From assembly GCA_043813075.1 (NCBI GenBank), contig JBDRLL010000038.1:1-25933 (forward strand): 25,933 nucleotides of DNA, given 5' to 3'. The notes under the pieces were generated by a model, which was not told where the DNA came from, searched no databases, and worked only from the letters and a program-made list of their open reading frames with translations. The DNA is from Candidatus Altiarchaeota archaeon (GTDB lineage Archaea; Altiarchaeota; Altiarchaeia; IMC4; SCGC-AAA252-I15). This document shows positions 1 through 25,933 of the stretch, piece by piece; position 1 is the first letter of the stretch, and each line of letters opens with the position of its first letter. Made by a program: the position numbers and the translations under genes.

Positions 1-9
1 TTAAAAGCT

Positions 10-212
10 TGCGGGGGAAGGGATTCGAACCCTTGAAGACCTACGTCACAGGATGGCTCATCGATTTCACGCCACAAGTGTATTCCTCAAAGACGAATAC
101 GCTCTTTGTCGTCCGCAGAAATCTTAGATTTCTGGGAGCCAGCAACTTCGTTGCTGCGCTCGGCAAACTCCGACCTTAAGTCCTGCCCCTTTGGCCGCTC
201 GGGTACCCCCGC
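10..212 (-). tRNA. tRNA-Leu (anticodon UAA) with a canonical 37/38 intron; CCA not encoded
   Basis: Reverse complement gives 5' exon GCGGGGGTACCCGAGCGGCCAAAGGGGCAGGACTTAAG (212-175) and 3' exon ATCCTGTGACGTAGGTCTTCAAGGGTTCGAATCCCTTCCCCCGCA (54-10). Acceptor stem GCGGGGG/TCCCCGC-type pairing, anticodon stem CAGGA/TCCTG, long variable arm and T-loop GTTCGAATC are all present. Confidence 0.96.
55..174 (-). other. 120-nt archaeal tRNA intron with bulge-helix-bulge splice motif
   Basis: Exon C32-U-U-A35 pairs with intron UGAG. The 3-nt bulges are A36-G37|G and C-C|A38, and the outer helix is UCGG/UCGA. Confidence 0.92.
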
Positions 213-389
213 GTAAATTTTGACCTTGAGTCGGGCCCCTTTAATGTGTTTTGAAAACCGTTCGTTTTCGAAGGTTTTAGAGCCTTTTTCAGGGTCTTTT
301 TTCCCACAAGTATTATATTGACATGAATTGACTTGTGAGTACTGCTTTTGACTCAATATATACTGTTTTAGAATTAAAAAGAGGAATGA

Positions 390-422
390 TTTATAAACTT
401 ATCTTATATATAGTTATATAAG
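390..422 (+). promoter_or_regulatory. TATA box plus palindromic operator upstream of the putative TA operon
   Basis: TTTATAAA at 390-397 lies about 26 nt before ATG 423, consistent with a leaderless transcript. A perfect inverted repeat CTTATATA-N4-TATATAAG occupies 403-422. Confidence 0.6.
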
Positions 423-689
423 ATGGAGAATGTCACTGTATTGCATAGTCCGACTCTGGAATCGGTAATCATGGTTGAAAAAACAATCCAAAAATACAGT
501 AGCGAGAAGGGTAAGTATCAATTGTGGAAAGTATTGCCAAGAAAGATGATGTATCAAACATACCAGAAAATACTTGATTACCTCATTGAATCAGGAAAAA
601 TCATCATCGATAATGAGGGAGTCATTATCTGGACGTATAATCCAGAGAGGATAAAGAAGCTTATTTCAGAAGACTTGATTATAAAATGA
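423..689 (+). CDS. Small winged-helix protein, putative antitoxin/regulator
   Basis: 88 aa with a wHTH-like pattern (YQTYQKILDYLIESGKIIIDNEGVIIW). It has an ATGA overlap with the downstream RelE-like gene. Confidence 0.6.
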   Translation: MENVTVLHSPTLESVIMVEKTIQKYSSEKGKYQLWKVLPRKMMYQTYQKILDYLIESGKIIIDNEGVIIWTYNPERIKKLISEDLIIK

Positions 690-1021
690 CAAAGGAATTG
701 CATGTTGGATTCATAACAAAGTCGTTGAAAAAAGAATTCGACATGCTAAAACAAGGCAAATTTGAGGATAAAGAACTATATAATTTCATAGACAGGGCAA
801 CAGACGATTTGAAAGAAAACCCAATGTGTGGAATTAAAATCCCGAAAAAATTATGGCCCAAAGAATACATTAAAAAATATGAAATAACCAACCTATGGAA
901 ATATGACCTACCTAACGGATGGAGACTAATATACACAATTGAAACAAATGAAATCCTCGTTCTAGCAATAATACTCGAATGGTTCGACCACAAAAAATAC
1001 GAAAGAAAATTCAACTACTAA
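686..1021 (+). CDS. RelE/ParE-superfamily toxin-like protein
   Basis: 111 aa, basic, with RelE-like features (LKENPMCG...NLWKYDLPNGWRLIYTI...LEWFDHKKYE). It is translationally coupled to the upstream small gene. Confidence 0.7.
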   Translation: MTKELHVGFITKSLKKEFDMLKQGKFEDKELYNFIDRATDDLKENPMCGIKIPKKLWPKEYIKKYEITNLWKYDLPNGWRLIYTIETNEILVLAIILEWFDHKKYERKFNY

Positions 1022-1063
1022 AAAATCGAAATCGACAAGTCGATTGCCGTCCTTGTTCTATGC

Positions 1064-1624
1064 ATGAGGGAAACTAATTGGAAGGGGATACCGAGCAAGT
1101 GCGCTCTGTATTTTCCGGAAAAGGGTGGGAGGAAGTTCGGCAACAAGATCTGGGATAGCGGCTTCCGCTGGAGTATGGAGGATTTATTGGAGTTCTTGTT
1201 TCCAAGCCATAAGATGCCGGTATTCCACAAGCTTGCTATTGAATACCTTAAATTCTTGTTAGATGAGGGGAAAAACACTGAGAATGGCAAGAAAGAATTC
1301 TGTCAAAGGAAAGGATACAGCATGAACACTTTAAGGAAAAACATCATCCCGAAATTATACAGGTTCGGATTAATCCACAGGTCCAGGAAACTTCCGAAAA
1401 ACGTGAAATGGAACATCAAGAGCAAAAGACAAAGCATCGAACAGGAAAGCCTACAATTCTCAACCATGCTACGCAAAATGGCTGATGAATGGGAATCCAT
1501 GGTAAATACTGCCCGACTGAGGCGACAGGCAGATATCCAAAAAGAACGGGAAGAAGAAAATGAGATCCAACGGCTGGAGAGATTGGAATGGGAGAGGTAC
1601 ATGCGGGAGAAGGGAGTGAGATAA
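1064..1624 (+). CDS. Hypothetical protein with wHTH-like core and charged C-terminal coiled coil
   Basis: 186-aa ORF. KEFCQRKGYSMNTLRKNIIPKLYRFGLIHR resembles an HTH plus wing, followed by an E/R-rich helical tail. Confidence 0.65.
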   Translation: MRETNWKGIPSKCALYFPEKGGRKFGNKIWDSGFRWSMEDLLEFLFPSHKMPVFHKLAIEYLKFLLDEGKNTENGKKEFCQRKGYSMNTLRKNIIPKLYRFGLIHRSRKLPKNVKWNIKSKRQSIEQESLQFSTMLRKMADEWESMVNTARLRRQADIQKEREEENEIQRLERLEWERYMREKGVR

Positions 1625-1628
1625 GTAT

Positions 1629-3245
1629 CTAGTTCTTATTTACTGCGCTATATGATTCTGTGAGTTTTCTTATTTCCCGGGTCTTGGAGTTTGCGGCCTC
1701 TATCAGGGATAGGAGTTCGACGAACATGCTGTCCTCATGTTTTTCTATAAGCCGTTTGAGATGAAAGTCATAGTATGTGTTTATCTGTTCCCTGAGTCTT
1801 TCATCGTTTTTTATCATAGCATGCGACTCCTTTTTGGTTATGGTGGGAAATGACTTCCTAAGCAGCCTGATGTTTTCGTTGAACATGTCATATATGTTTT
1901 CAAGGTCTTTTTTTGATTCGGGAGACAGCATCGTTCCAGTGTCCCACATGTTTTTAATCGTTGAACTTATATCCTCCCCCTTGTCGCCAAACTGTTCCAA
2001 TGCGTTGGAGATTCTGACCAGCATCACTATCTTTTTCGCCTCCCCTGGATCCAGCTCTCGCTTAGAGAACTCAAGGATGCTTTTCTCGATTTTATCATCC
2101 AAGAAGTCTGTGAGGGACTCCATCTTCAGGATCTTTTGATAGTTGCCGTCCTTCTGAGACTTAAAGAGTATTATCGACTCGTCATAGAGCTTGTCGTTTA
2201 CTTCAAGCGCATAATCCAACTCCTTCTCTATGGCATTGAATGATTTACTGTTGTCGTCAGGAAGCTTGTCTGGAAGGTGTTTAGTGTTAAAGAGTATCTC
2301 CTCCTCCTTTCCTGGAACCACTCTTTCAACGAGTTTCTTGAAAGGCTTAAGGGCGATAAGGAAGACTACTAAAAAGATTGTGCGGAATACTGTGAGGGCA
2401 TTTGCTATCTGTTGACCCGCTGAGCCACCCAGGCTTTCAATGAATCCTTGGAATGGGCCGAGGAAAGGCAGAATAAGGATGACTCCAAAGACGTTAAAAA
2501 GTAGGTGTGCGTATGCAGCCCTTTTTGCATGAAGGCTCATCTTAGAGGAAGCGATTAATGCCGTCGTTGTCGTTCCAATAGCTGCCCCTAAAAGGAGGGG
2601 TATGCCCTGGTTGAGGCTGATAAGACCTTCCTGTGAAAGTATGACTATTATGCCGGAAGTCACCGAACTTGACTGGACGAAGGTGGTGAACAGGAATCCC
2701 ACGATGATCGCTAAAGGGATGGTTGACATGCTTGTGAAAATTGATTTGACTGAGGGGTCGCTTTTAATAGGGGTTATGGAATCTGAAATTAGGTTGAGGC
2801 TGAAGAACACCAGTCCAAAGTAGAATATTGGTTTGCCAAGAAATTTGTATTTCCCGCCAGCCAAGCCAACAAGGAATCCAAGAACTATGAACAAGGGGGC
2901 GAACGCCGTAAGCTTGAATGCCACAAGCTGGGCTGTCACGGTCGTGCCAACATTCGCGCCGAAAATAATCCCAAGGCTCTGCATGAAGGAAATGGTGCCT
3001 GCATTCACCAATCCCACAACGATTACAGTGGTGGCCGTGCTTGACTGAATGATTGCTGTAACAATACCTCCAAGGAGCGCACCCTTCACCCTGTTCCTTG
3101 TCAGCCTACCCAACGCATCCCTGAATTTCTCTCCTGCAACCCTCTGAATCTCGATGCTAAAATGTTCAATACCATACAAAAACAACACTAAGCCAGGGAA
3201 TATGGCGAAAATCAACTCCCAATTCGTCAATAAATCAAAAACCAT
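1629..3245 (-). CDS. Na+/Pi cotransporter family protein (NptA/SLC34-like) with C-terminal PhoU-like domain
   Basis: Two QSSS-type repeats (IIQSSTAT, FVQSSSVT) and GANVGTT/GAAIGTT motifs in a multi-TM N-half. The helical C-half carries LEQFGD. Confidence 0.93.
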   Translation of the reverse strand: MVFDLLTNWELIFAIFPGLVLFLYGIEHFSIEIQRVAGEKFRDALGRLTRNRVKGALLGGIVTAIIQSSTATTVIVVGLVNAGTISFMQSLGIIFGANVGTTVTAQLVAFKLTAFAPLFIVLGFLVGLAGGKYKFLGKPIFYFGLVFFSLNLISDSITPIKSDPSVKSIFTSMSTIPLAIIVGFLFTTFVQSSSVTSGIIVILSQEGLISLNQGIPLLLGAAIGTTTTALIASSKMSLHAKRAAYAHLLFNVFGVILILPFLGPFQGFIESLGGSAGQQIANALTVFRTIFLVVFLIALKPFKKLVERVVPGKEEEILFNTKHLPDKLPDDNSKSFNAIEKELDYALEVNDKLYDESIILFKSQKDGNYQKILKMESLTDFLDDKIEKSILEFSKRELDPGEAKKIVMLVRISNALEQFGDKGEDISSTIKNMWDTGTMLSPESKKDLENIYDMFNENIRLLRKSFPTITKKESHAMIKNDERLREQINTYYDFHLKRLIEKHEDSMFVELLSLIEAANSKTREIRKLTESYSAVNKN

Positions 3246-3423
3246 TTTCTGGAGAGTGATATGCGAATTAATTGTTATTAATGGGTGGTTTCAGCTAAAA
3301 TGTTTGAAGGCAAGGAGTCACTTACTCGGGAAGACATGTGGATGGAGAGATTTATTGTATTCAGATATGGTTTGACAACTCGGAAATCTCTACTTTGATA
3401 ACACAGTATATTAGATAATACAA

Positions 3424-3584
3424 GGTGTCCCTCAAAACCGCTATACGGTTTTGGGGCGCTAAAACCCAAACGGGATGGGCGTATCAAAATCAGTAGGAAT
3501 ACAAGGATTTTGGTGTTTGTGTCAAGCAGTGATAGGAACATCATACGCCACGGGCAAGATGTAGCCCTCCTAGTTCGGCTGTAT
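3424..3584 (+). ncRNA. Candidate structured non-coding element (unassigned)
   Basis: Several stems with G-U pairs form on the + strand, including a three-way junction with a GGAA tetraloop. No family was recognised. Confidence 0.25.
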
Positions 3585-3640
3585 TCACGGAGTAATGATT
3601 ATGTATGGGCCGCGTATTTTTTCCCCGTTTCAGTCGGGGT

Positions 3641-4795
3641 TTAGCGAAGGACACCGAGGTCTTTCAGTTTTTTTGGGATGTTTTTCGGGATGACTTCCTC
3701 GAATGCGCCTGTTTTATGGTTGAATACCTTCAGGGCACAATCCGTCTCAGAGGATGGGCTTAGGATAAAATGGTCCGAATTGGGGGTTGTCTTAGCTGTA
3801 TGGGTATCCATGGGGCTTTCTCTGATAACTGATGAAAAGCCGTGGGTATGGCCGAGTGTGTCTGATGTTTCGCTAAAGTAGAATGTGACTTCATCTCCCC
3901 TGAAGGGGGCGGTTGTGATGAGTGGCTGTTGAGCCCCGGGAGGTTTCAACACCGAGAATGACAGTTCATTGTCTCCGACCAGCTTTTGAAGTAAGAAGAG
4001 GGAGGCGACGTCAGCTTGTGCTGGAATGACGATGGGAAGCCCTGCAGCAAGCCTTTTTTCTATGTTTTTTGGATTAGTTCTGTGTCTATCGAGCACCCGC
4101 CAAGCGGCAGTATAGTTATCCGGCGGGCATTCAAGGTAACCAAGCCCGAGTGAAATGCCATATTCACATTTTTGGAGGACTTTCCGGCCTCTTGGCATGC
4201 TGGGGTCACATTCCTGCGGGAAGGACAGATATAGCTTCGCCAAAGCCGAAACCAGTTGTTTGGACTCCGCCAGATTTGATGGGATCATGGAGTCAATTAG
4301 TTCAACGGCATTCTCATCCAGACACGCGAGCGTATATGTGCGAAATCCCGGGTCATCAGCGTATGCCACTTTCTCCGCCTTCCGGGCTATTTCTTTTAGT
4401 TCCTGGACACGCTCCTGATAACTCATTTGGCCAAGTTCCTTGCTTTTTTTGGTTTTGGCTCCAGGGACTGGTTCGATGGCGTCCCTTGCCTCAGGCTCCG
4501 TCAACCAAAGTTCGGTTTTGCCAAAACGCATAATCACCCATCTCTCACCATCCCTGACGGGTGTGCCATAGACAGTCCCCACCGAATCCTGCATTAAGCC
4601 TTGTTTTGCACAGTCCGGGACTTTAACCAACCGTACCTTATCCCCGTCCTTAAAAATGGCGTCCTTCGAACCTGGCTCCACCGAGGTTCTGTTCTCGCCT
4701 GGCAATTCCAATGGATGGGGGACATTAGGGGGAGAATCCTTGGGAGTTACTATCTCCAGGACTGGCCTGCTTCCCCTAAAAAATACCTTTGCCAT
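3641..4795 (-). CDS. Hypothetical protein with N-terminal SH3-like barrel and C-terminal JAB/MPN+-like metalloprotease motif
   Basis: 384-aa ORF. FKDGDKVRLV...VGTVYG...VIMRFG is SH3/KOW-like; NELSF followed by GHTHGFSSVIRESPMD gives E...HxH-x8-SxxD. Confidence 0.6.
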   Translation of the reverse strand: MAKVFFRGSRPVLEIVTPKDSPPNVPHPLELPGENRTSVEPGSKDAIFKDGDKVRLVKVPDCAKQGLMQDSVGTVYGTPVRDGERWVIMRFGKTELWLTEPEARDAIEPVPGAKTKKSKELGQMSYQERVQELKEIARKAEKVAYADDPGFRTYTLACLDENAVELIDSMIPSNLAESKQLVSALAKLYLSFPQECDPSMPRGRKVLQKCEYGISLGLGYLECPPDNYTAAWRVLDRHRTNPKNIEKRLAAGLPIVIPAQADVASLFLLQKLVGDNELSFSVLKPPGAQQPLITTAPFRGDEVTFYFSETSDTLGHTHGFSSVIRESPMDTHTAKTTPNSDHFILSPSSETDCALKVFNHKTGAFEEVIPKNIPKKLKDLGVLR

Positions 4796-5114
4796 AATAA
4801 TATCGTATTCCCTACAATCTTTGGTTAATCAAATGGATTGCCTAGCATAAATAGCATCCATCCAACAATTTGTGGGTTGAGGATTTGGATGAAATTCAGC
4901 TTATTCAGAAAACGTGTTGGGCAATTTTCCGGTAGTAGGGACTCTTGTTAGGTGAGAATGTTATACAGGGTGCATAACATTTTAAGTTTGTTATACAGGA
5001 TGTTAACATCCGCAATTTCCTACCTTCTAATAATATAACATAATCCTTAAAATACTTGAAAACCCAAGCAGGAAAGGCCAGAACTGCCGAATCCATTTAA
5101 CAGCATTTTCTCTG

Positions 5115-5678
5115 TTAATGATTTTTCCCTTTGTTTTCGTCCATCTCCCACATCTCTATGACGCGGTCAACCAGTGAATCAAGAAAGCTTTCTTTGTATG
5201 TTATCAGGAGGTTTATTATCTCCTCTTTATCCGCAAGAATATGGTACCTGGTTTTTCTGCCTTCCTTGATGGCATTTACCACGTTGTTTTTCACTAGTTT
5301 CTTCAGGTGCCATGATACTGTGGATGCGGACAAGCCTATGAATTCCACAATATCCTCTTGATTACAATTCTCATGGCTTATCAGGAATAACAGGATTTTC
5401 CGGATTCTCTCTTGCCGTAGCAGGCCTAGAAGCTGCGTGTTCTCGGATTTGAACTCCTTTGGATAATATCTGCTTATGTTACCGTCTTTTTCCTCGGTTA
5501 TCAACCCCTTTTTAACGAGGTATGTGAGGTGATAGCTTACAGAGCCTGTTGATAACCCGCTTTTCCTCTCAATCTCCCTGAAATGGCTGCCAGCATATCT
5601 CCTGACAACCTCGTATATGCTCTTTCTCGCATGAAGTTCTAGGACGGTCTCCTTCTCGCTGCGGAAAGTCGGCTGCAT
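5115..5678 (-). CDS. Double winged-helix (ArsR/MarR-like) transcriptional regulator
   Basis: Two HTH units: HFREIERKSGLSTGSVSYHLTYL and NQEDIVEFIGLSASTVSWHLKKL. Confidence 0.9.
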   Translation of the reverse strand: MQPTFRSEKETVLELHARKSIYEVVRRYAGSHFREIERKSGLSTGSVSYHLTYLVKKGLITEEKDGNISRYYPKEFKSENTQLLGLLRQERIRKILLFLISHENCNQEDIVEFIGLSASTVSWHLKKLVKNNVVNAIKEGRKTRYHILADKEEIINLLITYKESFLDSLVDRVIEMWEMDENKGKNH

Positions 5679-5688
5679 GATGACGACC

Positions 5689-6060
5689 TCACTTCCTCAT
5701 CAATCCCGCAAAGAAGCATGCAAGAATCGCGAAGTCCAAGAAGCTTGCTATAATGTCCAAATAGCTTTGCTCTGGGATGAATATTTCCGATGATATCACG
5801 AACCCTTTCACTGCGAAAAGGAAGAATGCAACGCTGACATACAATAGCCTCTGCCTGCCGTCCCTACGATATGCAACCGCCGTCAGGAGAAATAAAAAGG
5901 TGGCTAGTATGCTACTTGCAAATGTAAGCAGTTTGTCAACCTCTAATCCAGACGCTGTCGTTAACTCCTTTCCACTGTCCTCGTCTACTGCGCAGACAAA
6001 AGACGAAACCCATAAAAATAAGCAAAATACTGCCGCAATCCTCGCATATCCTCCATACAT
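5689..6060 (-). CDS. Small integral membrane protein of the type that accompanies archaeal double-wHTH regulators
   Basis: A signal/TM helix plus 3 TM helices and the motif AYRRDGRQRLLYVSVAFFLFAVKG. ATG 6060 follows a GAGGTGG RBS; the ORF track uses GTG 6069. Confidence 0.75.
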   Translation of the reverse strand: MYGGYARIAAVFCLFLWVSSFVCAVDEDSGKELTTASGLEVDKLLTFASSILATFLFLLTAVAYRRDGRQRLLYVSVAFFLFAVKGFVISSEIFIPEQSYLDIIASFLDFAILACFFAGLMRK

Positions 6061-6125
6061 CCCCACCACCTCTAATACAATATTCCATCTAATTAACTAA
6101 AAAAATAGGAATGATGGGGGAAGGT

Positions 6126-6728
6126 TTAATCCTCCCCGTCTTCCTCGTCGTCCCTCTCTATCTTCACGATGTTTCCATTAGAGACGTCGATTTTAACATC
6201 CACTTCTCCGTGGCTGTTCCTGAGCTCTACAGCATAAACAAGCACGCCACCTTCCTTTTCAAGTTCAACGTCCGTGATTCTACCGTCCTCTGCGGATAAT
6301 GCAATCTCCCTTGCCATATCCTCGGATATGGGTGATTGTACTGTCTCTAGTGCGGTTTCATCCACCTGTTGCTCTTCCATGTCATCGTCAGCTTCGAAGT
6401 CATCAGCCTCTTCAGCATCATCTACGTCAGCGTCTTCCTCGGTTGTGTCATCCTCTATCTTAACCACTTTCCCGGATGATGCATCGATTTTAACGTCTGT
6501 TTCAAACCCGTCCTTATTGAATTCTACCGCATAAACAGTATTCCCCTCTTCATCCTCGAGTTCTACATCAGTTAAAACACCCACGTCATCCTCGTTCACC
6601 GTATCCACTGCAATACCATTAGCCTGGTCAGACGTTATCCCCGGCAAACTTGCGGCGACAACAATGAATCCACCGACCAAGATGGCAGATGCCAGGAGCC
6701 CCAAAATCACATACATCTTATCCATCAT
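6126..6728 (-). CDS. Membrane-anchored tandem PepSY domain protein
   Basis: N-terminal TM helix, then two repeats of I(T/S)xxxAxxIA...DVELE.E.G..VYAVE...DVKID.S.G..V separated by an acidic linker. Confidence 0.9.
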   Translation of the reverse strand: MMDKMYVILGLLASAILVGGFIVVAASLPGITSDQANGIAVDTVNEDDVGVLTDVELEDEEGNTVYAVEFNKDGFETDVKIDASSGKVVKIEDDTTEEDADVDDAEEADDFEADDDMEEQQVDETALETVQSPISEDMAREIALSAEDGRITDVELEKEGGVLVYAVELRNSHGEVDVKIDVSNGNIVKIERDDEEDGED

Positions 6729-7013
6729 GTATCACCTCATATGATCACTTAAACAAGACATGGTCAGTTATTATAAAAACCAGCATAGTTCAAAACTCGA
6801 AGATTAGTACAAAAATCAAAATATCACCTGCAAGAGCTAAAATGCCAAATAATGGCAGAACAAACCACGATGAGCAAAAGGGACAATTATGCGCTGGGTT
6901 AGGAGAAACGAAAGAGTAAACCTTTCAAAGGTTGATAATGCACTGTTATTATGGTACACTAGGTTATCAGATAAATTAGTCAAAAAATAAAATAAATTCC
7001 CCACTAAAGGAAG

Positions 7014-7481
7014 TTATTTCATCTCCACTACCAAGTTCCCTTTCATCCCCATCTGCCTGTGCTGGCCTACACTGCAGTAGTATTCGAATGTTCCGGTCTT
7101 GTCTGCCGTAAATTCGATTGATGCTGAGCCTGGTGCTTGGAGTCTCTCTGTTCTCGCGTTGAATTCGTCCACAACCCAGTCGTGGAGTCCTTGCGTGCTC
7201 GTGAACTCTATGCGAACGCGGTCCCCCCGCTTAACCCTGATTTCAGGGTTTTCAACCCCGTCCATCAGGAACTTGAAGTTAACCCCCGACAAGGAGAAGG
7301 CCTTAGCATCACCGTCATTCTGCATCATGGTCTCATCATCTTTCTGCGTCATACCAGACTCGTCCTTCCCTGTCATAGCATCCTCTTTACTCGCGTCTTC
7401 GGGAGAATAACCCCTTAGAAGAACCAATCCAACAACAGCCAGCAGAACGATAGCTAGGATACCGTAAGTCTTGCCTTTCAT
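7014..7481 (-). CDS. Membrane-anchored cupredoxin (type-1 copper) protein
   Basis: N-terminal TM helix, with copper ligands in GLHDW and YYCSVGQHRQMGM (C-x4-H-x4-M). Confidence 0.92.
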   Translation of the reverse strand: MKGKTYGILAIVLLAVVGLVLLRGYSPEDASKEDAMTGKDESGMTQKDDETMMQNDGDAKAFSLSGVNFKFLMDGVENPEIRVKRGDRVRIEFTSTQGLHDWVVDEFNARTERLQAPGSASIEFTADKTGTFEYYCSVGQHRQMGMKGNLVVEMK

Positions 7482-7619
7482 ATTACCACCATCCAGGCTA
7501 TTAACGGGGCAAGCTAATAAATCAGGTACTTACCTTATCGTAACCGCGTTTACATGGTTTATTCCAGAACCCATGTAATCCGGGGTTTCCCCCATCAAAT
7601 ATCTGGCTTATGGTTATGG

Positions 7620-7673
7620 CTCGATGACGCGGTCAACCAGTGGATCAAGAAGGATTTCCCCGTAGGTTATCAG
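7620..7673 (-). repeat. 54-bp diverged copy of the 3' end of the wHTH regulator gene (5154-5207); gene relic
   Basis: 46/54 identity with no gaps. It translates to LITYGEILLDPLVDRVIE versus LITYKESFLDSLVDRVIE. Confidence 0.8.
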
Positions 7674-7728
7674 CATCCCCACAGTTTGGGGGGGGGGACT
7701 GTGGTCATCATGTATGTCCTTTTAAAGG

Positions 7729-9093
7729 CTAAATGTAGCCTATCTCATGGAGTTCCTCCAAAATCTTAGTTTTATCCCCAGTATCCTTCATGATGTCTGA
7801 CATAAAATGGCTCATTTCTTCTTCTAGAAGCTTCTTTGAATCGGATTCCTCCGATATAAGGTTTTCTTTTTCCCACCTGTCGGATGTTATGTTATACAAT
7901 CCTACTATTGCTTTTCCGTTATGGTGCATTTTGTAGTCGCCTATCCTAACTATTTTCTCCTTCTTCCACTCGGCAAATACGCTCCTGTTTTCCCACGTAT
8001 CCAGGATATTTTCGCCGTCAAACACTCCCTGTTCATAGTCGATGCCTAATAGCTTCAGGATAGTGGGTGCTATGTCTAGGGTTGAGACAACCTTGCTGGA
8101 GTGTCCAATATCCCCCAGTTTCCCACCGCCAACACTGAACATCAGGGGAACCCATATCTCGTATTCATCAAGGTTTTGGCAGTGATTCCACTTGTTTCCC
8201 TCACCAAGGTGTTCGCCGTGGTCGGACGTTAGTACCACAATCGTGTTATCAGTCAAATCATGGGATTCTAGATACTCCAGGAATCTGCCTATCTGAAAGT
8301 CTGTGTATCTCACCTCCCCATCATAGAGGGCATTATAATAGTCGACTTCCTCGCTGGAGAAAATATCCCCCATCCTCCCCCAGTAATCGTCGCTTAATGC
8401 ATCATACTCTGCTTTTTCCAGTCTTTCTCTCGTAAAACCCTCCACTCGACTAAGACGTCCATCCACGTAATCCCTAAATCCTTCTGGAGGGTAATACGGG
8501 TCATGGGGGTCATAATAATGCAGCCACATGAAGAAACTATCCTCCCTGTTATCCTCCAGCCATTTAATCGCATTTTGTGTTATGACATCAGCGGTTCTAT
8601 TGGTGAAATTATACAAATCAGTTTCTTCCATGCCCTGTATGTCAAAAAGCATGAATCCCCTACCATACTCGTGTTTCACCTTATCTTCACCCATGAAATG
8701 ATGTTGGCTGACCACGGCAACAGTATTGTAACCCCCCTCCTTCATGAACTGGGCGAGTCCCACACCCTCATCATAACCGAATCTGCCGCTGAGGAATCTG
8801 GCCACAGACGGCATCGTGCAGGGGGCAGACGAAACAGCGTTTTCAAAAACCGTCTTGTCCCTAAAAAAAGAATCGATGTTAGGTGTGGTATTCCTGTAAT
8901 AGCCATAAATGCTCATATGGTCCGGCCTCAACGTTTCGATTGAAATCAAAACAACATTCTGTCTCTTGTCGGTGCGGGCGGAAGGCATCACATGACGCCA
9001 GTTAGCGAGATAATCCAAAATATAATGGGCGACCACAAGCGACATGAGAATCAGGAGGATAATACAGGTAATGCTAATGGCATTACTGCTCAT
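7729..9093 (-). CDS. Membrane-anchored sulfatase-like hydrolase/transferase (alkaline phosphatase superfamily)
   Basis: NVVLISIETLRPDH, APCTMPSV, FFMWLHYYDPHDPY, YDGEVRYTD, TSDHGE and C-terminal LHEIGYI. Confidence 0.9.
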   Translation of the reverse strand: MSSNAISITCIILLILMSLVVAHYILDYLANWRHVMPSARTDKRQNVVLISIETLRPDHMSIYGYYRNTTPNIDSFFRDKTVFENAVSSAPCTMPSVARFLSGRFGYDEGVGLAQFMKEGGYNTVAVVSQHHFMGEDKVKHEYGRGFMLFDIQGMEETDLYNFTNRTADVITQNAIKWLEDNREDSFFMWLHYYDPHDPYYPPEGFRDYVDGRLSRVEGFTRERLEKAEYDALSDDYWGRMGDIFSSEEVDYYNALYDGEVRYTDFQIGRFLEYLESHDLTDNTIVVLTSDHGEHLGEGNKWNHCQNLDEYEIWVPLMFSVGGGKLGDIGHSSKVVSTLDIAPTILKLLGIDYEQGVFDGENILDTWENRSVFAEWKKEKIVRIGDYKMHHNGKAIVGLYNITSDRWEKENLISEESDSKKLLEEEMSHFMSDIMKDTGDKTKILEELHEIGYI

Positions 9094-9281
9094 AATTCAT
9101 TATTAGTTCATAATCAGATATATACTCCATCAATCCTGTTGGTTACGTGTGTCTGGAACCATGCCATCTTGCTTGTCCCCAAGCATTTAACCCCTCATTT
9201 ATCTGTGTTTGGCATGGCCCAGCTGGTGTTTTCATTTGTTGGATTTTTGGATTAATTTATTATTCTTGTGAATATATGTGA

Positions 9282-10733
9282 GTGGGCCTCTCTGACATGG
9301 TGAAGTTTTCCAGATGGGGTGTGAGATGTTCAAGGGGTGTTTTTTTCATAGTCTTGGCCATCCTTGTAGTGGCTTTCATACATTATGCGACGATAGTGCC
9401 TGGCCATGATTGGGGCGGGGACTTCAGCATGTACGTACATCACGCGAAAAACATTGTTGAAGGCAAAGGCTACTCTGACACAGGTTACATCTTCAATCCG
9501 AAGACCACTATCGGGCCACAAAATTATCCGCCAGGATTCCCATTGATTCTAGCTCCGGTCTACGCGGTGTATGGCCTGGATTTCATGGCATTCAAGGCTG
9601 TTATAACCCTGTTCTTACTGGGGCTTGCCGTAGTCTTCTATCTGGGTTTCATGCGGGAGTTAAGCGCGAGATACCTGGTTGTCGTCATACTCGTTTTCTC
9701 CATCTCCCCGTTCATGGTTAAATTCAAGAACAATGTGTTGTCTGACATACCATTCACTTTTTTTGTTTATCTCTCGCTCTATGTGATCAACAGGAACCAT
9801 GGTGGAGACGTGCGTTGGTGGTGTCCTCTGCTTGCAGGGGCTTTGATGGGATACTGTTATCTGATACGGCCTATTGGCGCGGTATTGCCCGTAGCATTGT
9901 TCGCCTATGACCTCATCGTGTTTCGGAGGGTTTCCGGCTTCACATTAAAGTCTGTTTGTGTCTTCGCATTGTTTTTCGTGGTTAACTCCGCCTACTTCGG
10001 TGACGTATACTACTATTATAAATTTATTGGTGAACGGAATCTATACGATAGTCTTGTAGTGTACTCCCAGAGGCTGATGAAGATAGGGGAAAGCTCCGTG
10101 CAGGTGGTTGGAATACATTCTCTAATAATATTGGCCGGCTATCTGGCAAAGGTAAGGAGGAAGATCACTGTATATGAGGTTTTCGCTCCACTATACGTCA
10201 TACCGCTGTTAATGGTTACTTACGCTGAAATAAGGCTTCTTATCCCGCTGGCGCCGTTACTGGTATTCTACGCGTATTACCCGGCATACTGGATGGAGTC
10301 GAGCACAAGTCGTTCCGGCCATGTGCGGCTCGCGGGTAAAGTATTCTTCGCGTTGCTGACTATAATGATCATATTCTCGTACAAGAATCAGATGTCTAGA
10401 ATGGATTTCGGTCCTGTGCGAAACGGCCCTACAAGCGAAGTCGCTGGAGAAATGTTCGACTTCATACGGGAGAACCCTAGTGATGGGCCGTACATCTTCT
10501 ACAAGCCGCGGGTGATGGCTCTTTTCACGGGAAAGAAGGCTTCAGCCCGCCATAGGGATTGGCCTGTTAAGGAGTGGGAGTACTGTAGGAGCATTAACGC
10601 CACGCACATAGTCGAGCATACTGACAAGACATACCCCATAGTCGAGACCCATCTCGGCCAGCTGGATCTGGTCTTCTCGAACTGGAGGTACCTTGTGTAT
10701 GAAATCAGGTATGATGATGGTGATGGTGCATGA
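9282..10733 (+). CDS. GT-C fold membrane glycosyltransferase (ArnT/PMT-like)
   Basis: Multi-TM protein with an acidic first loop (DWGGDFSMY), YPPGFPLIL, VLSDIPF, LIRPIG and a soluble C-terminal domain. Confidence 0.82.
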   Translation: MGLSDMVKFSRWGVRCSRGVFFIVLAILVVAFIHYATIVPGHDWGGDFSMYVHHAKNIVEGKGYSDTGYIFNPKTTIGPQNYPPGFPLILAPVYAVYGLDFMAFKAVITLFLLGLAVVFYLGFMRELSARYLVVVILVFSISPFMVKFKNNVLSDIPFTFFVYLSLYVINRNHGGDVRWWCPLLAGALMGYCYLIRPIGAVLPVALFAYDLIVFRRVSGFTLKSVCVFALFFVVNSAYFGDVYYYYKFIGERNLYDSLVVYSQRLMKIGESSVQVVGIHSLIILAGYLAKVRRKITVYEVFAPLYVIPLLMVTYAEIRLLIPLAPLLVFYAYYPAYWMESSTSRSGHVRLAGKVFFALLTIMIIFSYKNQMSRMDFGPVRNGPTSEVAGEMFDFIRENPSDGPYIFYKPRVMALFTGKKASARHRDWPVKEWEYCRSINATHIVEHTDKTYPIVETHLGQLDLVFSNWRYLVYEIRYDDGDGA

Positions 10734-10738
10734 CGCGG

Positions 10739-11758
10739 CTATTCAATGCATTCCCCGTCTTTACAGCCTCTAGAGCATCTCTCGTAGGGGTTCGCTTCTT
10801 GGGTGATGGTCTCGCCCAGTAGGATGGTCTTGTATATGCACCTCGCTTCAGTGGTCCCCGGCTTCTGGCACAGGGGCGTTCCCTGCTGTATGTACACGTC
10901 TCCCTTATAACATATCCTGTTCTCAGTCTGGTTGCCGCAGTCCCTGTTCGTCAGACACGCTATCACATGTATCGTTGATGCTGTTGATGATGTGGAGCTT
11001 GTTGACGCGGTGGACGTGGTTGTGGGCTCGTAATATCCGTAATCGCATGTGCCATCACCGTCCGAGTCCAAGCAGCATTCCCCGCCGACTAATGTCATGG
11101 GTGGCGTGCAAAGTTCAATCTGGGCGAGGGTGGTCGAAGTCTGGGTTGGCGTGACATCCACATCTGCACGTCCTATCCACACGTATGCTCCTATGGCGAT
11201 CGTCAGAAACATCAGGGTTGCAAGTAGCAGTGCCAACAGTTTTCTGTCTGCGTTGGCGAACACCCCCAACACCAATGTAAAAACGGAGCGCAGGTGCCTG
11301 TAGAGTCCTAGGAATATTATCATGCTGGACACTAGGAAGATGGTTCTCACCAGCAGTATGCGGTTTGCGTTAACTATCGGGTATATCATAAATTCAAATC
11401 CTGAGAATATGCTTGAAAGGTGGTTGGAGTATATGAATCCTGCGAATATGAGTATGAAGACTGCCGACAGTATGGTGAATAATTTAAGCAAAAAACTCTT
11501 GTTCTTGGTCTTCAATAGTATTAACAGTATCTCCAGCTCGACGATGAATGTCAGGAGGAAGCCTAGAGTCACCAGCCAGTTGTTTTCCATCCCGCTCATG
11601 TAGTTTGTGATTCCGGCGAAAACCCCGAATATGGTCAGTATCTGCCAGTTGGATGTGATGAATGCCTCGAGGGAGACTGCTTCCGGCTCCCTCTTACGTG
11701 GCATGCCGTTTACCCCCTGATTCCCCCAACCTCCTGAAGAATCGTTCCTGTAATCCAT
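10739..11758 (-). CDS. Multi-pass membrane protein with extracellular Thr/Ser-rich linker and Cys-rich domain
   Basis: About 5 TM helices, a CCLDSDGDGTCD Ca-binding-like motif, a T/S tract and a disulfide-rich C-terminus. A TATA-like TTTTTAAG lies about 25 nt upstream. Confidence 0.75.
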   Translation of the reverse strand: MDYRNDSSGGWGNQGVNGMPRKREPEAVSLEAFITSNWQILTIFGVFAGITNYMSGMENNWLVTLGFLLTFIVELEILLILLKTKNKSFLLKLFTILSAVFILIFAGFIYSNHLSSIFSGFEFMIYPIVNANRILLVRTIFLVSSMIIFLGLYRHLRSVFTLVLGVFANADRKLLALLLATLMFLTIAIGAYVWIGRADVDVTPTQTSTTLAQIELCTPPMTLVGGECCLDSDGDGTCDYGYYEPTTTSTASTSSTSSTASTIHVIACLTNRDCGNQTENRICYKGDVYIQQGTPLCQKPGTTEARCIYKTILLGETITQEANPYERCSRGCKDGECIE

Positions 11759-11792
11759 ATGCTGATAGATTAGAGACTCAAACTTAAAAACA

Positions 11793-13061
11793 TCAGGAAA
11801 ACGCCTTTTCTGACGGTTCTGGCGTTAGGAATCCAGTCTGGTTTTCATGCAGCCGGACCATACGATAAATCATCCTCCTCTTCCCGGATTCTCTATCATT
11901 CACTATGGTGTTGTAGTATTCCCATACTGTCTCGCCATCCTCTGTTATCTCAAATACGCGGCCAGTACGGGATTCTGTTATCAACAAGTTGTTGTTCGGC
12001 AGGATCTCGACTCCGCCCCTGTCTATTGAGAAGAAGTCCTCCGGATTCTCTGCCTTATACTCCCATACCACCTTTTTTGTCAGTGGGTCTATCTCCTTTA
12101 TGCTTGAGTATCCGCGTTCAAACCCGTTGTCGAATATGAGGATGTTCCCTTCAGGGGTTATCGTCGGCTTGTGTGGGTATTCCAGTCCTTCAGGACCGTA
12201 AGTCCACACTATCTCCTCCTTATTCAGGTCGATGACGCCTATGATGTTGATGTGGCGTATGCAGAATAATACGTCACCCTTCTTGAATATCATGGACCCG
12301 TTCTTATAAACGTCTTTCTCTATTACCTCTATGGTGTTTGTGTGGTAGGTATCCCATCCATCGTATCCAGGCAATCTGATATATGTCTTCTGGTTTTTCG
12401 TTAGCTGGAGGAGTATCGGGTCCTTTAGTATCTGGTCTGTGAGGGAGACTTTCTTTATTATCTCGCCCTTCATGTTGATGACCACGAAATTATTGTCCAG
12501 TACCAGCAGTTCGTCTGATATCTCAGACCTGTTCTCCAACTCATAATCCACTAGGTAGATCAGGCCCTTATCGTCCAATCCAATGTCATGATGGTATCCC
12601 CCGGTGATTAATACTTCCGGCTCCTGGTTCTTGCGTATCACAGTCACTCCCATGTCTTCGGACAATACTAGTGCGGTCTCATCATCGTATGGCTCCAGTA
12701 GCTTGCATTCTGACAGTGGGAGTTTAATGCTCTCGGTTATGGTGCCCTCCATGTCCATGAACATCAGAATGCTGTCAACCCTGTTACAGTAGGCGTTAAG
12801 CCCATCATACGCCTTACCCTTCTCATATATGGTGACGTTGTATTTACTGGCGTTTTTATCTTTCTCGGGTATGTCGTATTCTGTTAGATAACCCAATTCC
12901 ACTAGCCTGCTGACTGCGGAATCAGCTATCACTTCATCCACATCTGGGATATCCCCCACAGGGTACAGTAAATAGGTTAATGCAGAAAGAGCGAAACTTA
13001 AAGCTACTATCGTCAGGGCTATGAGCGTTATGACACTGATAGTGTATCTCCTTGATTTCAT
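11793..13061 (-). CDS. Arylsulfotransferase (ASST) family beta-propeller protein, membrane-anchored
   Basis: YHHDI, DTYHTNTIE, YPHKP, ILIFDNG, LPNNNLLITES..GRVFEIT..GE.VWEY and IYR. Confidence 0.88.
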   Translation of the reverse strand: MKSRRYTISVITLIALTIVALSFALSALTYLLYPVGDIPDVDEVIADSAVSRLVELGYLTEYDIPEKDKNASKYNVTIYEKGKAYDGLNAYCNRVDSILMFMDMEGTITESIKLPLSECKLLEPYDDETALVLSEDMGVTVIRKNQEPEVLITGGYHHDIGLDDKGLIYLVDYELENRSEISDELLVLDNNFVVINMKGEIIKKVSLTDQILKDPILLQLTKNQKTYIRLPGYDGWDTYHTNTIEVIEKDVYKNGSMIFKKGDVLFCIRHINIIGVIDLNKEEIVWTYGPEGLEYPHKPTITPEGNILIFDNGFERGYSSIKEIDPLTKKVVWEYKAENPEDFFSIDRGGVEILPNNNLLITESRTGRVFEITEDGETVWEYYNTIVNDRESGKRRMIYRMVRLHENQTGFLTPEPSEKAFS

Positions 13062-13071
13062 CCAGCTATTG

Positions 13072-13404
13072 CTAACTATGGCCTACTGTCGCTTTCGCGT
13101 CCTGCTCTAAGTATGCTGCAGTGTAAACCATTGCCATCCAGACTCCAACGCATGCGAGTAGCATTGGAATGCCTATTGACATGATTTCCGAGAGCATAAC
13201 TGCCGCATCCACTGGGTTTGCCATCGCCGTAAGGAAAGGCGGGTAGGGAACTATTTCGCCGCTAGCCAGGTGCTCTATCATCAAGCCCGCTGAACCGCCC
13301 CACGCGAGCGTGTTGAACCATCCTATATGGTATTTCTCCGGTATCCTCTTCCGGAATATCGTCGTTATCACTGCCGTTGCCATTGGTGCTGAAAAACAAG
13401 CCAT
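13072..13404 (-). CDS. Small membrane protein, putative metal-transport subunit B
   Basis: 3 hydrophobic segments, N-terminal MACF and WGGSAGLMIEH...GE...PFL. It lies 2 nt downstream of its paralog. Confidence 0.75.
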   Translation of the reverse strand: MACFSAPMATAVITTIFRKRIPEKYHIGWFNTLAWGGSAGLMIEHLASGEIVPYPPFLTAMANPVDAAVMLSEIMSIGIPMLLACVGVWMAMVYTAAYLEQDAKATVGHS

Positions 13405-13406
13405 CT

Positions 13407-13703
13407 TTACTCTACCTCCTGTTGAACCTCATTTTTTAATTTCGATATGACTAATTGAATCTCCCATATGATAAATACCGGTATCAGCATCGCCAGCCCC
13501 AACACAGTCCCGCTTTCAATCAGTCCGCCAGCCTCCATCTCGATGAACGGGCCGCCCTCGTATCCTAACACGTGGTCGATGAAGACCATTATTGAAAGAC
13601 CCCATAGCATGAGGGCTAGATCCCCTAACTTATACTTTTTCGGGGTGTAAGCCCAAACAGCGGTTACCAGTATCGCCGCCACAGTTGATGTAATAAGCCA
13701 CAT
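13407..13703 (-). CDS. Small membrane protein, putative metal-transport subunit A
   Basis: 3 hydrophobic segments and WGLSIMVFIDH...YE..PFI. It is divergent from nikR. Confidence 0.75.
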   Translation of the reverse strand: MWLITSTVAAILVTAVWAYTPKKYKLGDLALMLWGLSIMVFIDHVLGYEGGPFIEMEAGGLIESGTVLGLAMLIPVFIIWEIQLVISKLKNEVQQEVE

Positions 13704-13730
13704 AACACTACCATAACACTTTTTTTATTA

Positions 13731-13764
13731 ATGTGTCACATACTATATAAGCGTGGTGACACAT
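13731..13764. promoter_or_regulatory. Putative NikR operator
   Basis: Perfect inverted repeat ATGTGTCAC-N16-GTGACACAT enclosing TATATAA within the 62-bp divergent intergenic region. Wide half-site spacing is typical of NikR (E. coli GTATGA-N16-TCATAC). Confidence 0.78.
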
Positions 13765-13765
13765 C

Positions 13766-14176
13766 ATGGTCGACAGGGTGACACGATTCGGCGTATCACT
13801 GCCCAGCGAACTTATGGGCAGGTTCGACAGCGCCATCTCGAAACTAGGATACTCCAACCGCAGCAAGGCCATCGGGGATGCAGTCACCGATTTCATAAGC
13901 CAGAAAAGAGTGCCTGACTGCGGGAGGATAATCGGAACCGTATCCTACATCTACGACCACCATATCTCCGACGTCAACAGGAAGCTGGTTGAACTACAAC
14001 ACGGCTTCGAGAAAAACATCAAATCCACGATGCACAGCCACATAACCCACCACAACTGCGTTGAAGTGCTGATAGTCGAAGGGAACGCTGAAGAGATACA
14101 AAAACTCTACGGCGGCCTGAGCGCGACAAGAGGCGTTCAGAACTGCAAGCTCGCGATACTCGACAAGACCCTGTGA
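13766..14176 (+). CDS. nikR: Nickel-responsive regulator NikR
   Basis: RHH N-terminus (RFGVSLP..L...FD......GYSNRSKAI.D) and ACT domain with Ni ligands (LQH, MHSH, NCVE). Confidence 0.96.
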   Translation: MVDRVTRFGVSLPSELMGRFDSAISKLGYSNRSKAIGDAVTDFISQKRVPDCGRIIGTVSYIYDHHISDVNRKLVELQHGFEKNIKSTMHSHITHHNCVEVLIVEGNAEEIQKLYGGLSATRGVQNCKLAILDKTL

Positions 14177-14180
14177 AATA

Positions 14181-15347
14181 TTACGTGAATTGGCTTAGCC
14201 TGAGTTGCCTGCTCCTCAGTTCCTCGCGCAGCACACTGCTGTCCCTTATGAACCTGTCAACACCAAGTCTCAACCTTGGTTCAACGCTGTCCAATGCCTC
14301 CCCCAGGCTCGAGTGTTCCGACGGCTTAGTGTTCATGGCCGCCCGGACGTTCTCACGCACGTTGAAGACTCCTAATGGGACATAACCTTCATAGGCCTCT
14401 CTCAGGACTATCGCTCCAGCCTGGATGCCTTCTCTCGCGAGGCCTTCTAGGACTCCGAACTTGCAGCTGTAGTAGCAGCCTCCTACTGTTGAGTAGCCTT
14501 TCTTTCCGTTGTTCCACTCGTGGTCTGTGAACAATACTTCCTCCCTGCCGAGCACATGGAGGAACGCCTCCATCCACTCGTACTGCCATGGCGTCGGAGT
14601 TAGTATGATGGCGTAGTAGTTGTTTAGGCTCTCGAACTCGTGCACCCTGTAATAGTCTATGGACTCATTGTTCCTCACCTCCTGACTCAGGCTGTCTGCC
14701 AGGGTGGTGTCGCATGCTGTGATGGACCAGCGGGTGGGGACTAGCCGCCTCCTCCTGCCCGCCCCAAAGCTCCCTACCGAGAATGCCTTCTGTATCCTGG
14801 AGAAGGGAGTGCTCTTATCATATAACTCCAGCACAGCGTCCCTGGCCTTCAGGTCCGTGTCGTAGTGCGCCTTCTCCATGTCCTTATCCCACCTGCAGTT
14901 GTCTGTCTCGTAGCTCGTGTATTCCCCGCTCGGCCCGTGGGGGGTGTGGTGGTCGTTGAATGACATGCCAGACGGTTTTTTAACGAACTCCGCGCACCCT
15001 GGTATGGGGTCTCTCGACATCACCGTCTCCTGCAGTTTTGAGACTATCCTGTTGTCCACGTCAGTCACATTCACCTCATGCTTCCCCCTGACCATGCTCA
15101 ACCTGTATCCTATGATGTCTTCTATCGTGTTCTGGGAGGGTATCCAGTCTTCGGGAGAGTCCATCCGGCTTGTTTCCGTTAGCTCTGGGACGAGCAGGGG
15201 TCCTGCGAGCACTTTAGGATAGTTCCAGCTGCCTATGAATGCTGACGGCGGCGTGGAGCCTTCTATCCTCTTGCCCAAGTCTACTGACCTGAACCTCAGC
15301 TGAGAAGTAAGCTGCTTCAGGTAATTGTTCTTGTCCCTGATGCCCAT
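14181..15347 (-). CDS. Nre family archaeal DNA repair protein with C-terminal PIP box
   Basis: GSTPPSAFIG...YPKV..GPL, RRLVPTRWSITA.D, GGCYY, PLGVFNVRENVR and PIP-like QLRLSQF. Start reassigned to ATG 15347 (MGIRDK). Confidence 0.9.
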   Translation of the reverse strand: MGIRDKNNYLKQLTSQLRFRSVDLGKRIEGSTPPSAFIGSWNYPKVLAGPLLVPELTETSRMDSPEDWIPSQNTIEDIIGYRLSMVRGKHEVNVTDVDNRIVSKLQETVMSRDPIPGCAEFVKKPSGMSFNDHHTPHGPSGEYTSYETDNCRWDKDMEKAHYDTDLKARDAVLELYDKSTPFSRIQKAFSVGSFGAGRRRRLVPTRWSITACDTTLADSLSQEVRNNESIDYYRVHEFESLNNYYAIILTPTPWQYEWMEAFLHVLGREEVLFTDHEWNNGKKGYSTVGGCYYSCKFGVLEGLAREGIQAGAIVLREAYEGYVPLGVFNVRENVRAAMNTKPSEHSSLGEALDSVEPRLRLGVDRFIRDSSVLREELRSRQLRLSQFT

Positions 15348-15439
15348 AGAGTGAGAATTGGTTTTACCTTGGTTTAATAAAAATCCTAGTCCACTGGAAA
15401 AATAACATTCAATCCCCTCTGGTGGCGGAGTCGCATGGC

Positions 15440-15940
15440 CTACCATCCCTTGTATAGTTCCGCGGGATTGTGGCCTCCCGGAAGGCACCAGTTTGGGGCC
15501 AGGTTGAGGTTCCAGCTGCCGCAACCCGGGTTGCCGCTGGCCACAGTATCCCCGCATTCCACTGGCACGCAGATGTTCTGCGAGTTCACCACGAAGCCTG
15601 GACTGCACGTGCTGTTCTGCCGGCAGGCCTCCTGGAAGTATCCGCCGCACACGGTGGTCGTGGTGGTCGAAGTGGTTGAGGTCGTGGTCGAATTGGTGGT
15701 TGTCGTCGACGTCGTCGACGTCGTGCTAGTGGTCGTTGTCGTCGTGGTGCTGGTTGTTGATGTCGTTGAAGTGCTGGTCGTGGTGGTCGCCCGCTCATAG
15801 AACACGTATGCCGTCATCGTAGCCGCCACTGCGATGCCCGCAAGAAATACGATTACCGCTGTGATGAAGAACGCGATGTTCCTCGCCCCCGCATTATTCG
15901 GGGTTTCCCCTCCCACTCCTGCCTCATCCAGCCTGCTCAT
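15440..15940 (-). CDS. Membrane-anchored surface protein with Thr-rich stalk and small Cys-rich domain
   Basis: A single TM helix, a run of about 45 T/S residues, then a domain with 7 Cys. Confidence 0.8.
   Translation of the reverse strand: MSRLDEAGVGGETPNNAGARNIAFFITAVIVFLAGIAVAATMTAYVFYERATTTTSTSTTSTTSTTTTTTTSTTSTTSTTTTNSTTTSTTSTTTTTVCGGYFQEACRQNSTCSPGFVVNSQNICVPVECGDTVASGNPGCGSWNLNLAPNWCLPGGHNPAELYKGW
15652..15790 (-). repeat. Low-complexity ACN-codon tract encoding the Thr/Ser stalk
   Basis: Imperfect GTG/GTC/GTT trinucleotide repeats on the + strand. Confidence 0.8.
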
Positions 15941-16098
15941 GACAAGAGTATTGCGTTAAAGCGGTTTAAAAATGTTTTTAATAACCGGCCTGGTAAATAA
16001 GGTATGTGAGGTTCATGGGTCAAGGCCTTGGATCGTTCTTCGGCTTGAGGATGATGCGAAGGGCCGTTCGGATTCAGGCCTCTATTGCAGGTGGTAGA

Positions 16099-16401
16099 AT
16101 GAAAGGAGACGATAAACTAAGGCATGGTAAAGCAGGGCACGGTCTTCCCGCTGCCCTGAAAGAGTACGCGAAATCAAGGGGAATCAAAGTATCCGACATT
16201 GAGTTGAAGACTCTTGTTGGCGAGGCCGCTGGAGAACTCTATTTGGAGTTGGATGGCAGGGGTGAAGTCTCTCTCAAGGATATGAGGGCCAGGTTCGAGG
16301 GCAGGGGGCCTGTCATGATGGCTGCCCTAGGCTGGCTTATGAGGGAAGACAAGGTCGATGTCGTCATAGGTGAGGACAGCATCACCGCCAGGTTAAAGTA
16401 G
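16099..16401 (+). CDS. Winged-helix protein (DUF2582-like)
   Basis: VGEAAGELY..L...GEVS......ALGWLMREDKV signature. ATG 16099 follows a GGTGG RBS; the ORF track starts at 16006. Confidence 0.75.
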   Translation: MKGDDKLRHGKAGHGLPAALKEYAKSRGIKVSDIELKTLVGEAAGELYLELDGRGEVSLKDMRARFEGRGPVMMAALGWLMREDKVDVVIGEDSITARLK

Positions 16402-16408
16402 CCTGCAT

Positions 16409-17200
16409 TCAATAGGCGTTTATCAGGGCGACGCCGGAGACCATTATTATCGCGGCTAGTATGATCCTTATCTTCTTGATGGGTATCCTGACGTGCATGT
16501 GGCTGCCAAAGTAGACTCCCGGTAGGGATCCTGCCAGTATGGAGGCGACTATGGGCATGTCCACGTTCCCATAGGCCAGGTGCGTCACGCCGGCAGCCCC
16601 CACAAGGAATGTGGCGGTCAGTATGTCAGTGCCAACCACCCTCCCGTCCTGTATGGGGTGGAGTAATAGCAGGAACACAAGTATGAAGACTCCGCTGCCC
16701 ACTGAAGTCACTCCCACCAGCAATCCAACGAGAAACCCTACCACTATCGTATACACGTGCAGTCTGGGCGTGAACCTGAACAAACATTGGGTGCCCTCAA
16801 TAGTGGTCTTCCTCTGGAACCTCGCCTGTATGAGGATGAACAATGAAATGCAGATTAGTGCAAGCCCCAGTGATGTTCTGATGAACTGGTCTACCGCATA
16901 CTGGTGGTCTCCCAGATACTTCAGCGTCCAGACACCCAACACGGAACCCGGAACCCCGCCTATTATCAAGTGGCCTGCCACATTCAAGTCAACCGTCTTG
17001 TTCCTGTAGTGCACGATGGCCCCAACTATCTTTGTGGCGCCAGCGTACACGAGGTCGGTGCCGACGGCAGTCAACGGCTTTACTCCCATCAAGAGGATGA
17101 GTATGGGAGTCATCATGGCGCCGCCACCCATCCCAGTCAACCCCACTAACACTCCAACAACCAGTCCTGCCAGTGAAAACCTCGGGTCAAACATACTCAT
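16409..17200 (-). CDS. TauE/SafE (sulfite exporter) family permease
   Basis: GLTGMGGGAMMTP, AVGTDL and repeat GVTSVGSG...VVGTDI. The start is probably 17200 or 17194. Confidence 0.92.
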   Translation of the reverse strand: MSMFDPRFSLAGLVVGVLVGLTGMGGGAMMTPILILLMGVKPLTAVGTDLVYAGATKIVGAIVHYRNKTVDLNVAGHLIIGGVPGSVLGVWTLKYLGDHQYAVDQFIRTSLGLALICISLFILIQARFQRKTTIEGTQCLFRFTPRLHVYTIVVGFLVGLLVGVTSVGSGVFILVFLLLLHPIQDGRVVGTDILTATFLVGAAGVTHLAYGNVDMPIVASILAGSLPGVYFGSHMHVRIPIKKIRIILAAIIMVSGVALINAY

Positions 17201-17229
17201 ATTATAGGCCAGAATGGGTATATTAATCC

Positions 17230-18186
17230 ATGACAATAATGGAGGGAGGTGGCCAGAATAATGGTGTTAGAAGTTCTCCTACTCCCCCCGGTTCTCAGGT
17301 AAAACCCCATTCTGAAACTATCTCACGTTCTCTGCGCAAGGCTCTTGACGGGGGTGGTGACGTCACTGTATTGCGGTTCAACATGCAGACTCAGATACCT
17401 GACCCTCAGGTCAGGGATTTCGCGTCTCATCTTGTTAGGGTTAATGATGGTGATATTGCGGTTGGATTGTATGGGAGTAGGGTTCACCGGCTTGTGTTGG
17501 GCGTCGAATCACCTCCCGGCACTGACCTGGATCTGGCTTACGCTACTTGCGGCTTTAACGGCAATGACATAAAGCCGTTCAACGCGTTGAAGTTGAAGGC
17601 AATGGCTCTACGCGATAGGCTGGGCGGTTACACGCCAGCCGGCTTCTCTGACGGAGAGTTCATATGTCCATGGGTGTCCTACGTGAATTCACGGGGCTCA
17701 TTCTTTAAGCCCGGAGTCCGCTCTGAAGACGATTTTTCGAGGTTTGACTTGGGGTATACTGTGAATAACGTGATACTGCTTACCGACGGCAGGGAGGGTC
17801 GGATTATAGATGGTCTCGGGGGTGTAAGAGACTTGTTTGAAGGCAGGCTTCGATTCCCCGATTCCATAATGGCAGCCCTAGGTTCAAAGGATTCGAGATG
17901 GAAGACCTCAAGGGCTTTGCTTGGGTTGAAATACAAGCATACGCGTGGCATGGATTTTGACCCAGACACCCTTCAGGCGTTATCACAGCAAATGAGCAGG
18001 GTAACGTTCACAAGCAACGAGCTTACAGACGCCAGTAACCTCAGGATGCTCGGCGACATACTCGAGTCAGGAGACCCTCAGCAGGTTGCCGAAGAATTGA
18101 AGGCCTTACGGCTGGATGAATTCAGGAAACTCGCGTTAAGATACGACGACAACCGCCCCCTATACAAGCGGATAAGACATAAATAA
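17230..18186 (+). CDS. Divergent class II nucleotidyltransferase (CCA-adding/poly(A) polymerase-like)
   Basis: LYGSRVHRLVLG...TDLDL (motif A), EDDFSRFDLGYTVN (motif B), IIDGLGGVRDLFEGRLR (motif C) and GMDFDPDTLQAL. Confidence 0.72.
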   Translation: MTIMEGGGQNNGVRSSPTPPGSQVKPHSETISRSLRKALDGGGDVTVLRFNMQTQIPDPQVRDFASHLVRVNDGDIAVGLYGSRVHRLVLGVESPPGTDLDLAYATCGFNGNDIKPFNALKLKAMALRDRLGGYTPAGFSDGEFICPWVSYVNSRGSFFKPGVRSEDDFSRFDLGYTVNNVILLTDGREGRIIDGLGGVRDLFEGRLRFPDSIMAALGSKDSRWKTSRALLGLKYKHTRGMDFDPDTLQALSQQMSRVTFTSNELTDASNLRMLGDILESGDPQQVAEELKALRLDEFRKLALRYDDNRPLYKRIRHK

Positions 18187-18215
18187 AAAAGGGTTTTGTT
18201 AGGCGTTTTCCGCGC

Positions 18216-18872
18216 CTAACAGTTTTGAAGGCAGTCCTGCTTGGCCTGCTGGTCCGGTATCATGTCGCACATGCTGCATGCGTCCGGCATTCCCCCGCCC
18301 TGTTCCATCTGTTTCACCAGATCCTGCATCTGCTTCATCGTCTTCCCAAGGTCCTGGAATTCTATGTATCCTGGCGGAGTGAAGACTGCGTCAGACATCA
18401 CTGTGGGCATGCACTCGACGTTCATCGCGGCAGCAGCCATCTCGTCTATGTCAGAGTAGGAAACTCCAGTAGTGTCTTGGCTTGTGTCGTCATCAAGCTC
18501 CTGCATTTCCTTCAGGTTCATCTTTGTTCCGGTGTCCGCTCCTTCCTCCCACATGTACGCCCAGGTGCCGTCGCTTATCGTATGGTATGTGGTGTTCACT
18601 ACAGAGACCTTGGTCTTGTACTTCTCCCCGCTAATCCACGTCTCTACAGTGTCCCCTTCATGGGTGTAAGTGCACTTGTATGATTTTCCTGACGCCATTG
18701 CGACAGCCAGGTCCGTCACCTTCTCGACAATGCCTGCACCCTCCTGTCCCTTAACAGTATTCTTGGTGGCAGCAGCATCTTTAGTCGTCGTCTTCGTTTC
18801 CGTCGTATCTCCTCCGCTCATGCAGGCGCTCATAAAAACAGCCAGCACGACTAGTATGATAATCCTCTTCAT
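18216..18872 (-). CDS. Putative lipoprotein/surface protein
   Basis: Lipobox-like signal (MKRII...FMSAC), a beta-rich core and a C-terminal CSMC...C...C motif. Confidence 0.75.
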   Translation of the reverse strand: MKRIIILVVLAVFMSACMSGGDTTETKTTTKDAAATKNTVKGQEGAGIVEKVTDLAVAMASGKSYKCTYTHEGDTVETWISGEKYKTKVSVVNTTYHTISDGTWAYMWEEGADTGTKMNLKEMQELDDDTSQDTTGVSYSDIDEMAAAAMNVECMPTVMSDAVFTPPGYIEFQDLGKTMKQMQDLVKQMEQGGGMPDACSMCDMIPDQQAKQDCLQNC

Positions 18873-18926
18873 GATGGTTCACCTCGATTAGTTTAATGAT
18901 TTTACATGTGCTACTAATATATTCAT

Positions 18927-19631
18927 ATGGCCTCCCGGCAGACGGTGCTTGAGCACTTGGACGAACTGAGGACCAGGGTCCTGCGTGTTGTCGCCGTCAT
19001 AGTGTTAACGTCGCTCCTCGCCTACCCCCTGACGGACAGCGTCCTAGCCTTCATGCTGGATGGCATACTCGGCGGCTACAGTAGGAACGTCGTCGTTACA
19101 ACCCCATTGGAGGCGGTTTTGGTCAGATTCAAGCTATCCCTAATAATTAGCGCATTCATCTCAGTCCCCATAGGATTCTACGAGGCGCTGAGATTTATCG
19201 GTCCAGGCCTATATCCCCGCGAAAGAAAGTGGATTCCCCTAATCCTCTCCTCGTCGCTCCTACTCTTCACTGCAGGCGTCGCCTTCGCCTACATAGTACT
19301 GTTGCCGTTCATGGTGTCGTTCCTGCTGGCTTTCGCGTCGCCGTTCGCCAGGCCGATGCTGGTCTTGGACTCCATGGTCTCGTTCATAGTCCTGACTTCA
19401 GCGGCCATGGGGGTCGCATTCCAGTGGCCCCTGCTTGTGGCTGTCTTGTCGAGGCTAGGGGTTGTGTCGTCCGCATGGCTTTCTGGGCGGAGGAGGCATG
19501 CGATAGTCGCGTGCTTTATTCTTGGCGCGGTTTTCACTGACCCCAGCTTCATCACGCAGGTGTTGGTGGCGGTTCCTCTCGTAGTGCTCTATGAGGTGGG
19601 CATACTAGTCGCCAGGTTGTGCGAGAAATAG
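18927..19631 (+). CDS. tatC: Twin-arginine translocase subunit TatC
   Basis: HLDELRTR, FIGPGLYPRE, FQWP, RRHAIV and TDPS...Q...A.PL..LYE. Confidence 0.96.
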   Translation: MASRQTVLEHLDELRTRVLRVVAVIVLTSLLAYPLTDSVLAFMLDGILGGYSRNVVVTTPLEAVLVRFKLSLIISAFISVPIGFYEALRFIGPGLYPRERKWIPLILSSSLLLFTAGVAFAYIVLLPFMVSFLLAFASPFARPMLVLDSMVSFIVLTSAAMGVAFQWPLLVAVLSRLGVVSSAWLSGRRRHAIVACFILGAVFTDPSFITQVLVAVPLVVLYEVGILVARLCEK

Positions 19632-19635
19632 GCTT

Positions 19636-19803
19636 TTATCCCGCCGGCTGTTTGGGCTTCTTCTCATCCTCTTCCTTAGCCGCCTTCTCGAACTCCTTCT
19701 TCGCTAGCCCGAGGCTTCTGGCGAGTTCAGGCAGCCTCTTGCCTCCGAACAGCAGGAGGATTATCAAAAGTATCACGAGTAGTTCTGGCGTGCCCAGCAT
19801 CAT
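19636..19803 (-). CDS. tatA: Twin-arginine translocase subunit TatA (absent from the ORF track)
   Basis: Manual translation gives MMLGTPELLVILLIILLLFGGKRLPELARSLGLAKKEFEKAAKEEDEKKPKQPAG (55 aa): TM helix, FG hinge and amphipathic helix. Confidence 0.95.
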   Translation of the reverse strand: MMLGTPELLVILLIILLLFGGKRLPELARSLGLAKKEFEKAAKEEDEKKPKQPAG

Positions 19804-19869
19804 GTTATCAATATTGTCCGGGCTGTATTAAATACTTATCCCCGTACTTCCTGTATATCCTCCTATATA

Positions 19870-20769
19870 ATGGCTTTATTTACTCGAAGACGGGGGGACG
19901 CTGAGTTGCGGGCTGAGGGAATCCAGGTTAGCAGGCCGTTTTTCGGGCTTGCCACCGCAGAATTCCCTGCTGATAAGGTTGATTGTTTCGCCATCGCCAC
20001 TGGTGATGCGCGGAGGATCCAGGGCCTTCTGAAGGCTGCCGAGTTAAATATGGCTCCAGCCACCGCTTCGGATGCGAGGGGGGCTTCCGCCAGCGGCTAC
20101 GTTACCGTCCCAGACGGCAAGGATGGTGTGAAGGTCATGTTCCGTCAGCCGGTGCAGGTTCCTTATGACGACATTCTTAGACTAAACTTTAGGTATGATG
20201 TTATTGGAGCGTCAGACCCGTTGTTGCATAAGCTGGGCGAGCTTGGCGTTGAGGCTGAAGTCACCGTCGGACACAGCAGGCAGAGGAAGCTGACTGGAGT
20301 GCTGCAGGTTCCAGACGACCTGAGGAGCAGTCCAGAGATAATCGTCAGAAAGACCGGCGTGGTTGTGGGCAAATTCAATGTGCTTAACGTCGCTGAGATA
20401 GACGTTAACCCTCCTAGTGGGGGGCATGCGCGTGAAATCCTGTCTGCTGACACGGATTCGGAATGCATCTCAATATGGAAGAATAGCGGCGGCATCACGT
20501 CAGGCAGAAAGCTCGCTGTTGACGAGCGCCACACGCAATTGATTCCTGCTTCTGGGGGTGAGGGCCTTGGCCTGGCTGATATACGTTCTGTTACCGTCAG
20601 ATGCGGTGGCGACGCTGATAATGTGTGCAGGGTCTTTGAAGCGTTGAACGGCTTTGAGGGGGATGTTGCCGTAGGTCTTAAGGGCGGTAGGATGATTGAA
20701 GGCAGGTTGAGCACTCCCCCAAAAACTGAAAACCCGCACGGAACGCTGATCCTATCCAAGAAAAAATAA
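19870..20769 (+). CDS. Hypothetical protein with tandem Sm/SH3-like barrel repeats
   Basis: 299-aa ORF with a TATA-like element upstream and internal repeats of about 60-65 aa, e.g. DVAVGLKGGRMIEGRL. Confidence 0.6.
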   Translation: MALFTRRRGDAELRAEGIQVSRPFFGLATAEFPADKVDCFAIATGDARRIQGLLKAAELNMAPATASDARGASASGYVTVPDGKDGVKVMFRQPVQVPYDDILRLNFRYDVIGASDPLLHKLGELGVEAEVTVGHSRQRKLTGVLQVPDDLRSSPEIIVRKTGVVVGKFNVLNVAEIDVNPPSGGHAREILSADTDSECISIWKNSGGITSGRKLAVDERHTQLIPASGGEGLGLADIRSVTVRCGGDADNVCRVFEALNGFEGDVAVGLKGGRMIEGRLSTPPKTENPHGTLILSKKK

Positions 20770-20779
20770 AAAAAGAAAA
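20762..20779 (-). terminator. Oligo-T archaeal terminator candidate for the glutamate synthase-like gene
   Basis: A long A-tract on + (T-tract on -) about 15-30 nt after the stop at 20795, between convergent genes. Confidence 0.45.
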
Positions 20780-20794
20780 GATTGAGGTAGTGGA

Positions 20795-22402
20795 CTACCT
20801 CAGTTTCGGGTTCTTGCCGTCTAGGATTGCGACAGCCTCATCCCTGTAGCTGTCCATCACATAGGGTATGCCCGTCACTTCAGCGCATTCCTTGGTGAGG
20901 GACATCAGCTCGCACCTGTCTATCGCCGACACGCTGAACTTCCTCGCCCCAGCCATAAGCTGCTGTAGGCCGACCTGCAGCTTCTGCACTGCAGTGTATA
21001 TGCCTATCGCACCTAAAGGCAGGTTCTTAGCGTCTTTGCCGTACTTCTCCTGTATCTCAGAGTAGCTGACGAATATCTCCTCCGGCGTGCTCCCGAACTG
21101 TGATACTGTCTTCGGCAGGTCGTTGTTCTTTATCCACTCGCCTATGTTCTTGCCCACCATGCCCGGTATCATCAGGGCGCGGCCCATGCAGACTGCCTTC
21201 ACGTATGGTGCGCCGAGGGCCAGTGCCTTGAAGATGTGGTCTTCAGTGGACATCCCGCCTGCGAACGCCAGGTCAGGGACCCTAAGCTTCTTCTTCGCGA
21301 GCGTCTGGGCGAACTCGTATGCTGCTGAATGCAGGTATATCGCGGGGACTCCCCATTCGTTCATCATCGCCCACGGGCTCATCCCGGTTCCTCCTGGAGC
21401 GCCGTCTATGGTCAGCAGGTCGATCTTCGCCTCGCTTCCCCACCTCATTGCCATCGCGAGTTCAGGAAGCCCGTATGCTCCTGTCTTCAGGGTTATCCTC
21501 TTGAATCCCAGGCCTCTTAGCCTGTCAATCTCTGCCATGAATCCTTCCTTGGTCACGAATCCTAGTCTGGAGTGCCTCTCGAACTCCTTGATTGCGCCTG
21601 ACTTGAATGCCGCCTGGTTGGCGGGGTCTTCAGGGTCTGGCGTAACGATGTATCCCCTTTTCTTCAGCTCGATTGCGCGTTCGAGGGTCTTCACCTTGAT
21701 TTCTCCGCCGATGCATTTCGCTCCTTGACCCCATTTTAGCTCTATGGTCTCGAGGTTGTGCTTGCTGCTCACGTATTCGGCGACTCCTAGGCGCGTGTCT
21801 TCAACGTTCATCTGAACCAGTATTTCACCGTAGTTGTCGTGGAATTCCCTGTAGACGTTTATACGCCTGTCCATCTCCGGTGAAGACGTTATCTTCTTGT
21901 TCTTGTCCAGCTTCAGCTCCGGGTCTATCCCGCACACGTTCTCACCGCACACGAGGGTTATGCCCGCTATCGCAGCGCCTTTCGCGAAGTGCTCCCAGTT
22001 CTTCCTCGCTATCTCGGTAGATCCGAGAGCGCCCGTGAATACCGGCGCCTTCATCTTAACCTTCTTATCCCAACCGTATTCCGTCTCAGTGTTCACGTTA
22101 GGGAATCTCGCGTCGTCCGGGTCTGCCTTAAGCCCTTTAGTCAGTCCTACCGCGCCCACAGCGTATCCGTGGATGTTCAGGTGGGAGTAGTCTATCGGAT
22201 AGTCCTTGTCAGCCCCGCTGCTTATGTCTCCGAAGGGTCCTGGGTACAATAGTTCCCTGCCCCTGAAGGTTGCCTTAAACATGTCGCAGTTGCCCTTGCA
22301 GCCGTCAATACACCTCGTGCAGACGCCCGACTGGGGTGCGACGTTCCTGGAACGGTTAACCGTCCCCAATGCTTCATTCGCGTTTGGTTTTCTCAGATTC
22401 AT
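20795..22402 (-). CDS. Stand-alone FMN-binding glutamate synthase family protein
   Basis: IELKWGQGAK..GG, ITLKTG, TIDGAPGGTG, AGG...FKALALGA and VCMGR, plus N-terminal CxxCxxxCxxxC. ATG 22402 follows a GGTGA RBS. Confidence 0.92.
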   Translation of the reverse strand: MNLRKPNANEALGTVNRSRNVAPQSGVCTRCIDGCKGNCDMFKATFRGRELLYPGPFGDISSGADKDYPIDYSHLNIHGYAVGAVGLTKGLKADPDDARFPNVNTETEYGWDKKVKMKAPVFTGALGSTEIARKNWEHFAKGAAIAGITLVCGENVCGIDPELKLDKNKKITSSPEMDRRINVYREFHDNYGEILVQMNVEDTRLGVAEYVSSKHNLETIELKWGQGAKCIGGEIKVKTLERAIELKKRGYIVTPDPEDPANQAAFKSGAIKEFERHSRLGFVTKEGFMAEIDRLRGLGFKRITLKTGAYGLPELAMAMRWGSEAKIDLLTIDGAPGGTGMSPWAMMNEWGVPAIYLHSAAYEFAQTLAKKKLRVPDLAFAGGMSTEDHIFKALALGAPYVKAVCMGRALMIPGMVGKNIGEWIKNNDLPKTVSQFGSTPEEIFVSYSEIQEKYGKDAKNLPLGAIGIYTAVQKLQVGLQQLMAGARKFSVSAIDRCELMSLTKECAEVTGIPYVMDSYRDEAVAILDGKNPKLR

Positions 22403-22609
22403 TTCGTCACCCATTCTTGTACTAATATGTATTACAACAATGCAATACAATTGTGTACCCCAACTTAAATAGAAAGTGTTTCGATATTAAACCTATTGGA
22501 TGCATACTTGTTTGCAAACTAAATATGCTGCTATTGAAGACCCTCTAAAATTTTTGACTTCAAAACTTTTTCCTATTTTTTAATCTGACCTACCAGTTTA
22601 AACTGCCAT

Positions 22610-24130
22610 ATGGACAGGGATGCTGGCGATTCTAAACTGGAGGAGGTGGAGAAGTCTCTCAGGGAGTCGGAGGAACTCCATCGGATAACATTGAGCAACA
22701 TCTCTGACGCGGTCTTTCTCACTGATGATGGCGGTTCATTCACATTCATCTGCCCCAACGTCCACGTTATATTCGGATACTCTTATCGTGAGGTCGACGA
22801 ACTCGGCAACATATCAAAACTAATCGGGAATAAGGTATTCAAAAAAAATGAACTAAAGAAGAGGGGTGAGATACCGAACATAGAGTGCGAGATAGTTGAC
22901 AAGTCCGGAAGGCACCACATACTCCTCGTTAACGTCAAGTCTGTGTCAATAAAGGGCGGGACACTGCTGTATACCTGCAGGGACATAACGGAGAGGAAGA
23001 AGGCTGAGGAGGAGCTGAAGAAGGCGAAGGAAGAGCTTGAGGTCAGGGTTGAGGAACGTACGAGGGAGTTGAGGGAGTCTGAGGCAAAATACCGGACTCT
23101 CGTAGAGCAGGTTCCGGCTGTGACATACACCGCCTCACTGGACGAGGTAGGCTCTAGAATCTACATCAGCCCGCAGATAGAGTCAATACTCGGATTCACC
23201 ATTGACGACTGGACCAGGGAGCCTAAATTATGGCTAAAGCAAATGCATCCTGACGACAAGGAGCGTGTGCTATCCATAATCTCAGGATCCCACGAGACCG
23301 GTGAGCCATTCATACTAGAATACCGGCTCATGGATGTTTACGGAAACACCCGATGGTTCCAGGACAAGGCGGTGGTCGTCCACGACACCGAAGGAATGCC
23401 CCTACTCCTCCAGGGAGTCATGATAGACGTGACCGAGGAGAAGAAGCTTGACACAATCAAATCAAACTTCATCAGCAACGTATCCCATGAACTGAAGAGC
23501 CCGCTAGGCCTGATATCCGGCTATGTTGACGTGCTTGCAGAGAGGATAAGCGATGAAGGCCAAGCCGAGCTTATAAGCGTTGTTAAGTCCAACGTCCAGA
23601 GGCTGAACAACCTGGTTAACAGCATACTGGATTTATCTCGACTGGAGTCTGGTAAGATAACATTCAACAAGAAAAGCCATGATGCTAATGAAACCCTAAA
23701 CAGCATAGTCTCGGAATTCAACCAGGTGCTCTCTAAGAAAGAACTAAGCATTTCCCTAGATTTAGCGCCCAAATCAATGGTTTTCGGGGATTCTCATCGT
23801 TTACGCCAGGTCTTCTCAAACCTCCTTGAGAATGCAGTGAAGTTCTCGGAGAAGGGGGGTAGCATAAGATTAAGCTCGCGGATAACTGATGATGGCGTTA
23901 GGTTCTCGATTTCTGATGAGGGATGCGGGATACCATCGAATGAGGTGGAGGACATATTCAAAAAATTCCACCGGGCAGAGAAGAGCATAATGGACGGGAC
24001 TTCAGGCACAGGGATAGGTCTCGCTATCGCAAAGGACATTGTCCTGGCGCATGGGGGTAGGATATACGTTGACTCTGTCCCAGGGAAGGGTTCCACCTTC
24101 CATGTGTTATTGCCTAAAGGAGATGCATGA
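22610..24130 (+). CDS. Cytoplasmic PAS-PAS sensor histidine kinase
   Basis: Two PAS/PAC domains, H-box SHELKSPL, N-box NLLENAVKF, G1 DEGCGI and G2 GTGIGL. No TM segment. Confidence 0.95.
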   Translation: MDRDAGDSKLEEVEKSLRESEELHRITLSNISDAVFLTDDGGSFTFICPNVHVIFGYSYREVDELGNISKLIGNKVFKKNELKKRGEIPNIECEIVDKSGRHHILLVNVKSVSIKGGTLLYTCRDITERKKAEEELKKAKEELEVRVEERTRELRESEAKYRTLVEQVPAVTYTASLDEVGSRIYISPQIESILGFTIDDWTREPKLWLKQMHPDDKERVLSIISGSHETGEPFILEYRLMDVYGNTRWFQDKAVVVHDTEGMPLLLQGVMIDVTEEKKLDTIKSNFISNVSHELKSPLGLISGYVDVLAERISDEGQAELISVVKSNVQRLNNLVNSILDLSRLESGKITFNKKSHDANETLNSIVSEFNQVLSKKELSISLDLAPKSMVFGDSHRLRQVFSNLLENAVKFSEKGGSIRLSSRITDDGVRFSISDEGCGIPSNEVEDIFKKFHRAEKSIMDGTSGTGIGLAIAKDIVLAHGGRIYVDSVPGKGSTFHVLLPKGDA

Positions 24131-24132
24131 GT

Positions 24133-25095
24133 CTAGGCATTGTTCACGTCAAACTCATCTACGCTCTGGACACGTGTGCTAACCTTCAACGGCCTCCTGC
24201 ATTCATCACAGAAGATTGGCACAACACTCTTCACGTCTTTCTCCAGCTGCGATATGATATACTCTACTTTCTCTTCCCTGCATATCACTATGAATGTGTT
24301 TTCATTCAGGTGGCCTAGGAATCCGTCGTCGTTGGTTTTTATTATTTCATGGGTTATCGTCTGTGCGACAAGCTTGACGCAGTCCCTGTATCTCTTCTCC
24401 TCAACTTTATCCTTCAAGTCATCGAGGTTGTCCACTCTTACTCTTATCACCCTGAAGAGTTCCCCTGCCTTCCTCAACTCCTCCTCGATCAGCCTCTTCC
24501 CAGGCAGGTTGGTTATCCAGTTCCTGTCCCTGTTGTTGTCTAGTAGCGATTCCACGCGCGACCTGATGTCGTCTATGCTGAACGGCTTTGACACATAGTC
24601 ATCTGCACCATGTTTCAGGCCGTTGAGCCTGTCCTCCAGCTCTCCTTTCGCGGTGAGCATTAGGACTGGTATGTCGCGCGTGAGGGCGTTCTCCTTTATC
24701 ATCTCACACACCCTGAAGCCGTCTATGTCCGGCAGCATCAAGTCGAGTATTATAAGGTCCGGCATGTCCTTGACTTTCTCAAGGCCTTTCTCCCCGTCCT
24801 CCGCTTCTATGAACTCGTAGTCGTTGTCTGTCAGCACTATTTTTATCAGTCTTATGTAATCTGGGTCGTCTTCTATGACAAGTATCCTCTTGCTCCCGGA
24901 GCCTTCGATGCTCCATATCTTGGAGGCACCGATCATCGAATACTTGACTTTCCCATCGACCCTGAGGAGTTCGAGATACTTACCGAGGGTGGCCCTCCCA
25001 TGCCCGGTCTTGAGGGAAAGCTGTCTAGTCGACATTCCACCTGGATTATCCTCTAAGACCTCAAGTATCTCCTGGCTGGTGTCCATGATAATCAA
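24133..25095 (-). CDS. HTH - response regulator receiver - degenerate GGDEF protein
   Basis: N-terminal wHTH, REC domain (IEDD, LDLMLP, LTAK, KPF) and a C-terminal GGDEF-like fold (WITNLPG, VDNL, FLGHLNENTF). Confidence 0.88.
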   Translation of the reverse strand: MIIMDTSQEILEVLEDNPGGMSTRQLSLKTGHGRATLGKYLELLRVDGKVKYSMIGASKIWSIEGSGSKRILVIEDDPDYIRLIKIVLTDNDYEFIEAEDGEKGLEKVKDMPDLIILDLMLPDIDGFRVCEMIKENALTRDIPVLMLTAKGELEDRLNGLKHGADDYVSKPFSIDDIRSRVESLLDNNRDRNWITNLPGKRLIEEELRKAGELFRVIRVRVDNLDDLKDKVEEKRYRDCVKLVAQTITHEIIKTNDDGFLGHLNENTFIVICREEKVEYIISQLEKDVKSVVPIFCDECRRPLKVSTRVQSVDEFDVNNA

Positions 25096-25117
25096 TTATC
25101 CTTACTTGAATAATACC

Positions 25118-25933
25118 TTACGGCCGTTTCATTACTGCATCTACTATGTCCTCTGGCGTTATTCCCGGCGACTGGACGTTTTTCCTAGCGTATACTGACT
25201 CTACTCTCCCCAATAAATCGTCCGCATTCATACTCGAGCCAATCATCTCCTCCTGAATCTCTGTCAAAACATCTGGGTATATGAAGAAATCTCCTGAAAT
25301 CAGCACATCCCTTACCAGATTCTCATCAACCGTTGTCGTCGTCCTGATAAGCCCTCCCTTTACCTTGTGCGAGCTTTCAATCACGTTCACGCCCTCTGAT
25401 ATCTTGACCCTCCGTGTTTTATCCCCCTCATATGATACTCTGTTGAGCCATTCTTCTGACTTGAATTTCTCGTCAAACACTCTAACCAATGCATGCTCTT
25501 CCGGAGAGAGGTTCCCCATTGAAAGTTTTATGTCTAGAGTTTTCTCGAGGTTTTTCACAAGAATGTTCTTAACCTCTTCCCTGGGCGGCACCTTACCTAA
25601 CTCCCTTCTTACTGTCGTAAGGTACTCCTCCATTGTCTTATACACCTTATCCCTAAACTTTTCATCAGGGACCTTAAGCACTCTTACCATGGTCATGTAG
25701 TCAAAATCTAGTATAAGGCTTCCTACAACGACAACACAGTCCCCTATTCTAGCGGCTCCTGTGCCACCTATCTTCTTATTATCCACCTGTATGTCGTTCA
25801 CCGGCCTGTGGACTGCATTAATCCCTAGTTCACGGTACGCTTCTACAGGCGCCTTTAGGAAAGCCAACAGCTCTTGATTTGCATCAACTGATTCATAACC
25901 GCTTCCCAGGTTGACATTTATGCCCCCAAATAA
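25118..25933 (-). CDS. Lipoate-protein ligase A family protein, 5'-partial
   Basis: RPVNDI...KKIGGTG and C-terminal domain KVKGGLIR...ISGDFF. The frame stays open to the window edge. Confidence 0.88.
   Translation of the reverse strand, partial: LFGGINVNLGSGYESVDANQELLAFLKAPVEAYRELGINAVHRPVNDIQVDNKKIGGTGAARIGDCVVVVGSLILDFDYMTMVRVLKVPDEKFRDKVYKTMEEYLTTVRRELGKVPPREEVKNILVKNLEKTLDIKLSMGNLSPEEHALVRVFDEKFKSEEWLNRVSYEGDKTRRVKISEGVNVIESSHKVKGGLIRTTTTVDENLVRDVLISGDFFIYPDVLTEIQEEMIGSSMNADDLLGRVESVYARKNVQSPGITPEDIVDAVMKRP

Follow-up and report, generated by a model that had tools for sequence, protein, structure and literature searches.

A NikR-linked pair of small paralogous membrane proteins as a candidate two-subunit nickel permease in archaea and bacteria

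In E. coli, the gene for the ribbon-helix-helix nickel repressor NikR adjoins the uptake genes nikABCDE, and the nik operator is an inverted repeat whose half-sites of 6-7 bp lie about 1.5 helical turns apart. NikABCDE is a five-protein binding-protein-dependent ABC system. HupE/UreJ (6 TM helices with a cleaved signal peptide) and NiCoT (HoxN/NixA; 8 TM helices in NiCoT/NicO) are single polypeptides that act as secondary permeases without an ATPase, with the Asp/His TM motifs HX4DH in NiCoT and HX5DH in HupE. In Nik/CbiMNQO, small membrane subunits (7+2 TM helices) are combined with a T component (CbiQ) and an ATPase (CbiO), and an N-terminal residue of NikM acts as a metal ligand; this use of the NikM N-terminus is reportedly described in the NikM2 structure paper. 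The importers named in the accessible text of PMC2667541 (2009) and PMC11247825 (2024) are NikABCDE-type systems, Nik/CbiMNQO, NiCoT, UreH, HupE/UreJ and TonB-dependent receptors, and for archaea the accessible text of the 2009 survey (PMC2667541) names NikABCDE-type systems, Nik/CbiMNQO and NiCoT only. According to the same text, HupE/UreJ and NiCoT are under NikR control in some species.

Here we analysed a stretch of DNA of 25,933 nucleotides (the window) from Candidatus Altiarchaeota archaeon (contig JBDRLL010000038.1 of assembly GCA_043813075.1), in which two small membrane protein genes, A and B, are divergent from nikR (Table 1). We propose that A and B probably constitute a two-subunit permease for Ni2+ uptake that is repressed by NikR and belongs to a family not described before. 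A search of titles and the beginnings of abstracts returned no described A/B-like pair, the regulon tables of Rodionov et al. (2006) and the supplements of PMC2667541 being outside its scope.

Table 1. Coordinates of the features around the A-B gene pair in the window
Feature	Position	Strand	Description
Arylsulfotransferase-like beta-propeller gene	11793-13061	-	N-terminal TM helix; Pfam Arylsulfotran_2, 3.7e-22
Gene B	13072-13404	-	110 aa, 3-TM paralogue of A, downstream of A; from ORF list
Gene A	13407-13703	-	98 aa, 3-TM, first of the pair; from ORF list
A-nikR intergenic region	13704-13765		62 bp
Candidate NikR operator 2	13713-13739	-	GTGACAC-N13-GTGTTAT; middle half-site common with operator 1; read from sequence
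Candidate NikR operator 1	13731-13764	.	Perfect inverted repeat ATGTGTCAC-N16-GTGACACAT
TATATAA box	13744-13750		Inside operator 1 spacer (by eye)
nikR	13766-14176	+	136 aa; ribbon-helix-helix and nickel-binding C-terminal domain; divergent from A-B

The original prediction had described two small membrane ORFs separated by 2 nt, and the coordinates agree with this (A stop codon to B ATG). The motifs quoted for them are present (WGLSIMVFIDHVLGYE in A and WGGSAGLMIEHLASGE in B), B does begin with MAC (M-A-C-F), and the acidic-His pair noted at the end of a TM helix is conserved across the family. Paralogy of the two proteins was borne out by BLASTP (30% identity over 44 aa, E=8e-5) and by profile-profile alignment with hhalign (probability 97.7%, E=2.2e-12, 93 columns); in keeping with this, MAFFT placed the A family over the B half in the mixed A+B alignment prepared for a fusion model. 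As for the three TM helices claimed for each protein, the AF2 model supports them in B (pLDDT 90.4; helices 5-16, 27-48 and 64-107), while for A the count comes from a reading of the sequence and its alignment to B. We also considered lipoprotein-type processing of the MAC start of B and rejected it, since the Cys is the third residue and is not preceded by a signal peptide. The invariant Cys3 in this start is a stronger signal than had been marked before.

On the other side of the pair, the arylsulfotransferase-like gene starts 10 nt downstream of B and is possibly co-transcribed with A-B. Because a homologue occurs in none of 80 related loci, this gene was rejected as a third component and placed outside the conserved unit. 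The neighbours of the pair are this beta-propeller and an Nre-family protein. The absence of an adjacent ATPase gene was read correctly, and none of the elements of a NikABCDE-type system (SBP_bac_5, two permeases and two ATPases) adjoins the pair.

Judged by its profile matches, the gene divergent from A-B is a true and intact nikR, as had been assumed. Its product matched Pfam NikR_C with E=1.1e-27, covering positions 1-76 of the 77 in the profile, and scored 131.3 bits with NF003381, the NikR equivalog of NCBIfam, whose cut-off is 105; RHH_1 scored 18.1 bits, slightly below the cut-off of 20.5. A perfect palindrome covering the TATA element between nikR and A had also been predicted, and we found it with 0 mismatches: the core of candidate operator 1 is GTGTCAC/GTGACAC, bracketing the TATATAA box. 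This was the sole match to the palindrome in the window with up to 3 mismatches, 0 of 100 shuffles matched, and the looser pattern GTGTYAC-N13-17-GTRACAC occurred a single time in the whole 1.8-Mb assembly, with 0 occurrences of a control pattern. The published NikR consensus, as given in the accessible text of PMC545781, is GTGTTAC-N13/14-GTAACAC. The half-sites of operator 1 agree with it, but the spacer is longer (N16 here versus N13/14); spacers of N16 or N17 are also present in three relatives (L001, L002 and L085). The layout can be likened to that of the E. coli nik operator. Beyond candidate operator 2, a GGTA-GTGTT sequence reaches the ATG of A. ‘Reversed’ sites of the operator 2 type (GTGACAC-N13-GTGTTAC/T) recur in the closest loci, L001 and L002, and the reversed orientation of NikR sites is described in the accessible part of PMC545781.

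The original prediction had proposed conservation of neighbourhood and operator as a check, and we found that nikR linkage and NikR-type boxes recur across phyla. In all 80 related archaeal and bacterial loci, A and B are side by side (order A-B in 66 and B-A in 14), spanning Altiarchaeota, Thermoplasmatota/Methanomassiliicoccales, Iainarchaeota, Hadarchaeota and Freyarchaeota as well as Omnitrophota, Planctomycetota, WOR-3 and Patescibacteria. The fetched flank contained nikR in 44 loci and did not in the other 36. Where present, nikR was divergent within 190 bp (25 loci), on the opposite strand 2.1 kb upstream (1 locus), at the head of the operon (12 loci) or downstream on the same strand (6 loci). 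Scanning 536 kb with the published half-sites GTRTYAC/GTRAYAC, with spacers of 12-17 and no more than 1 mismatch allowed, returned 55 unique sites, 46 of them inside regulatory windows that total 33.3 kb. A box was found in the regulatory windows of 39 of the 80 loci, compared with 1.0 loci on average and never more than 4 when the sequences were shuffled 100 times; 41 loci had no box at this threshold, and six of the box-positive loci had no nikR in the fetched flank. With an inverted repeat in the promoter that is conserved among orthologous loci, A-B qualifies as a predicted member of the NikR regulon.

The genes that accompany the pair also recur. In diderm bacteria the operon order is nikR, an outer-membrane channel, A and B, the gene directly upstream of A-B encoding an OprB-type channel in 12 loci and a MetA-type outer-membrane barrel in 4. 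Nickel-related neighbours are LarC (6 loci), an AIR-carboxylase/LarB-like protein (3 loci) and HypF (4 loci).

The A family comprises 523 proteins, all unnamed or ‘hypothetical’, and the B family 511 representatives at E<=1e-3; the window proteins matched their own family profiles in hmmsearch with E-values of 5.8e-52 (A) and 2.1e-53 (B) and carry every invariant residue of the families. Conserved positions of A (62 sequences) are W2, D43-H44, G47, Y48-E49, E55, G69, M72, P75 and W80, with D43 and H44 invariant, and the family signature is M-W-L together with D-H-x2-G-Y-E-G-G. In B (70 sequences), C3, H45, E50, P56, E73, G78 and W89 are invariant, the signature being N-terminal M-x-C-F, E-H-x3-G-E and P-F-L-T; 167 of 211 B-family members start with M[AGS]C. 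Loop 1 and the C-terminal tail have a high K/R content (2.6-4.6 per sequence), whereas loop 2 has an acidic character (3.4-3.6 D/E), which argues for an N-out/C-in orientation with the conserved ligand-type residues outside. Thus the conserved Cys3, Glu-His and Glu of B and the Asp-His and Glu of A would lie on the predicted outer face of the membrane.

That A and B form a heteromer is suggested by their adjacency and by natural fusions. The representative search yielded nine B-A fusions, in which TM3 of B stands in for TM1 of A; in more distant fused forms the D-H pair of A keeps the Asp only. A set of 5.8 billion proteins contained no longer (fused) B relatives at E<=0.001. Complex prediction for A+B from alignments of 62 and 70 rows gave a score of 0.14 against a mark of 0.32; run without controls, it is neutral on binding. 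SemiSWEETs are parallel dimers of 3-TM units that transport sugar, and by analogy a 3+3 TM assembly is large enough for a transporter; the fold searches returned no match, and we do not claim homology.

The original prediction had seen no likeness to known nickel uptake families, and neither A nor B had a match in Pfam or NCBIfam. Pfam searches of 70 and 62 relatives gave no consistent family; in particular, A, B and these 132 relatives had no match to CbiM (PF01891), and A, B and the relatives none to NicO (PF03824) or, in Pfam searches that did not extend to profile-to-profile kinship, to HupE_UreJ (PF04955) and HupE_UreJ_2 (PF13795). PDB sequence searches with both profiles returned nothing for B and one chance match for A (E=1.6), and the clusters of a protein atlas were named ‘hypothetical protein’ only. 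With neither the B model nor the fusion model (pLDDT 72.1) did Foldseek find a PDB match at E<=0.001. When the models were compared with 48,161 chains by VIA-align, the best Z values were 6.7 (B model) and 8.8 (fusion model), generic helical matches to GPCR fragments, coiled coils and designed helical hairpins, none of them transporter-like. A match to a known non-transport family, which had been named as an outcome that would speak against a permease, was likewise absent from Pfam, NCBIfam and the PDB.

Among the described systems, the NikR-repressed ECF-type Ni/Co importers nik(MN)QO/cbiMNQO (Rodionov et al. 2004; PMC545781) have the regulator, the operator type and the slot divergent from nikR in common with A/B. 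Two sister genomes carry nikM-(small PDGLE protein)-cbiQ(-cbiO) divergently from nikR, in the slot held by A-B in the window. In one of them the nikR-nikM gap contains GTGTTAC-N17-GTAACAC around TATAAAA, the same box-TATA-box layout, and the NikR encoded next to nikMNQO there shares 54% identity with that of the window. Both systems have small membrane subunits. However, A and B have no sequence match to CbiM, CbiN/PDGLE, CbiQ or CbiO, they contribute 3+3 rather than 7+2 TM helices, and no T component or ATPase accompanies them. The N-termini also differ, being MAC(F) in B and MWL in A versus M-H-I-P-D-G in the NikM genes of the sister genomes; by analogy, the invariant N-terminal x-Cys of B could fill the N-terminal ligand role that is found in NikM. 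In working without an ATPase the proposed A/B permease resembles HupE/UreJ and NiCoT, from which it differs in consisting of two 3-TM proteins, and it is far from NikABCDE in being made of two proteins of about 100 aa.

The distribution of A/B is in line with such a replacement. Among 61 genomes of the phylum, 22 matched the B profile, 14 had CbiM above the cut-off and none had both (one-sided Fisher p = 0.0007, uncorrected for relatedness); genome G028 had a CbiM match below the cut-off only, and NicO was found in 0 of the 61. Outside the phylum this exclusion does not hold: two of three other A/B genomes, both Methanomassiliicoccales MAGs, also contain members of the CbiM family, though these may be the cobalt type of CbiM. 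A sample of an Omnitrophota order had A/B in just 2 of 61 genomes, too few for an inference on co-occurrence. The window genome, 89% complete, has two [NiFe]-hydrogenase large-subunit genes, and we found in it no CbiM, NicO/NiCoT, HupE_UreJ, HupE_UreJ_2 or NikA-type SBP_bac_5.

Since the pair occupies the genomic place of NikM/N, it might instead be a split S-component-like unit of an ECF-type ABC importer that borrows shared EcfT/EcfA encoded elsewhere, an arrangement as in group II ECF transporters, in which uptake would be driven by ATP and A/B would be inactive alone. ECF S components have 6 TM helices, close to the 3+3 of the pair, a single CbiQ/EcfT homologue is encoded on a different contig of the window genome, and NikM also employs its N-terminus as a ligand. 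We nevertheless consider this unlikely. No CbiQ/EcfT match was found in 9 of the 22 A/B-positive genomes of the phylum, including genomes that are 97%, 93%, 93%, 93% and 91% complete. Across the 80 loci neither CbiQ nor CbiO, nor any other T component or ABC ATPase, recurs beside the pair (ABC_tran genes occur in 6 of 80 only, in a PstB/ABC-3 context), and a sequence match to CbiM or to any S-component family is absent.

It is also improbable that the pair handles nickel without importing it, as an exporter, a membrane buffer or chaperone, or a sensor signalling to NikR. The small size and the lack of an energy-coupling gene would fit such a role, and the conserved Cys, His and Glu could equally belong to a pore or to a site that binds or relays the metal. 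In some bacteria (Helicobacter) NikR can activate genes as well as repress them, so NikR control alone does not set the direction of transport. On the other hand, known nickel exporters are induced by nickel via other regulators, such as RcnR, NmtR and CnrH, whereas A/B replaces an importer positionally and, in diderms, is accompanied by an outer-membrane channel under nikR, and the window genome is otherwise without an importer from the five families searched.

There is little likelihood, in our view, that the pair really acts on a different cation (Co2+, Zn2+, Fe2+ or Cu+) or on a small nickel complex, with NikR control being secondary. Nickel transporter families are often ambiguous between nickel and cobalt, according to the accessible text of PMC2667541, ZIP, FeoB and ABC-3 genes lie near some loci, and a site containing Cys and Met could fit soft metals; yet the recurrent regulator is NikR and not a B12 riboswitch, Zur or Fur, and the recurrent maturation neighbours LarC and HypF are nickel-specific. 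Finally, although nikR is not nearby in 36 of the 80 loci and no family or fold match points to any activity, it is very improbable that A and B are conserved membrane genes that handle no metal and merely sit on a divergent promoter with nikR, as NikR boxes precede the pair in six loci without nikR in the fetched flank and the linkage recurs in both archaea and bacteria, with the genes arranged in three different ways.

For the nickel permease that we favour, the assembly of A with B, the topology, ligand set, transport direction and energy source are our inferences, and the following scheme is put forward as a model. A and B would be the two subunits of a small permease in the cytoplasmic membrane (3+3 TM helices), both oriented with the N-terminus out and the C-terminus in. 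When nickel is plentiful, Ni-NikR would bind the inverted repeats spanning the TATA box and the A-B transcript start and so silence A-B, and probably nikR as well; A and B would be produced under nickel shortage. On the outer side of the membrane, Ni2+ would be bound by conserved acidic and His residues at the TM2 end of both subunits (D43-H44 and E49/E55 of A; E44-H45 and E50 of B), probably with the help of the free N-terminus and Cys3 of B, and would then move inward past the TM3 positions at which Met, Gly and Trp are conserved. Since the pair has no ATPase of its own, uptake would draw on the membrane potential or on metal binding inside the cell.

More tentatively, A/B may be a self-sufficient ATP-independent Ni2+ uniporter of two 3-TM paralogues with an N-terminal ‘nickel hook’ as its selectivity site, serving as the main nickel route in several uncultured archaeal phyla and ultra-small bacteria and fed in diderms by the NikR-controlled outer-membrane channel; we regard this extended version as possible, with the balance somewhat against it. 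The hook would form once Met1 of B is removed: residue 2 would contribute its free amine and the invariant Cys both its amide nitrogen and its thiolate, while His45 and Glu50 of B, together with Asp43/His44 of A, would complete the site. N-terminal hook chemistry of this type is known from Ni-superoxide dismutase, and in NikM it occurs with His replacing Cys. If the uniporter is self-sufficient, it would be the smallest nickel importer known.

Nickel enzymes occur in many uncultured archaea and candidate-phyla bacteria. If A/B is a nickel permease, it would be a sixth, very small importer family and would fill a gap in nickel-needing genomes without a known transporter. It would also add members to the NikR regulon for annotation and offer a 200-residue model system for the selection of Ni2+ by a membrane protein, and it would improve the metabolic reconstruction of Altiarchaeota, Thermoplasmatota, Omnitrophota and Patescibacteria.

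As put forward in the original prediction, A and B are two adjacent genes for small membrane proteins with three transmembrane (TM) helices, with 2 nt between the stop codon of A and the ATG of B, and nikR starts 62 bp upstream of A on the opposite strand. The open reading frames, Pfam and NCBIfam agreed with this layout and with a true NikR, as the nikR product reached E=1.1e-27 with Pfam NikR_C and 131 bits with the NCBIfam NikR equivalog (cut-off 105). The predicted perfect palindrome over the TATA element was present as ATGTGTCAC-N16-GTGACACAT (candidate operator 1), which brackets TATATAA and was the sole match within the window even with up to 3 mismatches. Thus, with the gene layout, the NikR matches and the unique perfect repeat, every observed element of the prediction was borne out.

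The arylsulfotransferase-like gene starts only 10 nt past the stop of B, and may therefore share the A-B transcript under NikR control; a homologue was found in none of the 80 related loci. The two Thr/Ser-rich proteins of the window have Cys-rich C-terminal parts and no Pfam family, and the one at 10739-11758 also occurs downstream of A-B in two other loci (L002 and L008). As called, the Nre open reading frame begins at a GTG and carries about 110 extra N-terminal residues rich in Arg, Gly and Pro; the true start is probably downstream. The six context genes or gene groups in the last rows of the table had no link to A-B in other loci.

Features of the window around the A-B pair
Feature	Coordinates	Strand	Details
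B	13072-13404	-	110 aa
A	13407-13703	-	98 aa
Direct repeat GTGTTAT-GGTA-GTGTT	13704-13719	-	directly 5' of the A ATG
Candidate operator 1	13731-13764		between A and nikR
nikR	13766-14176	+	136 aa; Pfam NikR_C, NCBIfam NikR equivalog
Arylsulfotransferase-like beta-propeller	11793-13061	-	422 aa; N-terminal TM helix; Pfam Arylsulfotran_2 3.7e-22
Predicted membrane/surface protein	10739-11758	-	long Thr/Ser-rich low-complexity stretches
Predicted membrane/surface protein	15440-15940	-	long Thr/Ser-rich low-complexity stretches
Nre-family protein	14181-15650	-	Pfam Nre_N 7.6e-80, Nre_C 1.1e-31
Na/Pi cotransporter with PhoU domain	1629-3245
Cupredoxin	7014-7481
Sulfatase	7729-9093
TauE/SafE-type permease	16409-17236
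TatC	18927-19631
PAS histidine kinase and response regulator	22610-25095

By sequence comparison, A and B are paralogous along their entire length (BLASTP, 30% identity over 44 aa, E=8e-5; hhalign, probability 97.7%, E=2.2e-12, 93 columns). Searches of Pfam and NCBIfam at E up to 1 returned nothing except two chance matches for A, no consistent Pfam family emerged when relatives were scanned singly (70 B-type, 62 A-type), and PDB sequence searches with the A and B profiles gave nothing usable. A collection clustered at 90% contained 523 proteins of the A family and 62 of the B family, all without informative names, and a HMMER search of 1.84 billion representatives with the B profile gave 511 matches at E<=1e-3. 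An A relative is encoded in 96 stretches of one-genome-per-species contigs; 80 of these were analysed, and in all 80 the other paralogue was adjacent (A-B order in 66, B-A order in 14). Going by record titles, the archaeal hosts include Altiarchaeota, Thermoplasmatota (including Methanomassiliicoccales), Iainarchaeota, Hadarchaeota and Freyarchaeota; Omnitrophota, Planctomycetota, WOR-3, Patescibacteria and others are further hosts, and all host genomes are metagenome-assembled.

The AlphaFold2 model of B (70 sequences; pLDDT 90.4, pTM 0.75) consists of helices 5-16, 27-48 and 64-107, and residues E50-F57 form a short hairpin-like turn; fold searches gave no transporter-like match. An N-out, C-in topology fits both A and B, as the family charge counts agree with the positive-inside rule: loop 1 has 2.6 Lys+Arg per sequence in the A family and 4.6 in the B family, the C-tail about 3 in both, and loop 2 about 3.5 Asp+Glu and 0.6 Lys+Arg in both. 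With this topology, the most conserved polar residues would face outside, namely Cys3, Glu44-His45, Glu50 and Glu73 in B (C3, H45, E50 and E73 invariant in 70 sequences) and Asp43-His44, Glu49 and Glu55 in A (D43 and H44 invariant in 62). In TM3, the conserved positions G69/M72/W80 of A align with G78/M81/W89 of B. The B family begins with MAC in 161 of 211 sequences and with M[AGS]C in 167; in 13 others the motif is internal, behind a seemingly over-long gene call, and most of the other 31 are truncated calls or have V, C or T as their second residue. Position 2 holds only small residues, the class that permits removal of the initiator Met by methionine aminopeptidase.

Nine natural B-then-A fusions of 186-233 aa (P0166, P0193, P0210, P0211, P0214, P0235, P0236, P0256 and P0327) have five TM helices, the first helix of A being absent and replaced by the third helix of B, which is what the proposed topology demands. 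The fusions argue that A and B act as one unit. Cys3, Glu-His and Glu of B stay invariant in them, and in distant fusions the Asp-His pair of A keeps only Asp, with His often lost.

A NikR consensus of GTGTTAC-N13/14-GTAACAC, plus a reversed variant, is described for delta-proteobacteria (PMC545781). In the window and its nearest relatives the spacer is 16-17 nt, as against the published 13-14. The operator 1 repeat arose in none of 100 shuffled sequences, and the looser GTGTYAC-N13-17-GTRACAC was found once in the 1.8-Mb assembly, at operator 1. Along the minus strand, 13 nt separate the half-site in the middle from GTGTTAT, after which GGTA-GTGTT extends to the ATG of A; the two half-sites 13 nt apart form a possible second site that overlaps operator 1. 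The direct repeat GTGTTAT-GGTA-GTGTT just ahead of this ATG supplies further NikR-type half-sites at the transcript 5' end. When the 80 loci (536 kb) were scanned with the published half-sites degenerate at two positions, a spacer of 12-17 and at most 1 mismatch, 46 of 55 unique sites fell within regulatory windows totalling 33.3 kb. Such a site occurred in 39 of the 80 loci, whereas shuffling of these windows gave 1.0 on average and never more than 4; 41 loci had no box at this threshold, and 6 site-positive loci had no nikR in the flank examined.

nikR was present within the flank examined in 44 of the 80 loci (not seen in 36), in three arrangements: divergent and at most 190 bp from the pair (25 loci, plus one at 2.1 kb), as same-strand operon head (12), or downstream on the same strand (6). 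Other recurrent neighbours are genes for the nickel-insertion protein LarC (6 loci), for HypF (4) and for an AIR-carboxylase/LarB-like protein (3). The gene directly upstream of A-B in Omnitrophota, Planctomycetota and related bacteria, mostly behind nikR, codes for an outer-membrane beta-barrel, OprB-type in 12 loci (L034, L049, L055, L057, L059, L063, L065, L067, L068, L076, L077 and L079) and MetA-type in 4 (L053, L054, L064 and L072). The typical operon there is nikR, channel, A, B, and the barrels are candidates for dedicated outer-membrane nickel channels.

Two sister genomes, G044 (same family) and G015 (same order), have nikM in divergent orientation to nikR, and behind nikM come a gene for a small PDGLE-type protein and then cbiQ. 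In G015 (locus L086) cbiO is next, while the G044 locus (L085) ends at the contig start. G044 NikR is 54% identical to that of the window, and its intergenic region has GTGTTAC-N17-GTAACAC around TATAAAA, in the same layout. Among 61 genomes of the phylum, 22 had a B-profile match (18 strong) and 14 an over-cut-off CbiM, with both in none and a sub-cut-off CbiM fragment in one; the one-sided Fisher p of 0.0007 is to be read as indicative because related genomes are not independent. NikR was found in 47 of the 61 and NiCoT in none. The genome of the window (89% complete) has two [NiFe]-hydrogenase large-subunit genes, and no CbiM, NiCoT, HupE/UreJ (two models) or NikA-type binding protein was found in it. 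Outside the phylum this exclusivity breaks down: two of three other carrier genomes, both from Methanomassiliicoccales, also had CbiM-family genes, which may be cobalt transporters that Pfam cannot tell apart. In an Omnitrophota order sample (n=61), the pair was in 2 and CbiM in 13, too few for inference, and nikR was beside nikM in 3 of 10 CbiM loci.

Taken together, A and B are best read as the two subunits of a Ni2+ uptake permease under repression by Ni-NikR. Counting against this reading are the coexistence with CbiM outside the phylum, the loci without nikR or without a box, the longer spacer, the loss of His from the Asp-His pair in distant fusions and the outcome of the fold searches. 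The chief alternative is that the pair serves as a split capture unit of ECF type and shares an EcfT/EcfA module, and one CbiQ homologue does occur elsewhere in the genome of the window. However, such a homologue is absent from 9 of the 22 genomes in the phylum that carry the pair, including genomes 97, 93, 93, 93 and 91% complete, and no T component or ATPase is a regular companion of the pair across the 80 loci. Low weight is given to export, buffering or sensing by A/B, to a substrate metal other than nickel, and to a chance linkage to nikR.

By membership tests, A/B falls into none of the NikM/CbiM, NiCoT, HupE/UreJ and NikABCDE groups. No such family is named in excerpts of two nickel-transporter surveys (PMC2667541, PMC11247825), and literature searches, judged by titles and the opening of abstracts, listed no paper on such a pair. 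In function the A/B unit would correspond to the nikR-nikMNQO and nikR-nikABCDE modules, and it is probably a NikR-controlled nickel importer from an unrelated, undescribed protein family.
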